Shown: positions 1-64,000 of the stretch, in pieces
How positions within the stretch are numbered: position 1 is the stretch's first letter
Layout of the letters: each line of letters starts with the position of its first letter
Source: Escherichia phage vB_EcoM-G3G7
Sequence record: MZ234040.1
Reading direction: 5' to 3' (one strand)
Length of the DNA stretch: 64,000 nt
Notes under the pieces: model-generated
Databases searched by the model: none
What the model saw: only the letters and a program-made list of their open reading frames with translations
Told to the model about the DNA's origin: nothing
Program-made: the position numbers and the translations under genes

Positions 1-126
1 ATGGACTTTGCTGTTCTTGATCAAGAAAGAAAAGCTGAGTTAGCTCCTCATGTAGAAAAATGTATTACAATGCAACTGCAAGATGCATTCAATAAAAGGT
101 CAAAGAAAAAGTTTAAATTCTTTTAA
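1..126 (+). CDS. Short ORF or C-terminal end of the gene upstream of helicase 41 (position of T4 gene 40); runs from window edge
   Basis: In-frame ORF from position 1 to TAA at 124-126; lysine-rich C-terminus; possibly incomplete at window start. Confidence 0.3.
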   Translation: MDFAVLDQERKAELAPHVEKCITMQLQDAFNKRSKKKFKFF

Positions 127-135
127 GGAGTAAGT

Positions 136-1563
136 GTGGTAGAAATTATTCTTTCCCATCTCATATTTGATCAAGCTTATTTTTCAAAAGTTTGGCCATA
201 TATGGATTCAGAATATTTTGAAAGTGGTCCAGCTAAAAATACATTCAAATTAATTAAATCTCATGTTAATGAGTACCATAGCGTTCCATCTATTAATGCG
301 TTAAATGTTGCATTAGAAAATAGTTCATTTACTGAAACAGAATATTCTGGTGTAAAAACACTTATTTCGAAACTAGCCGATTCTCCAGAAGACCATAGCT
401 GGTTAGTAAAAGAAACAGAAAAATATGTTCAGCAAAGGGCGATGTTTAATGCTACGTCTAAAATAATTGAAATTCAAACTAATGCTGAGCTTCCTCCGGA
501 AAAACGAAATAAGAAAATGCCAGATGTAGGTGCTATTCCTGACATCATGCGCCAAGCATTATCAATTTCATTTGATAGTTACGTTGGTCATGATTGGATG
601 GATGACTACGAAGCACGTTGGCTATCTTATATGAATAAAGCTCGTAAGGTTCCATTTAGACTCAAAATTCTAAATAAAATTACTAAAGGTGGAGCTGAAA
701 CTGGAACACTGAACGTTTTAATGGCTGGTGTTAACGTCGGTAAGTCATTAGGTCTGTGTTCATTGGCAGCAGATTATTTGCAGCTCGGACATAATGTTCT
801 TTACATTTCCATGGAAATGGCAGAAGAAGTCTGTGCTAAGCGTATTGATGCTAATATGCTTGATGTTTCTCTTGATGACATTGATGACGGGCATATTTCT
901 TACGCTGAGTATAAAGGAAAAATGGAAAAATGGCGCGAGAAATCTACTCTCGGTCGTTTAATAGTTAAACAGTATCCTACTGGTGGAGCAGATGCTAATA
1001 CATTTCGTTCGCTTTTAAACGAATTAAAGCTCAAGAAGAATTTTGTTCCAACAATCATTATTGTCGACTATCTGGGTATTTGTAAATCTTGCCGCATTAG
1101 AGTTTACTCAGAAAATAGTTACACAACTGTTAAAGCCATTGCAGAGGAATTACGTGCTCTTGCTGTTGAAACCGAAACTGTTCTTTGGACTGCAGCACAG
1201 GTTGGTAAACAAGCTTGGGATTCTTCTGATGTTAACATGAGCGATATTGCAGAATCTGCCGGTCTTCCAGCAACAGCTGATTTTATGCTTGCGGTCATTG
1301 AAACCGAGGAGCTAGCAGCTGCTGAACAACAACTCATTAAGCAAATCAAATCACGATACGGTGATAAGAATAAATGGAATAAGTTTTTGATGGGTGTTCA
1401 AAAAGGAAATCAGAAATGGGTAGAAATTGAACAAGATTCTACTCCAACTGAAGTGAACGAAGTAGCAGGTTCACAGCAAATTCAGGCTGAACAGAATCGC
1501 TATCAAAGAAACGAATCCGCTCGAGCTCAGTTAGATGCTTTGGCAAATGAATTAAAATTTTAG
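136..1563 (+). CDS. 41: Replicative DNA helicase gp41 (DnaB-like)
   Basis: 475 aa, same length as T4 gp41; P-loop-like GVNVGKS; GTG start 5 nt after AAGGAG. Confidence 0.9.
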   Translation: MVEIILSHLIFDQAYFSKVWPYMDSEYFESGPAKNTFKLIKSHVNEYHSVPSINALNVALENSSFTETEYSGVKTLISKLADSPEDHSWLVKETEKYVQQRAMFNATSKIIEIQTNAELPPEKRNKKMPDVGAIPDIMRQALSISFDSYVGHDWMDDYEARWLSYMNKARKVPFRLKILNKITKGGAETGTLNVLMAGVNVGKSLGLCSLAADYLQLGHNVLYISMEMAEEVCAKRIDANMLDVSLDDIDDGHISYAEYKGKMEKWREKSTLGRLIVKQYPTGGADANTFRSLLNELKLKKNFVPTIIIVDYLGICKSCRIRVYSENSYTTVKAIAEELRALAVETETVLWTAAQVGKQAWDSSDVNMSDIAESAGLPATADFMLAVIETEELAAAEQQLIKQIKSRYGDKNKWNKFLMGVQKGNQKWVEIEQDSTPTEVNEVAGSQQIQAEQNRYQRNESARAQLDALANELKF

Positions 1564-1592
1564 TTTACAAGCTGACAAGACTATGGTATAGT
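1563..1592 (+). promoter_or_regulatory. T4-type early promoter (GTTTAC -35, TATAGT -10) overlapping a 9-bp-stem palindrome
   Basis: GTTTAC 1563-1568, 18-nt spacer, TATAGT 1587-1592; palindrome acaagacta/tagtcttgt 1575-1600. Confidence 0.5.
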
Positions 1593-1621
1593 AGTCTTGT
1601 TGGTTAAATGAGGAGATTGTT

Positions 1622-1804
1622 ATGGAATTGGTAAAGGTAGTTTTTATGGGGTGGTTTAAGAACGAAAGCATGTTTACTAAAGAGATCACAATGATGAAAG
1701 ATGACGTTCAATGGGCTACTACTCAATATGCTGAAGTTAATAAAGCACTAGTTAAAGCTTTCATTGATGACAAGAAGGTATGTGAAGTGGATTGCCGAGG
1801 ATAA
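1622..1804 (+). CDS. dmd: Dmd-like small protein (T4 Dmd is the antitoxin against RnlA/LsoA)
   Basis: 60 aa, GAGGAG RBS, sits immediately downstream of gene 41 as in T4. Confidence 0.6.
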   Translation: MELVKVVFMGWFKNESMFTKEITMMKDDVQWATTQYAEVNKALVKAFIDDKKVCEVDCRG

Positions 1805-1805
1805 T

Positions 1806-2063
1806 ATGCATATCGTTTTATTTAAACCTACTCCGTATAATGTCAGGAAAAATACTCAATTCAAAGCACTTATTGCAGATACGTGGGAATTAGTATTAGA
1901 TATTCCGGCAGAAGAAAGCCCTCCATTTGGTCGAGTGGAATTTATTAAGTTTGCTGTGCGCCCTACAAAGCGACAGATTCGTCAATGCAAAAGATACTTT
2001 CGTAAAATCGCCAAGTTAGAGAAACAGTTTGTAACATGTGATTATGCAGAAGTTTTAAAATAA
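1806..2063 (+). CDS. Hypothetical protein (61.4-like position)
   Basis: ATG at 1806 after GAGGA; the ORF-track start at 1764 overlaps dmd. Confidence 0.45.
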   Translation: MHIVLFKPTPYNVRKNTQFKALIADTWELVLDIPAEESPPFGRVEFIKFAVRPTKRQIRQCKRYFRKIAKLEKQFVTCDYAEVLK

Positions 2064-2065
2064 CT

Positions 2066-2095
2066 GTTTACTTTTATTGGAAATTGAGATACTAT
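2066..2095 (+). promoter_or_regulatory. T4-type early promoter
   Basis: GTTTAC 2066-2071, 18-nt spacer, TACTAT 2090-2095. Confidence 0.55.
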
Positions 2096-2123
2096 ATAAA
2101 CATAAACTACTGAGGAGATTATC

Positions 2124-2417
2124 ATGAAAAAATTTATCTTTGCTGCAATTTTTGCTTTATCTTCTTGCGCTGCTCAGCCTGCTATGGCGGGTTATGACAA
2201 AGATTTGTGCGAATGGTCTATGACTGCAGATCAGACTGAAGTTGAAATTCAAATTGAAGCGGATATTATGAATATCGTTGAACGTGATCGTCCTGAAATG
2301 AAAGCTGAAGTGCAAAAACAACTTAAATCTGGTGGTGTAATGCAGTATAATTATGTTCTGTATTGCGATAAAAACTTTAATAATAAAAATATCATCGCTG
2401 AAGTGGTAGGTGAGTAA
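2124..2417 (+). CDS. sp: Spackle (Sp) periplasmic protein
   Basis: 97 aa; N-terminal signal peptide MKKFIFAAIFALSSCAAQPAMA; size and position match T4 sp. Confidence 0.65.
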   Translation: MKKFIFAAIFALSSCAAQPAMAGYDKDLCEWSMTADQTEVEIQIEADIMNIVERDRPEMKAEVQKQLKSGGVMQYNYVLYCDKNFNNKNIIAEVVGE

Positions 2418-2429
2418 TTAGAGGTTAGT

Positions 2430-2786
2430 ATGTATAGTTCTGAATTTTCATATTTAAAAATGGAAAAAATTTCATACGATTTTATAGATGAAAAGGTTTA
2501 TTACAGTTTCCATGAACCACGTTTTAATAGTGAGGTTGGGTTTATTGTAGTAAAAGACAATTTTATTTTAAAAATATATTCAGCATTAAAGGATTTTCAT
2601 TACGAAAATATTAACCTAAAATTTAATAAAGAAAACGTTCGTAATTGTGCAGTAACAATTACAGGAAATAAAGGCACATGTGTTATGCTATCTGATGAAA
2701 TTAATGATTTGCTAAATGATGCCGAAAAGGTTGCTATTCCATCTATTGATGACCAAATTTTTAATGCTTTTATGAATAGAGGTTAA
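2430..2786 (+). CDS. Hypothetical protein at the 61.2 position (in T4 this locus is, from memory, the anti-DarT factor adfA; unverified)
   Basis: 118-aa ORF with AGAGG RBS; assignment by synteny only. Confidence 0.45.
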   Translation: MYSSEFSYLKMEKISYDFIDEKVYYSFHEPRFNSEVGFIVVKDNFILKIYSALKDFHYENINLKFNKENVRNCAVTITGNKGTCVMLSDEINDLLNDAEKVAIPSIDDQIFNAFMNRG

Positions 2787-2787
2787 T

Positions 2788-2952
2788 ATGAAAACATATA
2801 AAGAATTTATTAAAGAAGATATGGTAGCTGGAGATTCAGGTGGTAATCCTGAAAATATCTCCACTGGAACAACGTCAGGTGCTGTAGTAAATAAAGGTCC
2901 TGAACAGATTCCTAAAAAGAAAAAAGAGGAATCTAAAGAAAAAGAAGAGTAA
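2788..2952 (+). CDS. Small hypothetical protein, 54 aa, Lys/Glu-rich C-terminus (61.1-like position)
   Basis: ATG 2788 after GAGG; ends PKKKKEESKEKEE; below the ORF-track size cut-off. Confidence 0.35.
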   Translation: MKTYKEFIKEDMVAGDSGGNPENISTGTTSGAVVNKGPEQIPKKKKEESKEKEE

Positions 2953-2954
2953 AA

Positions 2955-3983
2955 ATGTCATCAATACCTTGGATTGATAATGAGTTTGCGTATCGTGCAT
3001 TAGCTCATTTACCTAAATTCACACAAGTAAATAATAGTTCAACTTTTAAATTGCGGTTTAGATGCCCTGTTTGTGGAGATTCAAAAACCGACCAGAATAA
3101 AGCTCGTGGATGGTATTATGGTGATAATAATGAAGGAAATATTCATTGTTATAACTGTAACTATCATGCACCAATCGGAATATATCTAAAGGAGTTTGAA
3201 CCTGATTTATATCGTGAGTATATCTTTGAAATAAGAAAAGAAAAAGGTAAAAGTCGTCCAGTAGAAAAACCTAAAGAACTTCCTAAACAACCTGAGAAGA
3301 AAATAATTAAATCTCTTCCGTCATGCGTTAGATTAGATAAACTGGCGGAAGACCATCCAATTATAAAATACGTAAAAGCTCGTTGTATTCCAAAGGATAA
3401 ATGGAAATATCTTTGGTTTACAACTGAATGGCCTAAATTAGTTAATAGCATAGCACCGGGAACATACAAAAAGGAAATTTCTGAGCCTCGTCTTGTTATT
3501 CCAATTTATAATGCTAATGGAAAAGCTGAGTCTTTTCAAGGACGTGCATTAAAGAAAGATGCTCCTCAAAAATATATCACCATTAAAGCTTATCCTGAGG
3601 CAACAAAAATATATGGAGTCGAACGAGTTAAAGATGGCGATGTATATGTTCTAGAAGGACCTATAGATTCACTTTTTATTGAAAATGGTATAGCTATTAC
3701 GGGTGGTCAATTAGACCTAGAAGTTGTTCCATTTAAAGATAGACGAGTGTGGGTTTTAGATAATGAACCTCGTCACCCTGACACTATCAAGCGAATGACT
3801 AAATTAGTTGATGCAGGAGAAAGGGTTATGTTTTGGGATAAATCTCCCTGGAAATCAAAAGATGTTAATGATATGATTAGAAAGGAAGGTGCAACCCCTG
3901 AACAAATTATGGAATATATGAAAAATAATATTGCCCAGGGGTTGATGGCTAAAATGCGGTTATCTAAATATGCCAAGATTTAA
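2955..3983 (+). CDS. 61: DNA primase gp61
   Basis: 342 aa as in T4 gp61; N-terminal zinc-ribbon CPVCGDS...CYNC. Confidence 0.9.
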   Translation: MSSIPWIDNEFAYRALAHLPKFTQVNNSSTFKLRFRCPVCGDSKTDQNKARGWYYGDNNEGNIHCYNCNYHAPIGIYLKEFEPDLYREYIFEIRKEKGKSRPVEKPKELPKQPEKKIIKSLPSCVRLDKLAEDHPIIKYVKARCIPKDKWKYLWFTTEWPKLVNSIAPGTYKKEISEPRLVIPIYNANGKAESFQGRALKKDAPQKYITIKAYPEATKIYGVERVKDGDVYVLEGPIDSLFIENGIAITGGQLDLEVVPFKDRRVWVLDNEPRHPDTIKRMTKLVDAGERVMFWDKSPWKSKDVNDMIRKEGATPEQIMEYMKNNIAQGLMAKMRLSKYAKI

Positions 3984-4180
3984 ATTAACCCAACTAAAGC
4001 AAATGCTAGATCTACGAATGTATCAAGAGTAACTACTGGAATATTAATACCATGTGCAATTGCAATGGGTGATAAAATAAAGTTCCAGAGTAAAATTCCT
4101 ACCATAGCAGAAATAGTAAAAGCTATACGTTTTTTATTACCTTTTATGGCATCAACAAGTGCCATTAATTTTTGTGCCAT
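3980..4180 (-). CDS. Small hydrophobic (membrane) protein, convergent with gene 61
   Basis: 66 aa with two hydrophobic segments; strong SD AAGGAGG 5 nt upstream of ATG on the minus strand. Confidence 0.4.
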   Translation of the reverse strand: MAQKLMALVDAIKGNKKRIAFTISAMVGILLWNFILSPIAIAHGINIPVVTLDTFVDLAFALVGLI

Positions 4181-4224
4181 GTGTCCTCCTTTAAATTAAT
4201 ATTTATCACAAATTTCATAAATTT

Positions 4225-4254
4225 GTTTACTTTCTCAGCTTGTTATGGTATTAT
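4225..4254 (+). promoter_or_regulatory. T4-type early promoter
   Basis: GTTTAC 4225-4230, 18-nt spacer, TATTAT 4249-4254. Confidence 0.55.
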
Positions 4255-4279
4255 AAAATAAATTGCTGAGGATGATATA

Positions 4280-5619
<1,340 letters not shown>

Positions 5620-5679
5620 TTGCTTACATACTCAAATGATATAATTATTTAACTTATTAATGAATTGAAAGGAAAAATA

Positions 5680-6198
5680 ATGGCTTACTTTAACGAATGT
5701 AGTCAACTGATCGAAGGCGCTGATAAAGCTCAAAATGAATATTGGGATATTCTCGGTGATGAAAAAGACCCGCTGCAGGTTATGCTTGATATGCAGAAAT
5801 CTCTACAGGTTCGTTTAGCTAAAGATAAACCTGAATATAACCGTCATCCTGATGATTTGGCTACTGCGGGTGAAGTTGTTGATTGGCTGCGTAATCAGAA
5901 AGATTATATTGATGATGAATTCCGCGAACTATTGACTTCTCTTGGTGGTATGAGCAATGGTGAAAAAGATGCATCTGCTGTATGGAAGCCTTGGAAAGCT
6001 CAACATGGTGAACGACGTGAAACTCTGATTACTGATTTGTCTCCACAAGACCAGTTGGAAATTAAATTCGAAATGATTGATATTCTTCATTTCGTTCTGA
6101 ACATGTTCCAAGGTCTCGGTCTTACGGCTGAAGAAATCTTTAAACTTTATTATCTGAAAAATGCTGAAAATTTCGCTCGTCAAGACCGAGGTTATTAA
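5680..6198 (+). CDS. 56: dCTP pyrophosphatase gp56 (MazG-like)
   Basis: ATG 5680 after AGGAAA; about 172 aa; the ORF-track start at 5665 is a TTG. Confidence 0.8.
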   Translation: MAYFNECSQLIEGADKAQNEYWDILGDEKDPLQVMLDMQKSLQVRLAKDKPEYNRHPDDLATAGEVVDWLRNQKDYIDDEFRELLTSLGGMSNGEKDASAVWKPWKAQHGERRETLITDLSPQDQLEIKFEMIDILHFVLNMFQGLGLTAEEIFKLYYLKNAENFARQDRGY

Positions 6199-6398
6199 TG
6201 GCTCGTTTAAATAAACGTCAACTTAAGAAAGCCCACAAGAAACGTATTGACCAGCTATTTAAAAATTATGACAAGGAGCTCACATACGAGCTCCTATCTA
6301 ATCAGCTCCACAAAGCTTACACAATTAAAACTGGACATATACAATTAGGTAAGGTGCATGAAGAAGCCTTAAAATTAATTATAGAGCATTCAAAATGA
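6198..6398 (+). CDS. Hypothetical basic protein, 66 aa
   Basis: ORF overlapping the gene 56 stop (ATTAATG). Confidence 0.4.
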   Translation: MARLNKRQLKKAHKKRIDQLFKNYDKELTYELLSNQLHKAYTIKTGHIQLGKVHEEALKLIIEHSK

Positions 6399-6582
6399 AA
6401 TTTGATTTTTATGCATGGCAAAAAGCCGGGAGACCGGCTAGTTGAGCATTTGGTTCTGATGGATATAATATTAGAGCTCATTGGAAGTTTAATGCTCCAG
6501 CCGATTATTCTCCGGTAATTATTAACGGTGATGTTGTTATATTAACTAAAATTGGGTATTTTAACGTTCCGCAAGAATTTAT

Positions 6583-6590
6583 TATAAATA
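6583..6590 (+). promoter_or_regulatory. Late promoter TATAAATA upstream of soc
   Basis: Exact TATAAATA about 30 nt upstream of the soc ATG. Confidence 0.5.
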
Positions 6591-6619
6591 GTCATGTAAT
6601 TTAAATAAAGGAGAATTAC

Positions 6620-6865
6620 ATGGCTAGTACTCGCGGTTATGTTAATATTAAAACATTTGAGCAAAAATTAGATGGAAATAAGAAAATTGAAGGAAAGGAA
6701 ATTTCTGTAGCTTTCCCTCTTTATTCTGACGTTCACAAAATTTCTGGCGCTCATTATCAGATATTCCCTTCAGAAAAAGCAGCATATTCTACAGTATATG
6801 AAGAAAATCAACGTACTGAATGGATTACTGCAAACGAAGATTTGTGGAAAGTAACTGGTGAATAA
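6620..6865 (+). CDS. soc: Small outer capsid protein Soc
   Basis: 81 aa; AAGGAG RBS; size and position match T4 Soc. Confidence 0.85.
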   Translation: MASTRGYVNIKTFEQKLDGNKKIEGKEISVAFPLYSDVHKISGAHYQIFPSEKAAYSTVYEENQRTEWITANEDLWKVTGE

Positions 6866-6870
6866 ATTCA

Positions 6871-6896
6871 AGGACTCCTTCGGGAGTCCTTTTTTC
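6871..6896 (+). terminator. Intrinsic terminator (hairpin plus T-run)
   Basis: aggactcc-ttcg-ggagtcct followed by TTTTT; identical to the hairpin at 61638-61663. Confidence 0.7.
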
Positions 6897-6961
6897 ATTT
6901 TACCGGTTTACTTTCCAAAATGAGTATGGTATAATAAAATTATCTTATAGAGGAGAGCACT

Positions 6962-7174
6962 ATGTTAAATCGCTGGATTAAACCAAATGAAGACCTCCAG
7001 AAGGTTCTTGATAAAGCTATCTCTGATAAATGGGGTATGAAAAGCTGGGATTGTGATATCGTCACGCATTCATTCATGATGCATGCAGATGGTTCAGTCG
7101 AGTTCAATGCTGAAATGCGATACACTGATTGGGGTGGATTTCAAAGAGTCGAATTTCAAAGAGGCTTTTTGTAA
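6962..7174 (+). CDS. Hypothetical protein, 70 aa
   Basis: ORF with AGGAGAG upstream. Confidence 0.4.
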   Translation: MLNRWIKPNEDLQKVLDKAISDKWGMKSWDCDIVTHSFMMHADGSVEFNAEMRYTDWGGFQRVEFQRGFL

Positions 7175-7512
7175 TGTTTATCTTTAATTGGTTTAAAAGT
7201 TTCTTTACGGATTTTTTCTCTACAACTCCCGGAGAAGGTGTAGTTCCTATTTCAAATGACTACCTTCCTTTAACTGTAGTTGAATATGTTTATATGGGAG
7301 ATGGAACAGTAGAAGCAGTTACTATGACTTATGAAGAAGCCCAGGAATATTATAAAAATCCTTGGCGTTGGTCAACACCTACATCATCTAATACGCAGAA
7401 TACACAGTCTAGTTCTGATTCATATGATACTAATGTTCCTGTTCATGTGTGGACGGGCGATTCATGTGGAAGTTCTTGTGATTCTAGTTGTTCATCTACA
7501 TCTTGTGATTGA
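7174..7512 (+). CDS. Hypothetical protein with Ser/Cys-rich C-terminal tail
   Basis: ATG 7174 overlaps the preceding stop (TAATG); tail [15 protein letters not shown]. Confidence 0.45.
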
Positions 7513-8006
7513 GGAAAATTATGGAAGCGATTTTGTTTGAAATGTATATTAGCAGTAATAGTTTGTCATTTGCTAAAGATGTTCCAATTACTGTAGCAGT
7601 AATGATTGATAAGGGTTATTGTGACCCAATGTATCTCGTAGAAAATTTCGTTTCAATGCCAGTTCCAGAAGATGCTGAAATAAAACTTAAAAAGATTGGT
7701 ATTATTGAAACTGTACCAAATATTCCGTTTAGAGCAATTGAAGCATTTACTAAATCAGAATACATTAATGTTAGCGCAGAACAATATAATGATAAACCTT
7801 TATCTTTTTATTCGTACGATTCAGTATATAGTTGGAAAATAGATAAAGGAAATAAATTTATAATTGCGAGTGAAGATGCTTTATCATACTTTATTTCTTC
7901 TGTATGGAATAGTTTACATCCAAATTTGCTCAAAATTCATGAATTTGATGATGCTCCTACTGTTGTTTTAGGTAAAACAAATGAAAGCTCTGAAGAAGAT
8001 GCTTGA
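7509..8006 (+). CDS. Hypothetical protein, 165 aa (mrh-region position)
   Basis: ORF overlapping neighbours by 4 nt, operon-like packing. Confidence 0.5.
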
Positions 8007-8184
8007 ATGGTTCAATAGACCAAACTCGATGTATATTGATGATGGTTGGGTTGAACAAGCAAATAAAGAAATGCAGAACGAATCAGAAGAATGGATGAAA
8101 TCAATGATTAGTGCTGAGAAAGAAAAGAAATTAGAACGCTCAGCGCTTAAATTGATGAGAGATATCTATGGGGATAAATCATGA
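7981..8184 (+). CDS. Hypothetical protein, 67 aa
   Basis: ORF only. Confidence 0.35.
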
Positions 8185-8345
8185 ACAGAGATATGACGCT
8201 AGAAGAGGCCAAGGCTAAAGCAAATGAAGCACTGGATTTGCTTCTTAAAATTGGCAGTAAAATGATGGAAGAAAATGAGAAATATATCCAGGAAAACAAA
8301 ATTCCTGACGGCCCATTAGTAGGCAAAAGGAAATCACATGATTGA
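8181..8345 (+). CDS. Small hypothetical protein, 54 aa
   Basis: ATG 8181 overlapping the previous stop; below ORF-track cut-off. Confidence 0.3.
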
Positions 8346-8808
8346 AGTAGCAAAACATTATTCAATAGAATTTATGTCTAAAGAAGGTAAATCAGTAAAT
8401 GCACTTGATAAAAAATGCTCATTAATTATTCCTTTAGCAGAAAATCCGGATCTTTTAATTAAAGATATAAAAGAAAGAAAATATCCAGAAAATGTTATTC
8501 TAATTATAAAGCATACTGAAGATATTTTGCAGAATACAGATTCACCATTTTCTTCTTCCGAAGCTTTAACTATTAAAGGCTATAAAAGAGCTCATGAATA
8601 TGGTCTTTTTGACCTGTTTGAAGACGATAAAGTTAAATTAGCGAGTCAGCCTTCCAAAAGTAAAACATTCATTATTGAAGATATTAAAGATATAAATGCA
8701 TTTGTTAAGATGGTCTGGGCTCATTTTGATGTTGGACTACGCTGGAGAATGTCAGAAGAAGAAAGAAAGATTATTGAAACTAATCGTTATTTTGGTTTTT
8801 ATCGCTAG
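8338..8808 (+). CDS. Hypothetical protein, 156 aa
   Basis: ORF, overlapping start. Confidence 0.5.
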
Positions 8809-8816
8809 GAATTAGT

Positions 8817-8999
8817 ATGGATTTATTTGAGATGTTAGAAGATAATCATTCTACGAATATCCAGAATGATTCTAGTGATTATAAGAAAGAATACCGTATA
8901 GTATTACAGAATTATGGAATTGAAGCCCCAGATGCTCTTCTAGAAGAACTAGCTTCATACCATCTTGACCCTCCGCCTTGGGCTCCCTGGGCAAAATAA
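8817..8999 (+). CDS. Hypothetical protein, 60 aa
   Basis: ORF only. Confidence 0.35.
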   Translation: MDLFEMLEDNHSTNIQNDSSDYKKEYRIVLQNYGIEAPDALLEELASYHLDPPPWAPWAK

Positions 9000-9010
9000 T
9001 TCAAAAAGTT

Positions 9011-9040
9011 GTTTACTTTCCTTCCTAACGATGATATGAT
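9011..9040 (+). promoter_or_regulatory. T4-type early promoter
   Basis: GTTTAC 9011-9016, 18-nt spacer, TATGAT 9035-9040. Confidence 0.5.
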
Positions 9041-9066
9041 AGCTTCTGAAGTATACGGAGGCTATC

Positions 9067-9690
9067 ATGATTATTAATCTTGCAGATGTTGAACAGTTAT
9101 CTATAAAAGCTGAAAGCGTTGATTTTCAATATGATATGTATAAAAAGGTCTGTGAAAAATTTACTGATTTTGAGCAGTCTGTTCTTTGGCAATGTATGGA
9201 AGCCAAAAAGAATGAAGCTCTTCATCGGCAGTTGAATAAAATCATTAAAAAGCATTTAACTAAATCACCTTATCAGTTATATCGTGGTATATCAAAATCA
9301 ACAGAAGAACTTATTAAAGATTTACAAGTTGGAGAAGTGTTTTCAACGAACAGGGTAGATTCATTTACTACTAGTTTACTCACAGCATGTTCTTTTTCTT
9401 ATGCTGAATATTTTACTAAAATAATACTTCGCTTAAAAACTGATAAAGCTTTTAATTATTCTGACCATATCAGCGATATTATACTTTCTTCTCCTAATAC
9501 TGAGTTCAAGTACACGTATGAAGATACTGATGGGCTAGATTCAGAGCGTACTGATAACTTAATGATGATTGTGCGTGAACAAGAATGGATGATTCCAATT
9601 GGAAAGTATAGAATAACTTCTATTTCAAAAGAAAAATTACACGATTCATTTGGAACATTTAAAGTTTATGATATTGAGGTAGTTGAATGA
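9067..9690 (+). CDS. modB: ADP-ribosyltransferase ModB
   Basis: 207 aa as T4 ModB; paralogous to the next ORF; Arg (LYRG) and Ser-x-Ser-like positions. Confidence 0.65.
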   Translation: MIINLADVEQLSIKAESVDFQYDMYKKVCEKFTDFEQSVLWQCMEAKKNEALHRQLNKIIKKHLTKSPYQLYRGISKSTEELIKDLQVGEVFSTNRVDSFTTSLLTACSFSYAEYFTKIILRLKTDKAFNYSDHISDIILSSPNTEFKYTYEDTDGLDSERTDNLMMIVREQEWMIPIGKYRITSISKEKLHDSFGTFKVYDIEVVE

Positions 9691-10289
9691 AATACTCAGT
9701 AATGCAACTAAAAGATTTTAAAATAAAATCAATGGATGCATCGGTGCGTGCTTCTATTCGTGAAGAATTACTTTCTGAAGGGTTTAATTTATCTGAAATT
9801 GAACTTTTAATTCATTGTATTACTAATAAACCAGATGACCATACTTGGTTAAATGAAATAATCAAATCTCGTTTGGAACCAAACGATAAACCTCTTTGGA
9901 GAGGTGTTCCAGCTGAGACTAAGCAGGTGTTAAATCAAGGAATTGATATTATTACATTTGATAAAGTCGTATCAGCTTCATATGATAAAAATATAGCTCT
10001 ACATTTTGCTTCCGGTTTAGAGTATAACACACAAGTTATTTTTGAATTCAAAGCTCCTATGGTATTCAATTTCCAGGAGTATGCTATAAAAGCTCTACGC
10101 TGTAAAGAATACAATCCAAACTTTAAGTTTCCGGATAGTCATCGTTATCGTAATATGGAATTAGTTTCAGATGAACAAGAAGTAATGATACCAGCTGGAA
10201 GTGTATTTAGAATTGCAGATAGATATGAGTACAAAAAGTATTCAACATACACTATCTATACTCTTGATTTTGAAGGATTTAATCTATAA
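9687..10289 (+). CDS. modA: ADP-ribosyltransferase ModA
   Basis: 200 aa as T4 ModA; LWRG motif; 4-nt overlap with modB. Confidence 0.65.
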   Translation: MKYSVMQLKDFKIKSMDASVRASIREELLSEGFNLSEIELLIHCITNKPDDHTWLNEIIKSRLEPNDKPLWRGVPAETKQVLNQGIDIITFDKVVSASYDKNIALHFASGLEYNTQVIFEFKAPMVFNFQEYAIKALRCKEYNPNFKFPDSHRYRNMELVSDEQEVMIPAGSVFRIADRYEYKKYSTYTIYTLDFEGFNL

Positions 10290-10347
10290 TGGAAGGACTT
10301 AGATTCATTATACCATGAAAGTTTTAAAGCATTTTTTACATAAAGTT

Positions 10348-10377
10348 GTTTACAAGTTAAGGTAAAAATGTTATAGT
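10348..10377 (+). promoter_or_regulatory. T4-type early promoter
   Basis: GTTTAC 10348-10353, 18-nt spacer, TATAGT 10372-10377. Confidence 0.55.
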
Positions 10378-10413
10378 ATAAGTAGTTAACCGTCCGTAAG
10401 ATGTGAGAAAAAT

Positions 10414-11160
10414 ATGAAGCTGTCTAATAACCAAATTCGTAAAATTAAACGTCGTCTAGAGCATACTCAGGCATCTGCAAAAAGACGTTCTAAAGATTTT
10501 AACTTAGACTTCAATTATATTAAGAATATTTTAGAACAAAAAGTTTGTGCCTATTCAGGAGAACCTTTTGATAATCGTATTGAAGGAGAGAAATTATCAT
10601 TAGAACGTTTTGATAATAACGTTGGATACATTAAAGGGAATGTTATTGCAGTAAAGAAAAAGTATAATACATTTCGTTCTGATTATACTTTAGAGGAGTT
10701 GATTGAAAAGCGTGATTTATTTGCTTTGCGAATTGGTCGTTCATCTGCGAAAAAAGTTCATAAACTAAATTTAGATGAAAAGAAATGGGCTAAAATCAAA
10801 AAGACTTATAATCAAATTAAAGCTATACAGAAAAAACGTGAAAACCGAATTGAACACATTTCTCAGCTTTCTAAATCAAAACAGACCTCTGACATTAAGC
10901 TAAGGATTATAGCACTTAAAGCTCGTATTGATGGTTCTCGCATAGCAGAAGGCGCTGAAGTTGTTAAATTGAACGTTCTTCTTAAAGGCTCGGATTGGAA
11001 AATTGTGAAAAAGTTGTCAGAAGCAGAAATGCAATATGATATGTGTGATAAAATTATTCAAGGTGTAGAGCGGTATCAAAACTTGTCTTTTATTGATAAA
11101 CTTAAACTGAAAAGAGGATATCCGCTAAATTGTTCAATTTTTAAACTTATCCGAGGATAA
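10414..11160 (+). CDS. Srd-like protein (tentative, by position and size)
   Basis: 248-aa basic ORF between modA and dda. Confidence 0.45.
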   Translation: MKLSNNQIRKIKRRLEHTQASAKRRSKDFNLDFNYIKNILEQKVCAYSGEPFDNRIEGEKLSLERFDNNVGYIKGNVIAVKKKYNTFRSDYTLEELIEKRDLFALRIGRSSAKKVHKLNLDEKKWAKIKKTYNQIKAIQKKRENRIEHISQLSKSKQTSDIKLRIIALKARIDGSRIAEGAEVVKLNVLLKGSDWKIVKKLSEAEMQYDMCDKIIQGVERYQNLSFIDKLKLKRGYPLNCSIFKLIRG

Positions 11161-11161
11161 T

Positions 11162-11473
11162 ATGGTTTATGTATATGCGATAGTTTACCGAGACAAAGAC
11201 GGATTTACGGCGCCAGTTCCGCTTGATGAACATCGTCCTGCTGTATTTTTTGAATGGAATATTGCTGATAAAGTATTTACTACTCTTAAAGAGCAGTATC
11301 GATTAGCTTTAGGTAAGGGAATTCCAAGATTAGTTGAGACTCCACGCAAGTTTTGGTTTAATAAAATAGAAGTTAAACATGTTAAGCCTGACGTAGACAC
11401 ACAAAGATTATATCAGCGAATTTTAGATACTGGGCGTATTGTTAGTATACCAATTGCAGGGAATTTACGATGA
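11162..11473 (+). CDS. Hypothetical protein, 103 aa (dda.1-like position)
   Basis: ORF overlapping the dda start. Confidence 0.45.
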   Translation: MVYVYAIVYRDKDGFTAPVPLDEHRPAVFFEWNIADKVFTTLKEQYRLALGKGIPRLVETPRKFWFNKIEVKHVKPDVDTQRLYQRILDTGRIVSIPIAGNLR

Positions 11474-12789
11474 CATTTGATGATTTGACCGAAGGCCAGA
11501 AAAATGCCTTTAACATCGTTATGAGGGCTATTAAAGAAAAGAAACATCATGTAACTATTAATGGACCTGCTGGTACTGGTAAGACTACTCTTACTAAGTT
11601 CATCATTGAAGCTTTAATATCAACAGGCGAAACTGGTATCATTTTGGCAGCTCCTACACATGCAGCTAAAAAGATTCTTTCAAAACTGTCGGGGAAAGAA
11701 GCGAGTACTATTCACAGTATTCTTAAAATTAACCCAGTTACGTATGAAGAAAACGTTCTTTTTGAACAGAAGGAAGTACCAGATTTAGCTAAATGCAGGG
11801 TATTAATCTGCGACGAAGTGTCAATGTATGATAGAAAGCTATTTAAAATTCTGCTTTCAACTATTCCACCTTGGTGTACTATAATTGGAATAGGTGATAA
11901 TAAGCAAATTAGACCTGTTGATCCAGGAGAAAATACTGCTTATATCAGTCCATTCTTTACACACAAAGATTTTTATCAGTGTGAACTTACTGAAGTTAAA
12001 CGCAGTAATGCTCCTATTATTGATGTAGCTACTGATGTTCGCAACGGTAAGTGGATTTATGATAAAGTTGTTGACGGGCATGGAGTACGTGGATTTACTG
12101 GTGATACCGCTTTACGCGATTTTATGGTAAATTATTTTTCAATCGTAAAATCATTAGATGATTTGTTTGAAAATCGCGTAATGGCATTTACGAATAAATC
12201 TGTTGACAAGTTAAATAGCATTATTCGTAAAAAGATTTTTGAAACTGATAAAGATTTTATTGTCGGTGAAATTATTGTAATGCAGGAACCATTAATTAAA
12301 ACATATAAAATTGATGGAAAGCCTGTGTCAGAAATTATTTTTAATAACGGACAATTAGTTCGTATTATAGAAGCAGAGTATACATCAACCTTTGTTAAAG
12401 CTCGTGGTGTTTCTGGAGAATATCTAATTCGTCATTGGGATTTAACGGTAGAAACTTACGGCGATGATGAATATTATCGTGAAAAGATTAAAATAATTTC
12501 ATCTGATGAAGAACTGTATAAGTTTAACCTATTTTTAGGTAAAACGGCAGAAACTTATAAAAATTGGAACAAAGGCGGAAAAGCTCCATGGAGTGATTTT
12601 TGGGATGCTAAATCACAGTTTAGTAAAGTGAAAGCACTTCCTGCATCAACATTCCATAAAGCACAGGGCATGTCTGTAGACCGTGCTTTCATTTATACGC
12701 CTTGCATTCATTATGCAGATGCTGAATTAGCTCAACAACTTCTTTATGTTGGTGTTACCCGTGGTCGTTATGACGTATTTTATGTGTGA
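11470..12789 (+). CDS. dda: Dda DNA helicase (SF1)
   Basis: 439 aa as T4 Dda; Walker A GPAGTGKT; Walker B LICDEVSM. Confidence 0.9.
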   Translation: MTFDDLTEGQKNAFNIVMRAIKEKKHHVTINGPAGTGKTTLTKFIIEALISTGETGIILAAPTHAAKKILSKLSGKEASTIHSILKINPVTYEENVLFEQKEVPDLAKCRVLICDEVSMYDRKLFKILLSTIPPWCTIIGIGDNKQIRPVDPGENTAYISPFFTHKDFYQCELTEVKRSNAPIIDVATDVRNGKWIYDKVVDGHGVRGFTGDTALRDFMVNYFSIVKSLDDLFENRVMAFTNKSVDKLNSIIRKKIFETDKDFIVGEIIVMQEPLIKTYKIDGKPVSEIIFNNGQLVRIIEAEYTSTFVKARGVSGEYLIRHWDLTVETYGDDEYYREKIKIISSDEELYKFNLFLGKTAETYKNWNKGGKAPWSDFWDAKSQFSKVKALPASTFHKAQGMSVDRAFIYTPCIHYADAELAQQLLYVGVTRGRYDVFYV

Positions 12790-12795
12790 GGATAT

Positions 12796-13056
12796 ATGAT
12801 TAACATCAATTCAAAATATTTAAATCGTCTAATAGATGGTATAAGGAAGCATACTAATAAGCAAGATAATCTTAATGTTATGGTAACAGGAGCTGAGCTC
12901 CTTCATAAGCTTTATCTTATAAGTGATACTATATTAGCAATTAAACGAATTGAAAAACAATCATATCATAGTAATACAGATACAGTAATTACACTAGATG
13001 AAAGTGTTTGTAAATTACTGATTAAATTTGAGGAAGCTATTCGTGGAAATAACTAA
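12796..13056 (+). CDS. Hypothetical protein, 86 aa
   Basis: ORF only. Confidence 0.4.
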   Translation: MININSKYLNRLIDGIRKHTNKQDNLNVMVTGAELLHKLYLISDTILAIKRIEKQSYHSNTDTVITLDESVCKLLIKFEEAIRGNN

Positions 13057-13288
13057 AGATCAGTTTTATCTTCTTCAAGATAAAGTAAGCGAAATTTATG
13101 AAATTGCTTATAGCAAAAATCGTGAAACTGTAAAAATAGAATCTAGTAAGTTGAGGCTTCAATTAGAAGAAATTGAACGAGATTTAATTGCGTTAGAATT
13201 CTTTTGTGGTGAAGTGAAAACTGTTACAATCAATGATTATATTTTAGGCGAAATTAGCTATCTTTATAAGGCGATTATTAATGATTGA
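13028..13288 (+). CDS. Hypothetical protein (true start may be GTG 13043)
   Basis: ORF; GAGGAAG before GTG 13043. Confidence 0.4.
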   Translation: MRKLFVEITKDQFYLLQDKVSEIYEIAYSKNRETVKIESSKLRLQLEEIERDLIALEFFCGEVKTVTINDYILGEISYLYKAIIND

Positions 13289-13523
13289 ATTGAGTTGGTA
13301 CCAGTTTAAATCTCTTATGACAAATGTTAAAGCTGTCATTGAAGAAAATCAGGGTCCTGAAAATATTACTATTCGCGAAAAAGCTTTAAAGATAGTATAC
13401 AGTCTTGAAGAAATACAAAAAGATATTGAATCTATGGCAAAATTTATTGATGAACCTATTAATAAAGTTTATATTCAAGATTATACTGTAGGTCAAATTC
13501 GCGATTTAGCAAGGAAAATTTAA
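13281..13523 (+). CDS. Hypothetical protein, 80 aa
   Basis: ORF with overlapping start. Confidence 0.4.
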   Translation: MIELSWYQFKSLMTNVKAVIEENQGPENITIREKALKIVYSLEEIQKDIESMAKFIDEPINKVYIQDYTVGQIRDLARKI

Positions 13524-14206
13524 TGTTTGATTTTATTATAGATTTTGAAACAATGGGAAGCGGCGAAAAGGCAGCTGTTATTGATTTAGCTGTAATTGCT
13601 TTTGACCCTAACCCAGAAGTAGTTGAAACATTTGATGAATTAGTTTCACGCGGCATTAAAATCAAATTTGATTTAAAAAGCCAAAAAGGACATCGTCTTT
13701 TTACTAAAAGCACTATCGAATGGTGGAAGAATCAATCTCCTGAAGCTCGAAAAAATATTGCACCATCAGATGAAGATGTAAGCACTATCGATGGTATTGC
13801 AAAATTTAATGATTACATCAATGCACATAATATCGATCCTTGGAAATCTCAAGGCTGGTGCCGTGGAATGTCGTTTGATTTTCCAATTTTAGTCGATCTC
13901 ATTCGTGATATTCAACGTCTTAATGGTGTTTCTGAGAATGAGCTTGACACATTTAAGTTAGAACCATGTAAATTCTGGAATCAGCGTGATATTCGTACCA
14001 GAATTGAAGCACTTCTCCTTGTTCGTGATATGACCACTTGTCCTCTTCCAAAGGGAACTTTAGATGGATTCGTTGCACATGATTCTATTCATGACTGTGC
14101 GAAAGACATCTTGATGATGAAGTATGCTTTGCGCTATGCTATGGGTCTTGAAGACGCTCCATCAGAGGAAGAATGCGATCCTCTATCTCTTCCAACAAAA
14201 CGATAA
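13523..14206 (+). CDS. dexA: Exonuclease A DexA (DEDD 3'-5' exonuclease)
   Basis: 227 aa as T4 DexA; N-terminal DFETMG motif. Confidence 0.8.
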   Translation: MFDFIIDFETMGSGEKAAVIDLAVIAFDPNPEVVETFDELVSRGIKIKFDLKSQKGHRLFTKSTIEWWKNQSPEARKNIAPSDEDVSTIDGIAKFNDYINAHNIDPWKSQGWCRGMSFDFPILVDLIRDIQRLNGVSENELDTFKLEPCKFWNQRDIRTRIEALLLVRDMTTCPLPKGTLDGFVAHDSIHDCAKDILMMKYALRYAMGLEDAPSEEECDPLSLPTKR

Positions 14207-14213
14207 AAAGTTA

Positions 14214-14242
14214 TTTACTTCCTCGGTTAGTTGTGGTATTAT
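14214..14242 (+). promoter_or_regulatory. T4-type early promoter (ATTTAC variant)
   Basis: ATTTAC 14214-14219, 17-nt spacer, TATTAT 14237-14242. Confidence 0.45.
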
Positions 14243-14269
14243 AACACCATAGCTACTGAGGATAATAAA

Positions 14270-14770
14270 ATGAAAATTTATCGTGTTGAATCATCGTTTA
14301 GTATTCTTGATTATGAAGATGCTATAATAATACGTCGAAATCTTTGTGTTCAAATAACGCCGTACAGGAGTATAATAGATTCATGGAGCGAAGAGTGGCT
14401 ATTACACGTAGGTTATGACAGACCTAATTTTATGCATCATAGCGATAATAATAAAAGAATTCCTTTACCACACGAAGATAAACTATTAGTTAAAAACGCT
14501 AATATAGTAATTAATACTAAGTTCAAGAAAGATTATGTTGGAGTAGAATATCATATTCCAGGATGGTTTATAGGTCTTTATCATTTTGCTTTCGCTAGTG
14601 AATATGATATGATGAGATGGTTCACACGAGAAGAGCGGGAAGAATTATCTTCTAAAGGATTTTATCTCGCTGTATACGAAGTTCCTGAAGATGAAGTTAT
14701 CATTGGTGGGCACCAAGTAATGTTCCGCAAATCGCATGCTGAACTCGTAGATTTTATTGAAATGAGATAA
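14270..14770 (+). CDS. Hypothetical protein, 166 aa
   Basis: ATG 14270 after GAGGA; ORF-track start 14231 lies inside the promoter. Confidence 0.5.
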   Translation: MKIYRVESSFSILDYEDAIIIRRNLCVQITPYRSIIDSWSEEWLLHVGYDRPNFMHHSDNNKRIPLPHEDKLLVKNANIVINTKFKKDYVGVEYHIPGWFIGLYHFAFASEYDMMRWFTREEREELSSKGFYLAVYEVPEDEVIIGGHQVMFRKSHAELVDFIEMR

Positions 14771-14772
14771 TT

Positions 14773-15318
14773 ATGAAATTTAATTATAATCCTGAATACA
14801 TACCAAATCCGGTAGCTAAACTGATTGATTTTGATGTTGTAAGCACTTATGTATGCCCTGTTAAACCACTGGAAATTAAGGAACCTACTATGACTACCGC
14901 TATTGAAATCGGCAAAACCTACAAACTGGTTGAACCTAAAATTAAAACTAATGCCTTGATTTCTGGTCATAAAACTCTGACTGATGTTTTTGGCGAAGGC
15001 GAATTTATTGTTGAAGAATTTGCCAAAAGTGAGTGGTTTGACAAATCTTACGTCATCCACGGTCGCCGGTTAGATAATAACAAAATAAAGAAAAACCTGG
15101 TTTATGAAGATGAGTTCATCCTGTTCCAAGAAGTTGAAGAACAAGACCCTACAGACCTGTTGTGTGCTGCTGTGTCTATCCGTCGTCCTTTTGATAATCC
15201 TATCTGTGGTTGGGTAACAGACCAGTGGATTGAAGATGGTGTTGAGCTTCTGAACGTTGTCCATGCAGGAGATTTTAGTGTAGTACCTCGTAGTGCGGTG
15301 GTAGCTATTTTGAATTAA
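14773..15318 (+). CDS. Hypothetical protein, 181 aa, paralogue of 15395-15886
   Basis: Shares C-terminal VTDQWIEDGVELLNVVHAGDFSVVP-type block with the next gene. Confidence 0.5.
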   Translation: MKFNYNPEYIPNPVAKLIDFDVVSTYVCPVKPLEIKEPTMTTAIEIGKTYKLVEPKIKTNALISGHKTLTDVFGEGEFIVEEFAKSEWFDKSYVIHGRRLDNNKIKKNLVYEDEFILFQEVEEQDPTDLLCAAVSIRRPFDNPICGWVTDQWIEDGVELLNVVHAGDFSVVPRSAVVAILN

Positions 15319-15320
15319 TA

Positions 15321-15350
15321 GTTTACAAACTCTTGGGACCAGAGTATAAT
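15321..15350 (+). promoter_or_regulatory. T4-type early promoter
   Basis: GTTTAC 15321-15326, 18-nt spacer, TATAAT 15345-15350. Confidence 0.6.
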
Positions 15351-15394
15351 GGTCCTGTGGAGTATAAAATCTTTTTAACAAGTGAGAGATAATT

Positions 15395-15886
15395 ATGAAT
15401 ATTAATATCGGTGAAATTGCTCGTGTATCTGATAAATCCCGTTCTAAAGCAGCAGGAAAATTGGTCGAAGTTGTAAGCATTCAGCTTAAACACGGTGTTA
15501 AAGATGAAGATTCTGAAGTAAAAGTACGTATCATTGCTAAAGATGGAATGTCTAAGCCCCAGTTTGGTTATGTTCGATGGAAATTTCTTGAGCCTGCGTT
15601 TTTGAAAGCTGTTCCTGCTAAAGGAATTGAAACGATTGATACTTCGCATGTAGGTGTAGACTTTAAGTGGAAACTTGGTCAAGCTATCAAGTTCATTGCT
15701 CCTTATGAGTTTGAATTTACCGAAGGTGGACAACCACTTCCTCAGCGTACTCGCGCTATGTGTGCATACATTACTGATCAATGGGTAGAAGATGGCGTTA
15801 AGTTATACAACGCGGTATTTTTAGGAACATACAAAGTCATTCCTGAAAGTTGGATTAAACACTACAGCAAAGCTCGCTATGCATAA
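15395..15886 (+). CDS. Hypothetical protein, 163 aa (motB-like position), paralogue of 14773-15318
   Basis: C-terminal ITDQWVEDGVKLYNAVFLGTYKVIP; GAGAG RBS. Confidence 0.5.
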   Translation: MNINIGEIARVSDKSRSKAAGKLVEVVSIQLKHGVKDEDSEVKVRIIAKDGMSKPQFGYVRWKFLEPAFLKAVPAKGIETIDTSHVGVDFKWKLGQAIKFIAPYEFEFTEGGQPLPQRTRAMCAYITDQWVEDGVKLYNAVFLGTYKVIPESWIKHYSKARYA

Positions 15887-16057
15887 AGTTTAAAATTTTT
15901 TCATAAAACTATATACATCAGTAGTTGATTATGGTACTATATCAATATCAACTACTGATACAGAAAACAACTTGAAGAATAAAATGGATAATTCGTTAAA
16001 GGTGCGCTGATACTCTTCTGAAACGCATCGCTCCAATGTTCAATTAATGAGGAAATT

Positions 16058-16276
16058 ATGATGAAACGTAAAATTGTTCAGAATTGCACTAATGATGAAT
16101 TTGAAGATGTATTATTCGATCCAGATTTGGTAGTAGTTCAAAAGGAACACACTGCTAAGTTTACTCACTTGACTTCGGTTTATGTGTATGAAAAGGTTGG
16201 GGATAAACAACCAATTTACGGTGTATTTCGTGAAATCACTGAAGATGGCACAACTTACTGGAAGGAAATTTATTAA
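16058..16276 (+). CDS. Hypothetical protein, 72 aa
   Basis: ORF with GAGGAAA upstream. Confidence 0.4.
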
Positions 16277-16689
16277 TGGCTATTAGATTTGAAGTTAATA
16301 AATGGTATCAATTTAAAAATAAACAAGCTCAAGAAAATTTTATTAAAGACCATACTGATAACGGAATCTATGCACGCCGTTTAGGTATGCATCCTTTTAA
16401 AATTTTAGATGTGGATGCTCTTGGGCGTCCTATTAAAATTATGTCATTTGCTGGAAATTTAGTACTATCTTCTGGTAAAGATATTTTGGATGAAGATTTT
16501 ATTTGGCTTTCATCGAATGAAGCTGAATTTTTTGATGAAGTTGAAAATCCATACCAGGCGGCTGAAGAGCAGGAAGAATCTGCACCGATAACTGATCAAT
16601 CTAAATTCCCTGTAATGAAAGTTACTATTGAAAATGATGAACAGGCATGGTCCTTGTATCAGATGTTGAAAGCTCACTTTAAGGAATAA
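16276..16689 (+). CDS. Hypothetical acidic protein, 137 aa
   Basis: ORF only. Confidence 0.45.
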
Positions 16690-16691
16690 TT

Positions 16692-16868
16692 ATGCCGCTT
16701 TATGATTATAAATGTCAATCAAAAGACTGCGCAAAAGAATACGAAAAAATCAAGAAAATTTCTGAAAGAGATACTGATGTATGTCCTGATTGTCATCGGA
16801 TTGCTATTCGGTTAGTCTCTGCCCCTAAGCATGTGAATGGCGGATTTTACGACTTACTTAAAGGGTAA
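16692..16868 (+). CDS. Small zinc-ribbon protein (FmdB-like CxxC...CxxC)
   Basis: 58 aa; YDYKCQSKDC...CPDCH; AAGGAA RBS. Confidence 0.45.
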   Translation: MPLYDYKCQSKDCAKEYEKIKKISERDTDVCPDCHRIAIRLVSAPKHVNGGFYDLLKG

Positions 16869-16870
16869 TT

Positions 16871-17242
16871 ATGTTTAAAATCGGTAAGAAATATCGCATT
16901 CGCGAAGGTGAAGAAAAGAAATATCTATTTTCTGCTATTTATAGGAATGGTTCTATTAATGCTGTAATATCTACAAGCGAATTTATCGTTGAAGATATGA
17001 AAGGTAATAATGTTACAATGATTAGTACAGCATCTGGAAATGACGGAAAAATTCTTCACAGTTTTCAGAGTAATGTTCTAATTTATGATGAAGAATTTGA
17101 CTTCTTCGAAGAAGTTCCCGAAGGTTTTGCTTTTGAATGCACTATCACTATGAAATCTGGTGACCCTCTTTCTTTTACAGTTAAAGATGAAGGAAGTCGC
17201 TTGAGAATTATTAGTCTTCTTCAAGCCATTAAATTTAAGTGA
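16871..17242 (+). CDS. Hypothetical protein, 123 aa
   Basis: ORF only. Confidence 0.45.
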   Translation: MFKIGKKYRIREGEEKKYLFSAIYRNGSINAVISTSEFIVEDMKGNNVTMISTASGNDGKILHSFQSNVLIYDEEFDFFEEVPEGFAFECTITMKSGDPLSFTVKDEGSRLRIISLLQAIKFK

Positions 17243-17508
17243 AAATTATGAAATATATTAATCGTTCTATCGCGGCATTAGTATTAGCAGTGTCTTTAAT
17301 AGGATGTACTGATGCTGATAATGCAACCAAAGTTTTGTCTTCAAGTGGTTTTACTAATATTGAAATCACTGGATATAATTGGTTCGGTTGCTCTGAAAAT
17401 GATTTCCAGCATACTGGATTTCGTGCTATTGGACCTACCGGGCAGAAAGTAGAAGGAACAGTATGTTCTGGACTATTCTTCAAGGATTCGACTATTCGTT
17501 TTAAATAA
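17239..17508 (+). CDS. Putative lipoprotein, 89 aa
   Basis: Signal peptide with lipobox LIGC. Confidence 0.5.
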   Translation: MKIMKYINRSIAALVLAVSLIGCTDADNATKVLSSSGFTNIEITGYNWFGCSENDFQHTGFRAIGPTGQKVEGTVCSGLFFKDSTIRFK

Positions 17509-17525
17509 AAGGCCTTCGGGCCTTT
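17508..17525 (+). terminator. Hairpin (weak terminator or RNA stability element)
   Basis: aaaggcc-ttcg-ggccttt; no clean T-run. Confidence 0.35.
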
Positions 17526-17550
17526 AGCTTTATGATTACCGGAGTATAAT
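17525..17550 (+). promoter_or_regulatory. Possible MotA-dependent middle promoter upstream of gene 39
   Basis: MotA-box-like AGCTTTA about 13 nt upstream of TATAAT 17545-17550. Confidence 0.35.
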
Positions 17551-17577
17551 ATTCCCGAAACCAAACGAGGATAAGTG

Positions 17578-19395
17578 ATGATTAAGAATGAAATTAAAAT
17601 TCTGAGCGATATTGAACATATCAAAAAGCGTAGCGGCATGTATATTGGCTCTTCTGCTAATGAAATGCATGAGCGCTTTCTGTTTGGTAAATGGGAAAGT
17701 GTTCAGTATGTACCTGGTCTTGTTAAGCTTATTGATGAAATTATCGATAACTCAGTAGATGAAGGTATTCGTACTAAGTTTAAATTCGCAAATAAAATTA
17801 ATGTTACTATTAAAAACAATCAAGTAACAGTTGAAGATAACGGTCGCGGTATTCCACAAGCGATGGTCAAAACACCTACCGGTGAAGAAATTCCTGGTCC
17901 TGTTGCTGCATGGACTATTCCAAAAGCAGGTGGTAACTTCGGTGATGATAAAGAACGCGTCACCGGTGGTATGAATGGTGTTGGTTCTAGTTTGACAAAC
18001 ATTTTTTCTGTGATGTTTGTCGGTGAAACTGGTGATGGTCAAAATAATATTGTAGTTCGTTGTTCAAATGGCATGGAAAATAAATCATGGGAAACTATTC
18101 CAGGAAAATGGAAAGGAACTCGCGTTACTTTCATTCCTGATTTTATGTCATTTGAAACTAATGAGCTGTCCCAAGTTTATCTTGACATTACACTAGATCG
18201 TCTCCAGACACTTGCAGTAGTTTATCCTGATATTCAATTTACCTTTAATGGTAAAAAGGTTCAGGGCAATTTTAAGAAATATGCACGCCAATATGATGAG
18301 CATGCTATCGTTCAAGAACAAGAAAATTGCTCTATTGCGGTTGGTCGTTCACCGGATGGTTTTCGTCAATTAACTTATGTGAATAACATTCACACTAAGA
18401 ATGGTGGCCATCACATTGACTGTGTTATGGATGATATTTGTGAAGACCTTATTCCACAAATCAAACGTAAGTTCAAAATTGATGTGACTAAAGCACGCGT
18501 TAAAGAATGTTTGACTATCGTTATGTTTGTCCGTGATATGAAAAACATGCGATTTGATTCTCAAACTAAAGAGCGTTTGACTTCTCCATTTGGTGAAATC
18601 CGTAGTCATATTCAACTTGATGCTAAAAAGATTTCACGTGCTATTCTAAATAATGAAGCAATTCTAATGCCGATTATTGAAGCTGCTTTGGCTCGTAAAT
18701 TAGCGGCAGAAAAAGCAGCAGAAACTAAAGCAGCTAAAAAGGCTTCTAAAGCTAAGGTTCATAAACATATTAAAGCGAATCTTTGTGGTAAAGATGCTGA
18801 TACTACTCTTTTCTTGACTGAGGGTGATTCGGCTATCGGATATCTTATTGATGTTCGTGATAAAGAACTTCACGGTGGTTATCCATTACGTGGTAAAGTT
18901 CTCAACAGTTGGGGTATGTCATATGCTGACATGCTTAAAAACAAAGAACTGTTTGATATTTGCGCAATCACTGGATTAGTTCTTGGTGAAAAAGCTGAAA
19001 ACTTGAATTATCATAATATTGCTATTATGACCGATGCTGACCATGATGGTCTAGGAAGCATTTATCCTTCTCTGCTCGGGTTTTTTAGTAATTGGCCAGA
19101 ATTGTTTGAGCAAGGACGAATTCGCTTTGTCAAAACTCCTGTAATCATCGCTCAGGTCGGTAAAAAACAAGAATGGTTTTATACAGTCGCTGAATATGAG
19201 AGTGCCAAAGATGCTCTACCTAAACATAGCATCCGTTATATTAAAGGACTTGGCTCTTTGGAAAAATCTGAATATCGTGAGATGATTCAAAACCCAGTAT
19301 ATGATGTTGTTAAACTTCCTGAGAACTGGAAAGAGCTTTTTGAAATGCTCATGGGAGATAATGCTGACCTTCGTAAAGAATGGATGAGCCAGTAG
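17578..19395 (+). CDS. 39: DNA topoisomerase II large subunit gp39 (GyrB-like ATPase), unsplit form covering T4 genes 39 plus 60
   Basis: 605 aa from ATG 17578; GHKL ATPase motifs; C-terminal TOPRIM-like region present in one ORF. Confidence 0.9.
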   Translation: MIKNEIKILSDIEHIKKRSGMYIGSSANEMHERFLFGKWESVQYVPGLVKLIDEIIDNSVDEGIRTKFKFANKINVTIKNNQVTVEDNGRGIPQAMVKTPTGEEIPGPVAAWTIPKAGGNFGDDKERVTGGMNGVGSSLTNIFSVMFVGETGDGQNNIVVRCSNGMENKSWETIPGKWKGTRVTFIPDFMSFETNELSQVYLDITLDRLQTLAVVYPDIQFTFNGKKVQGNFKKYARQYDEHAIVQEQENCSIAVGRSPDGFRQLTYVNNIHTKNGGHHIDCVMDDICEDLIPQIKRKFKIDVTKARVKECLTIVMFVRDMKNMRFDSQTKERLTSPFGEIRSHIQLDAKKISRAILNNEAILMPIIEAALARKLAAEKAAETKAAKKASKAKVHKHIKANLCGKDADTTLFLTEGDSAIGYLIDVRDKELHGGYPLRGKVLNSWGMSYADMLKNKELFDICAITGLVLGEKAENLNYHNIAIMTDADHDGLGSIYPSLLGFFSNWPELFEQGRIRFVKTPVIIAQVGKKQEWFYTVAEYESAKDALPKHSIRYIKGLGSLEKSEYREMIQNPVYDVVKLPENWKELFEMLMGDNADLRKEWMSQ

Positions 19396-19424
19396 TTTAC
19401 TTTACCACAAGGATGTGGTATAAT
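19395..19424 (+). promoter_or_regulatory. T4-type early promoter
   Basis: GTTTAC 19395-19400, 18-nt spacer, TATAAT 19419-19424. Confidence 0.6.
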
Positions 19425-19449
19425 TAATTGGGCAAATGAGGATATTGAA

Positions 19450-19653
19450 ATGAAATCATATAAAGTAAATTTAGAACTTTTTGATAAAGCAGTTCATCGA
19501 GAATATAGAATCATTCAACGCTTTTTCGATATGGGAGAAGCCGAAGAATTTAAAAACCGCTTTAAGGATATTAGAGATAAAATTCAATCCGATACCGCAA
19601 CTAAAGATGAACTACTAGAAGTTGCCGAAGTTATTAAACGTAATATGAATTAA
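19450..19653 (+). CDS. Hypothetical protein, 67 aa
   Basis: ORF with GAGGA upstream. Confidence 0.45.
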
Positions 19654-19663
19654 TGAGGAAATT

Positions 19664-21841
19664 ATGATTATCACCACTGAAAAAGAAACAATTCTTGGCA
19701 ATGGTTCTAAATCAAAAGCATTTAGCATCACAGCATCTCCTAAAGTATTTAAAATTCTGTCATCTGATTTGTATACAAACAAGATTCGTGCAGTAGTCCG
19801 TGAATTAATTACTAATATGATTGATGCCCATGCACTTAATGGAAATCCTGAAAAATTTATCATACAAGTTCCAGGACGATTAGATCCGCGATTTGTTTGT
19901 CGAGATTTTGGTCCGGGTATGAGTGATTTTGATATTCAGGGTGATGATAATTCTCCTGGGTTATATAATTCATACTTCAGTTCATCTAAGGCTGAATCTA
20001 ATGACTTTATTGGCGGGTTTGGTTTAGGTTCTAAATCTCCGTTTAGTTATACTGATACGTTTAGTATTACTTCGTATCATAAAGGTGAAATTCGTGGTTA
20101 TGTAGCTTACATGGATGGTGATGGCCCACAGATTAAACCTACATTCGTAAAAGAAATGGGTCCAGATGATAAAACTGGTATTGAAATCGTAGTTCCAGTT
20201 GAAGAAAAAGACTTTAGAAACTTTGCTTATGAAGTTTCTTATATCATGCGACCATTCAAAGATTTGGCTATCATTAATGGTCTTGACCGCGAAATTGATT
20301 ATTTTCCGGATTTTGATGATTATTATGGCGTAAATCCAGAAAGATACTGGCCAGATCGTGGTGGATTATATGCTATCTATGGCGGTATTGTTTATCCTAT
20401 CGATGGTGTTATTAGAGACCGTAACTGGCTAAGCATTCGCAATGAAGTGAATTACATTAAGTTTCCAATGGGTTCACTTGATATTGCTCCATCTCGCGAG
20501 GCTCTTTCACTGGATGATCGCACTCGTAAAAATATTATTGAACGAGTTAAAGAACTCAGTGAGAAAGCATTTAATGAAGATGTAAAACGATTTAAAGAAT
20601 CTACATCTCCTCGTCACACATATCGTGAATTGATGAAGATGGGGTATTCTGCTCGAGATTATATGATTAGTAATTCAGTCAAATTCACGACTAAAAATCT
20701 GTCATATAAGAAGATGCAGAGTATGTTTGAACCTGATAGTAAGTTATGCAACGCGGGAGTTGTGTATGAAGTAAATCTTGACCCTCGACTGAAACGCATT
20801 AAGCAAAGCCATGAAACTTCAGCCGTTGCATCAAGTTATCGTCTGTTTGGTATTAATACAACAAAAATTAATATCGTTATTGATAATATTAAAAATCGTG
20901 TTAATATTGTCCGTGGATTAGCACGTGCGTTAGATGATAGTGAATTTAATAACACTTTGAATATTCATCATAACGAACGCCTTCTGTTTATTAACCCAGA
21001 AGTAGAATCACAGATTGATTTACTTCCTGATATTATGGCGATGTTTGAAAGTGATGAAGTTAACATTCATTATTTGTCAGAAATCGAAGCTTTAGTTAAA
21101 AGCTATATTCCAAAGGTAGTTAAAAGTAAAGCTCCTCGTCCTAAAGCTGCTACAGCATTTAAGTTTGAAATTAAAGACGGGCGCTGGGAAAAAGAGGAAT
21201 TATTTACGCTCACATCAGAAGCAGATGAAATTACTGGGTATGTAGCGTATATGCATCGTTCTGATATTTTCTCTATGGATGGTACTACATCTCTTTGTCA
21301 TCCATCTATGAATATTTTGATTCGTATGGCTAATCTTATTGGCATTAATGAGTTTTATGTTATTCGTCCGCTTTTGCAGAAAAAGGTAAAAGAACTCGGT
21401 CAGTGCCAATGTATTTTTGAAACTTTGCGTGATTTATATGTAGATGCTTTTGATGATGTAGATTATGATAAGTACGTAGGTTATTCAAGTTCAGCTCAAC
21501 GATATATTGATAAAATTATCAAGTATCCTGAGTTAGATTTTATGATGAAGTACTTCAGTACAGATGAAGTTTCTGAAGAATATACACGACTCGCTAATAT
21601 AGTTAGTTCATTGCGCGGTGTATATTTTAATGGTGGAAAAGATACCATCGGTCATGACATCTGGACAGTAACTAATCTCTTTGATGAATTATCACGTAAT
21701 GCTTCAAAAAATAGTGATAAAATGGTTGCTGAGTTTACCAAGAAATTCCGTATTGTTTCCGACTTCATCGGTTATCGTAACTCTTTGAGTGATGATGAAG
21801 TTTCCCAAATCGCTAAAACTATGAAGGCCCTTGCGGCCTAA
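19664..21841 (+). CDS. rIIA: rIIA protein
   Basis: 725 aa, exact T4 rIIA length; GAGGA RBS; followed directly by the 312-aa rIIB. Confidence 0.9.
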
Positions 21842-21852
21842 TAAGGAAAATT

Positions 21853-22791
21853 ATGTACAATATTAAATGCCTGACCAAAAACGAACAAGCTGAAATTGTT
21901 AAACTGTATTCAAGTGGTAATTACACCCAACAGGAATTGGCTGATTGGCAAGGTGTATCGGTTGACACAATCCGTCGTGTTTTGAAAAATGCCGAAGAAG
22001 CTAAACGCCCTAAAGTTACTATTAGTGGTGATATTACAGTTAAAGTTAATAGCGATGCAGTTATTGCTCCAGTTGCTAAATCTGACATTATTTGGAATGC
22101 ATCTAAAAAATTCATTTCAATTACTGTTGACGGTGTAACTTATAACGCAACTCCTAATACTCATTCAAACTTCCAGGAAATTCTTAATCTGCTTGTAGCG
22201 GATAAGTTGGAAGAAGCGGCACAAAAAATTAATGTTCGTCGCGCTGTTGAAAAATATATTTCCGGCGATGTTCGAATTGAAGGTGGAAGCTTGTTCTATC
22301 AAAATATTGAATTGCGGTCTGGTTTGGTTGATCGTATTCTTGACTCGATGGAAAAAGGCGAAAACTTTGAATTTTATTTTCCGTTCTTGGAAAATCTGTT
22401 GGAAAACCCAAGCCAAAAAGCGGTATCTCGACTCTTTGATTTCTTGGTAGCAAACGATATTGAAATTACAGAAGATGGCTACTTCTATGCTTGGAAAGTA
22501 GTTCGCAGCAATTACTTTGACTGTCACTCAAATACCTTTGATAACAGTCCGGGTAAAGTAGTTAAAATGCCACGTACTCGTGTGAATGACGATGATACAC
22601 AAACTTGTTCTCGTGGTCTGCATGTGTGTTCTAAATCTTATATTCGTCACTTTGGCAATTCAACCAGCCGAGTCGTAAAAGTTAAAGTGCATCCTCGCGA
22701 TGTGGTATCAATTCCGATTGATTACAACGACGCTAAAATGCGTACCTGCCAATACGAAGTAGTTGAAGACGTTACTGAACAATTTAAATAA
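21853..22791 (+). CDS. rIIB: rIIB protein
   Basis: 312 aa, exact T4 rIIB length. Confidence 0.9.
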   Translation: MYNIKCLTKNEQAEIVKLYSSGNYTQQELADWQGVSVDTIRRVLKNAEEAKRPKVTISGDITVKVNSDAVIAPVAKSDIIWNASKKFISITVDGVTYNATPNTHSNFQEILNLLVADKLEEAAQKINVRRAVEKYISGDVRIEGGSLFYQNIELRSGLVDRILDSMEKGENFEFYFPFLENLLENPSQKAVSRLFDFLVANDIEITEDGYFYAWKVVRSNYFDCHSNTFDNSPGKVVKMPRTRVNDDDTQTCSRGLHVCSKSYIRHFGNSTSRVVKVKVHPRDVVSIPIDYNDAKMRTCQYEVVEDVTEQFK

Positions 22792-22805
22792 GGGCTTCGG
22801 CCCTT
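22790..22805 (+). terminator. Hairpin aagggc-ttcg-gccctt (no T-run)
   Basis: Perfect 6-bp stem with UUCG loop at the rIIB stop; the same hairpin recurs at 23019. Confidence 0.4.
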
Positions 22806-22819
22806 AACTAAGGAAAATT

Positions 22820-23014
22820 ATGTTAGGTTATCAAGCACGAGTAAAAGAAGAATACGATCAATTAATGCTCAAAATTAATGCACTGAGTAAATTTTTAGAA
22901 AGCGCAAAGTTTCTAACAGTTAGTGTAGTTGAGCAAGAACTGCTACTTTCACAGTTCATCTCAATGAAATCTTATGCTGAATGTCTAGAGAAAAGAATTG
23001 CACAATTCAAGTAA
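22820..23014 (+). CDS. Hypothetical protein, 64 aa
   Basis: ORF flanked by two copies of the same hairpin. Confidence 0.4.
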   Translation: MLGYQARVKEEYDQLMLKINALSKFLESAKFLTVSVVEQELLLSQFISMKSYAECLEKRIAQFK

Positions 23015-23018
23015 AATA

Positions 23019-23040
23019 AAGGGCTTCGGCCCTTTTGTTT
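23019..23040 (+). terminator. Intrinsic terminator
   Basis: aagggc-ttcg-gccctt followed by TTTTGTTTT. Confidence 0.6.
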
Positions 23041-23052
23041 TAAGGAAAAATT

Positions 23053-23382
23053 ATGATTTATTGTATGAATATCGGTGATTCCGACATAAAAGAGATTAAA
23101 CTGCACGGAAATCATCACGCTAATATTGTGTACTGTAATAAATTTGAGTTTGGTCACGAAAAACTTGGGTTTCTTTACTGTAATGATGTTATAGTCATGG
23201 ATAAAAAGGAGCTCGATGAACTTGACCGCGAGTCTTTAGATGAAAATGACCGAATTTATTACGGCACTCTTAAAGTATATAACGCTTATCTCAGTGGTAA
23301 AAAGGAAAGTCTAAATGCAGAAAACGAATCCGGGTTTACAGAGACTATTTCAGATTCCGACATTTACCCTATCGAACAGTGA
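23053..23382 (+). CDS. Hypothetical protein, 109 aa
   Basis: ORF; overlaps the next gene. Confidence 0.4.
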   Translation: MIYCMNIGDSDIKEIKLHGNHHANIVYCNKFEFGHEKLGFLYCNDVIVMDKKELDELDRESLDENDRIYYGTLKVYNAYLSGKKESLNAENESGFTETISDSDIYPIEQ

Positions 23383-23872
23383 CTTGACTAGTGAAATGAA
23401 GGTCAAAATTGCTGATACTGCAAGATACTCTTTAAAACAAAACCCGAACCAGGATAAAGCAGAAGTTATTGAAAGATGTCGTATTGCTGTATACGCAGAG
23501 TTTTTTGTAGCAGATTGGCTAAGCGGGTATGTTAATAAAGGTCAAGAAGATGTCGATGATCCATATACATACGCGTGGGATGTTTTAGCACATCCAAAAT
23601 ACTGTGGGCTTCGTGTAGAAGTTAAGACACATCAAACTGGCTCACGTTGGATTTCTGTAACAACAGGATGCAGCGGAGAGTATCCATACGGTTCTGGAAT
23701 AAATCTAGGGCCCATTTTAAATCATCAAGTCGCTGACTGTATAATTATATTCAACACTAAAGAAATTCATCCAGGTGTTATCCAGTACACTCCGAAGTTC
23801 ATCGGTGACAGAGAAGACCTTCGTAAGGTTGTAAGAAAAAGCAACTACAATGGATGGTATCTTTCCATTTAA
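23315..23872 (+). CDS. denB: Endonuclease IV DenB-like
   Basis: 185 aa as T4 DenB; downstream of rIIB as in T4. Confidence 0.55.
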   Translation: MQKTNPGLQRLFQIPTFTLSNSDLTSEMKVKIADTARYSLKQNPNQDKAEVIERCRIAVYAEFFVADWLSGYVNKGQEDVDDPYTYAWDVLAHPKYCGLRVEVKTHQTGSRWISVTTGCSGEYPYGSGINLGPILNHQVADCIIIFNTKEIHPGVIQYTPKFIGDREDLRKVVRKSNYNGWYLSI

Positions 23873-23889
23873 AAAATTTTCACAAAACA

Positions 23890-23919
23890 GTTTACATACC
23901 ACAAGGACCGTGGTACTAT
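23890..23919 (+). promoter_or_regulatory. T4-type early promoter with AT-rich upstream element
   Basis: AAAAAATTTTCACAAAAC then GTTTAC 23890-23895, 18-nt spacer, TACTAT 23914-23919. Confidence 0.6.
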
Positions 23920-23946
23920 ACAACTATCAGCTACGGAGGAGTAAAA

Positions 23947-24210
23947 ATGAAATTTAAATTTTATTACGCTAAACATAAAATTACCGGTGAATTTATTGCA
24001 TTTACGACTTCAACTACAGATGAAGGAGATATTTTTACTGCAGTATTTTTATCAAAATGGGAATCAGATCAACCTTACTTATCATCACGTGAAGATCTCC
24101 AACGATTAGTTAATGGAGAATATAATGATTCATGGTCATATTTAGTCCATGATTGTGTTAAAAAGGCAATAAAACAAAAACACTTGGAAATCGTTGAGAT
24201 TGAACTATGA
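23947..24210 (+). CDS. Hypothetical protein, 87 aa
   Basis: ATG 23947 after GGAGGA. Confidence 0.45.
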   Translation: MKFKFYYAKHKITGEFIAFTTSTTDEGDIFTAVFLSKWESDQPYLSSREDLQRLVNGEYNDSWSYLVHDCVKKAIKQKHLEIVEIEL

Positions 24211-24289
24211 GTTCATTATGTTGGTGTTTTGTTTGGTTAATTAGTATTCCAGTAATTTGTTTAACATTTACTTTTGTGATGAGGTTATT

Positions 24290-24388
24290 ATGAAAATTTT
24301 GAATTCTGTACTTATTGCTTGTGCGTGGTGGGTTGCACAGGTTTCAGCGGTAGTAGTTGGTATTCACATTTATTACGAATATTTTTAA
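24290..24388 (+). CDS. Tiny hydrophobic peptide, 32 aa
   Basis: GAGG RBS; single hydrophobic helix; below ORF-track cut-off. Confidence 0.3.
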   Translation: MKILNSVLIACAWWVAQVSAVVVGIHIYYEYF

Positions 24389-24396
24389 AAAAAGTT

Positions 24397-24426
24397 GTTT
24401 ACAAGACTGTTCTTCCGTGGTACTAT
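24397..24426 (+). promoter_or_regulatory. T4-type early promoter
   Basis: GTTTAC 24397-24402, 18-nt spacer, TACTAT 24421-24426. Confidence 0.55.
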
Positions 24427-24454
24427 TACCCTATCAACTACGGAGGAACAGAAA

Positions 24455-24568
24455 ATGAAAAAGATTGTTAAAGCTATATGGAATGTAGTTATAATACTAG
24501 TAGTTTTGAGTATATTCCCAATCGTTTTAATGATTGATGTATTAAACGCTTACTTTGGATTTATGTGA
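24455..24568 (+). CDS. Tiny hydrophobic peptide, 37 aa
   Basis: GGAGGA RBS; one transmembrane-like helix. Confidence 0.35.
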   Translation: MKKIVKAIWNVVIILVVLSIFPIVLMIDVLNAYFGFM

Positions 24569-24575
24569 GGAAAAT

Positions 24576-24773
24576 ATGAAGCGTAAACGCAGTGCTTTTA
24601 CATTTATTGAATGGTTTTTCGATAATATTTTTCCGGCTTTATTCATTTTCATGCTGATTTTTGCCTTAGGTTCAGTTGTAGTTGGAATCTATTTGATGAC
24701 AGTAGTCGGAATTGATATTCATCAAAATGGTTTAAAATCAGTGGTTGAAACAATTTGGAATGGTGTAAAATGA
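24576..24773 (+). CDS. Small membrane protein, 65 aa
   Basis: GAGGA RBS; hydrophobic core. Confidence 0.4.
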   Translation: MKRKRSAFTFIEWFFDNIFPALFIFMLIFALGSVVVGIYLMTVVGIDIHQNGLKSVVETIWNGVK

Positions 24774-24880
24774 TGAATTTGCTGAGCGGTTGGTTTTATA
24801 TTCTTATGTTTTACATTGGTGCAAATTTTCCATATTGGATGGGATGGTCAACAACTGCGTTTGGATTTTATACTCCTTGA
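24770..24880 (+). CDS. Tiny hydrophobic peptide, 36 aa
   Basis: ATG overlapping previous stop; aromatic/hydrophobic. Confidence 0.3.
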   Translation: MMNLLSGWFYILMFYIGANFPYWMGWSTTAFGFYTP

Positions 24881-24888
24881 GGTGAATT

Positions 24889-25104
24889 ATGAAAATCTTT
24901 AAAGATGTAAAAGTTGGTGAAATTTTTTGCTTGGATAGTGGTGATCAGTTAATTCGTATTTCACCTCTTAAGAGCACCAGCGAGAAAATGACAGTTAACG
25001 CTACTTTAGCAAACAACAGTAATGAACGTTTCTGTATTGAAAATGATACTGAAACTTATACCGTAGAAGAGTTTTGGGAATTGAGCGTCGACTGCGACGA
25101 TTAA
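24889..25104 (+). CDS. Hypothetical protein, 71 aa
   Basis: ORF with GAGG upstream. Confidence 0.4.
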   Translation: MKIFKDVKVGEIFCLDSGDQLIRISPLKSTSEKMTVNATLANNSNERFCIENDTETYTVEEFWELSVDCDD

Positions 25105-25164
25105 TTTAATGGCCGTGTGTATTCATGCGGCCTTGGAGTAGAAAATAATTTAGAGGAAATTAAT

Positions 25165-25623
25165 ATGAAATACATGACTGTTACTGATTTGAACAATGCA
25201 GGCGCAACTGTTATTGGTACAATCAAGGGTGGTGAGTGGTTTTTGGGAACTCCGCACAAAGACATTTTGTCTAAACCTGGATTTTACTTTTTAGTAAGTA
25301 AATTAGATGGTCGTCCATTTAGTAATCCATGTGTGTCTGCGCGATTTTATGTAGGTAATCAGCGTTCTAAGCAAGGATTCAGTGCAGTTCTAAGTCATAT
25401 TCGTCAACGTCGGTCTCAGCTTGCACGTACTATTGCAAATAACAATGTTCCATACACAGTATTTTATCTGCCTGCTTCTAAGATGAAACCTCTGACGACG
25501 GGATTTGGAAAAGGACAGTTAGCTTTAGCGTTTACTCGTAATCATCATTCTGAGTATCAAACACTTGAAGAAATGAACCGTATGTTGGCTGATAATTTTA
25601 AATTCGTTTTGCAGGTATATTAA
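25165..25623 (+). CDS. ndd: Nucleoid disruption protein Ndd-like
   Basis: 152 aa from ATG 25165 after AGAGGA; size and position match T4 Ndd. Confidence 0.55.
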
Positions 25624-25682
25624 TGAGTAATTTCCACAACGAACACGTGATGCAGTTCTATCGTAATAATCTTAAAACTAAA

Positions 25683-25698
25683 GGCGTCTTCGGACGCC
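25683..25698 (+). terminator. Hairpin ggcgtc-ttcg-gacgcc (no T-run)
   Basis: Perfect 6-bp GC-rich stem with UUCG loop. Confidence 0.3.
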
Positions 25699-25710
25699 AG
25701 TGAGGAAAAT

Positions 25711-25869
25711 ATGAATATTGCAAAATTATTAGGAGTTATTTCATTTATTTGTTGGATAGTAGCATGTGTTTTAACTATCTGTATTGATGCCAGCAGTGTG
25801 TTTTCGCAAGCTTTAGCTCAGGGTATGTGTGCATATTTAACATTTGTGTTGTTATCTACTAATGATTAA
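25711..25869 (+). CDS. Small membrane protein, 52 aa (ac-like position)
   Basis: GAGGAAA RBS; hydrophobic. Confidence 0.35.
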   Translation: MNIAKLLGVISFICWIVACVLTICIDASSVFSQALAQGMCAYLTFVLLSTND

Positions 25870-26006
25870 GAAAATCTTGGGCTATTCATTAGCCCTTGCT
25901 ATTTTATTGATAGCATTATATTACGGAATAATGTTCGGATTAATTCAAGTCGTGCTTTTCATTTCTGATGTTATTATGGCACTACATTCACTAGTATGGT
26001 AAATTT

Positions 26007-27335
26007 ATGCAACTGAATAATCGTGATTTAAAAAGTATCATTGATAATGAAGCATTGGCTTATGCTATGTACACGGTTGAAAATCGTGCCATTCCAAATA
26101 TGATTGACGGATTTAAGCCAGTTCAACGATTTGTTATTGCTCGAGCTCTTGATTTGGCACGAGGAAATAAAGATAAGTTTCACAAACTCGCTTCTATCGC
26201 AGGCGGTGTAGCGGACCTTGGATATCACCATGGCGAAAACTCTGCGCAAGACGCAGGTGCTTTGATGGCTAACACTTGGAATAATAACTTTCCTCTGTTA
26301 GATGGTCAAGGAAACTTTGGTTCTCGTACCGTCCAAAAAGCAGCAGCAAGTCGTTATATTTTTGCTCGTGTAAGTAAAAATTTCTATAACGTATATAAAG
26401 ATACTGAATATGCTCCGGTACATCAAGATAAAGAACACATTCCGCCTGCTTTCTATTTGCCTATTATTCCTACTGTTCTTCTTAATGGCGTTTCCGGTAT
26501 TGCAACTGGTTATGCAACTTACATTCTTCCTCATAGTGTTTCTTCTGTCAAGAAAGCTGTACTGCAAGCTCTTCAAGGAAAGAAAGTAACTAAACCGAAG
26601 GTAGAATTCCCAGAATTTCGTGGTGAAGTCGTTGAAATTGATGGGCAATATGAAATTCGTGGAACATATAAGTTTACTTCACGAACTCAAATGCATATCA
26701 CTGAGATTCCATATAAGTATGATCGTGAAACTTATGTGAGTAAAATCTTAGACCCGCTTGAAGATAAAGGCTTCATTACATGGGATGATGCTTGTGGTGA
26801 GCATGGCTTTGGCTTCAAAGTTAAATTCCGAAAAGAATACTCTTTGAGCGATAATGAAGAAGAACGCCATGCAAAAATTATGAAAGACTTCGGACTGATT
26901 GAGCGTCGTTCTCAGAATATTACAGTCATTAATGAGAAAGGAAAGCTGCAAGTTTACGATAACGTAGTTGATTTAATCAAAGACTTCGTTGAAGTTCGTA
27001 AAACTTATGTCCAAAAACGAATTGATAACAAAATCAAAGAAACTGAATCAGCATTTCGTTTAGCTTTTGCCAAGGCACATTTCATTAAGAAAGTAATTTC
27101 AGGTGAAATTGTTGTACAAGGTAAAACTCGCAAAGAACTGACCGAAGAACTTTCTAAAATTGATATGTATTCTTCTTATGTTGATAAACTAGTTGGAATG
27201 AACATTTTTCATATGACTTCCGACGAAGCAAAGAAACTTGCTGAAGAAGCTAAAGCCAAAAAAGAAGAAAACGAATATTGGAAAACTACTGATGTAGTTA
27301 CAGAATACACCAAAGATTTAGAGGAAATCAAATGA
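26007..27335 (+). CDS. 52: DNA topoisomerase II medium subunit gp52 (GyrA-like)
   Basis: 442 aa as T4 gp52. Confidence 0.85.
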   Translation: MQLNNRDLKSIIDNEALAYAMYTVENRAIPNMIDGFKPVQRFVIARALDLARGNKDKFHKLASIAGGVADLGYHHGENSAQDAGALMANTWNNNFPLLDGQGNFGSRTVQKAAASRYIFARVSKNFYNVYKDTEYAPVHQDKEHIPPAFYLPIIPTVLLNGVSGIATGYATYILPHSVSSVKKAVLQALQGKKVTKPKVEFPEFRGEVVEIDGQYEIRGTYKFTSRTQMHITEIPYKYDRETYVSKILDPLEDKGFITWDDACGEHGFGFKVKFRKEYSLSDNEEERHAKIMKDFGLIERRSQNITVINEKGKLQVYDNVVDLIKDFVEVRKTYVQKRIDNKIKETESAFRLAFAKAHFIKKVISGEIVVQGKTRKELTEELSKIDMYSSYVDKLVGMNIFHMTSDEAKKLAEEAKAKKEENEYWKTTDVVTEYTKDLEEIK

Positions 27336-27481
27336 GTCCATTCATAGGTATTACAAGCGCGGCATTAGTATCTGGTGGCATTTTACTGGCGGGTTTAGGT
27401 GTTGTTCCTGCCGTAGCAGGAGGTCTTCTTGCGTTCGGCATTCAACGTGTTATCATGACAGTTATCACAGTCATGCAGTAA
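27332..27481 (+). CDS. Small membrane protein, 49 aa
   Basis: ATG overlapping the gene 52 stop; Gly/Ala-rich hydrophobic. Confidence 0.35.
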   Translation: MSPFIGITSAALVSGGILLAGLGVVPAVAGGLLAFGIQRVIMTVITVMQ

Positions 27482-27486
27482 TTTTA

Positions 27487-27512
27487 GGGAGAGCCGAGGC
27501 TCTCCCTTTTTT
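27487..27512 (+). terminator. Intrinsic terminator
   Basis: gggagagc-cgag-gctctccc followed by TTTTTT. Confidence 0.7.
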
Positions 27513-27536
27513 ATTTCAAAAATTTTTCACAAAACG

Positions 27537-27566
27537 GTTTACAACCAAAGCATACTGTGGTACTAT
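27537..27566 (+). promoter_or_regulatory. T4-type early promoter with AT-rich upstream element
   Basis: AAAAATTTTTCACAAAAC, GTTTAC 27537-27542, 18-nt spacer, TACTAT 27561-27566. Confidence 0.6.
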
Positions 27567-27614
27567 ACAACTATCAAATAAATGAACTGAAACAAACAAC
27601 CCGGAGATACAAAA

Positions 27615-27842
27615 ATGAAATTTAAAATCGAAAACGAAATCGTTAAAGCTAAAAATGCTCTGACTGCTAACAAACTGGTTGTAGATGGTATTGAATATGA
27701 TATCTGTGGAGTTCGTGAAGAAAAACCTGGTGTTCTGACTTTCTTCACAATGATTTTTAAATTTAAAGGTGACACAGAATTCAAACAGTTTGATTTTGCC
27801 CATGAAGACGAAATCGAAGTTCGTAATCTGAACATTAAGTAA
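27615..27842 (+). CDS. Hypothetical protein, 75 aa
   Basis: GGAGA RBS; flanked by near-identical promoter-leader repeats. Confidence 0.45.
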   Translation: MKFKIENEIVKAKNALTANKLVVDGIEYDICGVREEKPGVLTFFTMIFKFKGDTEFKQFDFAHEDEIEVRNLNIK

Positions 27843-27881
27843 GTACTTTATTAGAGCTCTTGAAAAAGAGTGCAAAAAAGT

Positions 27882-27910
27882 GTTTACTTCTGCTTTAAAC
27901 ATGATACTAT
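27882..27910 (+). promoter_or_regulatory. T4-type early promoter
   Basis: GTTTAC 27882-27887, 17-nt spacer, TACTAT 27905-27910; leader shares CTATCAAATAAATGAACTGAAAC with 27566-27594. Confidence 0.55.
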
Positions 27911-27947
27911 AGACCTATCAAATAAATGAACTGAAACGGAGATTAAA

Positions 27948-28583
27948 ATGTCTAAAGTAACTTACATCATCAAAGCTTCTAACGATGTTCTGAATGAAAA
28001 AACTGCTGCGATTTTAATTACTATTGCTAAGAAAGATTTCATTACAGCTGCAGAAGTTCGTGAGGTGCATCCAGATTTAGGTAACGCAGTAGTTAATAGT
28101 AATATTGGGGTATTGATTAAAAAAGGCCTGGTGGAGAAATCTGGTGATGGATTAATCATTACGGGTGAAGCTCAGGATATTATTTCAAATGCAGCAACTT
28201 TATACGCACAGGAAAACGCTCCGGAACTGCTGAAAAAACGAGCAACTCGTAAAGCTCGTGAGATTACTTCTGATATGGAAGAAGATAAAGACCTCATGTT
28301 AAAACTTTTAGATGAAAATGGATTTGTTCTTAAAAAGGTTGAAACTTATCGTAGTAATTATCTCGCTATTTTAGAAAAACGCACTCACGGAATTCGTAAT
28401 TTTGAAATTAACAACAATGGAAATATGCGAATTTTTGGATACAAAATGATGGAACATCATATTCAGAAATTTACTGACATCGGAATGTCATGTAAAATCG
28501 CTAAAAACGGTAATGTGTATCTTGACATTAAACGCTCGGCAGAAAACATTGAAGCTGTAATCACTGTAGCATCTGAACTGTGA
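27948..28583 (+). CDS. motA: Middle-transcription activator MotA
   Basis: 211 aa as T4 MotA. Confidence 0.85.
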   Translation: MSKVTYIIKASNDVLNEKTAAILITIAKKDFITAAEVREVHPDLGNAVVNSNIGVLIKKGLVEKSGDGLIITGEAQDIISNAATLYAQENAPELLKKRATRKAREITSDMEEDKDLMLKLLDENGFVLKKVETYRSNYLAILEKRTHGIRNFEINNNGNMRIFGYKMMEHHIQKFTDIGMSCKIAKNGNVYLDIKRSAENIEAVITVASEL

Positions 28584-28593
28584 GGAATAAATA

Positions 28594-28938
28594 ATGAACA
28601 AGTTAGAAATTGTCAATGAACTTCGTCGTTGTGCAGAACCCACTCAGGAGGGGTGGGACATCTGGTACCATGGGGCTTATCTTGGAACTATTGTTAAGGT
28701 TAGAACTGGGTTATATTTAATTATTCGTGAAAATTCTGAATTACCTAACGGAGTAGCTCCTGGCGGTGTACGTAAAAACTTCATGGCAGCGATAAGTTCC
28801 TTTACGGATGCAGCTTACGAAATTTACCTTGCTGATTATAAAGAATTTCAGGAATCTCAACCAGTTATTCGCTCAATTGGCGTTAACAAAGCTCAACAGA
28901 AAACTTTGTGGCAACGTATTAAAGGATGGTTTAAATGA
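28594..28938 (+). CDS. Hypothetical protein, 114 aa
   Basis: ORF with GAGGAA upstream. Confidence 0.45.
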
Positions 28939-29396
28939 AAACTTTTAAAGAACGTTTAGCTCTGTTAGATAAAGCTTTGTCACGTGAGACTCCAGAAAGT
29001 CTGGCTGCTAAATTAGCTTCTTACAGCGGTGAATATACAGAAGAAGATATTTTAAAAGAAGTTCCTGAAATCTGTTGGCAGACCGCATACTGGGATGAAA
29101 ATCAAAAGTATCAACGAAGAATTGTTTGCGCAGCCAATCGTTTTAAATTAAAAGATGGACGAACTCTTGTTATTCCAGGTGCTCGTCATTATTCTAAAGA
29201 TATGGCAGAAGTTTTAGATGTAGTTAAACCTCAATTAGTTACTCAACAAGTTTGTGGTGAAGACCAAGGATTTATTGACCAGTATAGCAATTACTGTACA
29301 CGTGAAGAAGCAATGATTATTGCAACTTACGCTGGACAAGTGCGTATTGAACGTGGTGGTAGTGAAAAAGAACTTTACTCTGAGGACCTTTACTAA
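28935..29396 (+). CDS. Hypothetical protein, 153 aa
   Basis: ORF with overlapping start. Confidence 0.45.
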
Positions 29397-29692
29397 TGAA
29401 TATTAAAAAGTTTCAAATTGATGGAATTAAGAATCAAATCCAGGCGTTGGAATATGCCAATAAAATGATGTCAACTAATTGGGGAATTTATACAAATGAA
29501 CCGGCATTTCAGTTCTGTGATATGGAATTCACTAAAAAGCTCGTAGGAAAAGATTATGTATGTCCATTTAGTTATCCAGTAAATGGAATGCTAAAACTTG
29601 CTTTACGCGATCTTTATATTGCGATGAACGAAGAGATGATAAAAGAGCTAAAACGCCAACTGAAGGTGATTCAAATTGGCCAGGGAAATTAA
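29396..29692 (+). CDS. Hypothetical protein, 98 aa
   Basis: ORF only. Confidence 0.45.
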   Translation: MNIKKFQIDGIKNQIQALEYANKMMSTNWGIYTNEPAFQFCDMEFTKKLVGKDYVCPFSYPVNGMLKLALRDLYIAMNEEMIKELKRQLKVIQIGQGN

Positions 29693-29894
29693 TTCAAAAT
29701 CTGATTATTTTAATTCTCTCAATGATAAAGATAAAAATCTAATACGGCATTTTATCGTTGAGATGGGATATACTGATACACGTGATTTAAGAGAACATAT
29801 ATTTGAATGTGGTGTAGCTAAAAAGTTTTCATTCACATGCAAATGTTTAAGAGAGGTAATTCAGCACTATGAACAATTTAGTCGCAAAGCATAA
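29676..29894 (+). CDS. Hypothetical protein, 72 aa
   Basis: ORF only. Confidence 0.35.
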   Translation: MAREINSKSDYFNSLNDKDKNLIRHFIVEMGYTDTRDLREHIFECGVAKKFSFTCKCLREVIQHYEQFSRKA

Positions 29895-29977
29895 TTTTAA
29901 TAAAGCTTCTGTTCATAAGGATAAGAAGAAAGCGTTTAAAGAATCTAATCGCAAACAGAAACATAAGGGGAAGGTCT

Positions 29978-30256
29978 ATGATTATTGATTCTCAGTCCGT
30001 GGTTCAATACACAATCAAAATTGATATTCTAGAAAAGCTATATAAGTTTCTACCAAATTTATACCACTCAATTGTTAATGAATTAGTTGAAGAACTACAT
30101 CTTGAGAATAATGATTTCTTGATTGGAACTTATAAAGACCTCTCAAAAGCAGGATATTTTTACGTAATTCCAGCTCCAGGAAAAAGTATTGATGATGTAT
30201 TAGAAACTATAATGATTTATGTCCATGATTACGAAATTGAAGATTATTTCGAATGA
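29978..30256 (+). CDS. arn: Arn-like anti-restriction protein (inhibitor of McrBC in T4)
   Basis: 92 aa as T4 Arn; position between motA and asiA. Confidence 0.55.
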   Translation: MIIDSQSVVQYTIKIDILEKLYKFLPNLYHSIVNELVEELHLENNDFLIGTYKDLSKAGYFYVIPAPGKSIDDVLETIMIYVHDYEIEDYFE

Positions 30257-30405
30257 GTCATAATCTTGAAATGGTAATCGAGCATAATGTAGCTCAGGAA
30301 CGCGAGTCGTTCAAGGAATTCGTAGAAAAAATTTTTGAAGAAAATAACACAGACCAGTTTACAAATCAAGCGTCTGATGATATTATAATAAAGTCAACTA
30401 ATTGA
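30253..30405 (+). CDS. Small acidic hypothetical protein, 50 aa
   Basis: ATG overlapping the arn stop; below ORF-track cut-off. Confidence 0.3.
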   Translation: MSHNLEMVIEHNVAQERESFKEFVEKIFEENNTDQFTNQASDDIIIKSTN

Positions 30406-30417
30406 GTGGTATAGTTA

Positions 30418-30690
30418 ATGAATAAAAACATTGATACAGTTCGTGAAATTATTACTGTTGCATCTATTTTGATTAAATTTTCCAGAGAAGATATTGTTGA
30501 GAATCGTGCTAATTTTATTGCATTTCTTAATGAGATTGGAGTAACGCATGAAGGTAGAAAGTTAAATCAGAATTCATTTCGTAAAATTGTTTCTGAATTA
30601 ACTCAAGAAGATAAGAAAACCCTCATCGACGAATTCAACGAGGGTTTTGAGGGTGTATATCGATATCTAGAAATGTATACGAACAAATAA
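30418..30690 (+). CDS. asiA: Anti-sigma70 factor AsiA
   Basis: 90 aa as T4 AsiA. Confidence 0.85.
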   Translation: MNKNIDTVREIITVASILIKFSREDIVENRANFIAFLNEIGVTHEGRKLNQNSFRKIVSELTQEDKKTLIDEFNEGFEGVYRYLEMYTNK

Positions 30691-31347
30691 TTATTTAGCC
30701 CTTCCTAATATTCTGGCCGCCTGAGCACATATTGATTCAAGGCGGTCATTACTTATATGATCATTTCTATACCAGTACATGGTTATCGTTCCAGCATAGA
30801 TATTATCCAAATTAAAATATGGACAACTGTACATGTAGTTTATTTCGGGAGTAGGCTTTTTAGTTGGTAAAAAAGCAAATTTTGAGTCGGAATAATAATG
30901 ACGTCCATTTAAATGAACTGTATATTCATCCATAGTTTTATCAACAGGATATCCTCCAAGTGATTTTTCACTTATTGTTGAAGGTAATTTTCCTTCATAT
31001 GCTATAATATCAACAAAATAGTTTAAGTTTTTAGGGCGGAAAGAATACACCGCACTAAAGTCTGCCTCAGATGATATATGAACTATCTGGAGTTGTTCCA
31101 GGGCGACAGATTCAAAGCGTGCATTTCTTTCCTTTTCAATAATTTCACTGTATGTTTCATACTTTGATTGCTTATAGTACTCAAAGAAACTATCTCCCCT
31201 ATACCAAACAATCGCCATCATAAATAAAAGAATTACGACAGCTACCCGGGAAGCAAGAACTTTCCCGGTAGCGTTATCTTTGAACAAGCGATCTAGAACA
31301 CCAAATAGAATATCAGAGGGCGAAAATGATATTCTAGGTGCTGCCAT
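30691..31347 (-). CDS. t: Holin T
   Basis: 218 aa as T4 holin; single transmembrane segment; strong SD AAGGAGGG. Confidence 0.85.
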   Translation of the reverse strand: MAAPRISFSPSDILFGVLDRLFKDNATGKVLASRVAVVILLFMMAIVWYRGDSFFEYYKQSKYETYSEIIEKERNARFESVALEQLQIVHISSEADFSAVYSFRPKNLNYFVDIIAYEGKLPSTISEKSLGGYPVDKTMDEYTVHLNGRHYYSDSKFAFLPTKKPTPEINYMYSCPYFNLDNIYAGTITMYWYRNDHISNDRLESICAQAARILGRAK

Positions 31348-31378
31348 AGACCCTCCTTTTAGGGGTATTTATTCAAAA

Positions 31379-32176
31379 TTATACTCTTGGACCATATATT
31401 ACTCCAACATTTTGCCAAGTTGGAGCAGATCCTATGACAGCATAACCTGCTGCTCCTCCTGCACCAACCTTTAGAACTTTACCACCATCAGACCAGGCAT
31501 TTTGTCCATTTCCTCCGGCATCGCCGCCCTGGCCAGAGTGAGCATTTCCGTATTGGTAACCACCTCCTGGGGCGACGTATGAAGCTGCGCCACCTGAGTA
31601 ACCACCGCCACCACCTGGGCCAAATGGTCTTCCGCCGCCACCACCAATATCTTGCCAGTCTGCCCCTGAGTGAACACGGTAAGCAATGCCGCCACCACCG
31701 CCTCCGCCACCACAGATTACTCCACCATTGTTAATTCTTAATCGTCCACCAATGTCGTTTTGAATACAATGCCCGCCTTGTTGTCCATTACCATCTCCAC
31801 CGGAATGAGTCCATCCACCTTGTCCACCTCTACCCCACATATGAGCGCCAATAATATTTAACTGAACATATTCATTTGGTGTATCTCCGTACATGAAGAA
31901 TAAAGGAACATCTTTAGAATATGATACTAAATCACCTGTAATATTAAACACTATAGGTGCATTACCTGCCTCAAAACATCTATCTCGGAACCATTGACCA
32001 TTGAAGTTATGGTCTGCTCCAAGCGTGTGAATAATTTCTCGTGAGCGACCTGCAAATTGACTCATCCAGCAAGGAACACCCAATCTTAATTGACCAGCCG
32101 CTTGACTCATCCAGCGCTGTCCTGTTTCATTTGCGGCTGAACTTCCAATCCAACCAGGAACACCAACTACTGCCAT
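31379..32176 (-). CDS. 38: Tail-fibre tip adhesin gp38, T2-type with glycine-rich motifs
   Basis: 265 aa; poly-Gly islands ([20 protein letters not shown]) separating variable segments; directly downstream of gene 37. Confidence 0.8.
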
Positions 32177-32192
32177 AATTTATACTCCAAAG

Positions 32193-32207
32193 GGGGCATT
32201 TCCCCCT
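32193..32207 (-). terminator. Short hairpin between genes 37 and 38
   Basis: ggggg-aaatg-ccccc on the minus-strand transcript; no clear U-tract. Confidence 0.3.
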
Positions 32208-34464
32208 TGTTGTTAGAATTTAAAATATTTACTAATTTTGCGAGCAATTTTAGTAAAGAAAGGAGTTTTCAATTCTTTAATTTCTTCACTCATTTCCTGA
32301 ATAGCCTTAATTAAAAGAGCATTCACAGCAGAGTTAGAAATTGTCAGAACATCAGATCCATCAACTTCAACTTTAGATACAGCTTCCGGTAATTCCTTTT
32401 CAAGGTCCTGAGCAATAATACCAACTTCACGTTTAATAACACTACGGTCTTTAATAGACTTAACTTTATCGTAAATATAAACTTTCAGTCGACATACTTT
32501 TTCAAGTGCTCCGTTTTCTAGCTCTTTTTTATTAATCTTAAGACGACCATCGGAACGAATATACACATCGTTAAAGTTACCATTACCAGGAGAATAGAAA
32601 GTACCGTCGTAATGAAATTCAAATACCGCGTTAGGGTGTCCAGCCGCTGGTGATGCCTCCGCAGATCCAACACGAATAATTGCTTGCCCCCAATTGTTAG
32701 GGACACGACGAATACCAAGATCGACGGCAGTTACAAACCCTTGATTGGTGATTACACTTCTTCCTTTGAGAATCGGATAATAACAATCCTGTGAAACATA
32801 ACCATGATCGACGAATATTGGTGCTTCTACTCGCCATTGGTTGCCCCAATCACCCGGTTGTCTAGCAATCCATCCAGAACCGTTAATGTGTACACGATCG
32901 CGGTTAACGTTAACCATTGCGATATTTTGTGGATTTAGCGAAATCTCACCATTGTTTGTGATATGTACTGCCGCCTGAGTAGCATAGCTATAAAATGCTA
33001 GCGAATTATCAGCACCACCCTTACCAATATACCAGTTACCACTCCCGTCTACGTCACCACGAATATGCAAAGCATTACCAGCAGTTGTTGATAATACAAT
33101 AGAATCACCCGGACGTTTAATAATCAATCTACCTTCGGATTCAATTTCACCAAAAAATTTAGTCTTAATTGCACCAGTCGCTAAAGTACGTTCAGTGGAA
33201 AAATGAACGCCTTTGCTGTCTTCTAACTGAATAATGTTATCGCGCGCATTATTACTATCACCCCAATGATTAAACCGGAAATAATCACGTGATTGCTTAC
33301 CACCCGCTTCAAACGTCAGCGTACCTTTACTTAAATTAACATCACCGCTAAAGGTAGCAGCAAGAGAATCACGTTCTAATTTTAAAACGTTAGCACCACT
33401 AGTACCACCTAAAGTAACATCACCAGTTCTCAATTCATAACGGAAAGGTCTATTTGTATTATAGTTTCCATTTTGATCATCTTCGTTGGTGGAAAGAATA
33501 TAAAGATTCTCTCCATAAGTACGGAAAATTGTACCAAAATTTCCGGCATACATACGGAATGCATTAGATGAGCGAAATTTAACTTCTGTTTTAAAAGTGG
33601 TAGTGTTATTAAGGTTAACAGTAGAGTTAAAATTGGTAGGAGCACCGAAGTTAACTGCGCCATTAAAATCTTGTTGAGCTGTCCATGTGTGGCGACCATC
33701 TTCAAGAACAACACGGCGGACTGTGCAAGTTCTATTTCCAGAATTACCGAACACACGAACGACAAAATAACGGTAGTTTGTCTGGGATACAGTACCGCGC
33801 CAAACCTGAACAGTACGCCCTGTGCTAGTGTGTTCGCTAGGACCAACGGAAAACATAACCAGGTTTCCGTCAATCGTCCCCCAATCCATATTTGCTGGCA
33901 TATTCTTTATTTTGTTCAAAGGAACACTAAACATACTACCAGGGACAAAATCAAAGGTTTGCCAATCTAGCTCCGCTAATTGAGTTTTAATACCACCCAT
34001 ACCCAAAGTAATTGGCAAAGAGTAAGATGTATATACTTCGTTCCATGTACCCCACGCGCCACCGGTATATGCACGCTCAAAAATACGATCGCGAGTAGTT
34101 GCACCCGTTCCGGCAGTAGTAAATTTTTGGAAAATAGCACCGCCAGAAGCACGCTGTTTAACTTCCAGCAAACCAACAATAACAGTCGGCAAACCTTCAC
34201 CGGTAGGACAGTTAATAACGGCATCAGTGCCTAAAATATTATATAACCCAGGAGTTTTAAAATCATTCAGATCTCCATCATAGAAAGTCGCTGGTGTGAC
34301 ATTACCGACTTGTTGCCACGGTCCCCATTTAGGCGCGGAAGCATCCCACGCGGCAGCAAGACAACGAGTATATACAACACCAAATCTGGTTGTATATCTT
34401 TGTGTACGAGAATAGTTTCCACCTTCATATACTTCCAAAAGACCTTGAGCTGACGACCCCTTTT

Positions 34465-34591
34465 CTGGGAAATTTCTGTCAAAGGTAGCAATGGAATTTG
34501 AACTATTTCGCCACAAACCAAAGTGTTCAGCGCCTCCTAGATCATTAAGATCAATTGTTGTTGACAGTGGACGAGTACCGGATTGAATATT
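34465..34591. repeat. Tandem direct repeat, unit 1 (127 bp)
   Basis: Exact copy of 34592-34718. Confidence 0.9.
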
Positions 34592-34718
34592 CTGGGAAAT
34601 TTCTGTCAAAGGTAGCAATGGAATTTGAACTATTTCGCCACAAACCAAAGTGTTCAGCGCCTCCTAGATCATTAAGATCAATTGTTGTTGACAGTGGACG
34701 AGTACCGGATTGAATATT
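34592..34718. repeat. Tandem direct repeat, unit 2 (127 bp)
   Basis: Exact copy of 34465-34591; boundaries share TTC microhomology with flanks. Confidence 0.9.
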
Positions 34719-35335
34719 TCGCCACACACTCCACGGACCATTTACTCCGTTCCATGTAGCAGTCAAGGAACGAATATAAACATTTCCGTATCTAGTTGTA
34801 TATCTCTGAGTACCAGCAAATTGACCGGCCACAAATACTTCTAGCACACCTACAGCATTTTCTTCTGGAAATTTATTTGCTGGTTGAGCGTTGGTTGAAG
34901 TTGCTTTCGACCAAACTCCAAGATATTCTTCAACAGGCCCATACGTATCTAAATTAGCATCAGTAGGTAATTCGCCATTATTTTTTATAAATGTTGTGCT
35001 ATTGACATTTATGTCAGATGGAGTTAGCGTGATATCTTTTGACCCATCAAAGGATATACCATTAATTTTTCGTGCTGTTTTTAATTTCGTTGCAGTTGCA
35101 GCGTTACCTGTTAAATTTCCAATTATATTTCCATTAACAGTTAAAGAACCATCAATTGTTCCTCCATATTTTAAACCTAATTCTATAACACTACCTGAGT
35201 CATCTTTTGTGAAAATTGTTTTATCTTTTAAGTTTATAGCCAATTCACCTTCGGCTAATACTGAAGCTGCAGGACGTTGACCTGCAATTTTGCTTCTTTT
35301 AAATTGTATTTGTTTTAAAGTAGCCATAAGTCCTC

Positions 35336-35986
35336 TTAATAATAGCCGAAATCTTGAACAGAATCTTTAATTACGATTTGGTCAAATCGTGGAACGTGTG
35401 AAGGTTGAGATGCAGGATTCTGTGAAAAAAGGTTTGGCGCAGTTAAATTTCCTGTCATAGTGTCTCCAGAGCGTAATACCCTAGAGTTTGCATTTGCTGT
35501 AACAGTATTTATTGCTCCATCAACATAATCTTTGCGAGTAACATCAGATGCTGCGGAAGGAGTAGATGTAACAGTTACCGATGGAGCCGTTACAGCCCTG
35601 GTAAATGTTGTCAAACCTTCTGGCGTAATAGTAATTTGTCCAGTAGTGATTTCACTACCTGCTGGTCTAAAACTAATACCGCCAGAAGAGCCACCAACTA
35701 CAAGAGTATTACCAGTGCCGCCACCAGAACGAATTCGGATAGGGGTTTCATTATTACTTAATTGAAGATAACTATTTACCCCGTAATTAATAGTAATTGG
35801 ACCGGCGTAAGTACCACCATTAGCTTTAGAAACGAAATCGTTATCAGCTGCCTGCGGTTTATTATATTCTGAATATATTTTAAATGATTTGTAGAGTACA
35901 TCGTCACCGGCTGAATTCAATGGAAAATTTCCTTGATGCCAAATGACAGATCCACCCACAGTTGAACCTACTTTTAAATCAGCCAT
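35336..35986 (-). CDS. 36: Long tail fibre distal connector gp36
   Basis: 216 aa; position between genes 35 and 37. Confidence 0.8.
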
Positions 35987-36009
35987 TATATGCCCCTTTA
36001 TTTTAATAT

Positions 36010-36017
36010 TATTTATA
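36010..36017 (-). promoter_or_regulatory. Late promoter TATAAATA upstream of gene 36
   Basis: TATAAATA on the minus strand about 25 nt upstream of the gene 36 ATG. Confidence 0.5.
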
Positions 36018-36020
36018 AAG

Positions 36021-36043
36021 AAAAAGGGAACCCGAAGGCTCCC
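36021..36043 (-). terminator. Intrinsic terminator after gene 35
   Basis: Minus-strand hairpin gggagcc-uucg-gguuccc followed by U-run. Confidence 0.5.
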
Positions 36044-36048
36044 TCAGT

Positions 36049-37164
36049 TTAAACTTCTCTAAATTCCTGTCCAAACACTTTGCCAGTTTTAGAAGAGGCT
36101 TGTGTAGGAAGTACCATTATATCTGGAGGTGAAGCCGATTCACAGACATAATTAACGCGAATACCGTTGACGCCAAATTCGGCAGGTTTTGAAATGCCGC
36201 CATTTCTTGATACTTCAGAAAAACTTAAATTTCTCATGCCGCCTTGACCTGCTTGAGCAGTTCTTTGTGCATATATCGTAAATCCTACGGCGTTTTCTGG
36301 AACAACTACATAGTCTTCTTTTAATTCCCAAGACCCAGCTTGCCCAGTAAACTCAGCTTGGGTCGAGGAAATATATCCATTTGATGCATCATAAAAACGA
36401 ATGGATATGTTTGTAGTTCCAAGATCAAGTAAATCAGCATCAGCATATAACTGTGCTTTAAGATAAAGAACATCACCAGGAATTAAATTATAGTCAGAAA
36501 GTTTACTTATAGCAGCTGAAGTTGGCAATCGCGCAATTTCGTTATTAGTTCCACCAACTGCTGACATGAATTGCTCGACACTTTCATAAGTTCTTTTTGG
36601 AAATCCTGTCGCTCCGACGTCTTCTAAACTATCAAATACAACATCTAAAATAGTTTGATAATCATCTGTGCTTTTTCTATTACTTAGTTTAACATGCTCT
36701 AATGCAATAGCTCTTTTAGAAGAAGTATAAAAAGCAGCATATGATACGTCAAATCTTGACAATACTGAATCTGATGGAAAAACTGAAGTTCCTGCTCCCC
36801 TTAACCAAGATACCACTTCAGGAGGAAAATTAACCTTTCCGCTAGTTAATATAGCAACAAGTCTATTGTTTGACAAAGAATTCATGAAACTAACAAAAGC
36901 AGCTGATGTAGTATTATTTGAAGTAGAAAAAGCATATGACTTACTATCAACTAATGCTCCTGTAGAAGGGTCAAAAACTCTTAAATGAAGACCTGCACTA
37001 AATGTTTGATTTCCAACGGGATTATCCTGAAATTTAACATATGGCCCCGCAGTAGAAAGCGGGCAAGAACCCGCTATGCTTATTTTATATCTTACTGAAT
37101 TGCTTTCCGATAAAAATGGCGTTTGGACATATCCTTGTCCAAACTCTGCCATAAATTTTTCCAT
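36049..37164 (-). CDS. 35: Long tail fibre proximal connector (hinge) gp35
   Basis: 371 aa; directly downstream of gene 34. Confidence 0.8.
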   Translation of the reverse strand: MEKFMAEFGQGYVQTPFLSESNSVRYKISIAGSCPLSTAGPYVKFQDNPVGNQTFSAGLHLRVFDPSTGALVDSKSYAFSTSNNTTSAAFVSFMNSLSNNRLVAILTSGKVNFPPEVVSWLRGAGTSVFPSDSVLSRFDVSYAAFYTSSKRAIALEHVKLSNRKSTDDYQTILDVVFDSLEDVGATGFPKRTYESVEQFMSAVGGTNNEIARLPTSAAISKLSDYNLIPGDVLYLKAQLYADADLLDLGTTNISIRFYDASNGYISSTQAEFTGQAGSWELKEDYVVVPENAVGFTIYAQRTAQAGQGGMRNLSFSEVSRNGGISKPAEFGVNGIRVNYVCESASPPDIMVLPTQASSKTGKVFGQEFREV

Positions 37165-37172
37165 AATACCTC

Positions 37173-40100
37173 TTATTCAATCCACTCAAATTTAACAGTT
37201 TTATTCACTGGGTCAGGAATAATGCGAACATTACCAATTCGCAAGAAATCGCGAATAGTAAGATTACCTATTATTCCATTATCAGATGGGATCGCTCCTA
37301 TATCTGAAGGTTGAGGAGGGTTACCTCCGTCAAATACCTGAACAAAACTTGACCAAGAGTTTTTGGTTTTCTGCCATGTACGTGTCCAGCGAGTGGTACG
37401 TGCTTCTGGGGTCGTTGGATAAGTAATCCAATCTTGGTAAAGTGAATCAAGTGTGTTACCAAACTGAGTCAATGTACCAGGAGATTTAACTTCTTCACCA
37501 CGTTCTAAGTATGGAAGTCCAGTCACTTCATTAGTTTTTTCAACCATTTTAAAATAACCCGGGAACTGGTTATAAGTGGCTGAATCATTAATATCGATTG
37601 ACCAGAATCCTACTGTATCAGATGTTGGCGCACGGGTATATAAATCAGAGGTTTTAGTACCCTGAGAACGAATTCTCGAGTTAACAGTCAAACCACCCGA
37701 ACTTATAGTAGCACCTTTTGCAATGATTAAGCTTTCACCAATCGTTACTTGGCCAGATGCATTATTAATAGCTAAAGGACGCAATCCATTAAATCCGCCA
37801 GTTTGATCACCCGATGCAGTAAGCATAAAATTCGTTACTGACCCATCATTGCGAACAATGAAACCATAATTTCCGTTAATAGCACGGAAAGCATTTGCGC
37901 TTCGAGAAATAATTTCACCAGTTGCAGTGACTGAATTACCAAATGTTGCTACACCATTTGCATTCAATGTTCCTGAAGCATTAACATTTATCGGTGTTAC
38001 TGTACCGTTGATATTAAATGTTATATTTCCAGCTTTATTACGCTGAGAATAAAAATGACTAGACGTTTCATCACTAACTTCAAATACGGTAGAACGTGTT
38101 GTGTCTGATTCCCCACTAAATTGATTTCCCCACACTCTGACTGTCATCGTTTGAGCCGGGTTTGTTCCAGTTTGAGGTCCTTTCTCAAAAATCAGACGAG
38201 TTGCCGTTCCAGTATTAGAAATAGTTAATGTACTATTTGCTGAAACTGATCCACCGAATGTAGCAGTACTAGATGATACAAGAGGGGCACTCAGATTCGT
38301 TTGTTGGGTTAAGGTTAGTGAACCATTAACTGTTTGTGCAATGTCCCTACGAATGAACTGGAGCGAATCTAGACCATCTAATAAATTACTATCTACAGCT
38401 TTTGCTTTTAATGGCAAATAATTTGCTAATACGCGATTTAATTCATATGGTGATACTGCATAACCATTTTTCTCATATGATTCTAATGGCTGTGTTGAAC
38501 CTACCGTATCATTACCAACAAACGTTAATGAACCAGAAGAAGTTTTAACAAACCCTCTTATCAGAGTAGTTGCTGCCCAAGTTGGTTCACTCTGCACAAT
38601 CCATTTTAAATTTTTTGGAGATACAGCAGTATTTGCTGACGTTCCAGTCACAGTTTCAGACTGAGTTGCAACTTTAATAACACCTTCTTGCGATTCGGTA
38701 GATTTAGTACCTAAAAGCTTTTTAGGAGTTATTAAAACATTATCTAATGTTCCTGCAGCAGCTTCAACTTGTGTAGCTACACGAAGTGTACCACGCTGTG
38801 TCTCATTTGCTTCAAGAATATTAAGGGTATAATGGTCCCAGAGAGTTCCTGATTCAACTAATCCAGATAGAGCAACAACAGAAGTACGATCAGTACTATT
38901 AAATCTGGTTTTAATTTTTAATGGTGTAGAGATACGAGTATCGTCGACGCCTGCGTCGAATTCAACTTGCGTAGCAATTTCAGCTATACCACTTAAACTT
39001 TCAGTTGCTCTACGGTCATTTAAAGTTTTAGGAGTGACTGCACGAGTATAGTCAGTTCCTGTATTAACTTCACTTTGCGTAGCAATTTCAATTAAACCAA
39101 TTCTTCCATCAGTTGATGTCTTTTTATGTAACGTTTCTGGCGTTACAACCGCATTTGCCCATCCTTCTTGGCTTTGTCCAGCAATTACTTCACTTTCAAC
39201 TGCTAAAATTACTGCGCCTTGTTGCGTTGGAGTAGCTTTATACTGATCCAAAGCTTTAGGTGAAACAACTAAATTATTAGTGTTTTTATTATAAACATTC
39301 GTACCATTTAATTCACGACTAGAAGCTGGAGTAGCTCCTGCGGTAGATACAAAAGTTACAATACCCGATAATGTTTCAGAACCTTGACGAGCTTGAAGCT
39401 TTTTAGGAGTGATGATTGTAGTATCATCAGTACCTGTATTAGTTTCCTGCTGCGTAGCAATTTCAGCGACACCTCTGCGAGTTTCTGTAGCAGTTCTTTC
39501 ATTCAGCTTTTTAGGAGTGATGATAAGGTCATCTGCAAAAGAGAATGTGGTGTTCTGATTCACTTGAGCAGTAGTTGCTATTCTTGCAATACCTCTGCGA
39601 GTTTCTGTAGCAGTACGATTAGCTAACGTTTCTGGAGTAATTGCCAATTCTTTTTGCGGAGAATTTTCTAAATCAGCATTTGCTTGAGCTTGTGTAGCTA
39701 AAGCAATTACGCCTAATCTTGCTCTAGTAGAATTATTTAAAGAATCGACTCTTTCAACTGTTGGAACGTTTTGCTGTACAACCCAGTATTTTCCATCAGA
39801 ATCTTCTATATAAGCAAGTTGCAAAACTGGTACATAATTAGTTTCACCGTTAAAAACTAATTCTTGAACTGTTACCCATTCAGCTTCAGGCGGATATTCT
39901 GAACGTTTTGGGAATTGCAGCAATTGAACTGAAGAAGCAATTTTATCTTCACCAGCAGCTTTGATTTTAACTGTTTGTCCTTTTCTCATGTAATTCATGG
40001 AAATTTTAACAGTATCACCAACAGAAATATCAGTCGGAAGCTGAAGTTCAATTGTTTGGGTTGTTCCATTATTCGCGCCAAATACCATGACTTCTTCATT

Positions 40101-41042
40101 TGGACGAATATTTGAATTAGTTGTTATAATGCGTAAACGTGCTTTACTATCCCCGTCAAACAATCTCCACAATTTCTCATTATCGTCAAACATCAAGAAA
40201 CCGTCAATCGATGTACGGCCTTCAATGGAATGAGTTCCAACTTCTTGTACTGAAGTCGTTTCATCGTATGTAGTAACAATTGTATGATAAAGTGGATTCA
40301 GTTTATCTAAATCAACGAAATTAATAATATCGCCATGATTAGCAAATCTCGGAAGTTTAACATTAATTGGTGCAGCAGAAGTAAATCTACGTACGATAAA
40401 ATCATTAGATTGTGCTTGATATGCAGTCGATGGAGTAACAATCGCAGCTTCTCTGCTATAATCAGCAATATACATTTGCCACAAACGATTATTAAAAATG
40501 AATACCATCTGTGACTTTGGATGAGTCATTAAAACTGAACGTACCTGTTCACCTCTAAAATTGACAATACTCTGATTTGAAGAATTTATTTTAACCTGAT
40601 TTATGCCAGGTTTTCCACCGATATCTTGAATTATTACGGTTTCTCCATCAAGCGGAGAAGGTGGTAAAGTAAACTCAATGTCATTGCCAACTGATGTATC
40701 TACTGAAATTGCTTCTCCGGATTTTAATTGATATGGTCCAGATGATACGGTTGTATATACGGCATCAGTACGTAATGCTTTCCAACGAATTCTATTAAAA
40801 TTTCCAGCAGGTTTTGGAATATTATCCGTTGCTGCCCAAAAACGATTATTATAAATGATTACAAAATCTTTTAAATATCCACGAGTTGGGTCATATTGCT
40901 GAACTGTGTTTTCTTGAATTAAGTAATCAACGTTAACACCGTCAGTTCCTACGGTACGGTCAGCTAAAGCTACGTTGATTATTTTATCGCCACCTGCGTC
41001 CAGACCATCTTCTGCTCTGAACTTTCTTTTAATCTCGGCCAT
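37173..41042 (-). CDS. 34: Long tail fibre proximal subunit gp34
   Basis: 1289 aa as T4 gp34; internal repeats of the TPKKL...ETRRG...IAT type. Confidence 0.9.
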   Translation of the reverse strand: MAEIKRKFRAEDGLDAGGDKIINVALADRTVGTDGVNVDYLIQENTVQQYDPTRGYLKDFVIIYNNRFWAATDNIPKPAGNFNRIRWKALRTDAVYTTVSSGPYQLKSGEAISVDTSVGNDIEFTLPPSPLDGETVIIQDIGGKPGINQVKINSSNQSIVNFRGEQVRSVLMTHPKSQMVFIFNNRLWQMYIADYSREAAIVTPSTAYQAQSNDFIVRRFTSAAPINVKLPRFANHGDIINFVDLDKLNPLYHTIVTTYDETTSVQEVGTHSIEGRTSIDGFLMFDDNEKLWRLFDGDSKARLRIITTNSNIRPNEEVMVFGANNGTTQTIELQLPTDISVGDTVKISMNYMRKGQTVKIKAAGEDKIASSVQLLQFPKRSEYPPEAEWVTVQELVFNGETNYVPVLQLAYIEDSDGKYWVVQQNVPTVERVDSLNNSTRARLGVIALATQAQANADLENSPQKELAITPETLANRTATETRRGIARIATTAQVNQNTTFSFADDLIITPKKLNERTATETRRGVAEIATQQETNTGTDDTTIITPKKLQARQGSETLSGIVTFVSTAGATPASSRELNGTNVYNKNTNNLVVSPKALDQYKATPTQQGAVILAVESEVIAGQSQEGWANAVVTPETLHKKTSTDGRIGLIEIATQSEVNTGTDYTRAVTPKTLNDRRATESLSGIAEIATQVEFDAGVDDTRISTPLKIKTRFNSTDRTSVVALSGLVESGTLWDHYTLNILEANETQRGTLRVATQVEAAAGTLDNVLITPKKLLGTKSTESQEGVIKVATQSETVTGTSANTAVSPKNLKWIVQSEPTWAATTLIRGFVKTSSGSLTFVGNDTVGSTQPLESYEKNGYAVSPYELNRVLANYLPLKAKAVDSNLLDGLDSLQFIRRDIAQTVNGSLTLTQQTNLSAPLVSSSTATFGGSVSANSTLTISNTGTATRLIFEKGPQTGTNPAQTMTVRVWGNQFSGESDTTRSTVFEVSDETSSHFYSQRNKAGNITFNINGTVTPINVNASGTLNANGVATFGNSVTATGEIISRSANAFRAINGNYGFIVRNDGSVTNFMLTASGDQTGGFNGLRPLAINNASGQVTIGESLIIAKGATISSGGLTVNSRIRSQGTKTSDLYTRAPTSDTVGFWSIDINDSATYNQFPGYFKMVEKTNEVTGLPYLERGEEVKSPGTLTQFGNTLDSLYQDWITYPTTPEARTTRWTRTWQKTKNSWSSFVQVFDGGNPPQPSDIGAIPSDNGIIGNLTIRDFLRIGNVRIIPDPVNKTVKFEWIE

Positions 41043-41076
41043 TCTCCCGGGCTCCTATTGTGTTTTCAATAATAAG

Positions 41077-41084
41077 TATTTATA
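41077..41084 (-). promoter_or_regulatory. Late promoter TATAAATA upstream of gene 34
   Basis: TATAAATA on the minus strand about 35 nt upstream of the gene 34 ATG. Confidence 0.5.
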
Positions 41085-41087
41085 CCT

Positions 41088-41117
41088 GTTTACTTTAAGA
41101 TTTAGATAGTATATAAT
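41088..41117 (+). promoter_or_regulatory. T4-type early promoter upstream of rnh
   Basis: GTTTAC 41088-41093, 18-nt spacer, TATAAT 41112-41117. Confidence 0.55.
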
Positions 41118-41146
41118 AGAAATCTCACTAATTGAACGAGGTTCAT

Positions 41147-42064
41147 ATGGATTTAGAAATGATGCTGGATGAAGATTACAAAGAAGGAATTTGCTTTATT
41201 GACTTTAGTCAAATTGCTCTTTCAACTGCTCTGGTAAACTTCCCAGATAAAGAAAAAATTAATTTATCAATGGTTCGTCATTTGATATTGAACTCAATTA
41301 AGTTTAATGTCAAAAAAGCAAAAACGCTTGGATACACTAAAATTGTGCTGTGTATTGATAACGCGAAATCTGGATACTGGCGTCGTGATTTTGCTTATTA
41401 TTATAAGAAAAACCGTGGAAAAGCACGAGAAGAATCTACTTGGGACTGGGAAGGTTATTTTGAATCCAGCCATAAAGTTATAGATGAATTGAAAGCTTAT
41501 ATGCCATACATTGTTATGGATATTGATAAGTATGAAGCAGATGACCATATTGCTGTTCTTGTTAAAAAGTTCTCTTTAGAAGGACACAAGATTTTAATCA
41601 TTTCGTCGGATGGTGACTTTACACAGCTTCACAAATATCCAAATGTTAAGCAATGGTCACCGATGCATAAGAAATGGGTTAAAATTAAAAGCGGTTCTGC
41701 TGAAATTGATTGTATGACTAAAATTCTTAAGGGTGACAAAAAGGATAACGTTGCTTCAGTTAAAGTACGTTCTGACTTTTGGTTTACCAGAGTTGAAGGT
41801 GAACGAACTCCTTCAATGAAAACTTCAATCGTTGAAGCTATTGCTAATGACCGTGAGCAAGCTAAGGTGCTTCTCTCAGAATCTGAGTATAATCGTTATA
41901 AAGAAAATTTAGTTCTAATTGATTTTGATTATATTCCTGATAATATTGCTTCAAACATTGTGAATTACTATAATTCATATAAATTACCACCGCGTGGCAA
42001 AATTTATTCATATTTTGTAAAAGCGGGTCTTTCTAAATTAACTAATAGCATTAATGAATTTTGA
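41147..42064 (+). CDS. rnh: RNase H (5'-3' exonuclease / flap endonuclease)
   Basis: 305 aa from ATG 41147, as T4 RNase H; ORF-track start 41132 is a TTG. Confidence 0.9.
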   Translation: MDLEMMLDEDYKEGICFIDFSQIALSTALVNFPDKEKINLSMVRHLILNSIKFNVKKAKTLGYTKIVLCIDNAKSGYWRRDFAYYYKKNRGKAREESTWDWEGYFESSHKVIDELKAYMPYIVMDIDKYEADDHIAVLVKKFSLEGHKILIISSDGDFTQLHKYPNVKQWSPMHKKWVKIKSGSAEIDCMTKILKGDKKDNVASVKVRSDFWFTRVEGERTPSMKTSIVEAIANDREQAKVLLSESEYNRYKENLVLIDFDYIPDNIASNIVNYYNSYKLPPRGKIYSYFVKAGLSKLTNSINEF

Positions 42065-42072
42065 GGTGAATA

Positions 42073-42342
42073 ATGGCTAAAAAAGAAATGGTTGAATTTG
42101 ATGAAGCTATCCATGGCGAAGACTTGGCTAAATTTATTAAAGAAGCATCTGATCATAAACTGAAAATTTCCGGTTATAATGAACTGATTAAAGATATTCG
42201 AATTCGTGCCAAAGATGAACTTGGCGTTGATGGTAAGATGTTTAATCGTCTATTAGCTTTGTATCATAAAGATAACCGTGATGTGTTTGAAGCTGAAACT
42301 GAAGAGGTAGTTGAACTTTATGACACAGTTTTCTCTAAATGA
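42073..42342 (+). CDS. dsbA: Double-stranded DNA-binding protein DsbA-like
   Basis: 89 aa as T4 DsbA; position between rnh and 33. Confidence 0.6.
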   Translation: MAKKEMVEFDEAIHGEDLAKFIKEASDHKLKISGYNELIKDIRIRAKDELGVDGKMFNRLLALYHKDNRDVFEAETEEVVELYDTVFSK

Positions 42343-42658
42343 CATTCGTCCGGTCGATGAGACCGGTCTTTCAGAAAAAGAACTTTCAATTAAGAAAGAA
42401 AAGGATGAAATAGCAAAGCTTCTTGATCGTCAAGAAAATGGATTTATTATTGAAAAAATGGTAGAAGAGTTTGGAATGAGTTATCTTGAAGCTACGACAG
42501 CATTCTTGGAAGAAAACTCTATTCCTGAAACTCAATTTGCTAAATTTATTCCTTCGGGGATAATTGAAAAAATCCAGTCAGAAGCTATTGACGAAAATCT
42601 TTTACGTCCTTCTGTTGTTCGTTGTGAAAAAACTAATACATTAGATTTTCTACTATGA
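42320..42658 (+). CDS. 33: Late transcription co-activator gp33
   Basis: 112 aa from ATG 42320, as T4 gp33. Confidence 0.7.
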   Translation: MTQFSLNDIRPVDETGLSEKELSIKKEKDEIAKLLDRQENGFIIEKMVEEFGMSYLEATTAFLEENSIPETQFAKFIPSGIIEKIQSEAIDENLLRPSVVRCEKTNTLDFLL

Positions 42659-43308
42659 TTAAACTCCGCATGCCTGCTGGTGGTGAAAGATACATTGATG
42701 GTAAATCAGTTTATAAATTATACTTAATGATAAAACAACATATGAATGGAAAGTATGATGTTATTAAGTATAATTGGTGCATGCGGGTGTCTGATGCCGC
42801 TTATCAAAAGCGAAGGGATAAGTATTTTTTCCAGAAGTTATCAGAAAAATATAAATTAAAGGAACTTGCTTTAATCTTTATAAGCAATCTTGTTGCTAAC
42901 CAGGATGCTTGGATTGGCGACATCTCTGACGCTGATGCACTTGTGTTTTATCGTGAATATATCGGACGCTTAAAGCAAATTAAATTTAAGTTTGAAGAAG
43001 ATATTCGCAACATTTATTATTTTAGTAAGAAAGTTGAAGTTTCTGCTTTTAAAGAAATCTTTGAGTATAATCCAAAAGTTCAATCAAGTTATATTTTTAA
43101 ACTACTTCAATCGAATATAATTTCGTTTGAAACGTTTATCTTGCTTGATTCGTTTTTAAATATAATTGATAAACACGATGAACAGACTGATAATTTAGTC
43201 TGGAATAATTATTCTATAAAGTTAAAGGCTTATAGAAAAATTTTAAATATTGATTCACAGAAAGCTAAAAATGTTTTCATTGAAACTGTGAAATCTTGTA
43301 AGTATTGA
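42655..43308 (+). CDS. 59: Helicase loader gp59
   Basis: 217 aa as T4 gp59; upstream of gene 32. Confidence 0.8.
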   Translation: MIKLRMPAGGERYIDGKSVYKLYLMIKQHMNGKYDVIKYNWCMRVSDAAYQKRRDKYFFQKLSEKYKLKELALIFISNLVANQDAWIGDISDADALVFYREYIGRLKQIKFKFEEDIRNIYYFSKKVEVSAFKEIFEYNPKVQSSYIFKLLQSNIISFETFILLDSFLNIIDKHDEQTDNLVWNNYSIKLKAYRKILNIDSQKAKNVFIETVKSCKY

Positions 43309-43309
43309 T

Positions 43310-43942
43310 ATGAATATAGTATATTGGTTTACATTTGAAGACCGTGTCAAAAATAAGACTCCGCCATACTACTATATCGGTAGTAAATTAAATTGCTCAT
43401 TTGAGAACGGAATAATATATGACTCTTCCGGAAAGGAATACTGGAGCTCATGTAAACAAAAAAGATTTTTGAATGCGCTAATGCTTCAAAAACCGAGCGT
43501 TAAAATAATTCAAATTGATGATGACTTGGATGTTATTGAAGCAGAACGAAAATACCAACTTGAAGTAAATGCCAGAGATAATCCAGACTATTTTAATCTG
43601 GTATATGCTGGTGGTGGATTTGGTGTGAGTGGTGAAACTCATCCAGCAAAAGACCCGGAAGTTAGAGAGCATATGAGATTGGCTAATTATATGAACCGTG
43701 ACGATTTTAGACCTTGGAAAACATCACGAGCTAATATAGAGTCTTGGAAATTATCTCATATTGCTTACGAGAATTATGTGTTATTATTATCCTCTAATCT
43801 GTACGGTAAAACTCCCGGATGGCGAAGAGTTAAAGGTAATATAAATATAACTGATACAACTGCTAAATCGATGGTAAAGTATTTCAACTCAGGTTGGATA
43901 CCTCTCGAAGACCCAGAGTATTGCGAATTATGCCAGCTATGA
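43310..43942 (+). CDS. Putative GIY-YIG-like homing endonuclease (Seg-like, at the T4 segG position)
   Basis: 210 aa; N-terminal IVYWF...YYIGSK resembles GIY...YIG; lies between 59 and 32. Confidence 0.4.
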   Translation: MNIVYWFTFEDRVKNKTPPYYYIGSKLNCSFENGIIYDSSGKEYWSSCKQKRFLNALMLQKPSVKIIQIDDDLDVIEAERKYQLEVNARDNPDYFNLVYAGGGFGVSGETHPAKDPEVREHMRLANYMNRDDFRPWKTSRANIESWKLSHIAYENYVLLLSSNLYGKTPGWRRVKGNINITDTTAKSMVKYFNSGWIPLEDPEYCELCQL

Positions 43943-43996
43943 GGTAAAGTGTCATAGCACCAACTGTTAATTAAATTAAATTAAAAAGGAAATAAA

Positions 43997-44902
43997 ATGT
44001 TTAAACGTAAATCTACTGCTGAACTTGCTGCACAAATGGCTAAACTGAATGGCAATAAAGGTTTTTCTTCTGAAGATAAAGGCGAGTGGAAACTGAAACT
44101 CGATAATGCGGGTAACGGTCAAGCAGTAATTCGTTTTCTTCCGTCTAAAAATGATGAACAAGCACCATTCGCAATTCTTGTAAATCACGGTTTCAAGAAA
44201 AATGGTAAATGGTATATTGAAACATGTTCATCTACCCATGGTGATTACGATTCTTGTCCAGTATGTCAGTACATCAGTAAAAATGATCTGTACAACACTG
44301 ACAATAAAGAGTACAGTCTTGTTAAACGTAAAACTTCTTACTGGGCTAATATTCTTGTTGTAAAAGACCCAGCTGCTCCAGAAAATGAAGGTAAAGTATT
44401 TAAATATCGTTTCGGTAAGAAAATCTGGGATAAAATCAACGCGATGATTGCGGTTGATGTTGAAATGGGTGAAACTCCGGTTGATGTAACTTGTCCGTGG
44501 GAAGGTGCTAACTTTGTACTGAAAGTTAAACAAGTTTCTGGTTTTAGTAACTACGACGAATCTAAATTCCTGAATCAATCTGCGATTCCAAACATTGACG
44601 ATGAATCTTTCCAGAAAGAACTGTTCGAACAAATGGTTGACCTTTCTGAAATGACTTCTAAAGATAAATTCAAATCGTTTGAAGAACTGAGCACTAAATT
44701 CGGTCAAGTTATGGGAACTGCTGTGATGGGCGGTGCCGCTGCAACTGCTGCTAAGAAAGCTGATAAAGTTGCTGATGATTTGGATGCATTCAATGTTGAT
44801 GACTTCAATACAAAAACTGAAGATGATTTTATGAGCTCAAGCTCTGGCAGTTCATCTAGTGCTGATGACACGGACCTGGATGACCTTTTGAATGACCTTT
44901 AA
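43997..44902 (+). CDS. 32: Single-stranded DNA-binding protein gp32
   Basis: 301 aa as T4 gp32; zinc-binding H...C...C...C region; acidic C-terminal tail. Confidence 0.9.
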
Positions 44903-44924
44903 TGGATTATATTACTAATTAATT

Positions 44925-44949
44925 GGGGACCCTAGAGGTCCCCTTTTTT
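44925..44949 (+). terminator. Intrinsic terminator after gene 32
   Basis: ggggacc-ctaga-ggtcccc followed by TTTTTT. Confidence 0.7.
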
Positions 44950-44973
44950 ATTTTAAAAATTTTTCACAAAACT

Positions 44974-45003
44974 GTTTACATCCTTGTTCTTCCATGGTAC
45001 TAT
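44974..45003 (+). promoter_or_regulatory. T4-type early promoter with AT-rich upstream element
   Basis: AAAAATTTTTCACAAAAC, GTTTAC 44974-44979, 18-nt spacer, TACTAT 44998-45003. Confidence 0.6.
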
Positions 45004-45046
45004 ACAACTATCGGCAATACTGCTGATGATTAAAGAGGAAAACAAT

Positions 45047-45274
45047 ATGGCTAAAGTTGATATTGACATCGTTGATTTTGAATATATTGAAGAGATTATT
45101 CGTAATCGTTATCCTGAACTTAGTATCACAAGCGTGCAAGATTCTAAGTTTTGGAGTATTCAAATCGTTATTGAAGGTCCTCTTGAAGACCTCACCCGCT
45201 TTATGGCTAATGAATATTGTGATGGTATGGATGCTGAAGACACAGAATTTTACATGGGAATGATTGAACAATAA
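45047..45274 (+). CDS. Hypothetical acidic protein, 75 aa
   Basis: ATG 45047 after AGAGGAA. Confidence 0.4.
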
Positions 45275-45280
45275 TTATCA

Positions 45281-45298
45281 AGGGGCTATTAAGCCCCT
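45281..45298 (+). terminator. Hairpin aggggc-tattaa-gcccct (no T-run)
   Basis: 6-bp GC-rich stem. Confidence 0.3.
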
Positions 45299-45319
45299 AT
45301 TAAAATGAGGAAAATCAAA

Positions 45320-45706
45320 ATGGAAATCGGCAAAAAATACGAGTTAAATCCACACCGTATTAAATCTTTCATTGATATTAGTTCATCAAATGCTAATATG
45401 GTCGGCATCATTCAAGAAAATGGTGGTTGGTTTGAAGTTAAATCAATATCAAGTTTAGATGGCTTTGATTATGTAACCGAAATCATTTGTGCTAATGGTG
45501 AAATCTATAATGATGATGGTATGGGTGATGATTATTTTGAACTTAGTGAAGAAGAGTTTTATTGTTTCCGCGAATATAAAGAACCAACTTCTGAAGAAGA
45601 TGAAGTCAAAGACAAGGTTTCTGGCGTAACAAAAATTCACTGCATTGTTGACGAAAACAATGTAGATGAAATCATTGAACTTTTGCGAAAAACTTTCAAA
45701 AAGTAG
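45320..45706 (+). CDS. Hypothetical acidic protein, 128 aa
   Basis: ATG 45320 after GAGGA. Confidence 0.45.
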   Translation: MEIGKKYELNPHRIKSFIDISSSNANMVGIIQENGGWFEVKSISSLDGFDYVTEIICANGEIYNDDGMGDDYFELSEEEFYCFREYKEPTSEEDEVKDKVSGVTKIHCIVDENNVDEIIELLRKTFKK

Positions 45707-45735
45707 TTTACAGAAGGGTAGTAGTGTGATACTAT
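45706..45735 (+). promoter_or_regulatory. T4-type early promoter
   Basis: GTTTAC 45706-45711, 18-nt spacer, TACTAT 45730-45735. Confidence 0.55.
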
Positions 45736-45844
45736 TACCCTATCAAAACTAATGGAGAAAAGAAAATGTTCGCACCTTATATTATGGCAGCAGTTATGTT
45801 GGTCTGTTTATATCTTTTGATTAAAGCTTGCTAAGGAGAATAAA

Positions 45845-46087
45845 ATGAGATTACAACGCCAGAGCATCAAAGATTCAGAAGTTAGAGGTAAATGGTATTT
45901 TAATATCATCGGTAAAGATTCTGAGCTTGTTGAAAAAGCTGAACGCCTTTTACGCGATATGGGGTGGGAAGATGAATGTGATGGATGTCCTCTTTATGAA
46001 GATGGAGAAAGCGCGGGATTTTGGATTTACTATTCTGACGTTGAACAGTTTAAAGCTGATTGGAAAATTGTGAAAAAGTCTGTTTAA
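45845..46087 (+). CDS. Hypothetical protein, 80 aa
   Basis: ORF with AGGAGAA upstream. Confidence 0.4.
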   Translation: MRLQRQSIKDSEVRGKWYFNIIGKDSELVEKAERLLRDMGWEDECDGCPLYEDGESAGFWIYYSDVEQFKADWKIVKKSV

Positions 46088-46097
46088 GGAAAATAAT

Positions 46098-47126
<1,029 letters not shown>

Positions 47127-47127
<1 letters not shown>

Positions 47128-47675
47128 TGAAACAATACCAATTTTTAATTAAAGATATCCTGGAAAATGGCTACGAAACCGATGACCGAACAGGCACAGG
47201 AACAATTGCTTTGTTCGGTACTAAATTACGCTGGGATTTAACTAAAGGTTTTCCTGCGGTAACAACTAAGAAGCTCGCCTGGAAAGCTTGCATTGCTGAG
47301 CTACTTTGGTTTTTATCAGGAAGCACAAATGTCAATGATTTACGATTAATTCAGCATGATTCGTTAATCCAAGGCAAAACAGTTTGGGATGAAAATTACG
47401 AAAATCAGGCAAAAGATTTAGGATACCATAGTGGTGAACTTGGCCCAATTTATGGAAAACAGTGGCGCGATTTTGGCGGTGTAGACCAAATTATAGAAGT
47501 TATTGATCGTATTAAAAAACTACCAAGTGATAGGCGTCAAATTGTTTCTGCGTGGAATCCAGCTGAACTCAAGCAGATGGCATTACCGCCTTGTCATATG
47601 TTCTATCAGTTTAATGTGCGTAATGGCTATTTGGATTTGCAGTGGTATCAACGATCAGTAGATGTTTTCTTGGGT
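47127..47675 (+). CDS. td: Thymidylate synthase, exon 1
   Basis: ATG 47127 (MKQYQ...); exon ends ...VDVFLG at the 5' splice site after U 47675; active-site PPCH present. Confidence 0.9.
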
Positions 47676-48691
47676 TAATTGAGGCCTGAGTATAAGGTGA
47701 CTTATACTTGTAATCTATCTAAACGGGGAACCTCTCTAGTAGACAATCCCGTGCTAAATTGTAGGACTGCCCTTTAATAAATACTTCTATATTTAAAGAG
47801 GTATTTATGAAAAGCGGAATTTATCAGATTAAAAATACTTTAAACAATAAAGTATATGTAGGAAGTGCTAAAGATTTTGAAAAGAGATGGAAGAGGCATT
47901 TTAAAGATTTAGAAAAAGGATGCCATTCTTCTATAAAGCTTCAGAGGTCTTTTAACAAACATGGTAATGTGTTTGAATGTTCTATTTTGGAAGAAATTCC
48001 ATATGAGAAAGATTTGATTATTGAACGAGAAAATTTTTGGATTAAAGAGCTTAATTCTAAAATTAATGGATACAATATTGCTGATGCAACGTTTGGTGAT
48101 ACATGTTCTACGCATCCATTAAAAGAAGAAATTATTAAGAAACGTTCTGAAACTGTTAAAGCTAAGATGCTTAAACTTGGACCTGATGGTCGGAAAGCTC
48201 TTTACAGTAAACCCGGAAGTAAAAACGGGCGTTTGAATCCAGAAACCCATAAGTTTTGTAAGTGCGGTGTTCGCATACAAACTTCTGCTTATACTTGTAG
48301 TAAATGCAGAAATCGTTCAGGTGAAAATAATTCATTCTTTAATCATAAGCATTCAGACATAACTAAATCTAAAATATCAGAAAAGATGAAAGGTAAAAAG
48401 CCTAGTAATATTAAAAAGATTTCATGTGATGGGGTTATTTTTGATTGTGCAGCAGATGCAGCTAGACATTTTAAAATTTCGTCTGGATTAGTTACTTATC
48501 GTGTAAAATCTGATAAATGGAATTGGTTCTACATAAATGCCTAACGACTATCCCTTTGGGGAGTAGGGTCAAGTGACTCGAAACGATAGACAACTTGCTT
48601 TAACAAGTTGGAGATATAGTCTGATCTGCATGGTGACATGCAGCTGGATATAATTCCGGGGTAAGATTAACGACCTTATCTGAACATAATG
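47676..48691 (+). mobile_element. Group I self-splicing intron of td carrying the I-TevI homing endonuclease ORF
   Basis: 1016 bp; begins TAATTGAGGCCTGAGTATAAGGTG and ends ...AACATAATG; exon junction restores ...FLG/LPFNIA... Confidence 0.9.
47807..48544 (+). CDS. I-TevI: Intron-encoded GIY-YIG homing endonuclease I-TevI
   Basis: 245 aa; GIYQI...VYVGS motif; C-terminal zinc finger CKCG...CSKC. Confidence 0.9.
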   Translation: MKSGIYQIKNTLNNKVYVGSAKDFEKRWKRHFKDLEKGCHSSIKLQRSFNKHGNVFECSILEEIPYEKDLIIERENFWIKELNSKINGYNIADATFGDTCSTHPLKEEIIKKRSETVKAKMLKLGPDGRKALYSKPGSKNGRLNPETHKFCKCGVRIQTSAYTCSKCRNRSGENNSFFNHKHSDITKSKISEKMKGKKPSNIKKISCDGVIFDCAADAARHFKISSGLVTYRVKSDKWNWFYINA

Positions 48692-49003
48692 CTTCCATTT
48701 AATATTGCATCATATGCTACGTTAGTTCATATTGTAGCTAAGATGTGTAATCTTATTCCGGGAGATTTGATATTTTCCGGTGGTAATACTCATATCTATA
48801 TGAATCACGTAGAACAATGTAAAGAAATTTTGCGTCGTGAACCTAAAGAGCTTTGTGAACTGGTAATAGGCGGATTGCCTTATAAATTCCGCTATCTTTC
48901 TACTAAAGAACAATTGGAATACATTCTTAAACTCAGGCCTAAAGATTTCGTTCTCAAAGATTATCAGTCCCACGGCGTCTTGAAAGGAAAAATGGCGGTG
49001 TAA
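48692..49003 (+). CDS. td: Thymidylate synthase, exon 2
   Basis: Starts LPFNIASYATL...; the two exons together give 286 aa as T4 Td. Confidence 0.9.
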   Translation, partial: LPFNIASYATLVHIVAKMCNLIPGDLIFSGGNTHIYMNHVEQCKEILRREPKELCELVIGGLPYKFRYLSTKEQLEYILKLRPKDFVLKDYQSHGVLKGKMAV

Positions 49004-49026
49004 TTTTAATTTAATTGTGAGGATTT

Positions 49027-49290
49027 ATGATTTTACGATTTAAAGATACTTCTGGTGTAGTTCTTTTTACACTTCCTAACCCAAGTGAGTTAGAAGTTCC
49101 AGGACCAAATCAGCCTATTATCATTTATGGCAAAAAATATTATACTCATAAAATGACTCGTGAGTATTTTGATAATAAAATTTCCACAGTTAAAACTTCT
49201 TCTGACTGTTACTACGATATTACTGTTTTAACGGAAAAACAATATGCCGAATTATCACCGCGCGGGCCGTCTATGTCGGGTAGTGAATAA
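49027..49290 (+). CDS. Hypothetical protein, 87 aa
   Basis: ORF with GAGGA upstream. Confidence 0.4.
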
Positions 49291-49322
49291 ATACAAATCC
49301 GACTTTGATGTGAATATTCACC

Positions 49323-49571
49323 GTGGTACATTTTGGGGAAATTACGTCGGTAAAGATGCTGGCAGCCGGGAGGCTGCCATTGAATTATTCAAAAAAAGAT
49401 TTTATACGTCGAATTAAATCCGGAGAAATAACTAAAGCACATTTAGAGCCTTTACGTGGAATGAGGCTAGGATGCACATGTAAACCAAAGCCGTGTCATG
49501 GTGATATAATAGCTCATATAGTTAACCGACTGTTTAAAGACGATTTTCAAGTTGAGGACTTATGCAATTAA
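49323..49571 (+). CDS. Hypothetical protein, 82 aa
   Basis: ORF overlapping the nrdA start. Confidence 0.35.
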   Translation: MVHFGEITSVKMLAAGRLPLNYSKKDFIRRIKSGEITKAHLEPLRGMRLGCTCKPKPCHGDIIAHIVNRLFKDDFQVEDLCN

Positions 49572-51826
49572 TTAATGTTATCAAAAGTAGTGGTGTTTCT
49601 CAGAGCTTTGACCCGCAAAAAATTATTAAAGTTTTATCTTGGGCATCTGAGGGAACATCAGTAGATCCTTATGAATTATATGAAAATATTAAATCTTATC
49701 TCCGTGATGGAATGACAACTGATGATATTCAGACTATTGTCATTAAGGCCGCTGCGAATTCTATTTCGGTCGAAGAGCCTGATTATCAATATGTAGCTGC
49801 ACGTTGTCTAATGTTCGCTCTTCGTAAGCATGTTTATGGGCAGTATGAACCGCGTTCATTTATTGACCATATTTCTTACTGTGTAAATGAAGGTAAATAC
49901 GACCCTGAACTGTTGTCAAAATATTCAGCAGAAGAAATTACATTTTTAGAATCAAAAATTAAGCACGAACGGGATATGGAATTTACTTATTCCGGGGCGA
50001 TGCAATTAAAAGAAAAATATCTAGTTAAAGATAAAACCACTGGTCAAATTTATGAAACTCCACAGTTTGCATTTATGACTATTGGAATGGCCTTGCATCA
50101 AGATGAACCTGTTGATAGATTAAAACATGTTATCCGTTTTTATGAAGCGGTATCTACTCGACAGATTTCATTACCAACTCCTATTATGGCTGGTTGCCGT
50201 ACTCCAACTCGGCAGTTTAGTTCATGCGTTGTTATTGAGGCAGGCGATTCACTGAAGTCTATCAATAAGGCTTCTGCTTCAATTGTTGAATATATCTCTA
50301 AACGCGCTGGAATTGGTATTAACGTTGGTATGATTCGTGCTGAAGGTTCTAAGATTGGCATGGGTGAAGTACGCCATACTGGTGTTATTCCTTTTTGGAA
50401 ACATTTTCAGACTGCTGTTAAATCATGCTCACAGGGTGGAATTCGTGGCGGCGCTGCTACTGCTTATTATCCTATTTGGCATTTGGAAGTTGAAAATCTT
50501 CTTGTTTTGAAAAATAACAAAGGCGTAGAAGAAAACCGCATTCGTCATATGGATTATGGTGTTCAACTGAATGATTTGATGATGGAACGTTTTGGAAAGA
50601 ACGATTACATTACTTTGTTCAGTCCCCATGAAATGGGCGGAGAGCTTTATTATTCTTATTTTAAAGACCAAGACCGTTTCCGTGAATTATACGAAGCAGC
50701 AGAAAAAGACCCTAATATTCGTAAAAAGCGTATTAAAGCCCGTGAACTATTTGAATTGCTCATGACTGAACGCTCAGGAACAGCAAGAATTTATGTACAG
50801 TTCATTGATAATACGAATAACTATACTCCGTTTATTCGTGAAAAGGCACCTATTCGTCAGAGTAACTTGTGCTGTGAAATTGCTATTCCAACAAATGATG
50901 TGAATAGTCCTGATGCTGAAATTGGATTGTGTACTCTCTCTGCATTCGTACTAGATAATTTTGACTGGCAAGACCAAGATAAAATTAATGAATTGGCAGA
51001 AGTTCAAGTTCGTGCTCTTGATAATCTGTTGGATTACCAAGGATATCCAGTTCCTGAAGCAGAAAAAGCTAAAAAGCGTCGTAACCTCGGTGTAGGTGTT
51101 ACCAACTATGCAGCTTGGCTGGCAAGTAACTTTGCTTCTTATGAAGATGCTAATGATTTAACACATGAACTATTTGAGAGATTACAGTATGGACTCATTA
51201 AAGCATCCATTAAGCTCGCCAAAGAAAAAGGACCTTGCGAATATTATTCAGACACTCGTTGGTCTCGAGGCGAATTACCTATCGACTGGTACAATAAAAA
51301 GATTGACCAAATCGCAGCTCCAAAATACGTTTGTGACTGGTCGGCGCTGCGGGAAGACCTTAAGCTCTTTGGCATCCGTAATAGCACATTATCAGCACTT
51401 ATGCCATGTGAGTCATCTTCCCAAGTTTCTAACAGTACAAACGGTATCGAGCCTCCACGTGGACCAGTCTCTGTTAAAGAATCAAAAGAGGGTTCCTTTA
51501 ATCAAGTCGTGCCCAATATTGAGCATAACATAGACCTTTACGACTATACATGGAAATTAGCTAAGAAAGGTAATAAACCTTATCTTACGCAGGTAGCTAT
51601 TATGCTGAAATGGGTATGTCAATCAGCTTCAGCAAATACATACTATGACCCGCAGATTTTTCCAAAAGGAAAGGTTCCAATGTCAATAATGATTGATGAC
51701 ATGCTATACGGATGGTATTATGGCATTAAAAATTTCTATTATCATAATACCCGTGATGGTTCTGGTACTGATGATTATGAAATAGAAACTCCAAAAGCTG
51801 AAGATTGTTCATCCTGTAAATTATGA
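49562..51826 (+). CDS. nrdA: Aerobic ribonucleotide reductase large subunit NrdA
   Basis: 754 aa as T4 NrdA; ATP-cone N-terminus; C-terminal CSSC-containing tail. Confidence 0.9.
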   Translation: MQLINVIKSSGVSQSFDPQKIIKVLSWASEGTSVDPYELYENIKSYLRDGMTTDDIQTIVIKAAANSISVEEPDYQYVAARCLMFALRKHVYGQYEPRSFIDHISYCVNEGKYDPELLSKYSAEEITFLESKIKHERDMEFTYSGAMQLKEKYLVKDKTTGQIYETPQFAFMTIGMALHQDEPVDRLKHVIRFYEAVSTRQISLPTPIMAGCRTPTRQFSSCVVIEAGDSLKSINKASASIVEYISKRAGIGINVGMIRAEGSKIGMGEVRHTGVIPFWKHFQTAVKSCSQGGIRGGAATAYYPIWHLEVENLLVLKNNKGVEENRIRHMDYGVQLNDLMMERFGKNDYITLFSPHEMGGELYYSYFKDQDRFRELYEAAEKDPNIRKKRIKARELFELLMTERSGTARIYVQFIDNTNNYTPFIREKAPIRQSNLCCEIAIPTNDVNSPDAEIGLCTLSAFVLDNFDWQDQDKINELAEVQVRALDNLLDYQGYPVPEAEKAKKRRNLGVGVTNYAAWLASNFASYEDANDLTHELFERLQYGLIKASIKLAKEKGPCEYYSDTRWSRGELPIDWYNKKIDQIAAPKYVCDWSALREDLKLFGIRNSTLSALMPCESSSQVSNSTNGIEPPRGPVSVKESKEGSFNQVVPNIEHNIDLYDYTWKLAKKGNKPYLTQVAIMLKWVCQSASANTYYDPQIFPKGKVPMSIMIDDMLYGWYYGIKNFYYHNTRDGSGTDDYEIETPKAEDCSSCKL

Positions 51827-51877
51827 TATAATTTGACTCACGGACGAGTCACCAACTATTAACTAAGCGGAAAATTT

Positions 51878-53056
51878 ATGAGCACAGTTTTTAATACAAA
51901 TCCAGTTGATGTTTTAAAAGAACCTATGTTTTTTGGTTCAGGTCTTGGTATTGCGCGTTATGATATTCAACGTCATAAAGTTTTTGAAGATTTAACCGAA
52001 AAGCAATTATCATTTTTCTGGCGTCCTGAAGAAGTAAACTTAATGATGGATGCTGCACAGTTTAATAAGCTTCCTCAGTATCAGCAAAATATTTTTACTA
52101 ACAACTTGAAGTATCAATCACTTTTGGATAGCATTCAGGGTCGTGCGCCGTCTGCTGTACTTATGTCATTAATTTCAGACCCAAGCCTTGATACATGGGT
52201 TGCTACATGGACTTTTAGTGAAACTATTCACAGTCGTTCATACACTCATATCATGCGAAATCTTTATACTGATCCGTCAAAGGTATTTGATGAGATTGTA
52301 TTAGATGAAGCTATTATGAAACGTGCTGAATCCATTGGACGTTATTATGATGATGTTCTGATTAAAACTCGTTATTGGGAAAACGCTAAAGCTGATATCG
52401 AATACCAAAAAGAAATTAATGCAGACGAAGACGTTATTGAAGATGCTATTGAGCATGAGACATATTGGAAGCGTGAGCTAATGAAATCTCTTTACCTCTG
52501 TTTGCATGTAATCAACGCATTGGAAGCTATTCGTTTTTATGTATCTTTTGCATGTACCTTTAACTTCCATAAGAACATGGAAATCATGGAAGGTAATGCC
52601 AAGATTATGAAGTTCATTGCACGCGATGAACAGCTTCACCTTAAAGGCACCCAATATATTATTCGTCAACTTCAACTTGGCACTGATGGCGATGAATGGG
52701 TTAAAATTGCTCAAGAGTGCGAGCAAGAAGCAGTTGATATTTTCATGGAAGTTAACCGCCAAGAAAAAGATTGGGCAGTTCATTTATTTAAAGATGGCGA
52801 TGTTCCTGGATTAAATACAAATAGCATGTGGAGCTTTATTGATTACTTAACTGTATCTCGTATGAAACAGTGTGGTCTTCCATGCCCAATTACCGATGCT
52901 CCGGTTAAACATCCATATCCTTGGATTCGTGAATATCTTAATTCTGATAATGTTCAATCTGCGCCACAAGAAGTAGAATTGTCATCTTACCTTGTTGCAC
53001 AGATTGATAATGATGTTGATGATAAAGTTATGATGAGTTTTAAAAAATACTTTTAA
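51878..53056 (+). CDS. nrdB: Ribonucleotide reductase small subunit NrdB, uninterrupted (no intron)
   Basis: 392-aa continuous ORF directly after nrdA. Confidence 0.85.
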   Translation: MSTVFNTNPVDVLKEPMFFGSGLGIARYDIQRHKVFEDLTEKQLSFFWRPEEVNLMMDAAQFNKLPQYQQNIFTNNLKYQSLLDSIQGRAPSAVLMSLISDPSLDTWVATWTFSETIHSRSYTHIMRNLYTDPSKVFDEIVLDEAIMKRAESIGRYYDDVLIKTRYWENAKADIEYQKEINADEDVIEDAIEHETYWKRELMKSLYLCLHVINALEAIRFYVSFACTFNFHKNMEIMEGNAKIMKFIARDEQLHLKGTQYIIRQLQLGTDGDEWVKIAQECEQEAVDIFMEVNRQEKDWAVHLFKDGDVPGLNTNSMWSFIDYLTVSRMKQCGLPCPITDAPVKHPYPWIREYLNSDNVQSAPQEVELSSYLVAQIDNDVDDKVMMSFKKYF

Positions 53057-53060
53057 GGAG

Positions 53061-53080
53061 TGGGCCGCAAGGCCCATTTT
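53061..53080 (+). terminator. Intrinsic terminator after nrdB
   Basis: tgggcc-gcaa-ggccca followed by TTTT. Confidence 0.5.
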
Positions 53081-53083
53081 ATT

Positions 53084-54671
<1,588 letters not shown>

Positions 54672-54674
54672 GCT

Positions 54675-54704
54675 GTTTACAAGCCCCTCGTGTTGTGTTA
54701 TAGT
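54675..54704 (+). promoter_or_regulatory. T4-type early promoter upstream of alc
   Basis: GTTTAC 54675-54680, 18-nt spacer, TATAGT 54699-54704. Confidence 0.55.
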
Positions 54705-54735
54705 AGTCTTACTGACATAACATGAGGACTTTATG

Positions 54736-55239
54736 ATGGATTTGCAGCTTATTACTACTGAAATGGTCGTTGAAGCATACGGTGATACTACAGATGGGAT
54801 TTCTGTATTCAAAGGAAATCGTCGAGTTGGATATATCACCGATCTTAAGAAAGATTTAGCTAAGCAAGTCAAGCGGAAAACGACCATTAAAGAATATCGA
54901 AATCGTCGTCTTGAGCAAGCCCGTGATATGCTTCCTGATGCGGTTGAGGAGATGAAAGTCTTTTTAGAAAATCAGCTTGCGAAATATGATTGCGATGTGT
55001 TCATTAATCAGACTCAACCTAATGTTCATATTAACAACTGTAAATGCTATATCATCGTTAATCCTTTAACGGGAAAACATCGTCTTGGAATTAGTAATCC
55101 AAATCGTAGCGCATCGGATATGGCAGAAGATGTTGCGGCGTGCTTTAAAATTTCTAAATCTCCGGCTGAACATCATATTTTAATTAACGGTCTTTCTCAA
55201 GACGATATTATAGAGGTTATTAAAACTTTATGCAATTAA
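54736..55239 (+). CDS. alc: Alc protein (blocks transcription of cytosine-containing DNA in T4)
   Basis: 167 aa from the second ATG; size and position match T4 Alc. Confidence 0.7.
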   Translation: MDLQLITTEMVVEAYGDTTDGISVFKGNRRVGYITDLKKDLAKQVKRKTTIKEYRNRRLEQARDMLPDAVEEMKVFLENQLAKYDCDVFINQTQPNVHINNCKCYIIVNPLTGKHRLGISNPNRSASDMAEDVAACFKISKSPAEHHILINGLSQDDIIEVIKTLCN

Positions 55240-55583
55240 GTAATACGACAGCAGGTTTGCTATTAATTGTAATTGCATTAGGCGGAACTTCTTTAATTTT
55301 AAAAAATAAAATTGAAAGATTAGAAACGTCTGTTGTAGAAATTACAAAAACGGCCAATGAAAACGCCTTAGCATTAAATAATTTGCGAATTCAGTATAAT
55401 TATATTGATGCGATGAATAATAAAAATCGTGAGGCGATTGCTGCTATTGAGCGTGAAAATGAAAAACTGCGCAAAGATGCAAAGAAGGCGGATGTGGTGG
55501 CTCGTAAGCCAGGATTGGTTGAAAAACAAATCAACAACTCCTTCAACAAGTTCGCAGAAGACATCCAGGACCTTTCTAAATGA
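55230..55583 (+). CDS. Hypothetical protein, 117 aa, N-terminal transmembrane segment
   Basis: ORF with hydrophobic N-terminus. Confidence 0.45.
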   Translation: MQLSNTTAGLLLIVIALGGTSLILKNKIERLETSVVEITKTANENALALNNLRIQYNYIDAMNNKNREAIAAIERENEKLRKDAKKADVVARKPGLVEKQINNSFNKFAEDIQDLSK

Positions 55584-55879
55584 TTAAACTATCAGCAGTA
55601 ATATTATCTATTGGTCTTCTAGTTGGTTGTTCGACAAAGCCTCTAGAAGTAAAGAAAGAAACAGTTCATCCTAATTGGCCTGTACAGATAAAGTCATATG
55701 ATGAAGCTAAACTATCTTGGCAAGTTAAAGTTATTGATGGTAAAGCTTGGGTCGGTATGCCATTTGAAGATTCCCAGGAATTTCGTATTTGGCTTAATGA
55801 TGTAAAACGATATGTACATGACCAAAAAACTATGATATGTTATTATCGTCAAGAGTTAAAAGAGGATAAATGTAAATGA
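55580..55879 (+). CDS. Putative lipoprotein, 99 aa
   Basis: Signal peptide with lipobox LLVGC. Confidence 0.45.
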   Translation: MIKLSAVILSIGLLVGCSTKPLEVKKETVHPNWPVQIKSYDEAKLSWQVKVIDGKAWVGMPFEDSQEFRIWLNDVKRYVHDQKTMICYYRQELKEDKCK

Positions 55880-56102
55880 TTTCATGGCATCAATTTGAAC
55901 ATCTCAAAGGATTGATTTATGAATCCGAGATGGCTGCAATGATTTATGGACGCCAGATTCAGCGGTTAGAATCTTTACCTCCAACTAATGATGTTTTATT
56001 AGCTCAATCCCGTGCTAATCTCAAAAATGAATATCAAAATAAGTGGGGTAAAGCATCTAAAGACCTGCATGATTATATTCAATCATTAGTTGAGAAAAAT
56101 AA

Positions 56103-56106
<4 letters not shown>
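55876..56106 (+). CDS. Hypothetical protein, 76 aa
   Basis: ORF with overlapping start. Confidence 0.4.
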
Positions 56107-57324
<1,218 letters not shown>

Positions 57325-57325
<1 letters not shown>

Positions 57326-57522
57326 TGGCTTGGCACCATGAAACTTGGGCTATTGTTATTGTAAATAGCGGTTTAGTTGGTACTAGTAATGGGCAATTTT
57401 GTGTATTTACTAGTGAAAATAGAGCATGGGAGGAATGCCTTAAATTAAGAGAAAAGAATCCTGATGTTGAACTAGTAGTAAAGAAAACTAAACTGCCTTT
57501 ACCATGGAAAACGTATGAATAA
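57325..57522 (+). CDS. Hypothetical protein, 65 aa
   Basis: ATG 57325 just after the pseT stop. Confidence 0.4.
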
Positions 57523-57715
57523 CCTAGAAAAGATTTATCGTCTTTGTGATAAAATTGAAAAAGAAAAGAAATATCTATTTTGTCTATGGCCTATTGTTGA
57601 CGGAAGAGTAGGCCTAGATGTTCTTGATTATGAAACAGAAGACAAAGTAGATGGCGCAACTTTTGATAACGCTTTGGATGTTATTGATTGGCTCGAAGAA
57701 AATTATGTGAGGTAA
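57515..57715 (+). CDS. Hypothetical protein, 66 aa
   Basis: ORF only. Confidence 0.4.
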   Translation: MNNLEKIYRLCDKIEKEKKYLFCLWPIVDGRVGLDVLDYETEDKVDGATFDNALDVIDWLEENYVR

Positions 57716-57717
57716 AT

Positions 57718-57993
57718 ATGTTTCCGACTTACTCTAAAATCGTAGAAGTAGTGTTTAGCCAAATTATCGCTAATAATATGTTTGAAAAACTTGATAACGC
57801 AGCTGAGCTTCGAATCCATGCTCAAGTGACTCATGTATTGAACACTTTGCTTCCAGACCAGGTGGATTCTGTTGCCATCACGTTGTATCCAGGTTCCGCG
57901 CATATCATTGTCGTATTCGGTCTTGATGCTGAGCTAGTCATCAAAGGCGATATTCGCTTTGAATCACAGACATCAGAATTCAAAGCAATTTAA
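57718..57993 (+). CDS. Hypothetical protein, 91 aa
   Basis: ATG 57718 after GAGG. Confidence 0.4.
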   Translation: MFPTYSKIVEVVFSQIIANNMFEKLDNAAELRIHAQVTHVLNTLLPDQVDSVAITLYPGSAHIIVVFGLDAELVIKGDIRFESQTSEFKAI

Positions 57994-57994
57994 A

Positions 57995-58024
57995 GTTTAC
58001 TTTACGGTAGAGTTGTGATATTAT
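57995..58024 (+). promoter_or_regulatory. T4-type early promoter
   Basis: GTTTAC 57995-58000, 18-nt spacer, TATTAT 58019-58024. Confidence 0.55.
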
Positions 58025-58054
58025 AGCTCTACCAAAACAAATGAGGAAATTGAA

Positions 58055-58582
58055 ATGAGCGAATGGTTTGAAGAAGATAAGGTTTATCGCTTTAAAGCTG
58101 GATATAAAGATATTTTTAATGAAACTTGCGGGGCTAATAAACGAATTGCCCAGTTTATTGGGGAAAATTCATTTAAAGTAAAAATAGATCCTGCGAAAAA
58201 TGTTATTAGCATTAAACGTGAAATTGATGATTGTTGGTATAAAGCTGTTGATGTAATGGGTGAATCCTATAAAGTTAGCCCGTTATTTTCAATTGCTTAT
58301 ATGTTAGAATATTCTTTTTTCGAAGAAGTTCAAAAAGATGATTCTGTAAGTAAATTTGAAATTAAAACTGATAAAGAAATTAAGTGGAAAGTAGTAGGTA
58401 TTACTGGTTGCATGTTTTATATCTATGCTCAAACTGATACAAAGGAAGAAGCTAAAAAGAAAGCTCTAGAATATCTTGAAGAGTATGAAGAAGGCCCGGT
58501 AATGATTACTCAAGATGCTGAATTAGTTTCTGTCAAATTAGTTAAAAACGTTGAAAGTAAGGAGCTGGGATCAACATGCTAA
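58055..58582 (+). CDS. Hypothetical protein, 175 aa
   Basis: ORF with GAGGAAA upstream. Confidence 0.45.
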   Translation: MSEWFEEDKVYRFKAGYKDIFNETCGANKRIAQFIGENSFKVKIDPAKNVISIKREIDDCWYKAVDVMGESYKVSPLFSIAYMLEYSFFEEVQKDDSVSKFEIKTDKEIKWKVVGITGCMFYIYAQTDTKEEAKKKALEYLEEYEEGPVMITQDAELVSVKLVKNVESKELGSTC

Positions 58583-58812
58583 GTGAAAAACCAATTACTG
58601 TTAAAGAATTCCAAGAAAAAGTTAAACTATTTGCGCAGGAATTAGTAAATAAGGTTTCTGAACGATTTCCCGAAACATCGGTTCGTGTTATTACCGAAAC
58701 TCCTCGTTCAGTATTAGTAATTGTGAATCCAGGTGATGGCGATCAAATATCGCATCTTAAACTGGATTTTGATGGATTAGTTGAAGCACAAAGGGTGTAT
58801 GGCGTACTATGA
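58576..58812 (+). CDS. Hypothetical protein, 78 aa
   Basis: ORF with overlapping start. Confidence 0.4.
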   Translation: MLSEKPITVKEFQEKVKLFAQELVNKVSERFPETSVRVITETPRSVLVIVNPGDGDQISHLKLDFDGLVEAQRVYGVL

Positions 58813-59147
58813 TGAATTTAACTGATATAATTGATAATTGTCTTGAAAATGATACTGGCGATCATAGAGCGCTTGATTCTGAAACAGCACAGTTCATTAG
58901 AATAACTTTAATGAATGATACTTTGGTGAATAGTATTCATCCTTCTGTGTATGATGCTATTATTGTGACGAAGTATCCAGTTGAGCTTCACAAAAAGATG
59001 GTTGGTGCAATTTTTATTGATAAGAAAAACCGCTTTAAAGATGGGCAGAATATAATTAGTTCTGTTATTAAAAGTATAACTAAACTTCGTCACGAAATTT
59101 ATCGTGTTGAAACTGCTAAATCTGCTTATCTGGTGATTATGAAATGA
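58809..59147 (+). CDS. Hypothetical protein, 112 aa
   Basis: ORF with overlapping start. Confidence 0.4.
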   Translation: MMNLTDIIDNCLENDTGDHRALDSETAQFIRITLMNDTLVNSIHPSVYDAIIVTKYPVELHKKMVGAIFIDKKNRFKDGQNIISSVIKSITKLRHEIYRVETAKSAYLVIMK

Positions 59148-59725
59148 AAGCGAGTACAGTACTTCAAATTGCATATTTAGTATCGCAAGAATCAAAATGT
59201 TGCTCCTGGAAGGTAGGAGCAGTAATTGAAAAGAATGGACGTATTATTTCTACTGGGTATAATGGTTCACCTGCAGGGGGTGTGAACTGTTGTGATTATG
59301 CTGCTGAGCAAGGTTGGTTGCTGAATAAACCTAAACATACTATCATTCAAGGTCATAAGCCTGAATGTGTATCATTTGGTTCAACTGATCGTTTTGTCTT
59401 GGCGAAAGAACATCGTAGTGCTCACTCGGAATGGTCATCTAAAAATGAAATTCATGCTGAACTAAATGCGATTTTGTTTGCTGCACGAAATGGTTCTTCA
59501 ATTGAAGGTGCTACTATGTATGTAACACTTTCTCCTTGTCCGGATTGCGCAAAAGCGATAGCTCAGTCTGGAATTAAAAAACTGGTTTATTGCGAAACAT
59601 ACGATAAAAATAAACCTGGCTGGGATGATATTCTGCGAAATGCAGGTATTGAAGTGTTTAATGTTCCTAAGAAAAACTTAAATAAGTTAAACTGGGAAAA
59701 TATCAACGAATTCTGTGGTGAATAA
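59144..59725 (+). CDS. cd: dCMP deaminase
   Basis: 193 aa as T4 Cd; zinc-binding HAE...PCPDC deaminase motif. Confidence 0.85.
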   Translation: MKASTVLQIAYLVSQESKCCSWKVGAVIEKNGRIISTGYNGSPAGGVNCCDYAAEQGWLLNKPKHTIIQGHKPECVSFGSTDRFVLAKEHRSAHSEWSSKNEIHAELNAILFAARNGSSIEGATMYVTLSPCPDCAKAIAQSGIKKLVYCETYDKNKPGWDDILRNAGIEVFNVPKKNLNKLNWENINEFCGE

Positions 59726-59961
59726 TGAAATTTCGTTTGGTACAGCTCACAGCAATTAGTTCTTATTCCAACGAGAACATTTCATTTGCTGTAGAGTATA
59801 AGAAGTATTTTTTCTCTAAATGGAAGCAGTATTATAAGTCAAACTGGGTTTGTATTGATAGACCACATAGTTGGAAATCTGATTTAGAAAAATGCCAAAA
59901 ATTACTTTCCACTCTTAAAGAACGTGGAACAACTCATATTAAAACTGTAATAGGTAAATAA
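59725..59961 (+). CDS. Hypothetical protein, 78 aa
   Basis: ORF only. Confidence 0.4.
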   Translation: MKFRLVQLTAISSYSNENISFAVEYKKYFFSKWKQYYKSNWVCIDRPHSWKSDLEKCQKLLSTLKERGTTHIKTVIGK

Positions 59962-60270
59962 ATGAAACTGACGACTGAACAAAAAGTAGCAATTCGTGAA
60001 ATTTTGAAAACTAAATTGTCCATGGGTGTTTCAAACGTAGTTTTTGAAAAGTCTGATGGTACTATTCGTGTTATGAAAGGTACTCGCGATGCTGACTTTA
60101 TGCCAACCATGCAAACTGGTAAATTGACTGAATCTACTCGGAAAGAATCTACTGATATGATTCCAGTATTTGATGTTGAACTTGGTGCATGGCGAGGTTT
60201 TTCTATTGACAAATTGATTTCCGTTAATGGTATGAAAGTTGAGCATTTGCTCCAATTTATTGGTAAATAA
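59962..60270 (+). CDS. Hypothetical protein, 102 aa
   Basis: ORF only. Confidence 0.4.
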   Translation: MKLTTEQKVAIREILKTKLSMGVSNVVFEKSDGTIRVMKGTRDADFMPTMQTGKLTESTRKESTDMIPVFDVELGAWRGFSIDKLISVNGMKVEHLLQFIGK

Positions 60271-60271
60271 A

Positions 60272-60296
60272 TGCTTTAAGAATTATTTGTTATTAT
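60272..60296 (+). promoter_or_regulatory. Possible MotA-dependent middle promoter upstream of gene 31
   Basis: MotA box TGCTTTA 60272-60278 about 12 nt upstream of TATTAT. Confidence 0.3.
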
Positions 60297-60326
60297 TAAT
60301 TCATCTGTTAACAAAAAGGAAAAACG

Positions 60327-60662
60327 ATGTCTGAAGTACAACAGCTACCAATTCGTGCTGTCGGTGAATATGTTATTTTAGTTTCTGAACCTGCACAAGC
60401 CGGTGATGAAGAAGTTACAGAATCAGGACTTATTATCGGTAAACGTGTTCAAGGTGAAGTTCCTGAACTGTGTGTAGTTCACTCTGTCGGTCCTGATGTT
60501 CCTGAAGGTTTCTGCGAAGTTGGCGATTTGACTTCTCTTCCAGTTGGTCAAATTCGAAATGTTCCGCATCCTTTTGTAGCTCTGGGTCTTAAGCAGCCAA
60601 AAGAAATTAAACAAAAATTCGTTACCTGTCACTATAAAGCTATTCCGTGTCTTTATAAGTGA
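60327..60662 (+). CDS. 31: Co-chaperonin gp31 (GroES-like)
   Basis: 111 aa as T4 gp31. Confidence 0.85.
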
Positions 60663-60670
60663 TATAAATA
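60663..60670 (+). promoter_or_regulatory. Possible late promoter TATAAATA upstream of rIII
   Basis: Exact TATAAATA about 140 nt upstream of rIII. Confidence 0.35.
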
Positions 60671-60809
60671 ATAATATGAATTGGGTGTCGGAATAATAAG
60701 TTAACCGAACAATTCTATGTGGTAGTCTACAACTGAGAGATCTGTCGAAAGAAGATGAAATTCAGAAGAACGTGACTACCGAGTTTTAATCTCTAACGAG
60801 AATTTTTAA

Positions 60810-61058
60810 ATGATTAAACAATTACAACACGCTCTTGAACTGCAACGAAACGCATGGAATAATGGTCACGAAAACTATGGCGCATCTATTGATGTTGAAG
60901 CCGAAGCTCTTGAAATCCTGCGTTATTTCAAACATCTGAATCCTGCTCAAACTGCATTAGCTGCTGAGCTTCAGGAAAAAGATGAACTTAAATATGCTAA
61001 GCCTCTGGCTTCTGCTGCACGAAAAGCAGTTCGTCACTTTGTGGTAACACTGAAGTAA
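60810..61058 (+). CDS. rIII: rIII lysis-inhibition accessory protein
   Basis: 82 aa as T4 rIII; position next to gene 31. Confidence 0.7.
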   Translation: MIKQLQHALELQRNAWNNGHENYGASIDVEAEALEILRYFKHLNPAQTALAAELQEKDELKYAKPLASAARKAVRHFVVTLK

Positions 61059-61456
61059 TTTATTGGAGAGTCACTGCCTTAGTGTGAAGTTAAAACGAGG
61101 AGCCGTCGAACTGTCTGATTAATGATTTGCGAATCATTATAGTTTTAAGACCCCGGCAGTTTTACGGTGTACCTCTTGAATGTTATTCTTATAGCGGCAA
61201 GTGCATGCTACCCCGAGGTGATGGCCAATCGGGAGTACGCCTCAAGGCCTATATATCCATCAGTATATATCTTATCCTCGAGAAATCGAACCCGGAACCT
61301 TTAAGCTAACGGTGTGCAACAGATAAGAGCTATAAGGTATGATGACGGGTTTATGGTTATCCTGGTCGTTAAATATCAAAAAACCTATGTTCCCCTTGAG
61401 GGCTTGCGCAGGCAATGCCAATAAGTCCTGCATTTTCATTTAAAAGAGAATTTATA

Positions 61457-61633
61457 ATGGCAAAACAAGCTAAAGCAAAGAAAGCAGTTGAAAAGAAAGT
61501 TGGTGATTCTAAACGCGCTGGCTACAAGCGTGGGTCGAACTCTCGTATCAATCAAACTGTTGAGAAGATCATGCGCCGAGCACGTGCGGTTCTTCGAGAT
61601 GATGCTTCTCGTTTTGGTAAGCAGAAAGCATAA
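61457..61633 (+). CDS. Small basic protein, 58 aa (30.9-like position)
   Basis: ATG 61457; Lys/Arg-rich; followed by a terminator; ORF-track alternative start 61415. Confidence 0.45.
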   Translation: MAKQAKAKKAVEKKVGDSKRAGYKRGSNSRINQTVEKIMRRARAVLRDDASRFGKQKA

Positions 61634-61637
61634 GTTG

Positions 61638-61663
61638 AGGACTCCTTCGGGAGTCCTTTTTTA
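61638..61663 (+). terminator. Intrinsic terminator
   Basis: aggactcc-ttcg-ggagtcct followed by TTTTT; identical hairpin to 6871-6896. Confidence 0.7.
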
Positions 61664-61686
61664 TTTTCCAAAGATTGCATAAAGTT

Positions 61687-61716
61687 GTTTACAGTATGGT
61701 TCCTTTGTGATAGTAT
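61687..61716 (+). promoter_or_regulatory. T4-type early promoter
   Basis: GTTTAC 61687-61692, 18-nt spacer, TAGTAT 61711-61716. Confidence 0.5.
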
Positions 61717-61743
61717 TATCTTACACAAACAAAGGAGAATAAA

Positions 61744-62076
61744 ATGAAAACGATTAATCTGAACGCTGCAGTTAAAACTAAATGCTTCAATGGTAAATAT
61801 GATGAAACTATGTGGTTCTTAATGGCAGTTGAAGGTGATATTATTGAAGTAGAAACAACAGAAGGTATGGGAACAGATTTCACCTTTACAATTCAAGTTC
61901 ATAATTTCTTTACTGGTTGGATTTATGAATTGAATACAGTAATCGTTGGAAAAATTGAACAAAATGAATTAGGTGAATGGTATTATGTTACAGCTCGCCA
62001 ACGTGCCGAACGCTTAATTGAGAAGATGAAAAAAGTTGGTAAACTTGACATGCAGCATTGGAAAGTAGTAAAATAA
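61744..62076 (+). CDS. Hypothetical protein, 110 aa
   Basis: ORF with AAGGAGAA upstream. Confidence 0.5.
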   Translation: MKTINLNAAVKTKCFNGKYDETMWFLMAVEGDIIEVETTEGMGTDFTFTIQVHNFFTGWIYELNTVIVGKIEQNELGEWYYVTARQRAERLIEKMKKVGKLDMQHWKVVK

Positions 62077-62078
62077 TT

Positions 62079-62108
62079 GTTTACTTTGGTACAGGATATG
62101 ATATTATA
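62079..62108 (+). promoter_or_regulatory. T4-type early promoter
   Basis: GTTTAC 62079-62084, 18-nt spacer, TATTAT 62103-62108. Confidence 0.55.
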
Positions 62109-62131
62109 TACCTGTACCGCAATTAAACATC

Positions 62132-62509
62132 TTGGAGAATAAAATGAACTACATCAACTTTGAACGTAAATATGTTTCTAATGGTATTGCAGGTTCTATT
62201 GATACTATTTGCCTTTGGAAACATCAAAATGGATCAGTATGCGAAATTGAGCAGTATATGACTCCTAATTACGTTTATATGCGATTTGAAAACGGTATCA
62301 CGGTTTCAATCACGATGGAAGGTTCCAACTTTAAAATCGCTCTGGATGATGATTTCCGTGAACGCGATTTAGGGACTCATCCTTGCTGGAATGGCGTTAA
62401 TCGCAAGCTTTTGGTTAAAACTTGGATTCGTCATATTCTGAGTAACAGAGCTAAACCTGAGCATCTTGAAGCAATCTTTGATGTAGTTCTTAACGAATTT
62501 GATATTTAA
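62132..62509 (+). CDS. Hypothetical protein, 125 aa
   Basis: ORF with GGAGAA upstream. Confidence 0.5.
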   Translation: MENKMNYINFERKYVSNGIAGSIDTICLWKHQNGSVCEIEQYMTPNYVYMRFENGITVSITMEGSNFKIALDDDFRERDLGTHPCWNGVNRKLLVKTWIRHILSNRAKPEHLEAIFDVVLNEFDI

Positions 62510-62517
62510 AATAAATG

Positions 62518-62533
62518 AGGGGCTTTGGCCCCT
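62518..62533 (+). terminator. Hairpin aggggc-tttg-gcccct (no T-run)
   Basis: 6-bp GC-rich stem just after the preceding stop. Confidence 0.35.
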
Positions 62534-62549
62534 TACTGAGGAAAATGTT

Positions 62550-62837
62550 ATGTTTATGACTACTTATTTTGATACCCGTAAAAACTTCTGCGAAGTAGTT
62601 TTCTCAAAGGCGCCTAAAGACCTTCCTGCACATTTGCAACCTACTAGCGAATCGATTAAAAACTACGTTAATGTAGTCTGCCCTTTAGAGTTCCGTACTG
62701 TAAATGGGCGCGATACTTTAGCTATCACTAAACTCAATCGCGAAATTGACATTGATCCCTCAATTGCACGTGAAATTAATAGTTCTGATATTAATGGCGG
62801 TAATGTTAAATCGCACGGTTTTCAGATGAGGTTTTAA
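62550..62837 (+). CDS. Hypothetical protein, 95 aa
   Basis: ATG 62550 after GAGGAAA; ORF-track start 62499 would include the hairpin. Confidence 0.4.
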   Translation: MFMTTYFDTRKNFCEVVFSKAPKDLPAHLQPTSESIKNYVNVVCPLEFRTVNGRDTLAITKLNREIDIDPSIAREINSSDINGGNVKSHGFQMRF

Positions 62838-63034
62838 TGAAATTCTTTTTAGGTCAAACTGTTGAATTAAAGGGAGTTGGTATACCTGGATTAATTTCTA
62901 AGGTTCTACCTCCATTTAAATGGAGTGGTATTCAAATAAAAGAGGCTTATATTGTTTCCTGGGTAGATGGAAATGAAGACCTTCGTATGGGTGATGAATT
63001 ATCTCCTATCTACGGATTAAAGGAAATAGTATGA
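62837..63034 (+). CDS. Hypothetical protein, 65 aa
   Basis: ORF only. Confidence 0.4.
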   Translation: MKFFLGQTVELKGVGIPGLISKVLPPFKWSGIQIKEAYIVSWVDGNEDLRMGDELSPIYGLKEIV

Positions 63035-63237
63035 ATATAATTAATAAGATTTTTGGAATTCAGTACATTAAGGTCACATATAAAGTAACAGATAAAAATC
63101 CATATACTGATGAACACGAAGAACCACAAGTTAAGTCTATTATATTAGAAAAGGACCCTAACTGGCCAGTTGAATTTCGTCTTCCTTGCTATGGTCATTG
63201 GGCTGATGTTGAAATTATAAGCATTGAAAATGTCTGA
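63031..63237 (+). CDS. Hypothetical protein, 68 aa
   Basis: ORF only. Confidence 0.4.
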   Translation: MNIINKIFGIQYIKVTYKVTDKNPYTDEHEEPQVKSIILEKDPNWPVEFRLPCYGHWADVEIISIENV

Positions 63238-63688
63238 GTTAGAGATTAGAAGCAATTTTAGGTGGCCATCATGTGCATTAAGTAATTTCGCCCATTGGCC
63301 TTTCGTTATGGATGGCATTCAATTTGGAGGTCTTGAAGGATTCCTCCAAGGATGCAAAGTGAAAAATGTTGAACAACAACGTCGTATATTTGGGTTATCC
63401 GGGCTTGCCGCCCAACAAGCTGGAAGGTCTTATGCAAGAGCTCAGGACCGTGGGACCCTCTTCTGGCTTGGAGTTCCATTTTCAAGATACTCCCCGGCGT
63501 GGAAAGAATTATACACAAATGCATATTTTGAAGCAGCGATCCAAAACAAGGGCTTCCGTGATGCATTACAAGCCTCGAAAGGAAAAGTTTTGAAGCACAG
63601 CATGGCTAGTGGTCTAACAAAAGATGATACAATACTAACCGAAGCTGAATTTATTGATGTGTTAAACCTATTAAGAGACTCTCTATGA
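63230..63688 (+). CDS. NADAR / YbiA-like (DUF1768) domain protein
   Basis: 152 aa from ATG 63230; SNFAHWPFVMDG...EGFLQGCK and AAQQAGRS blocks parallel the E. coli YbiA motifs SNFAAWPIKVDG...EHYFQAQK and AARMGR (recalled); locally raised GC. Confidence 0.6.
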   Translation: MSELEIRSNFRWPSCALSNFAHWPFVMDGIQFGGLEGFLQGCKVKNVEQQRRIFGLSGLAAQQAGRSYARAQDRGTLFWLGVPFSRYSPAWKELYTNAYFEAAIQNKGFRDALQASKGKVLKHSMASGLTKDDTILTEAEFIDVLNLLRDSL

Positions 63689-64000
63689 AGCCTACTATTT
63701 TAACTGATATTGATGGAGTATGTTTAAGCTGGCAATCAGGCCTTCCTTATTTTGCTCAGAAATATAATCTTCCGTTAGAACATATTTTAAAAATGATCCA
63801 GGATGAGAAATTTATTTCTCCTGGTAAACTATTTAATTGCGATGAAGAACTTGGCGTTAAGCTAATTGAAAAATACAATCGTTCGGATTTTATTCGATAC
63901 TTGTCTCCATATAAAGATGCCCTGTGTGTAATTAACAAATTAAAAGAAGATTATAATTTTGTAGCTGTTACAGCATTGGGTGATTCTATTGACGCTCTGC
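63685..64000 (+). CDS. HAD-like phosphatase / nucleotidase-like protein, partial (3' end beyond window)
   Basis: N-terminal motif ILTDIDGV (HAD motif I DxDG); runs to the window end. Confidence 0.45.
   Translation, partial: MKPTILTDIDGVCLSWQSGLPYFAQKYNLPLEHILKMIQDEKFISPGKLFNCDEELGVKLIEKYNRSDFIRYLSPYKDALCVINKLKEDYNFVAVTALGDSIDAL

Follow-up and report, generated by a model that had tools for sequence, protein, structure and literature searches.

Lysis of T4-infected cells is accounted for by the genes t and e and the spanins, and the holin encoded by t carries a large periplasmic domain. In class II holins and pinholins, such as S68 of phage 21, two full transmembrane helices are combined with a basic cytoplasmic tail at the C-terminus. 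Imm, another small inner-membrane protein of T4, is encoded by an early gene that lies on the other strand from the gene described here. Early and middle transcripts of T4 have one polarity, while its late transcripts can come from either strand (PMC2988020). The family to which the present locus belongs, phrog_2024, is already known as a "hypothetical protein" family, and the T4 reference annotation omits the gene.

The window, by which we mean the whole 64,000-nucleotide stretch of Escherichia phage vB_EcoM-G3G7 DNA that was analyzed (MZ234040.1), is a Tequatrovirus sequence. It contains a 66-amino-acid ORF with an ATG start on the minus strand at 3980..4180, located through the ORF list and a match to phrog_2024, whose form in this phage we call the A type. 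The product, MAQKLMALVDAIKGNKKRIAFTISAMVGILLWNFILSPIAIAHGINIPVVTLDTFVDLAFALVGLI, has a GRAVY score of +1.22 and a 19-residue window maximum of 2.0, confirming the hydrophobic minus-strand ORF reported by a first-pass annotation of the DNA. The locus is 100% identical to that of vB_EcoM-CHD2BS1, a phage whose annotation lists the ORF as a hypothetical protein. We put at roughly 0.8 the probability that this is a real protein-coding gene of the T4 type, specifying a small membrane protein that would be made late in infection; its late transcription, its translation, its topology and any function are what we infer from the sequence and from comparison among phages.

The small ORF converges on gene 61, the primase gene. 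The gene 61 stop codon occupies 3981-3983 on the plus strand and that of the small ORF is the complement of 3980-3982, and the two convergent stops are therefore more than abutting, as had first been described, in that the TTAA at 3980..3983 is common to both strands. The same 4-nucleotide stop overlap is found in T4, T6, Mosigvirus, Gaprivervirus VR25, JS98 and F48; the overlap grows to 21-24 nucleotides in PM2 and IME523 and is replaced by a small gap in CGG4-1 and UTI-K1. In every form examined, the ORF runs on the opposite strand toward the 3' end of gene 61 and lies between 61 and either 56 or dam. The first-pass annotation had further described the region from gene 41 to asiA as otherwise coded on a single strand. 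In MZ234027, a 100% identical record, the annotated coding sequences from gene 41 (136) to asiA (30418-30690) are all on the plus strand with two exceptions, the small ORF and a 35-codon ORF at 15929-16036, and the description thus stands for all other annotated genes apart from that one additional exception.

As the ORF list also includes two minus-strand ORFs, of 67 and 101 codons, that arose by chance inside gene 61, the length of the small ORF alone proves nothing. An ORF that arose by chance in the 3' untranslated or terminator sequence of gene 61, and from which no protein is made, would be short like these nearby neighbors, would fit the absence of the ORF from the curated T4 annotation, and could simply overlie a terminator-like hairpin of gene 61 at its 5' end. 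Substitution patterns argue otherwise. Nei-Gojobori dN/dS for the small ORF ranges from 0.07 to 0.5 with mostly synonymous substitutions (G2469 and ESCO47, for example, differ by 31.5 synonymous and 16.5 non-synonymous changes, omega 0.09), and pN/pS is lowest in the small-ORF frame among the six frames in four of five comparisons. Variable sites by codon position number 17/3/36 in Mosigvirus and 9/2/13 in Tequatrovirus; the constraint looks looser in Gaprivervirus, with an omega of 0.3-0.7 and 13/5/12 variable sites. Four residues, W32, N33, P38 and P48, are invariant across types. This purifying selection in frame, together with a reading frame that stays open across genera and the conservation of its Shine-Dalgarno sequence and late box, makes a chance origin highly improbable.

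The hairpin itself carries little weight. A pattern scan places a tentative terminator-like hairpin and T-run at 4146..4175 on the gene 61 strand, inside codons 2-12 of the small ORF, and MZ726795 carries a terminator annotation for it. Its fold energy is just -8.6 kcal/mol with a z score of -1.4, and no such gene 61 hairpin was found in the Mosigvirus and Gaprivervirus sequences examined for it. A gene 61 terminator that constrains the 5' end of the small ORF was consequently rejected, the hairpin being weak and not kept outside Tequatrovirus.

The distribution of the gene is broad. The window protein matches phrog_2024 with an E-value of 4.3e-31 and 107.5 bits, its residues 3-66 aligning to positions 2-65 of the 65-position profile, and all forms match this profile, including the B-type paralogues at 1e-20 to 1e-27. 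A tblastn search with the A type yielded 692 phage records, 685 of which cover at least 80% of the query; the frame is intact in these 685 of 692, across nine genera in all at 18-55% identity. The small ORF occurs at 80% identity or more in 502 records and gp61 at 95% identity or more in 501, indicating that the gene is essentially universal in Tequatrovirus. The eight further genera that carry it comprise seven of the Tevenvirinae and Marfavirus, and in these the gene sits between 61 and 56. Diverged B and C types occur in Gaprivervirus, some Mosigvirus, Dhakavirus, Marfavirus, Kanagawavirus, Mosugukvirus, Gelderlandvirus and Jiaodavirus, and the family history includes tandem duplication and loss. 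A scan of IMG/VR yielded 10 loci, every one from already known groups, and no further copy turned up in the window when its six-frame translation was searched with an HMM.

Hundreds of genomes list the ORF as "hypothetical protein." The T4 copy, at 17738..17938, fills part of a 310-bp gap between dam and gene 61 in the curated annotation and is absent from the annotations of both NC_000866 and AF158101; its exact sequence was found just in Logan sequencing-run assemblies and not in the NCBI or UniRef protein sets. For T6, RefSeq gives the name "putative head morphogenesis protein," which was set aside as a similarity-transfer annotation, the dCTPase of that record being called similar to ferredoxin. 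Full-text literature on T4 translation, antisense transcription, late promoters and the dam-61 region yielded nothing about the small ORF. Searching 1.84 billion representatives with phmmer returned nine matches, consisting of family members and three long hydrophobic or repetitive proteins, and the latter were rejected as remote homologues and taken as composition artefacts. Scans of the A and B types gave no match in Pfam or PADLOC (E <= 1) or in NCBIfam (E <= 10), and a profile search of PDB sequences gave a single chance match (E 1.5).

It had also been proposed that the small ORF belongs to the same inserted segment as a nuclease-like ORF; a form of this proposal would have it in one mobile or inserted cassette with this 186-codon PD-(D/E)XK-like ORF (4280-4840) and dam. 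The two ORFs do adjoin, and the nuclease-like ORF is present in just part of the Tequatrovirus records, with 145 of 503 covering at least 80% of 3700-5000. In T4, however, a 548-bp deletion between 8-bp direct repeats (ATCACAAA) removes the 186-codon ORF and leaves the small ORF and its box in place, and in T6-type phages, Mosigvirus, Gaprivervirus, Dhakavirus and others both the nuclease-like ORF and dam are missing while the small ORF is kept between 61 and 56. With T4, the T6-type phages and eight genera retaining the small ORF without the nuclease-like ORF, this proposal is refuted, and we regard it as the least probable of the explanations considered.

Expression signals upstream of the small ORF point to late synthesis. 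A Shine-Dalgarno sequence, AAGGAGG, lies at 4185..4191 on the minus strand, separated from the ATG by the 4-nucleotide spacer ACAC. Its presence bears out the earlier observation, but the spacing that had been called ideal is at the short end of the good range for E. coli ribosome-binding sites. The arrangement AAGGAGG-N4-ATG occurs at two sites in the 64 kb against 0.14 expected, the second site being the holin gene t. AGGAG(G) is kept upstream of the small ORF in all genera examined, and in the predicted fold of the leader the Shine-Dalgarno sequence and the AUG are both unpaired.

Farther upstream on the same strand, at 4200..4207 and 19 nucleotides before the ATG, is the box GATAAATA, which agrees with the T4 late consensus TATAAATA at seven of eight positions. 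Read from 4207 to 4198, the minus strand is GATAAATATT, and the single mismatch falls at the first, -13, position, where the base is G here as well as in T4. The late-promoter-like sequence that had been noticed just upstream is thus one mismatch away from a T4 late box. Single deviations occur among the T4 late promoters as listed, not all of which are proven active; A(-13) is the commonest of these deviations, and -13 is the position at which variants are most frequent (PMC2988020). Within the window VATAAATA is strongly depleted, with 8 sites against 27 +/- 5 expected, and the composite ATAAATA-N4-12-AGGAG-N3-9-ATG occurs twice against 0.05 expected, which together place the combined signal beyond chance. 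The NATAAATA box upstream of the Shine-Dalgarno sequence is kept in T4, T6-type phages, Mosigvirus, Gaprivervirus, Dhakavirus, Mosugukvirus and Jiaodavirus. A perfect TATAAATA is found in two genera (Marfavirus F48 and Kanagawavirus IME523), and other homologues have AATAAATA or CATAAATA. Box and AGGAG(G) are kept together in five or more distinct flanking contexts, although the sequence around them has diverged.

The T4 late box is centred on the bacterial -10 position (PMC2988020). As the box would span -13 to -6 on this basis, the predicted start of late transcription is at 4192..4194 on the minus strand, giving a leader of about 12-14 nucleotides. Genes 41 through asiA lie on the other strand from the small ORF, whose polarity is one not used by early and middle transcription. 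The annotators of MZ726795 searched for late promoters and marked none at the small ORF; a T4 dRNA-seq preprint reports 150 phage transcription start sites (bioRxiv 10.1101/2024.04.04.588121). The kept NATAAATA box and Shine-Dalgarno sequence, the purifying selection and a predicted transmembrane helix lend support to the suggestion of the first-pass annotation that the ORF may be a late-expressed membrane peptide.

The same promoter could instead act mainly at the level of RNA, with a late antisense RNA from GATAAATA silencing or interfering with primase and the ORF being incidental or tuning RNA stability. T4 has several sites at which both DNA strands are known to be transcribed, though at different times (PMC2988020), the various genera preserve the tight convergent overlap with gene 61, and a pattern scan of 3400-3980 on the minus strand found no terminator-like site, from which it follows that a late transcript should continue antisense into gene 61. 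Against a mainly RNA-level role stand the constraint at the amino acid level (omega down to 0.07-0.09, with codon-position periodicity), the persistence of invariant residues in forms with saturated synonymous sites, a strong Shine-Dalgarno sequence conserved everywhere examined, and tandem paralogues that remain intact ORFs. We consider this explanation very unlikely as the main one; an antisense role could exist alongside the protein.

The AlphaFold check of membrane character proposed in the first-pass annotation was carried out with AF2 on 92 sequences and supports a membrane protein, the model (pLDDT 87, pTM 0.69) predicting one long transmembrane helix. Its helices span residues 2-11 (N-terminal, amphipathic), 15-42 (28 residues, the long transmembrane helix) and 52-63 (12 residues, C-terminal). 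The N-terminal side carries a net charge of about +4 and the C-terminal side one of about -2. Hydropathy remains high up to the C-terminus, ...FVDLAFALVGLI (...ALVGLI), there are no basic residues past position 18 and no hydrophilic charged tail, and AF2 predicts one helix of full length. With its 12 residues, the C-terminal helix is too short to cross the membrane a second time, leaving the topology uncertain. Foldseek searches with the model recovered family members in BFVD, with all else at E > 4; in the PDB the best match had an E-value of 5.5, to ELIC-type channels, and neither search was informative.

Returning to the reading of the small ORF as a late membrane protein gene, its expression would proceed as follows. 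RNA polymerase bearing the phage late sigma factor gp55, together with gp33 and the gp45 clamp, would start late in infection from GATAAATA at 4200-4207 on the minus strand, producing a transcript whose very short leader bears the strong Shine-Dalgarno sequence. The 66-residue product would insert into the inner membrane with its basic N-terminus (KGNKKR) in the cytoplasm, one long transmembrane helix (approximately residues 19-42) crossing the membrane, and a short acidic or hydrophobic C-terminal helix (52-63) sitting on, or folding back from, the periplasmic side. As a side effect, the late transcript would run antisense into the 3' end of the primase gene 61. Midway along the transmembrane helix is an invariant Trp-Asn pair, followed by two invariant prolines, an arrangement that may point to a specific helix-helix contact, through self-association or with a membrane partner. 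Our guess, which like this contact we hold as doubtful, is that the protein may act at the late cell envelope, with lysis timing, lysis inhibition and membrane integrity as candidate roles; the holin gene t is the sole other gene in the window with its promoter-SD-ATG layout. A more specific proposal, and an unlikely one, is that it might be an unrecognised late-envelope component of T-even phages, co-made with holin T from near-identical signals and tuning lysis timing, lysis inhibition or membrane integrity via an Asn-mediated helix contact; it would then have been overlooked because the T4 reference genome lacks its annotation. In a weaker variant of this proposal, antisense pairing of the transcript might additionally switch off primase.

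Nothing at this locus indicates a new kind of system. T4 is the reference for the whole phage family, and its dam-61 gap holds a gene that is under purifying selection, essentially universal in Tequatrovirus and widespread in related genera, which is invisible to genome-wide screens and omics studies that take the T4 reference annotation as their basis. Should the product turn out to function in lysis control or at the envelope, a pathway that is already well studied would gain a member missing from its list. The small ORF should enter the T4 annotation and is a clean knockout target, the practical result being modest.

Comparison with holins is invited by a small, hydrophobic and probably late-expressed product, by a box-SD-ATG layout that in this window is common to the small ORF and the holin gene t, and by a family member in UniRef, A0A482MZV5, that is labelled "Holin." This name is a single automatic label, outweighed by the "hypothetical protein" given to all other listed members from named clusters, and it was not adopted. 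A holin or pinholin-like lysis protein is nevertheless quite unlikely, given the missing charged hydrophilic C-terminal tail, the single full-length transmembrane helix predicted by AF2, the lack of any holin family match in Pfam (E <= 1) or NCBIfam (E <= 10), and Foldseek matches to holin-named proteins outside the family only at E > 8.

Gene t of T4, like the small ORF, lies on the late strand and has a variant late box, AAAGGAGG, four bases and an ATG. It reads AATAAATA-CCCCT-AAAAGGAGG-GTCT-ATG, and the small ORF reads GATAAATA-TTAATTT-AAAGGAGG-ACAC-ATG, these being the sole two such sites in the 64 kb. Holin T has 218 amino acids compared to the 66 of the small-ORF protein, and family and fold searches found no similarity of sequence or fold between them. 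The signals they have in common suggest a similar timing and strength of expression rather than a common function. Class II holins and pinholins such as S68 likewise have 60-70 amino acids, hydrophobic helices and late expression (predicted in the case of the small ORF), but the small-ORF protein differs from them in that its N-terminus is basic, it has one full helix and a C-terminal helix of 12 residues, and it lacks a tail. Like T4 Imm and other small phage inner-membrane proteins with an action on the envelope, it is predicted to be small and helical, and it has no enzymatic domain. The first-pass annotation had named lysis, superinfection exclusion and defence as possible roles. No sequence relation to Imm was found by Pfam, and defence and superinfection-exclusion models (PADLOC at E <= 1; Pfam, including Imm and Sp) gave no match; unlike Imm, the small ORF is on a strand that allows late transcription only (PMC2988020). 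The closest relatives are the members of phrog_2024 itself (QZI80274.1, VR25_031/032, ASO78A_032), whose position and orientation relative to gene 61 are identical to those of the small ORF, making it a full member of this family.

The small ORF (3980-4180, minus strand) begins with ATG and encodes 66 residues with a GRAVY of +1.22. Around it, gene 41 (136-1563) comes first, followed by dmd, 61.4, sp, a 61.2-like ORF and 61.1, then primase gene 61 (2955-3983), the 186-codon nuclease-like ORF (4280-4840), dam (4840-5619) and gene 56, all on the plus strand. The first-pass annotation rightly placed the stop codon of the small ORF against that of gene 61; TTAA at 3980-3983 is common to both. Over this region, Escherichia phage vB_EcoM-CHD2BS1 (MZ234027, genus Tequatrovirus) shows 100% identity and hundreds of T4-type phages show 95-99%. 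The description of a single-strand early region is accurate for the annotated CDSs of MZ234027 from gene 41 to asiA (30418-30690), except that, besides the small ORF, a 35-codon “hypothetical protein” lies on the minus strand at 15929-16036, between motB-like and cef genes. A 29-codon plus-strand ORF annotated in MZ234027 at 4172-4261, overlapping the start, Shine-Dalgarno (SD) and late box of the small ORF, is probably a gene-finder artefact.

The minus strand upstream of the small ORF reads GTGATAAATATTAATTTAAAGGAGGACACATG. AAGGAGG-N4-ATG occurs twice in 64 kb (0.14 expected), as does the composite ATAAATA-N4-12-AGGAG-N3-9-ATG in the window (0.05 expected), and the other site in both cases is holin gene t; the small ORF (4178-4206, minus) and t (31345-31372, minus) also carry the only ATAAATA-N-AAAGGAGG-N4-ATG sites in the 64 kb. 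The predicted fold leaves both SD and AUG unpaired. The spacing, earlier called ideal, is short at 4 nt, though it equals that of t. Since the late box spans -13 to -6, the late transcript would start at about 4192-4194, with a predicted leader of 12-14 nt. On both strands of the window, VATAAATA (a late box whose first base is not T) is far rarer than expected (8 sites versus 27 +/- 5 in shuffles), which suggests selection against stray late-promoter-like sequences, and the perfect TATAAATA is near expectation (7 sites versus 9.4). At least five of the 15 NATAAATA sites in the window lie 18-34 nt before a start codon, namely those of soc, the 245-codon ORF in the td intron (I-TevI), gene 34, t and the small ORF. 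Separately, ATGGCTGATTTAAAAGTAGG (MADLKVG...; window 35209-36017, minus) comes after a perfect TATAAATA at 36010-36017 and resembles the start of tail-fibre gene 36; the shorter CDS of MZ234027, 35209-35859, may be a start-site misannotation.

Across genera, a late-type box and SD persist upstream of the gene although the flanks differ. The arrangement is GATAAATA-TTAATTTA-AAGGAGG in the window and T4, AATAAATA-TATAAAGCAAT-AAGGAGG in T6-type phages (no dam), CATAAATA-AAAGA-AAGGAGG in Gaprivervirus, AATAAATA-ATAGGTAACT-AAGGAG in Mosigvirus, AATAAATA-TTAATTTAAC-AGGAGG in JS98, TATAAATA-CCTTTAAC-AGGAGG in F48, TATAAATA-TTGAAT-GGAGG in IME523, GATAAATA-CTACT-AGGAG in PM2 and CATAAATA-GC-AGGAGG in UTI-K1, with a weaker match, TATTAAATA, in CGG4-1. 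Among 50 listed T4 late sites, 32 are perfect, nine have A at -13 and the remainder are mostly single deviations (Geiduschek and Kassavetis, PMC2988020). T4 early and middle transcripts have a single polarity throughout and late transcripts may have either (PMC2988020), so by established T4 biology, rather than by data on the small ORF, a gene on this strand can only be late.

ORF length alone is not evidence of a gene here, since gene 61 itself contains chance ORFs of 67 and 101 codons on the same strand. Nei-Gojobori dN/dS is 0.07-0.5, the clearest case being Mosigvirus, where G2469 and ESCO47 differ by 31.5 synonymous against 16.5 non-synonymous changes, for an omega of 0.09; G2469 compared with L017 gives an omega of 0.07. 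Variable sites by codon position number 17/3/36 in Mosigvirus and 9/2/13 in Tequatrovirus, and in four of five comparisons the ORF frame shows the lowest pN/pS of the six. Constraint is looser in Gaprivervirus (13/5/12, omega 0.3-0.7). As the sole coding overlap is 4 nt at the stop, this constraint belongs to the small ORF itself. We found no minus-strand terminator after the small ORF, so transcription should carry on into gene 61 in antisense, and an RNA-level effect on primase may coexist with the protein; such an effect cannot account for the protein-level constraint.

Over its full length the small protein matches phrog_2024 (E 4.3e-31), a family of unknown function, and tblastn finds it in 692 phage records, 685 of them covering at least 80% of the query. 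Identity of at least 80% is seen in 502 records, compared with 501 encoding a gp61 at least 95% identical to that of the window; therefore, essentially every Tequatrovirus has the small ORF. T4 carries an intact copy on its late (clockwise) strand (NC_000866 17738..17938), in the 310-bp dam-gene 61 gap shown as empty, annotated in neither NC_000866 nor AF158101; the exact T4 protein sequence is found only among assemblies of sequencing runs (Logan) and is absent from the NCBI and UniRef protein sets. In T6 (locus L007 1495-1695, NC_054907) the start ATG has become TTG (ATATTG) and RefSeq begins the CDS at Met6; its label, “putative head morphogenesis protein”, is a name carried over by similarity, without support.

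Mosigvirus and Gaprivervirus copies are 42-56% identical to the window's A type. A diverged B type, beginning MGTLFYQIWKL..., stands in tandem after A in Gaprivervirus VR25 (locus L004 1495-1901) and before it in Mosigvirus ESCO47 (L021 999-1392), where the two overlap as ATGCTTAA. B has decayed to remnants in TH40 and P896 (L006, L022) and is the sole copy in Dhakavirus JS98, Marfavirus F48, Kanagawavirus IME523, Mosugukvirus PM2 and Gelderlandvirus CGG4-1; Jiaodavirus UTI-K1 has a third type (HMM E 1e-11). All copies found are convergent with gene 61, at its 3' end. Krischvirus LF73P4, Klebsiella phage RCIP0006 and Winklervirus CBH8 showed no member beside their primase genes. Judged from these sequences, phrog_2024 is a small family whose genes are duplicated and lost at one fixed site.

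The proposal that the small ORF belongs to the same inserted segment as the nuclease-like ORF does not survive comparison with T4 and T6-type phages, which keep the small ORF without the 186-codon ORF (and, in T6-type phages, without dam); the small ORF thus predates the variable segment and is independent of it. In alignments with T4 and T6, T4 (NC_000866 about 17,626-17,720) lacks window 4213-4760, a 548-bp deletion between two ATCACAAA copies (4205-4212 and 4753-4760) that removed the nuclease-like ORF and its early promoter, left the last ~25 codons of that ORF just upstream of dam, and ended directly at the late box, which is intact. T4 dam may therefore be what is left, orphaned, of an earlier nuclease/methylase pair. 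The 186-codon ORF, a member of phrog_8706, has a PD-(D/E)XK-like motif (FDIVIS...EIKHQ). Its matches to the PADLOC type II REase model (E 9e-5) and to DpnII in Pfam (E 0.0045, below cutoff) are weak, and its stop overlaps the dam start as TAATG, so that it has the appearance of a restriction-enzyme-like gene coupled with the GATC methylase. Of 503 related records, only 145 extend over at least 80% of 3700-5000, where this ORF lies.

AlphaFold2 with a 92-sequence family alignment (mean pLDDT 87, pTM 0.69) predicts helices at 2-11, 15-42 and 52-63, the last two joined by the loop HGINIPVVT. The N-terminal side is basic (K4, K13, K16, K17, R18) and, by the positive-inside rule, predicted cytoplasmic; D53 and D57 lie on the C-terminal side. 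The C-terminal helix, which is amphipathic (hydrophobic moment 0.40), has too few residues to span the membrane a second time and would sit at the periplasmic face or fold back into the bilayer. All types keep W32, N33, P38 and P48, and G44 is almost invariant. Asparagine placed midway along a transmembrane helix classically drives helices to associate, and we infer that the invariant Trp-Asn and two prolines mark a specific contact, with itself or a partner. Searches by family, structure and fold gave, outside phrog_2024 itself, nothing similar among described families, solved structures or predicted viral folds.

The small ORF is most likely a gp55-dependent late gene for a small inner-membrane protein, predicted to have its N-terminus inside and to act through helix-helix contact at the envelope. 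Its existence is not new, as hundreds of records already list a “hypothetical protein” here and PHROG carries it as phrog_2024, and small late phage membrane proteins are an ordinary kind of element; a literature search found no function or publication for it. What deserves attention is that the T4 reference omits a gene that essentially every Tequatrovirus carries and that is widespread among T4-type relatives, mostly Tevenvirinae. The sole pointer to a pathway is the promoter-SD-ATG layout, matched in the window only by t; a part in lysis inhibition, lysis timing or membrane integrity is rather unlikely. The protein itself is not assigned as a holin, having one predicted full helix, no family match and, unlike holins, no charged C-terminal tail. 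The likeness to holin gene t lies in expression signals that are nearly the same, down to the 4-nt SD spacer, which suggests similar timing and strength of expression.

Follow-up and report, generated by a model that had tools for sequence, protein, structure and literature searches.

The 75-aa ORF75, located directly upstream of motA in Escherichia phage vB_EcoM-G3G7 (sequence record MZ234040.1), is most probably an early-gene cassette of the promoter-early stem-loop (PeSL) type in a recombination-prone slot between motA.1 and motA. Comparison of hundreds of related phages shows that the cassette is gained, lost and swapped at promoter-leader repeats. The analysed stretch of DNA, which comprises 64,000 nucleotides and is called the window in the following, is a segment of a Tequatrovirus (T4-like) genome, and the 701 bases around the locus are 100% identical to those of Escherichia phage vB_EcoM-CHD2BS1.

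All features of the locus lie on the plus strand. Gene 52, encoding the topoisomerase II medium subunit (26007-27335), is followed by motA.1 (27332-27481), which encodes 49 aa and was identified from the list of open reading frames, the annotation of MotA.1 in T4 and a match to phrog_3487. It has a T4-type sequence, near-identical to that of T4, and is the last resident gene on the 5' side of the cassette. Behind motA.1 an intrinsic terminator, stem-loop 1 (stem 27486-27507, T-run 27508-27513), was located by a terminator scan and RNA folding. Its stem of 9 bp, 6 of which are G-C, followed by the T-run, has a predicted folding energy of -17.6 kcal/mol (z = -4.26), and its sequence is identical in T4. 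A terminator is also annotated at this position in other phage records. The adjoining A/T-rich region (TTTTTTATTTCAAAAATTTTTCACAAAAC) and promoter Pe1 extend over 27514-27566 and represent the resident, T4-type early promoter of motA. The cargo gene ORF75 (27615-27842) is preceded by a GGAG Shine-Dalgarno (SD) sequence (GGAGATACAAAAATG; 27603-27606), which was assigned from the sequence and from an identical SD block in front of the unrelated ORF71 of phage dhabil. Downstream of ORF75 follow a second stem-loop (27856-27871), an A-rich region (GCAAAAAAGTG) with promoter Pe2 of the Dhakavirus type (27874-27910), and the SD and spacer of motA (GGAGATTAAA before the ATG; 27938-27947, with GGAG at 27938-27941), a RegB-type site. 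The motA gene itself (27948-28583), encoding the 211-aa activator of middle transcription with Pfam domains MotA_activ and MotCF, is a T4-type resident gene.

Pe1 is composed of a -35 element TTTACA (27538-27543), a 17-nt spacer, a TG dinucleotide (27558-27559) and a -10 element TACTAT (27561-27566), and Pe2 of TTTACT (27883-27888), a 16-nt spacer, TG (27902-27903) and TACTAT (27905-27910). A preliminary description of this DNA, made from the sequence alone, had reported early promoters at 27537-27566 and 27882-27910, each followed by the same 23-nt leader, and a terminator hairpin ahead of the first promoter. Both observations were confirmed. The 23-mer (CTATCAAATAAATGAACTGAAAC) is present in exactly two copies, at 27571-27593 and 27915-27937; no third copy was found in the 64-kb window, even when three mismatches were allowed, and the number of copies expected from 100 shuffles was 0. 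It forms the 3' part of a longer direct repeat of 36 nt (27558-27593 and 27902-27937), the copies of which are identical at 33/36 positions and lie 344 nt apart. As had been proposed, ORF75 is bracketed by direct repeats carrying promoter and leader sequences, with the refinement that in the window the repeat is confined to the extended -10 element with start region and leader; outside it, the -35 and spacer regions of the two promoters are alike at the consensus level only.

When 18 early-promoter-like sites in the window were compared over the 30 nt past the -10 element, the pair Pe1/Pe2 ranked first, with 26/30 identical positions and an exact run of 23, against a background of 10.8 (sd 3.4) identical positions for 153 promoter pairs. 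The repeat is real and non-random. Its first ~20 nt (TGGTACTATAnAnCTATCAA) constitute a motif common to several other early promoters of the window, for example those at 23891 and 44975, at which TGGTACTATAnAnCTATC(A/G) recurs, and the portion specific to the pair is ATAAATGAACTGAAAC. The terminator, upstream region and -35 element of Pe1 have a 78% identical paralog at 44916-44983. Furthermore, the repeat families D1, D2, D4, D6 and D8 connect the promoter at 27505-27576 to promoters near 15.9, 23.9, 24.4, 44.9, 45.7 and 61.7 kb, and family D8 takes in the terminator as well. Early promoter units are repeat families in this genome, like the published PeSLs.

The second stem-loop (GCTCTT-GAAA-AAGAGT) was identified by folding and alignment and is weak, with a 6-bp stem, no U-run and a predicted energy of -9.5 kcal/mol (z = -1.7). 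Its counterpart in phage JS10 forms a perfect 8-bp stem (-14.5 kcal/mol, z = -4.1). In the alignment the 3' half of the stem-loop is replaced by Pe1-type upstream sequence, and the window form is a degraded version of the perfect 8-bp Dhakavirus hairpin.

ORF75 is a real gene. Homologs with 57-100% identity were found in at least six genera of the Tevenvirinae and share the conserved motifs IEYDICGVRE and LTFFTMIF. The AlphaFold model (pLDDT 89) has six strands, and the protein is predicted to be a small SH3-like beta-barrel. A Pfam search with ORF75 gave no match, PHROGs places it in a family of unknown function (phrog_10955), and a search of 5.8 billion proteins returned six clusters only, all from T4-like phages, and no functional clue.

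Between motA.1 and motA, T4 has the terminator of the window and a single promoter, but no ORF. Up to CTATCAA (to 27577) the T4 promoter corresponds to Pe1 of the window, apart from one substitution and one 1-nt indel upstream, and after CTATCAA the T4 leader (CTACTGATACAGAATTACGGAGATTAGAAAATG) differs from that of the window. The region was matched by 719 phage records, 127 of which span the whole 701 bp. Most of the others, including T4, T6, RB51 and wV7, match in two pieces, with a ~360-bp interval that holds a single promoter and no ORF. ORF75 with at least 95% amino acid identity is encoded in 137 records, always as a single copy. The motA-upstream comparison across T-even genomes showed that the ORF is variably present: the full cassette is present in about 128 Tequatrovirus records and the T4-type single promoter-leader in ~350 (351). 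The ORF and its repeats are thus neither invariant nor universal but form a presence/absence polymorphism among related genomes, the size of which equals the repeat spacing. The junctions are identical in all cassette-bearing Tequatroviruses, which points to one acquisition that later spread, and not to repeated insertions.

The identity of the two 23-mer copies in about 128 genomes, and the occurrence of this 23-mer in the motA leaders of JS10 and KIT01, could alternatively be explained by selection for shared regulation, for instance by a 5'-UTR element that binds a protein or an sRNA and co-regulates ORF75 and motA; both mRNAs have GGAG-type SD sequences, and the one of motA fits the RegB consensus. 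However, T4 has a different motA leader and is fully functional, and a third leader variant (ATAAATGGTTATCGGAG) precedes motA in IME281 and dhabil. Folding of both leaders also predicts no structure (0 and -2 kcal/mol, not better than shuffled sequences), by which a structured regulatory 5'UTR was ruled out. A recent common origin is a simpler cause of the leader identity, and co-regulation is regarded as an unlikely explanation. An Rfam scan of 27300-28100 yielded only a sub-threshold, terminator-like match on the minus strand to the 3' end of CrcZ (20.8 bits against a gathering score of 95), which was dismissed as a chance match.

The probable source of the cassette was identified by comparison with Dhakavirus genomes. 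In JS10 and IME281, both members of this genus, ORF75 (98.7% amino acid identity) occupies the same position, between two ~65-nt direct repeats that hold the whole promoter and leader. The segment 27578-27842, comprising leader, 5'UTR and ORF75, is identical to JS10 at 263/265 positions and is absent from T4. The following segment 27843-27947, with stem-loop 2, Pe2, leader and SD, matches JS10 at 100/106 positions and has no counterpart in T4, which has a single Pe1-type promoter; within it, 27869-27937 matches the JS10 promoter at 68/69 positions. Taken together, 27578-27947 is 94-99% identical to JS10, whereas for the flanks the identity is 52-75% with JS10 and 97-98% with T4. Gene 52 and motA.1 are 96.8% identical to T4 and ~73% to JS10, motA has 98.1% nucleotide identity with T4 and 52-67% with JS10, and Pe1 (27538-27577) is 67% identical to JS10.

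The boundaries of this Dhakavirus-like patch, which was delimited by identity to JS10 versus T4 and contains leader, 5'UTR, ORF75, stem-loop 2, Pe2, the second leader and the motA SD, could be placed closely. On the left, the sequence switches from T4-type to Dhakavirus-type inside CTATCAA, right after the last T4-specific base at 27570, and on the right the switch lies inside GGAGATTAAAATGTCTAAA, ahead of the first T4-specific base of motA at ~27957, so that the SD and spacer of motA form the right-hand patch junction. The J-type SD of motA, which is present in the window (GGAGATTAAAATG), differs here from the T4-type (GGAGATTAGAAAATG). Both ends of the patch are short regulatory blocks conserved between Tequatrovirus and Dhakavirus. 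The Pe2 type is foreign to T4 and native to Dhakavirus, and the empty site of KIT01 has the same promoter and leader. Because the patch ends in shared regulatory blocks and contains a Pe2 of the Dhakavirus type, the comparison indicates that 27578-27947 moved from a Dhakavirus-like donor into Tequatrovirus, and the direction of transfer would have been from Dhakavirus to Tequatrovirus.

Pe2 of the window is itself a chimera, in which the A-rich sequence upstream of the upstream Dhakavirus copy (GTGCAAAAAAGTG) is combined with the -35 variant of the downstream copy. As a consequence, the 8-bp hairpin of JS10 is cut to 6 bp in the window. This mosaic of two Dhakavirus copies suggests that recombination took place within the repeats themselves. 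If the leader of the recipient was T4-type, the microhomology at the inferred left crossover had a length of 7 nt and that at the right one a length of about 12 nt. Homology patches usually cited for T4 recombination are <50 bp. The crossover microhomologies are shorter than the usual T4 patches, and unsampled intermediate sequences may have been involved.

A second explanation for the distribution of the cassette is that slot and ORF75 are ancestral in the Tevenvirinae and were inherited vertically, with loss of the cassette from T4 and most Tequatroviruses and no recent transfer across genera. The two-promoter arrangement before motA is indeed found in Dhakavirus, Mosigvirus, Moonvirus and part of Tequatrovirus, so the architecture is old, and loss by recombination between the repeats is plausible, as in phage a48 (see below). 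However, identity to JS10 is 99% for the ORF and 94% for the promoter of the patch but 52-75% for the adjacent genes 52 and motA, and a Dhakavirus-type Pe2 is combined with a Pe1 and flanks that are uniformly T4-type. Vertical descent is largely refuted because the identity steps within a few bases. Extreme purifying selection at synonymous and non-coding sites in all genera would not account for the patch either, as ORF75 homologs elsewhere have 57-70% amino acid identity, and purely vertical inheritance is considered very unlikely. Direct repeats around a short segment can also arise by local duplication, here of the motA promoter-leader in tandem and in situ, with an ORF that originated or was captured on the spot, and the window does hold an exact 127-bp tandem duplication (34463-34716), but this explanation is refuted because Pe1 and Pe2 differ throughout the -35 and spacer and because Pe2 and the ORF have a clear Dhakavirus source; with diverged ORF75 homologs and a confident predicted fold arguing against a local origin, and the same structure in >120 independently sequenced genomes against an assembly artefact, the probability of either is close to nil.

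Recombination between the two repeats would be expected to leave a single copy, consisting of the -10 element of copy 1, the leader and the motA SD. A full-length match to this predicted deletion product in a single place was found only in phage a48, which has no ORF75 and in which the J-type leader is joined to a T4-type motA. It is the only one of 138 records with that leader to show this arrangement; the other 137 have two matching places and carry the cassette. The Pe1 spacer of a48 is a variant that differs from the window but is shared with VIPECOOM03, a cassette-bearing phage that the left promoter of a48 resembles; the right flank of a48 is closest to that of the cassette-bearing phage a15 (98.6%). 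A T4-type spacer with J-type leader and motA had no exact match in a single piece, the closest being a48 with its spacer variant; a T4-type leader preceded by this spacer variant was likewise not matched exactly (best 95%). The flanks are mosaic, and flank comparison gave no clean sister pair for a48 among the cassette-bearing phages. Loss of the cassette from a48 by recombination between the repeats is the most economical reading, but a48 could also represent an unsampled ancestral empty site instead of a deletion. The Tequatrovirus data speak for one acquisition and one deletion, not for frequent shuffling.

Further states of the slot were found in other genera. In the Dhakavirus KIT01 the slot is empty and has one J-type promoter. 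Phage dhabil, another Dhakavirus, has the same two promoters, SD block and hairpin, but its cargo is the unrelated 71-aa ORF71, and the exchange between ORF75 and ORF71 extends almost exactly from start codon to stop codon. ORF71 is also present in other Dhakaviruses and, at ~75% amino acid identity, in 77 records, known Mosigviruses among them. In Shf125875, the one Mosigvirus examined, an ORF71 homolog lies between gene 52 and motA with ~45-nt promoter repeats on either side. In the Moonvirus Merlin, motA is preceded by three small ORFs, the first of which is an ORF75 homolog (64%); the upstream regions of this homolog, of the second ORF and of motA were read, and each has a promoter-like sequence. 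ORF75 homologs are located elsewhere in three genera, adjoining a tRNA cluster in Jiaodavirus and in a different region in Gelderlandvirus and Karamvirus. The homolog in the Karamvirus RZH is flanked by a 21-nt identical -10/leader block and has almost the same promoter-leader in front of it as the Merlin copy. A scan of IMG/VR for ORF75 gave five loci, the contexts of which were all already represented. The initial suggestion that the bracketed ORF is a recently shuffled accessory gene is supported by these presence, absence and replacement states together with the Dhakavirus-like patch, and the junctions fall in the repeats: the patch starts in the -10/start block and ends in the SD/ATG block of motA, and a48 has the form of the solo-repeat product.

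In the proposed mechanism, recombination during co-infection would bring the 370-bp segment 27578-27947 from a Dhakavirus-like phage into the recipient, with crossovers in short regulatory blocks that are conserved, namely the -10/start-site block (TACTATAnAnCTATCAA and leader) on the left and the SD/ATG block of motA on the right. The exchange would be carried out by the homologous-recombination machinery of the phage. A T4-type and a Dhakavirus-type genome could have undergone a double crossover, or formed a conversion patch, ending in these two blocks; alternatively, an excised circle could have entered by one crossover into a recipient in which a J-type leader was already present. Integration of a mini-circle into a T4-type leader by a single crossover was rejected, since the T4 leader would remain before motA, which is not seen. 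The two promoter-leader copies would then be direct repeats, recombination between which would delete the cassette and give the state of a48, and the reverse reaction could insert a circular copy.

The downstream gene would be supplied with the promoter and leader carried on the incoming piece, so that ORF75 would be expressed early, from the former motA promoter, and motA would keep a dedicated early promoter. The putative promoter activity of Pe1 and Pe2 is deduced from identity to the T4 motA promoter and from the fit to the consensus. Transcription of motA would start at Pe2 and probably also reach the gene by read-through from Pe1, as stem-loop 2 is weak and has no U-run. The RegB consensus is GGAGRAYARAA, and motA of T4 is a good RegB substrate (PMC1702504). 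The motA SD of the window (GGAGAUUAAAA) fits the RegB/S1 consensus except at position 6 and differs from that of T4 motA at position 9 only. Since this SD is near the RegB consensus and T4 motA is a substrate, post-transcriptional shut-off of motA is likely kept in the window phage. The SD of ORF75 (GGAGAUACAAA) fits the RegB consensus less well than that of motA.

In the PeSL model, conserved promoter/stem-loop units serve as linkers for homologous recombination, by which small ORFs with their own signals are inserted, deleted or replaced (PMC2839356; PMC4122927). Published examples are ORFan192 and ORFan210 in RB49/phi1 and ndd.4/.5 versus ORF268/269 in PST/T4 (Arbiol et al., 2010, PMC2839356; Comeau et al., 2014, PMC4122927). 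The resemblance to such cassettes noted in the preliminary description was supported. In the window, as in these examples, a small ORF stands between two units of A/T-rich region, early promoter and SD with ATG, and the cassette supplies transcription signals and leaves the neighbouring genes undisturbed. An A/T-rich stretch precedes both promoters. With the published PST/T4 consensus TTTACW-N17-TAYWAT for the sigma70-like early promoter (PMC2839356; PMC4122927), Pe1 (TTTACA-17-TACTAT) agrees fully and Pe2 (TTTACT-16-TACTAT) with a spacer that is one base short, and both are TG-extended. The stem-loop of a PeSL adjoins or overlaps the promoter and serves as terminator or attenuator; in the window the first unit has a strong predicted terminator (z = -4.3) and the second a vestigial 6-bp stem. 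PeSL cassettes further give rise to excised mini-circles with the ORF and one chimeric unit, to which the solo repeat of a48 and the chimeric Pe2 of the window may be indirect pointers. SD and start codon are present before ORF75 and before motA, units of this kind recur in the promoter repeat families of the window, and close relatives differ by insertion, deletion or replacement of the ORF at junctions that fall inside the units.

There are also differences. For ORF192 of RB49 the A/T-rich region was proposed as the recombining block, whereas the best-conserved block here is the -10/start-site/leader together with the SD. The second stem-loop is degraded and is no terminator, so that the second unit is only half a PeSL, and the slot lies directly before the essential regulator motA and not inside a run of ORFans; motA is not mentioned in the 2014 PeSL paper (PMC4122927). 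The transfer from Dhakavirus to Tequatrovirus that is documented here by the patch would go beyond the published examples in crossing genera. Promoter/stem-loop linkers are also conserved at the internal-protein (IP) loci of T-even phages (Repoila et al., 1994, discussed in PMC2839356). As far as that discussion describes them, these loci are similar in that T4-type early promoters and weak A/T-rich stem-loops flank small, highly variable genes swapped among T-even phages in a fixed slot. Locus and cargo differ, as neither ORF75 nor ORF71 is an IP.

Like morons (Hendrix et al., 2000) and integron cassettes, the cassette is a single accessory gene that enters an intergenic site with its own expression signals. 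Morons are said to insert by illegitimate recombination, without conserved linkers, and integron cassettes depend on attC sites and an integrase and usually lack a promoter of their own. In contrast, the conserved promoter-leader would here be the homology that is used, and no dedicated recombinase is located nearby. The locus is a new instance of the published PeSL-type shuffling and does not represent a new mechanism. A more speculative proposal, to which we assign a low probability, is that the -10/start-site/leader and the GGAG-A-rich SD block together constitute a dedicated att-like target of directed exchange, for example by protein-aided integration of a mini-circle. The position before motA would then be a cassette-acceptor site of the Tevenvirinae, the cargoes of which (the SH3/KOW-like barrel ORF75, and ORF71) were perhaps chosen for acting with or on the MotA/AsiA/RNA-polymerase takeover machinery, the gene of which is always their companion.

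The current picture of promoter-mediated shuffling is supported and unchanged by these results. For this process the motA locus offers an unusually complete natural series, all states of which are available in public genomes: the empty site, the long-repeat donor type, the cross-genus chimeric recipient represented by the window, the solo-repeat deletion and a different gene in the slot. The locus therefore also constitutes a test system of PCR size. ORF75 and ORF71 are putative early accessory genes and candidates for roles in host takeover or anti-defence, and the promoter of an essential regulator, motA, appears to be exchangeable between genera without harm.

The homolog of ORF75, the 75-aa gene bracketed by promoter-leader repeats upstream of motA, is preceded by a promoter, a leader and an SD in two other genera, in Moonvirus Merlin (positions 2440-2500 of locus L006) and in Karamvirus RZH (2425-2500 of locus L008). 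These three elements are near-identical between the two phages (TTGATATTATTACCTCATACCAAACAAACTGATAGAA..TCTTGGAGAATAAAATG), and the homolog resides at a different genomic locus in each. From the sequence comparison, the ORF75 gene seems to move along with its own promoter-leader.

Within the window, a 68-nt paralogous pair (repeat family D8) was identified at 27479-27546 and 44916-44983, the copies being 78% identical. The pair comprises a terminator hairpin, an A/T-rich region and the -35 element, and the hairpins of both copies are found at the same position and are different in sequence. Judged by this arrangement, the pair is a second family of units resembling PeSLs (promoter-early stem-loops) in the window. 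A deletion at the motA promoter was observed in Shigella phage TB004 (MW822011), a Tequatrovirus (790-815 of locus L014). The motA.1 terminator retains its 5' half, which directly abuts the promoter spacer at the junction (GGGAGAGCCTCGGCTCT|ACCAAAGCATACTGTGG); the T-run has gone, together with the upstream region and -35 element of the motA promoter. This deletion may be a true variant or a sequencing error.

The ORF directly 3' of motA (28594-28938, phrog_1594) encodes 114 aa in the window, compared with 109 aa in both the cassette-less Tequatrovirus a48 and the Dhakavirus JS10, and the phrog_33982 match covers residues 43-114 of the window protein. In the T4 annotation, arn.4 has a length of only 68 aa; the T4 gene may be truncated or mis-started.

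Two further repeats were found in the window. A perfect tandem duplication of 127 bp (34463-34589 and 34590-34716) lies within the minus-strand long-tail-fibre gene 37; its length is not divisible by 3, and the gene is therefore broken into ORFs of 258 and 811 aa. Either the assembly is at fault here, or the host-range determinant carries a genuine frameshifting duplication. Four diverged copies of a 68-nt unit (repeat family D3, 63-72% identical) are spaced 120-483 nt apart at 38665-39641, and probably represent an internal repeat of a structural, fibre-like gene.

The early promoter at 15932-15967 carries a leader, ATCAACTACTGATACAGAA, with strong similarity to the T4-type motA leader (repeat family D7). 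The T4-type leader is missing at the motA site of vB_EcoM-G3G7. At the sequence level, early transcription units appear to share or swap leaders as well as promoters.

Follow-up and report, generated by a model that had tools for sequence, protein, structure and literature searches.

An exact 127-bp tandem duplication that splits gene 37 in the record of Escherichia phage vB_EcoM-G3G7 is very probably an untrimmed assembly overlap

The GenBank record of Escherichia phage vB_EcoM-G3G7 (MZ234040) contains an exact 127-bp tandem duplication within gene 37, which encodes the distal subunit of the long tail fibre. Because 127 is 3 x 42 + 1, the gene seems to be frameshifted. We conclude, with little doubt, that the duplication is an artefact of assembly and curation, i.e. 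a SPAdes overlap of k = 127 that was left untrimmed and became internal when the record was re-opened. The real phage would then carry one copy of the unit and an intact 995-aa gp37. The window analysed here, meaning the whole stretch of DNA under study, is 64,000 nt long and corresponds to bases 32001-96000 of MZ234040; positions below are window positions unless a record is named.

The array at 34463-34718 is the sole tandem array that Tandem Repeats Finder reports in the 64-kb window, with a period of 127, 2.0 copies, 100% matches and no indels. The stretch of period-127 identity is 256 nt long, or 2 x 127 + 2, so that the 127-bp unit can be drawn in three registers, and the boundary bases that are shared are TT. 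In the leftmost register, the two copies are as follows.

34463..34589, no strand assigned, 127-bp unit copy 1, exact repeat
34590..34716, no strand assigned, 127-bp unit copy 2, exact repeat

The two bases that follow, 34717-34718 (TT), lengthen the identity between the copies by chance. The earlier note had drawn the units at 34465-34591 and 34592-34718 and called them identical head-to-tail copies, and direct comparison bears this out. It had also described a TTC microhomology between the unit boundaries and the flanks as consistent with slippage, which does not hold: only TT is shared, and this is not evidence of slippage. An exact repeat of 127 nt is far beyond chance. The window holds no third copy of the unit, the next best match in its 64 kb being 21 nt long.

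A much shorter direct repeat is also present in this region. The 12-nt sequence TATTTCGCCACA occurs at 34504, 34631 and 34715 and encodes both WRN motifs of gp37; in a one-copy gene 37 it would be found twice, with a spacing of 84 nt. It is a plausible substrate for in-frame slippage of 28 codons, and no such event was seen.

The duplication lies amongst the distal fibre genes, which are those usual for T-even phages (gp38, gp37, gp36, gp35 and gp34). The features of this region are listed below.

31379..32176, minus strand, gene 38, T2-type tail-fibre adhesin (Pfam GP38 and Gp38_N)
32213..34648, minus strand, gene 37 C-terminal fragment ORF, 811 aa, TTG start (QZI83258.1, 'tail fiber protein')
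34551..35327, minus strand, gene 37 N-terminal fragment ORF, 258 aa (QZI83259.1, 'tail fiber')
32213..35327, minus strand, true gene 37, long tail fibre distal subunit, 995 aa after removal of one copy
35336..35986, minus strand, gene 36, hinge connector, directly upstream of gene 37
36049..37164, minus strand, gp35
37173..41042, gp34

The ORF translations agree with the earlier note that gene 37 is split into a 258-aa ORF and an 811-aa ORF, and that a 43-residue block (NIQSGTRPL...DRNFPE) is common to both. Each fragment is identical, residue for residue, to the corresponding protein of the G3G7 record. The unit encodes residues ~205-247 of the 995 in gp37, and a premature stop is reached 13 codons past the junction. 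As a consequence of how the frames are joined, the last 12 residues of the 258-aa ORF are out-of-frame read-through into the second copy, while the first 19 residues of the 811-aa ORF are out-of-frame sequence of the upstream copy. Deleting one unit had been predicted to give a single ORF of about 995 aa, and it gives one of exactly 995 aa. A Peptidase_S74 intramolecular chaperone domain occupies aa 883-941, in the C-terminal part of the restored protein, whose ORF is as long as that of gene 37 in the siblings, where the CDS is intact (2988 nt).

Two further observations concern the proteins of this region. Residues ~160-400 of the restored gp37 contain three diverged copies of a motif of ~45 residues (…LEVF/Y…TQRYTTR.G.VY.R…W…W…), which looks like the trace of an old in-frame repetition within the fibre shaft that is unrelated to the 127-bp repeat. 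The gp35 homologue (36049-37164, minus strand) matches the Pfam family ILEI (Interleukin-like EMT inducer, PF15711) over residues 58-112, at 33.7 bits against a cutoff of 27, a family name that is unexpected for a phage fibre hinge protein.

Independent sequences of near-identical genomes lack the extra copy. The G3G7 genome is listed at 168,649 bp (MZ234040; PMC8614997, Table 1), which is the length of its sibling G3G6 (MZ234039, 168,522 bp) plus exactly 127. The window is co-linear with the siblings and aligns to bases 32001-95873 of G3G6; with one copy removed, the two differ at 2 of 63,873 bases. When a 1401-nt query across the array was compared with phage records, 693 of them matched, and the best 40 all span 1274 nt, i.e. 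a single copy. The junction between the copies (34589/34590) gave no match when a 50-nt probe was run against 50,697 phage records. This probe has 25 nt on either side of the junction, so half-matches cannot seed megablast. Scans for the junction in metagenome and genome contigs also returned no match; these negatives weigh little, because just one relative that has this allele is present in the metagenome collection, and it has a single copy. The junction is absent from IMG/VR as well, a result that carries no weight since the normal (wild-type) boundary is likewise missing there.

The window also contains a thymidylate synthase gene (~47127-49003, plus strand, G3G6_149 to G3G6_152) whose annotation consists of two pieces separated by a homing endonuclease. 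The td group I intron of T4, with I-TevI, has this same layout. Even so, no Rfam family reached its gathering threshold when the window was scanned.

The length of the unit points to the assembler. For reads of at least 250 nt, the default k set of SPAdes is 21, 33, 55, 77, 99 and 127, of which 127 is the largest. A SPAdes contig of a circular or circularly permuted genome has the final k-mer at both of its ends. The phages of the study that includes G3G7 were sequenced as MiSeq v3 600-cycle (2x300) reads and assembled with SPAdes 3.13.0/3.14.1 (PMC8614997). End overlaps of 127 bp in SPAdes assemblies are documented (PMC5923482, PMC8104045), and in one of these cases the 127-bp terminal repeats were trimmed off before the genome was "re-opened" (PMC8104045). 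Likewise, a 55-bp overlapping end was trimmed from a T4-like phage ahead of re-opening (PMC8483715). According to these papers, the overlap measures 127 bp when reads are long and 55 bp when they are short. The first base of the sibling records is the ATG of CDS 001, which means that this series of records was re-opened once assembly was complete.

Every defining feature of a SPAdes end overlap that could be tested is found in G3G7, namely exactness, a length equal to k, the assembler, re-opening of the record and absence elsewhere. The read length and the circularly permuted T4-like genome are also the same. The one departure is one of position: such an overlap usually sits at the two ends of a deposited sequence or has been trimmed, whereas that of G3G7 is internal and mimics a frameshift in an essential gene. 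There are also points against this reading. Reads of 300 nt could in principle assemble a true 254-nt duplication, and the exact curation steps are not described in PMC8614997.

A second record of the same GenBank series contains a duplication of the same kind. The record of CHD2BS1 (MZ234027) is 168,577 bp long, or G3G6 plus 55, and over its bases 1-31,555 it matches G3G6 with 100.000% identity once an exact 55-bp tandem duplication at ~18015-18125 is set aside. The two cases share the record layout, an exact repeat, a length that is a SPAdes k, and absence of the extra copy from G3G6. They differ in that the CHD2BS1 duplication lies outside the fibre genes, at the stop of gp47 and the start of the next ORF, and has no adjoining SNP relative to G3G6. 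Because 55 is a SPAdes default k, the CHD2BS1 duplication is very likely the same untrimmed-overlap artefact. Neither chance nor biology readily explains why two sibling records should have duplications that are both of SPAdes k lengths (55 and 127).

An unrelated feature of these records is that bases 1-7023 of both MZ234027 and MZ234039 contain ten consecutive CDS of varied sizes that are all named "thioredoxin". This looks like annotation carry-over and not biology.

How the overlap came to be internal can be reconstructed, although the order of the curation steps and the heterogeneity of reads invoked below are things that we infer. SPAdes, ending at k = 127 on MiSeq 2x300 reads, would have assembled the circularly permuted T4-like genome into one contig with the same 127-mer at both ends. 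The ends would then have been joined and the sequence opened at the CDS 001 start codon, to bring it into line with the siblings, with the overlap copy left in. An overlap that is untrimmed when the ends are joined gives ...X-K-K-Y..., which is exactly the structure seen. Copy 1 (34463..34589) would be the 127-mer from the 3' end of the original SPAdes contig, copy 2 (34590..34716) the same 127-mer from its 5' end, and 34589/34590 a false junction.

The differences between G3G7 and G3G6 suggest where the contig was opened. Across the 63,873 bases compared with one copy removed, there are only two, at 34462 and 31672. Position 34462 is the base directly before the 127-mer 34463-34589; it is T in G3G7 and C in G3G6 and G3F8, so that codon 247 of gp37 reads AAG (K) in place of GAG (E), i.e. 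E247K. None of the 69 phage records that matched a 70-bp query centred on this SNP has the T. The chance that one of two SNPs would fall at one of the 4-6 positions of the kind described below, in 63,873 bases, is estimated at ~1-2 x 10^-4. Heterogeneous reads at 34462 are the probable reason why the contig was opened at this place. In a k = 127 graph, a variable site s makes the k-mer s+1..s+127 a branch vertex, which here would be 34463-34589. A circular path opened at that vertex would start and end with the 127-mer and would have the chosen allele just before the terminal copy. Such heterogeneity could have arisen in the G3G7 stock, or sibling libraries that are nearly identical could have carried over into the reads. 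Yet a break does not need a polymorphic site, as the 55-bp duplication of CHD2BS1 has no adjacent SNP.

The other difference, at 31672, is N169H in gp38. Both changes are therefore nonsynonymous and located in receptor-binding fibre proteins (gp37 and gp38), and G3G7 may be a host-range variant of the G3F/G3G isolates.

We weighed the untrimmed overlap against readings in which the duplication is real. It could be present out of frame in some or most genomes of the lysate, being maintained by co-infection or reverting, such that it acts as an on/off switch for the fibre; we consider this very unlikely. T4 with a defective gene 37 makes fibreless, non-infectious particles. G3G7 was purified through plaques, and it plaqued on 49% of the test panel, the highest plaquing host range among the ancestors, and was used in breeding (PMC8614997), so it must make gp37. 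This purification, applied to the phages of that study, ran through at least four consecutive single-plaque isolations (PMC8614997), and under repeated single-plaque passage a genome that depends on complementation cannot persist as the majority. The remaining evidence against a real duplication is that its length equals the largest k of the assembler, that a sibling has the same kind of exact duplication at k = 55 outside any fibre gene, that siblings and progeny phages have one copy (among the matches listed), and that a real event would not account for a SNP at the outer boundary. Slippage at a microhomology was rejected as its origin: TT alone is shared at the boundaries, and slippage at the 12-nt direct repeat TATTTCGCCACA close by would be expected to give an in-frame event of 84 bp, not one of 127 bp. 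Nor does the array have the form of a slipped-strand phase-variation switch, as its unit is 127 nt long and is present in two copies here and in one in every relative examined. The earlier note had left the choice among an assembly artefact, a defective variant in the population and an unstable on/off duplication. The value of k and the 55-bp sister case strongly favour the first of these, and the plaque purification and infectivity of the phage speak against the other two.

What favours a real duplication, apart from the length of the reads, comes from other T-even phages. The gene 37 duplications of T4 described by Tetart and colleagues are reportedly in frame and in the C-terminal adhesin region, and are said to leave functional fibres with a wider host range. 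Both these and the G3G7 case are tandem duplications inside a T-even gene 37. That of G3G7, in contrast, is not in frame and not in the C-terminal receptor-recognition region: it affects residues ~205-247 and would abolish the fibre. The adhesin of G3G7 is a separate protein, gp38. T-even phages are known to form tandem duplications, gene 37 included (Tetart, Repoila, Monod, Krisch 1996, J Mol Biol 258:726, cited in PMC8614997).

A closer parallel is Escherichia phage UPWr_E2 (PP418986.1), a relative whose isolate name and host strain are different and which PMC8614997 does not mention. It is reported to be infectious (PMC12427302), and its record has an exact 349-bp tandem duplication of two copies in gene 37 (record positions 64387-65085). 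As 349 is 3 x 116 + 1, this duplication is also out of frame. Its gene is split into WWT36933.1 (699 aa) and WWT36955.1 (406 aa), and removal of one copy restores 995 aa, just as in G3G7. The two cases differ in that 349 is not a SPAdes k, whereas 127 is, and in that the 349-bp unit is bracketed by a 9-bp inverted repeat (ATAATACAA / TTGTATTAT), a match found in 0.015% of random flank pairs. UPWr_E2 came to light solely because its fragment clustered with the fragment from the window, which implies a strong ascertainment bias. It is mainly because of this duplication that we leave a slight residual probability to a biological reading. The specific proposal that the duplication is present in part of the G3G7 population, and that out-of-frame duplications recur in gene 37 (127 and 349 bp) as a reversible fibre on/off state, is more improbable still than a real duplication in general. 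If it were true, gene 37 duplications would switch off the long tail fibre until recombination between the two copies restored the gene.

Two other explanations were considered. The duplication could be real and fixed if the phage still made a working fibre, either because ribosomes undergo a programmed +1 frameshift after the junction and before the premature stop or because the two fragments co-assemble. The phage is indeed infectious though its record shows a split gene, and an AGGAGG sits upstream of the TTG start of the 811-aa ORF. This AGGAGG, however, is 11 nt from the TTG and is simply coding sequence for LGGAE, and there is no in-frame ATG in the first 300 codons of the 811-aa frame. 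Only 13 codons are available for the +1 shift, and the single XXXYYYZ heptamer that they contain is not in frame. Frameshift rescue was rejected on these grounds, there being neither a usable slippery site nor a homopolymer run of 5 or longer. The N-terminal part of T4 gp37 joins gp36, and the C-terminal fragment would be without this part. The split arrangement is used by no relative among the best 40 matches, and its junction is found in none of the 50,697 phage records. Overall, we regard a fixed duplication as the least credible of the readings, to the point of being negligible. A misassembly driven by repeats, or a chimeric library artefact, either of them independent of an overlap between contig ends, is very improbable too, if not to that extreme, and somewhat more so than the recurrent on/off state. 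The diverged internal repeats of gp37 and the fact that Nextera/PCR libraries can hold chimeras are consistent with such an origin. However, a chimera would not yield a length of exactly k, and the 55-bp sister case points to an end overlap. Repeat-driven misassembly was itself rejected, as the 127-nt unit has no similar DNA copy in the window besides its twin (the next being the 21-nt match).

Altogether, the untrimmed SPAdes overlap matters for data quality rather than for phage biology. As deposited, MZ234040 overstates the genome by 127 bp and shows an essential host-range gene as two fragments, and QZI83258.1 and QZI83259.1 are already in protein databases and clusters. The record would thereby mislead comparison of receptor-binding proteins, prediction of host range and counts of pseudogenes, and it belongs to a phage that is an ancestor in a phage-therapy breeding study. 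A second instance, that of 55 bp in MZ234027, is found in the same GenBank series, and both records need correction. As a rule, when a re-opened phage or plasmid record has an exact two-copy tandem repeat with a period of 21, 33, 55, 77, 99 or 127, the repeat is best presumed to be an untrimmed SPAdes overlap pending inspection of the reads.

What the first reader, a model, noticed from the sequence alone, without database searches (positions are those of the whole stretch)
61059..61456. GC-rich, ORF-poor 0.4-kb stretch between rIII and the next gene: candidate structured RNA or remnant
This interval has no convincing ORF on either strand (the only track ORF, 61127-61309, lacks an RBS and has odd composition). 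It is markedly more GC-rich than its surroundings (for example CCCCGAGGTGATGGCCAATCGGGAGTACGCCTCAAGGCC) and contains several perfect hairpins (taatgatt-tgcg-aatcatta; cttatc...gataag). It could encode a stable non-coding RNA, a replication or packaging signal, or the remnant of a degraded mobile gene.
Basis: seen in the sequence. Interest (0 to 1): 0.4.

Follow-up and report, generated by a model that had tools for sequence, protein, structure and literature searches.

The report
New structured RNA in T4-like phages
The gap after the lysis-inhibition gene rIII holds a 149-base RNA that folds into an intricate, evolutionarily maintained shape; it occurs in about 400 sequenced T4-like phages but not in T4 itself, matches no catalogued RNA family, and its job is unknown.

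Summary
The interval has no credible ORF, is more GC-rich than most of its surroundings, and contains the hairpins described. The "cttatc…gataag" pair is one helix of a larger RNA.

The core is window 61188-61336 on the + strand. It is a self-contained 149-nt structured RNA:
- a closing stem P1;
- a perfect four-way junction (P1/P2/P3/P4);
- a P2-P3 kissing-loop pseudoknot;
- a three-way subdomain (P4/P5/P6).

Across 29 distinct sequences, 99% of pair cells are standard pairs and 25 of 44 pairs show compensatory changes. G·U versus A·C cells are 64 to 1, which fixes the + strand.

In all 34 loci examined the element lies between rIII and gene 30.9, on the same strand. About 400 phage records from roughly a dozen genera carry it. 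It is missing from T4, RB51, Mosigvirus and Gelderlandvirus, and from 185,579 bacterial and archaeal species genomes. No match was found among Rfam 15 families, tRNA/tmRNA or T4 rnaC/rnaD, and the literature search found nothing.

It has no promoter of its own, so it is transcribed within the rIII-30.9 mRNA. Function is not shown. I favour a cis-acting, ligand- or protein-binding leader domain, over a processed trans-acting RNA. The rest of the gap holds further small structured modules.

The parts
61188..61336 (+). Whole structured RNA element (149 nt), a new family: P1, a four-way junction, a kissing loop and a three-way subdomain.
   Evidence: The covariance model scores 181 bits, with this as the only copy in the 64-kb window. 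Covariation is shown. T4 lacks 61184-61336/37, which covers the whole element plus 4 nt on its left.
61188..61195 (+). P1 5' strand CUUAUAGC. It pairs with 61329-61336 (GCUAUAAG).
   Evidence: Perfect 8-bp inverted repeat I4. Four of the 5 modelled P1 pairs show compensatory changes.
61196..61249 (+). P2 arm. P2a is GGC/GCC (61196-98 with 61247-49). The conserved internal loop is AAGUGCAU (61199-61206) opposite CUCAAG (61241-46). P2b is 61207-18 with 61225-40. Loop L2 is 61219-24.
   Evidence: In helix 3, 9 of 13 pairs are compensatory. P2a changes C-G to U-A in Yersinia phage fHe-Yen9-01.
61250..61269 (+). P3 hairpin UAUAUAU / GUAUAUA, with loop CCAUCA (61257-62).
   Evidence: Three of 7 pairs are compensatory and 99.5% of cells are paired.
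61220..61224 (+). L2 bases GAUGG, which form a kissing-loop pseudoknot with L3 CCAUC (61257-61261).
   Evidence: Pair 33:76 is GC in 23 sequences, AU in 2 and UA in 2, with none unpaired. Read from the sequences: PS2 has UAUGG/CCAUA, Cronus AAUGA/UCAUU, and EcS1 and fHe-Yen9-01 CAAUGA/UCAUUG.
61270..61328 (+). P4-P5-P6 three-way subdomain. P4 is UCUUAUC/GAUAAGA (61270-76 with 61322-28). P5 is UCGA-GAAA-UCGA (61278-89). P6 is ACCCG/CGG-GU (61290-94 with 61310-15). Conserved loop L6 is 61295-61309, and the invariant junction GCAACA is 61316-21.
   Evidence: Compensatory pairs: P4 3 of 7, P5 3 of 4, P6 2 of 5. This is the most conserved part. GCTAANGGTGNGCAACAGA is exact in all members.
61337..61388 (+). 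Module M_b, a probable H-type pseudoknot. It has the leader GUAUGAUG and stem 1 at 61344-49 with 61361-67. Loop bases 61355-58 (GGUU) pair with 61382-85 (AACC) after an A-rich linker.
   Evidence: The loop-tail helix changes in step between lineages: GGUU/AACC, GUGAG/CUCAC, GUAGU/ACUAC, GAUGG/CCAUC, UUAGUAGUU/AACUACUAA. It lies upstream or downstream of the core depending on the genus. It is present without the core in T4 and STML-198.
61389..61408 (+). Module M_a, a small hairpin GUUCCCCUUGAGGGCUUGCG. Bases 61394-61407 are also complementary to 61240-47 and 61197-61202 of the core.
   Evidence: It is conserved across genera with variable loops. Complementarity is inverted repeat I5. It occurs without the core in STML-198, so its link to the core is unresolved.
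61408..61441 (+). Hairpin GCAGG…CCUGC followed by AUUUUCAUUU, just upstream of the 30.9 ribosome-binding site.
   Evidence: Read from the sequence. It is conserved in T4. In other genera a longer hairpin takes its place.
61120..61139 (+). AT-rich perfect hairpin followed by UAGUUUU, which may be a weak terminator or 3' stabiliser for rIII.
   Evidence: Inverted repeat I3. The terminator scan did not call it because it has only one G-C pair. It matches only Tequatrovirus-type flanks.
61071..61087 (+). Module M_c, a 4-bp hairpin with the conserved 9-nt loop UGCCUUAGU.
   Evidence: The stem differs between lineages (CAC/GUG, CGC/GCG, UGC/GCA) around a conserved loop. This was read by eye from the sequences and was not tested statistically.
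60810..61058 (+). rIII, the upstream cistron of the same transcription unit.
   Evidence: ORF list and annotation of related records. rIII lies upstream of the element in all loci that extend that far.
61457..61633 (+). Gene 30.9, the downstream cistron. It encodes a conserved 58-aa basic protein of unknown function.
   Evidence: It lies downstream of the element in 34 of 34 loci. The AlphaFold2 model shows a disordered N-terminus and one helix.
60663..60670 (+). TATAAATA, the consensus T4 late-promoter element, upstream of rIII. It is the likely source of late transcripts that run through the element.
   Evidence: The sequence is. Its reading as a late promoter rests on established T4 knowledge and was not tested here.
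61637..61658 (+). Strong intrinsic terminator after 30.9, marking the end of the transcription unit.
   Evidence: Terminator scan: 9 pairs followed by a T-run. This also explains the spurious Atu_C8 and Phe_leader Rfam hits.

Best explanation
**Shown.**
- Window 61188-61336 (+) encodes a self-contained 149-nt RNA domain of a previously uncatalogued family.
- An 8-bp closing stem P1 leads into a perfect four-way junction.
- Arm P2 is long and carries a conserved internal loop. Arm P3 is a short hairpin. The loops of P2 and P3 pair with each other (GAUGG with CCAUC).
- Arm P4 opens into a three-way junction with a GAAA-capped hairpin (P5) and P6. The single-stranded segments there are invariant (GCUAACGGUG.GCAACAG and CCCGGA).

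**Inferred from context.**
- The element has no promoter or terminator of its own.
- It is made as part of the rIII-30.9 mRNA, from the late promoter at 60663-70 and by read-through from upstream, ending at the terminator at 61637-58.
- It is an accessory element. T4 and many relatives have lost it cleanly.

**Inferred mechanism, my best guess.**
- It acts in cis as a compactly folded binding domain, like an aptamer, in the leader of gene 30.9.
- It would bind a conserved partner: a small molecule, a host factor, or a phage protein such as the basic gp30.9 itself.
- Binding would adjust processing, stability or translation of the flanking cistrons, above all 30.9.

I put the identity as a selected, structured + strand RNA at about 0.95. 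The confidence of 0.4 given below is for the cis-acting binding-domain mechanism.
For: **Structure.**
- An independent MAFFT alignment with RNAalifold gave 44 pairs, 17 of them compensatory.
- On 29 distinct sequences, 99.0% of cells are paired, 25 of 44 pairs are compensatory, and every helix covaries. Sliding the partners by 1-3 columns drops pairing to 24-42%. None of 500 shuffles reaches the observed values.
- The kissing loop covaries (sequences).
- G·U versus A·C cells are 64 to 1, which fixes the + strand.

**Conservation.** The core is 92-93% identical between this window and Marfa or PEi20. The same comparisons give 71-73% for gene 31 and rIII and 77-81% for 30.9.

**Context.**
- In 34 of 34 loci the element lies between rIII and 30.9 on the same strand.
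- The distance from the rIII stop codon is as little as 5 nt, so there is no room for a promoter.
- No promoter-like or terminator-like site flanks it.

**A discrete unit.**
- T4 lacks 61184-61336/37, that is, the element from P1 to P1 plus 4 nt on its left.
- Neighbouring modules change order around it.

**Features typical of aptamers.** A closing P1 stem, a multi-way junction, a pseudoknot, and invariant junction and loop bases.
Against: - No expression platform was found.
- The distance to the 30.9 start varies from 63 to more than 200 nt, and independent modules fill it.
- The downstream leader is unchanged in T4, which lacks the element. The 30.9 protein region compared (aa 15-58) is identical with and without it.
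- Module M_a could pair with the core, but it also exists in phages without the core.
- Some of the high identity between genera reflects recent exchange of the whole intergenic region: 94-96% over positions 34-396 of the 398-nt query in 170-kb phages (H7, H8).
- The folding energy of the single sequence is ordinary.
- There are no expression, probing or binding data of any kind.
- Alignments A2 and A4 were fitted to the model, which inflates the pair counts somewhat.
Confidence: 0.4

Rival explanations
1. It is a trans-acting stable non-coding RNA. The element would be cut out of the rIII-30.9 transcript by host RNases, as T4 tRNAs and the species 1 and 2 RNAs are cut from their precursor. 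It would then act on a conserved host or phage target, for example by sequestering a host protein or a defence component.
For: It is a self-contained unit closed by P1. It is lost as a discrete unit in T4, and its neighbours are shuffled around it. Loop and junction sequences are extremely conserved across roughly a dozen genera whose proteins have diverged. The patchy presence and absence typical of accessory functions fits host-specific or anti-defence roles. The complementary loops could also pair between molecules.
Against: It has no promoter or terminator of its own. No recognisable processing signal is present, such as a tRNA-like end. No complementary target was found in the 64-kb window. 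Nothing similar exists in E. coli genomes. It is always tied to one locus and one downstream gene.
Confidence: 0.3
2. It is a self-cleaving or otherwise catalytic RNA of a new class that processes the rIII-30.9 transcript and so uncouples the two cistrons.
For: It has a compact multi-junction fold with a pseudoknot and invariant internal-loop and junction bases. It sits between two cistrons. Self-cleaving ribozymes are common in phage genomes (general knowledge).
Against: No known ribozyme family matches, even at E up to 10 on 176 nt. No candidate cleavage site can be named. At 149 nt it is larger than most small self-cleavers.
Confidence: 0.08
3. It is a structured cassette kept mainly by exchange between phages, with little or no benefit to the phage. 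It would spread by recombination within the conserved rIII-30.9 region.
For: Three alleles occupy the same site: the 149-nt element, a 45-nt mini-hairpin, or nothing. The region is near-identical between different genera (H7, H8). Losses are frequent.
Against: There is one copy per genome, always at one locus and in one orientation. No terminal repeats, target duplications or associated enzyme were seen. Compensatory changes in every helix and invariant loops show long-term purifying selection on the fold.
Confidence: 0.1
4. It is a protein-coding gene or pseudogene remnant, for example ORF 61127-61309, which some GenBank records annotate.
For: Records such as phage a51 and Marfa annotate hypothetical proteins over it.
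Against: The ORF has no family match. Stops occur in all six frames in nearly all homologues. Substitutions are paired across stems rather than following codon positions. The upstream half of the ORF is not conserved outside Tequatrovirus-type flanks.
Confidence: 0.01
5. It is a DNA-level signal, such as a replication origin, a packaging site or a protein-binding site.
For: It contains inverted repeats and is locally GC-rich.
Against: The 64:1 G·U:A·C asymmetry is not expected for double-stranded DNA. A loop-loop pseudoknot covaries. T4 replicates and packages without the element.
Confidence: 0.02

Closest known systems
Riboswitch aptamers built on a four-way junction with a fold-back pseudoknot (for example SAM-I; recalled from general knowledge)
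   Same: A closing P1 helix, a four-way junction, a long P2 arm with an internal loop whose terminal loop makes a covarying tertiary pairing, and invariant junction bases. It lies in the leader of a downstream gene.
   Different: It has no sequence or model similarity to any Rfam riboswitch. No expression platform was found. The distance to the start codon is variable and filled with other modules. The ligand is unknown. It is encoded by a virulent phage and sits upstream of a gene of unknown function.
T4 species 1 and species 2 stable RNAs (rnaC, rnaD)
   Same: They are structured RNAs of 120-140 nt and unknown function, encoded by T4-type phages and made from a polycistronic precursor.
   Different: They are not homologous: the model scores under 6 bits on the T4 rnaC/rnaD region. 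They lie in a different locus, the tRNA cluster. The element has no tRNA-like 3' domain. T4 lacks the element.
phi29 pRNA (packaging RNA; comparison of features recalled from general knowledge)
   Same: A phage-encoded structured RNA of about 120-170 nt whose two loops are complementary and covary.
   Different: There is no Rfam match, including to the pRNA model. T4-type packaging needs no RNA, and T4 lacks the element. The genomic context is different. Whether the loop pairing here is within one molecule or between molecules is unknown.
Orphan structured RNA motifs found by comparative genomics in phages and metagenomes (Weinberg and Breaker-type motifs; the 2023 catalogue of candidate viral structured RNAs, PMC10690425)
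   Same: It is defined by covariation only, has no known function and is restricted to phages.
   Different: It is not among the Rfam 15 families. Its sequence strings appear in no held paper. The 2023 catalogue's supplement could not be checked, so prior listing there cannot be excluded.
Autoregulatory mRNA leaders of T4 (gene 32 pseudoknot, gene 43 operator, RegA sites) and bacterial ribosomal-protein leaders (recalled from general knowledge)
   Same: A structured leader upstream of a small, basic, highly conserved protein gene. A pseudoknot module (M_b) lies next to it.
   Different: It is much larger and more elaborate than the known T4 operators. Binding by gp30.9 is untested. T4 keeps 30.9 without the element.

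Membership tests
Any Rfam 15 family (4227 covariance models) | A score at or near the family's gathering threshold | tested here: not met
   No hit inside 61059-61456 at E up to 10 when 1.2 kb was searched. In a 176-nt search, nothing matched within the core, and the only two hits (E = 5 and 9.5) start at its 3' edge (61328, 61335) and run into the flank.
tRNA / tmRNA | Cloverleaf or tmRNA architecture detectable by ARAGORN | tested here: not met
   No genes found in 60000-62500.
T4 rnaC / rnaD stable RNAs | Sequence and structure homology | tested here: not met
   Model R1 with filters off scores at most 5.7 bits on T4 69500-73500.
Riboswitch | A conserved, covarying aptamer fold with a closing P1 stem in the 5' leader of the regulated gene | tested here: met
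   for the fold. The element is upstream of 30.9 in 34 of 34 loci.
Riboswitch | An expression platform: alternative pairing that links the aptamer to a terminator or ribosome-binding site | tested here: inconclusive
   M_a is complementary to P2a/J2, and a hairpin with a U-run precedes the 30.9 RBS. Both exist without the element. Spacing varies from 63 to over 200 nt.
Riboswitch | Specific binding of a small-molecule ligand | not testable with these tools
   Needs in-line probing or isothermal titration calorimetry (ITC).
Self-cleaving ribozyme | Match to a known class, or site-specific self-scission | tested here: not met
   No match to a known class. Self-scission itself cannot be tested here.
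Independent sRNA gene | Its own promoter and terminator flanking the RNA | tested here: not met
   No such sites flank the element. In Karamvirus, Moonvirus and Cronus it starts 5 nt after the rIII stop codon.
Type III toxin-antitoxin antitoxin RNA | Tandem direct repeats upstream of an endoribonuclease toxin gene | tested here: not met
   No tandem repeats. The downstream protein is a 58-aa single-helix protein.
Protein-coding gene | A conserved open frame or a family match | tested here: not met
Mobile element (MITE-like or intron) | Multiple copies or variable insertion sites, or intron core motifs | tested here: not met
   One copy in the window. The locus and orientation are the same in all genomes. 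No intron family matches.

The most novel reading that the evidence does not exclude
The element is a new class of phage RNA with a biochemical function of its own. It could be a new riboswitch or ribozyme class, or an RNA that captures a conserved host factor or immune component. In that case T4-like phages would carry an RNA-based accessory function for host takeover or counter-defence. It would have escaped notice because the laboratory reference phage T4 has deleted it.
Probability: 0.3. Interest if true: 0.85.

Novelty: new variant of a known kind. Interest (0 to 1): 0.65.

Why it matters
T4 is the reference for this whole phage group, and T4 lacks the element. This can explain why it has not been noticed, even though it is more conserved than the surrounding genes in about 400 sequenced phages. 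Many of these are Klebsiella, Enterobacter and E. coli phages, including isolates from clinical bacterial strains.

- **Annotation.** Many GenBank records place spurious 'hypothetical protein' ORFs over the RNA. These can now be corrected.
- **Biology.** A 149-nt RNA with a four-way junction, a kissing-loop pseudoknot and invariant junction bases is the kind of fold seen in riboswitches, ribozymes and specific protein-binding RNAs. It is a defined candidate for a new RNA function in virulent phages.
- **Testability.** Natural near-isogenic alleles exist: the 149-nt element, a 45-nt hairpin, or nothing. The function is therefore directly testable by allele swaps with T4.
- **Wider context.** The rIII-30.9 spacer as a whole is a mosaic of shuffled structured RNA modules. 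This points to dense post-transcriptional control around gene 30.9, whose function is unknown.

Tried and rejected
**Searches that found nothing**
- Rfam at permissive thresholds, twice.
- ARAGORN for tRNA and tmRNA.
- E. coli genomes by blastn.
- Two pattern scans of 185,579 species genomes.
- Looser single-motif scans of IMG/VR. These gave mostly chance hits, which the model rejected.
- Iterative BLAST from the most divergent members, EcS1 and Cronus. The family did not grow beyond about 400 records.
- Antisense targets of the invariant loops within the window.
- Seven literature searches, including the literal sequence strings. One preprint could not be opened, and one catalogue's supplement is not held.

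**Homology ruled out**
- T4 rnaC/rnaD.

**Ideas considered and dropped**
- An apparent copy of the element elsewhere in the Kelasse genome turned out to be a different phage with the same genome length.
- I recalled short matches to E. coli 16S rRNA (a 9-mer, GGGAGUACG) and to tmRNA. A 9-mer match between 149 nt and 1.5 kb is expected by chance about 0.8 times (my own estimate), and the motif order differs, so I dropped this.
- I looked for K-turn or loop-E motifs in the P2 internal loop and saw no convincing consensus (by eye).
- A GCAU/GUGC tertiary pairing conflicts with the compensatory change in P6 in Cronus.
- M_a as a dedicated anti-P2a switch is weakened, because M_a occurs without the core.

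**Uninformative**
- The gp30.9 structure is a single helix at pLDDT 68, so no fold search was run. It has no PDB sequence match and no Pfam family.

Full report
**1. Setting**

The window is a T4-type (Tequatrovirus) genome segment. The gene order is cd, 31.2, 31.1, 31, rIII (60810-61058), a 398-nt gap, 30.9 (61457-61633), then 30.8, all on the + strand. The gap is 100% identical to Yersinia phage PYPS2T and Escherichia phage a51.

**2.

- The gap has no credible ORF. The only ORF of 60 aa or more is 61127-61309 (TTG start). It has no Pfam or PHROG match.
- GC is 0.44-0.455 in the gap against 0.31-0.37 in most neighbouring windows. The end of rIII and gene 30.9 are similar to the gap.
- The single sequence folds no better than shuffled controls (z = -0.09). 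On its own the sequence proves nothing. The case rests on comparison with other phages.

**3. A sharply bounded, highly conserved core**

- BLAST against 50,697 phage records shows that the flanks of the gap occur in 944 records, with Escherichia, Klebsiella and Shigella phages the most numerous.
- A core of 135-150 nt is found in 404 records. It is 91-95% identical in Klebsiella, Enterobacter and Edwardsiella phages, about 85% in Serratia phage PS2 and Enterobacter phage KMB17, and 70% in phage EcS1.
- The core is 92-93% identical between this window and Marfa or PEi20. The same comparisons give 71-73% for gene 31 and rIII and 77-81% for 30.9.
- T4 itself and RB51 lack the core. T4 lacks 61184-61336/37, leaving GAATGT|GAATGATG.

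**4. It is a structured RNA read from the + strand**

- A MAFFT alignment of 15 sequences, folded with RNAalifold, gave 44 pairs. Seventeen of them have compensatory changes.
- I built a covariance model from this alignment. It finds one copy in the window at 181 bits. It also recovers all members found by pattern scans of IMG/VR and metagenomes, and rejects the chance pattern matches.
- On the final set of 35 sequences (29 distinct), 99.0% of pair cells are standard pairs. Twenty-five of 44 pairs change on both sides, and each of the seven helices has at least one such pair.
- None of 500 shuffles reaches any observed measure. Sliding the partners by 1-3 columns leaves only 24-42% of cells paired.
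- Caveat: this alignment was fitted to the model, and the sequences are related. The independent result points the same way.
- Stems contain 64 G·U cells and 1 A·C cell, so the folding strand is the + strand, the same strand as the genes.
- All six reading frames carry stops in nearly all members.

**5. Anatomy (window coordinates)**

| Feature | Coordinates | Sequence |
|---|---|---|
| P1 | 61188-95 with 61329-36 | CUUAUAGC / GCUAUAAG |
| P2a | 61196-98 with 61247-49 | GGC / GCC |
| P2 internal loop | 61199-206 opposite 61241-46 | AAGUGCAU / CUCAAG |
| P2b | 61207-18 with 61225-40 | |
| L2 | 61219-24 | |
| P3 | 61250-56 with 61263-69 | |
| L3 | 61257-62 | CCAUCA |
| P4 | 61270-76 with 61322-28 | |
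| P5 | 61278-89 | UCGA-GAAA-UCGA |
| P6 | 61290-94 with 61310-15 | |
| L6 | 61295-309 | |
| Junction J6/4 | 61316-21 | GCAACA (invariant) |

- P1, P2, P3 and P4 meet with no unpaired bases, which makes a perfect four-way junction.
- I noticed that L2 (GAUGG, 61220-24) is complementary to L3 (CCAUC, 61257-61). The pairing covaries. PS2 has UAUGG/CCAUA, Erwinia phage Cronus has AAUGA/UCAUU, and EcS1 and Yersinia phage fHe-Yen9-01 have CAAUGA/UCAUUG.
- Counted on the alignment, the end pair of this helix is GC in 23 sequences, AU in 2 and UA in 2, with none unpaired.
- Whether this kissing contact forms within one molecule is open. That would require P2 to fold back at its internal loop. It could instead form between molecules.
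- The most divergent member, fHe-Yen9-01 (105 bits), adds compensatory changes in P2a (C-G to U-A) and P6 (G-C to A-U).
- Cronus changes A-U to U-A in P6.

**6. Context and transcription**

- In all 34 loci examined the element lies between rIII and 30.9 on their strand.
- The distance from the rIII stop codon ranges from 131 nt down to 5 nt (Karamvirus, Moonvirus, Cronus). A dedicated promoter is therefore excluded in those phages.
- No promoter-like or terminator-like site flanks the element here.
- A consensus late-promoter box, TATAAATA, lies at 60663-70 upstream of rIII. A strong terminator follows 30.9 at 61637-58. I infer that the element is made as part of the rIII-30.9 mRNA.

**7. Distribution**

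- It is present in members of Tequatrovirus, Dhakavirus (JS10), Karamvirus, Jiaodavirus, Marfavirus, Kanagawavirus, Muldoonvirus, Kagamiyamavirus and Tegunavirus. It is also in VR5-type E. coli phages, Citrobacter phage Moon and its relatives, and Erwinia phage Cronus.
- It is absent from T4, RB51, Kelasse, Mosigvirus p000v, Gelderlandvirus STML-198, Dhakavirus IME281 and Jiangsuvirus.
- At the same insertion point, Kelasse, p000v and IME281 carry a 45-nt hairpin that itself covaries. T4 and STML-198 carry nothing there.
- The element is not found in 185,579 bacterial and archaeal species genomes (two scans) or in 5,426 E. coli genomes.
- The 30.9 gene occurs in about 1000 phage records, and the element in about 400 of them. 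The element is therefore accessory and has been lost repeatedly.
- Part of the between-genus identity reflects recent exchange of the whole spacer (H7 and H8).

**8. Comparison with what is known**

- No Rfam 15 family matches, even at E up to 10 on a 176-nt query.
- It is not a tRNA or tmRNA.
- It is not homologous to T4 rnaC or rnaD.
- Seven literature searches, including the literal sequence strings, found no description.
- The supplement of a 2023 catalogue of candidate viral structured RNAs is not held, so prior listing there cannot be excluded.

**9. The rest of the gap**

The spacer is a mosaic of smaller conserved structures whose order differs between genera:

- M_c is a hairpin at 61071-87 with a conserved 9-nt loop.
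- An AT-rich hairpin lies at 61120-39.
- M_b (61337-88) is a probable H-type pseudoknot. Its loop-tail helix changes in step between lineages.
- M_a is a hairpin at 61389-408.
- A hairpin with a U-run lies at 61408-41, before the 30.9 ribosome-binding site.
- M_a is complementary to 61240-47 and 61197-202 of the core. This could in principle open P2a. However, M_a, M_b and M_c also exist in STML-198 without the core, so this is not a dedicated switch.

**10. How it probably works**

What is shown is a selected, compact, + strand RNA fold that is co-transcribed with rIII and 30.9. The mechanism is inference.

- **Cis-acting binding domain in the 30.9 leader (about 0.4).** In favour: fixed position and orientation upstream of one gene, no transcription signals of its own, a closing P1 stem, and invariant junction bases. 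Against: variable spacing, no expression platform, and an unchanged leader and 30.9 protein in T4.
- **Processed trans-acting RNA, possibly directed at a host factor or defence (about 0.3).** This is the main rival. The element's modular, self-contained nature and its accessory distribution favour it.
- **New self-cleaving ribozyme (about 0.08).**
- **Cassette with no benefit to the phage (about 0.1).**
- **Coding remnant (0.01) or DNA signal (0.02).** Both are effectively excluded.

gp30.9 is a conserved basic protein predicted as a disordered N-terminus plus one helix. It is a possible RNA-binding partner, but this is untested.

**11. Verdict**

This is a real and apparently undescribed structured-RNA family. 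Its function is unknown, and it is missing from the reference phage T4. Natural alleles with and without the element make it directly testable. I score interest at 0.65.

Noticed in passing
window 60721-60780: A long hairpin lies just upstream of the rIII start (GGUAGUC-UACAAC-UGA…AUCU-GUCGAAAGA-AGAU…UCA-GAAGAACGU-GACUACC). It has a paralogue between the element and 30.9 in Marfa, PS2 and Karamvirus phages. Three helix segments change in a compensatory way (GGGAGC/GCUCCC, CGA/UCG, AACU/AGUU). There is only one copy in this window and no Rfam match. It is probably a second uncatalogued leader motif.
   Followed up: partly
window 61337-61388: Module M_b is a probable H-type pseudoknot with an A-rich linker. 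It is also present in T4. In other genera it lies upstream rather than downstream of the main element.
   Followed up: partly
L108 1227-1271 (Kelasse); L112 1457-1502 (p000v); L115 about 1605-1650 (IME281): At the site where this window has the 149-nt element, these phages carry a 45-nt hairpin (CUAUCAUG…CAGC-AAAAGGUUA-GCUG…CAUGGUAG). It covaries between them (CAGA/UCUG, CACG/CGUG). It could be a reduced derivative of the element or an alternative cassette.
   Followed up: partly
window 61240-61247 with 61394-61401, and 61197-61202 with 61402-61407: Fourteen contiguous bases of module M_a are complementary to both strands of the P2a/internal-loop region of the element. This is a possible alternative pairing. 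Both partners are near-palindromes, and M_a exists without the element, so its significance is unclear.
   Followed up: partly
L110 1463-1566 (+) and 1614-1726 (-), Klebsiella phage vB_KpnM_17-11: The element appears split in this record, with its 3' subdomain on the opposite strand. This is either a local inversion or an assembly error.
   Followed up: no
L002 1569-1866 (phage a51); L003 1883-2090 (Marfa): Public records annotate two or three short 'hypothetical protein' ORFs across the RNA element. These are very likely spurious.
   Followed up: yes
window 61457-61633 (gene 30.9): gp30.9 is a small, very basic protein restricted to phages. Fourteen positions are invariant across 25 aligned homologues. 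It is predicted as a disordered Lys/Arg-rich N-terminus plus a single helix (residues 29-53). An older UniProt entry gives a 97-aa '11.1 kDa protein' that would start inside the gap.
   Followed up: partly
window 61589-61672: The best Rfam hit in the neighbourhood (Atu_C8, 31 bits, below threshold) is simply the intrinsic terminator after 30.9.
   Followed up: yes

Follow-up and report, generated by a model that had tools for sequence, protein, structure and literature searches.

The open reading frame at 63230..63688 of the window (the whole 64,000-nucleotide stretch of Escherichia phage vB_EcoM-G3G7, record MZ234040.1, that was analysed) is the orthologue of gene 30.3 of phage T4, known in the literature as adfN (anti-DarT factor NADAR), and we put the probability that it is a functional adfN acting against the DarTG1 defence at about 0.93. 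Its product is predicted to be a minimal, core-only ADP-ribosylglycohydrolase, with the NADAR fold assigned in this analysis and the activity by way of the T4 orthologue. The identity of the gene, the fold, the key residues and the full-length state of the allele are results of this analysis, and the activity and phenotype are taken from the literature on the 99%-identical T4 protein; the role of AdfN is already known and experimentally characterised, and is not new here. In an infected cell carrying the DarTG1 toxin-antitoxin defence, DarT1 would ADP-ribosylate guanine in the phage DNA and block its replication; AdfN would hydrolyse the guanine-ADP-ribose bond, restoring the DNA so that the phage could replicate, and would do so as an 'orphan antitoxin' that does not bind the toxin.

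The genome in the window is of the T4-like type (Tequatrovirus), and the gene lies within a tightly packed block of genes on the same strand. The gene, its neighbours and the putative transcription signals discussed here are:

63230..63688 (+): gene 30.3 (adfN), stop codon included; 152-aa phage-branch NADAR ADP-ribosylglycohydrolase
63031..63237 (+): gene 30.4, upstream, 68 aa; its last 8 nt, stop codon included, overlap the 5' end of adfN
63685..64000 (+): gene 30.2, downstream, partial; the start codon and the adfN stop overlap as ATGA, and the gene continues past the window end
62045..62074 (+): best sigma-70-like promoter match (TTGACA-18-TAAAAT, 11/12), 5' of 30.7
61637-61658: terminator-like hairpin, 3' of 30.9

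The adfN reading frame extends along the + strand from the ATG at 63230 to the TGA at 63686-63688 (152 aa). A TTG codon two codons 5' of the ATG would give a product of 154 aa; the T4 annotation agrees with the ATG. The translation contains all of the motif blocks that the initial annotation quoted for a 152-aa product (SNFAHWPFVMDG, EGFLQGCK, AAQQAGR and FEAAIQNKGFRDALQASKGKVLKH). The ORF is a real gene: it matches PF08010 (E 7e-70), has 104 database homologues, is present in 732 phage records, and encodes a protein that is conserved while the DNA diverges (86% amino acid identity at 79% nucleotide identity). The 8-nt overlap between 30.4 and adfN suggests translational coupling. The promoter match is a candidate early promoter that might serve the tightly packed run from 30.7 to 30.2, with weak support since sigma-70-like sites are no more numerous in the window than in shuffled sequence.

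A 75-aa ORF (63366..63593, +) lies inside 30.3 in another frame and corresponds to T4 30.3' ('internal translation in a different reading frame'), from which it differs by five residue changes arising from substitutions that are silent in the 30.3 frame of the overlap. It was considered as a conserved gene and rejected: its frame is interrupted by stops or lacks the start in five of the nine compared phages (internal stops in T2, ST0 and SA35RD, and loss of the ATG in IME281 and VR20) and diverges fast, with amino acid identity falling to 63% while the 30.3 frame holds 86%. It is probably an alternate-frame ORF permitted by the raised GC content and not a gene.

The adfN product and T4 gp30.3 (NP_049816) are identical at 150 of 152 positions, the differences being Q22H and I125M. 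Several Escherichia phage records carry the 1.2 kb around adfN at 100% identity, and the region has matches in 650 records. The locus follows the T4 gene order 30.4-30.3-30.2-30.1-ligase-alt; the slot between 30.4 and 30.2, 5' of the DNA ligase gene, is kept in four genera, and where protein identity has fallen to 58%, synteny still extends from 30.8 over 30.3, 30.2, 30.1 and ligase as far as alt. In related genomes the Alt ADP-ribosyltransferase gene is located just past the point where the window stops, ~3 kb downstream in the T4-like ones.

The closest GenBank records examined call the adfN product a 'hypothetical protein', and PHROGs places it in an 'unknown function' family. In the GenBank sequences of T2 (AP018813, locus L008) and ECML-134 (locus L009), where the gene occupies 401..859, the annotated 30.3 CDS begins at Met27 and yields only 126 aa; this start would drop the SNFA motif, and in both the ATG further upstream is present with its frame unbroken. 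The IME281 record (locus L014, 401..859) has no annotation for 30.3 and gives the name 'gp30.3' to the gene that follows. All three discrepancies stem from annotation and not from biology. The protein database also contains many truncated or fused products of 30.3 (P0007, P0013-P0018, P0021, P0049 and P0093; 83-154 aa, 80-100% identity), from phages including SV76, NR1, UGJNEcP4 and RPN226, and among the fused ones some are joined to PF11097 or to the families that Pfam has for 30.7 or 30.8. These could be natural frameshift alleles like that of RB69, or sequencing errors; if natural, sensitivity to DarTG1 is predicted for the phages that carry them.

The assignment of the product to the NADAR superfamily, as the initial annotation proposed, is supported by four independent lines. 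A significant match to PF08719 (NADAR) had been put forward as a check on this assignment; a Pfam search with the single adfN sequence gave no PF08719 match at E<=1, as Pfam has a separate model for the phage branch, PF08010 (Phage_30_3), and the product matches all 138 positions of that profile (1-138; E 7.4e-70), scoring 233.6 bits where the cut-off is 36 bits. An NCBIfam search with the product returned nothing, and against PDB sequences the single protein had no match better than chance level (E 0.61). With these single-sequence searches empty, the NADAR relationship is visible only through profiles, family members and structure. Within a family set of 75 full-length homologues (35-87% identical), 30 match PF08719 individually (best E 1.5e-7), and several homologues bear the JGI name 'YbiA (DUF1768 family)'. 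A profile of the 75 homologues finds E. coli YbiA (PDB 2b3w; E 0.0048), aligning LSNFA with FSNFA and sMEGFLQslK with sEHYFQaqK. The AlphaFold2 model of the product, built from the 75-homologue alignment, is confident (pLDDT 93.5, pTM 0.89) and has the NADAR fold, and the fold search and the profile searches alike confirm superfamily membership, so that the structural comparison recommended beforehand agrees with the proposed assignment. According to later papers, a 2012 bioinformatic study by de Souza and Aravind predicted that gene 30.3 encodes a phage NADAR.

Counter-defence against DarTG, which had been suggested for this ORF from its sequence, is what experiments have established for the 99%-identical T4 orthologue. 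Johannesman et al. (bioRxiv 2024, PMC11257639; Nat Commun 2025, PMC11825919) mapped the DarTG1 resistance of T2 and T4 to 30.3 through crosses with the sensitive phage RB69 and renamed the gene adfN. Deletion of adfN from T4 or T2 lowers plaquing on DarTG1 hosts by about four logs, expression of adfN rescues RB69, AdfN does not bind DarT1, and purified AdfN strips ADP-ribose off DarT1-modified DNA (PMC11825919). T4 AdfN is both necessary and sufficient against DarTG1, and is a guanine-ADP-ribose DNA glycohydrolase (PMC11825919, PMC11125620, 10.1101/2025.11.20.689424). In vitro, the T4 NADAR hydrolyses guanosine-ADPr and not thymidine-ADPr, and it does not rescue uninfected cells from DarT1 (Toxins 2024, PMC11125620); the guanosine-ADPr activity was found again in a later study (Toxins 2026, PMC12945103). 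By transposon sequencing, insertions in 30.3 are lost specifically on DarTG1 hosts (2025 preprint, 10.1101/2025.11.20.689424), and a Mol Cell 2023 paper is also among the publications on ADP-ribose removal by gp30.3/AdfN. The methods of PMC11125620 (section 4.2) give the T4 NADAR construct as 'gp30.3; residues 1-208', yet gp30.3 has 152 aa; it is gp61.2 (AdfA) that is 208 aa long, and the number may be a typo or the length of a tagged construct.

The residues and the secondary structure element on which the function of AdfN is expected to depend are encoded at the following positions:

63335..63337 (+): Glu36, codon GAA, catalytic, in the E-G-F-L-Q-x-x-K helix; invariant in the 75 homologues and aligned with the YbiA Glu
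63356..63358 (+): Lys43, codon AAA, ADP-ribose-contacting; conserved in at least 90% of the 75 homologues and aligned with the YbiA Lys
63596..63598 (+): His123, codon CAC, in the last beta-strand, hallmark of the phage branch; invariant in the 75 homologues
63641..63682 (+): C-terminal alpha-helix (residues 138-151), predicted; reading frame intact

His123 falls in a predicted strand (residues 120-123), and in published comparisons the phage NADAR branch has His in the last strand, with Glu in YbiA and Asp in DarG1 (PMC11543638, PMC11125620). The E36A and K43A substitutions impair AdfN-T4, with partial activity kept in the published version (PMC11825919). In RB69, a T insertion at position 411 of gene 30.3 causes a frameshift and loss of the C-terminal helix; a truncated T4 AdfN variant has lower activity, and the helix is needed for full activity (PMC11825919). 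The allele in the window is full-length (152 aa) and has no frameshift of the RB69 type.

The substitutions Q22H and I125M both lie near conserved motifs (Q22H beside SNFA, and I125M two residues past His123) and might be thought to weaken or inactivate this allele, with an outcome like that in RB69, but this is highly improbable. Position 22 is variable across the family (position 23 is His in most members), Met125 is the state of T2, whose AdfN is functional, and is also found in ECML-134, Mosigvirus, Dhakavirus and Gaprivervirus, and the reading frame and C-terminal helix are intact. An inactive allele was rejected on residue conservation; judged by the family alignment the two changes appear to be substitutions at tolerated positions, and the H22/M125 protein is expected to behave like T4 AdfN. 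Just as little credence attaches to a housekeeping NADAR that, like E. coli YbiA, cleaves N-glycosidic bonds of reactive riboflavin intermediates and takes no part in defence evasion: the branch-defining residue is His123 and not the Glu of the YbiA type, the gene sits in a phage context and is dispensable on E. coli K-12 and needed on DarTG1 hosts, and the DarTG1-specific phenotype of the T4 and T2 adfN deletions already contradicts this reading. It is very unlikely, if marginally less so, that AdfN serves to correct nucleic-acid ADP-ribosylation by the phage's own Alt, ModA and ModB, whether besides or instead of countering DarT. The modA and modB genes are in the window (9067-10286), the linkage to alt is retained at 58% identity with alt close downstream in T4-like genomes, and NADARs also remove guanosine-ADPr from RNA in vitro (PMC12945103), whereas 30.3 is non-essential where DarTG1 is absent, and the alt and ligase neighbourhood is missing around the more distant family members.

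A further possibility concerns how AdfN works during infection. AdfN-T4 barely rescues non-T-even phages and shows its full activity in T-even infections only; published work rules out DNA modification as the cause of this specificity and suggests a phage partner (PMC11825919). A requirement for a T-even-specific partner encoded in the conserved, probably translationally coupled block 30.4-30.3-30.2, or a variant in which AdfN also edits the nucleic-acid ADP-ribosylation by Alt and Mod, is considered unlikely, though less remote than the readings above. Family members down to 58% identity keep synteny with 30.2, ligase and alt, and more distant ones lose it, a pattern that fits a lineage-specific partner and is no evidence for one. 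A conserved partner gene behind the T-even specificity had no support outside the T4-like phages: the downstream neighbour of the distant homologue P0042 is unrelated to gp30.2, P0083 is likewise in a different context, and among the neighbours of distant homologues examined outside the T4-like phages no conserved neighbour that could be a partner was found. These two ~38%-identity homologues (P0042 at loci L003-L006, on contigs up to 308 kb, and P0083 at L016-L018) lie among many small unannotated ORFs, with NUDIX, Thg1 and AAA genes near P0042 and a GGDEF gene near P0083. The contigs, some of 300 kb or more, resemble those of jumbo phages or of other phages outside the T4 group, and since they carry members of the family, the His-type NADAR branch seems to be wider than the T4 superfamily.

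For the phage in the window, the intact adfN allele predicts resistance to DarTG1, and this prediction gains weight because the other known T-even factor, AdfA, is represented only by a half-length fragment. In the slot of T4 61.2 (AdfA), between sp and 61.1/61 (2430..2786, +), there is only a 118-aa ORF, compared with 208 aa in T4; its match to PF23813 (AdfA) has an E-value of 1.8e-8 and takes in positions 113-211 of the 211-position profile, and alignment with T4 gp61.2 (residues 74-208) shows 31% identity. With AdfA half-length and divergent, AdfN is likely the main anti-DarTG1 factor of this phage. The initial annotation had also set the gene beside ModA and ModB in an anti-defence-rich region. 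The phage does encode both proteins (ModB at 9067-9687, +, and ModA at 9687-10286, +; 96-98% identical to T4), but they lie 53 kb from adfN, and the immediate neighbourhood lends no support to that description: 30.4 has no match in Pfam, and the full-length orthologue of 30.2 has none in Pfam or NCBIfam.

The raised GC content that was noted for the ORF is real but only moderate (42.5%, against 35.5% for the window). It lies in the top 3.2% of 459-nt windows and ranks third among 104 non-overlapping ORFs (z ~2). All three codon positions are only moderately affected, with GC1, GC2 and GC3 of 0.50, 0.43 and 0.34 against means of 0.47, 0.33 and 0.25 (z 1.6 for GC2 and 1.5 for GC3). The acquisition from elsewhere that this had suggested is unlikely to be recent: the 30.3 orthologues of Tequatrovirus, Mosigvirus, Dhakavirus and Gaprivervirus occupy the same slot with 79-98% DNA identity, and in all four genera their GC content is 40-43%, against 32-40% in the flanks. 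Recent horizontal acquisition was rejected because the GC excess and the position are common to these four Tevenvirinae genera, and any acquisition would for the same reason be ancient and predate them; a published phylogeny points to DarG1-like NADARs as the likely origin of adfN (PMC11257639 / PMC11825919). The most GC-rich ORF in the window (31379..32176, -; 47.6%) is that of the tail-fibre adhesin Gp38 (PF05268, E 1e-66, plus Gp38_N), whose high first- and second-position GC (GC1 0.62, GC2 0.55) points to amino acid composition as the cause.

Among characterised NADARs, the DarG1 protein of Geobacter/Trichlorobacter lovleyi (PDB 8bat; BC4488 branch) is paired with a toxin, whereas adfN is an orphan: no DarT1 ADP-ribosyltransferase gene adjoins it, its neighbours 30.4 and 30.2 having no Pfam matches. 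The last-strand catalytic position is His in AdfN and Asp in DarG1, and AdfN is a core-only protein of 152 aa without extra N-terminal elements, compared with 219 aa for DarG1, which AdfN-T4 cannot replace in uninfected cells. E. coli YbiA (PDB 2b3w) and the Phytophthora NADAR (PDB 8bau), both of PF08719, are ~19-20% identical to the window protein and have Glu in place of its last-strand His, and the setting of YbiA is that of a riboflavin-intermediate N-glycosidase. AdfA (T4 gp61.2, PF23813), the other T-even anti-DarT1 factor, counters the same defence but is unrelated to AdfN, has no enzymatic domain and acts by binding DarT1. The closest known system is T4 AdfN itself (gp30.3), with which the window protein shares its length, genomic slot, Glu36, Lys43, His123 and C-terminal helix, and from which it differs only by Q22H and I125M.
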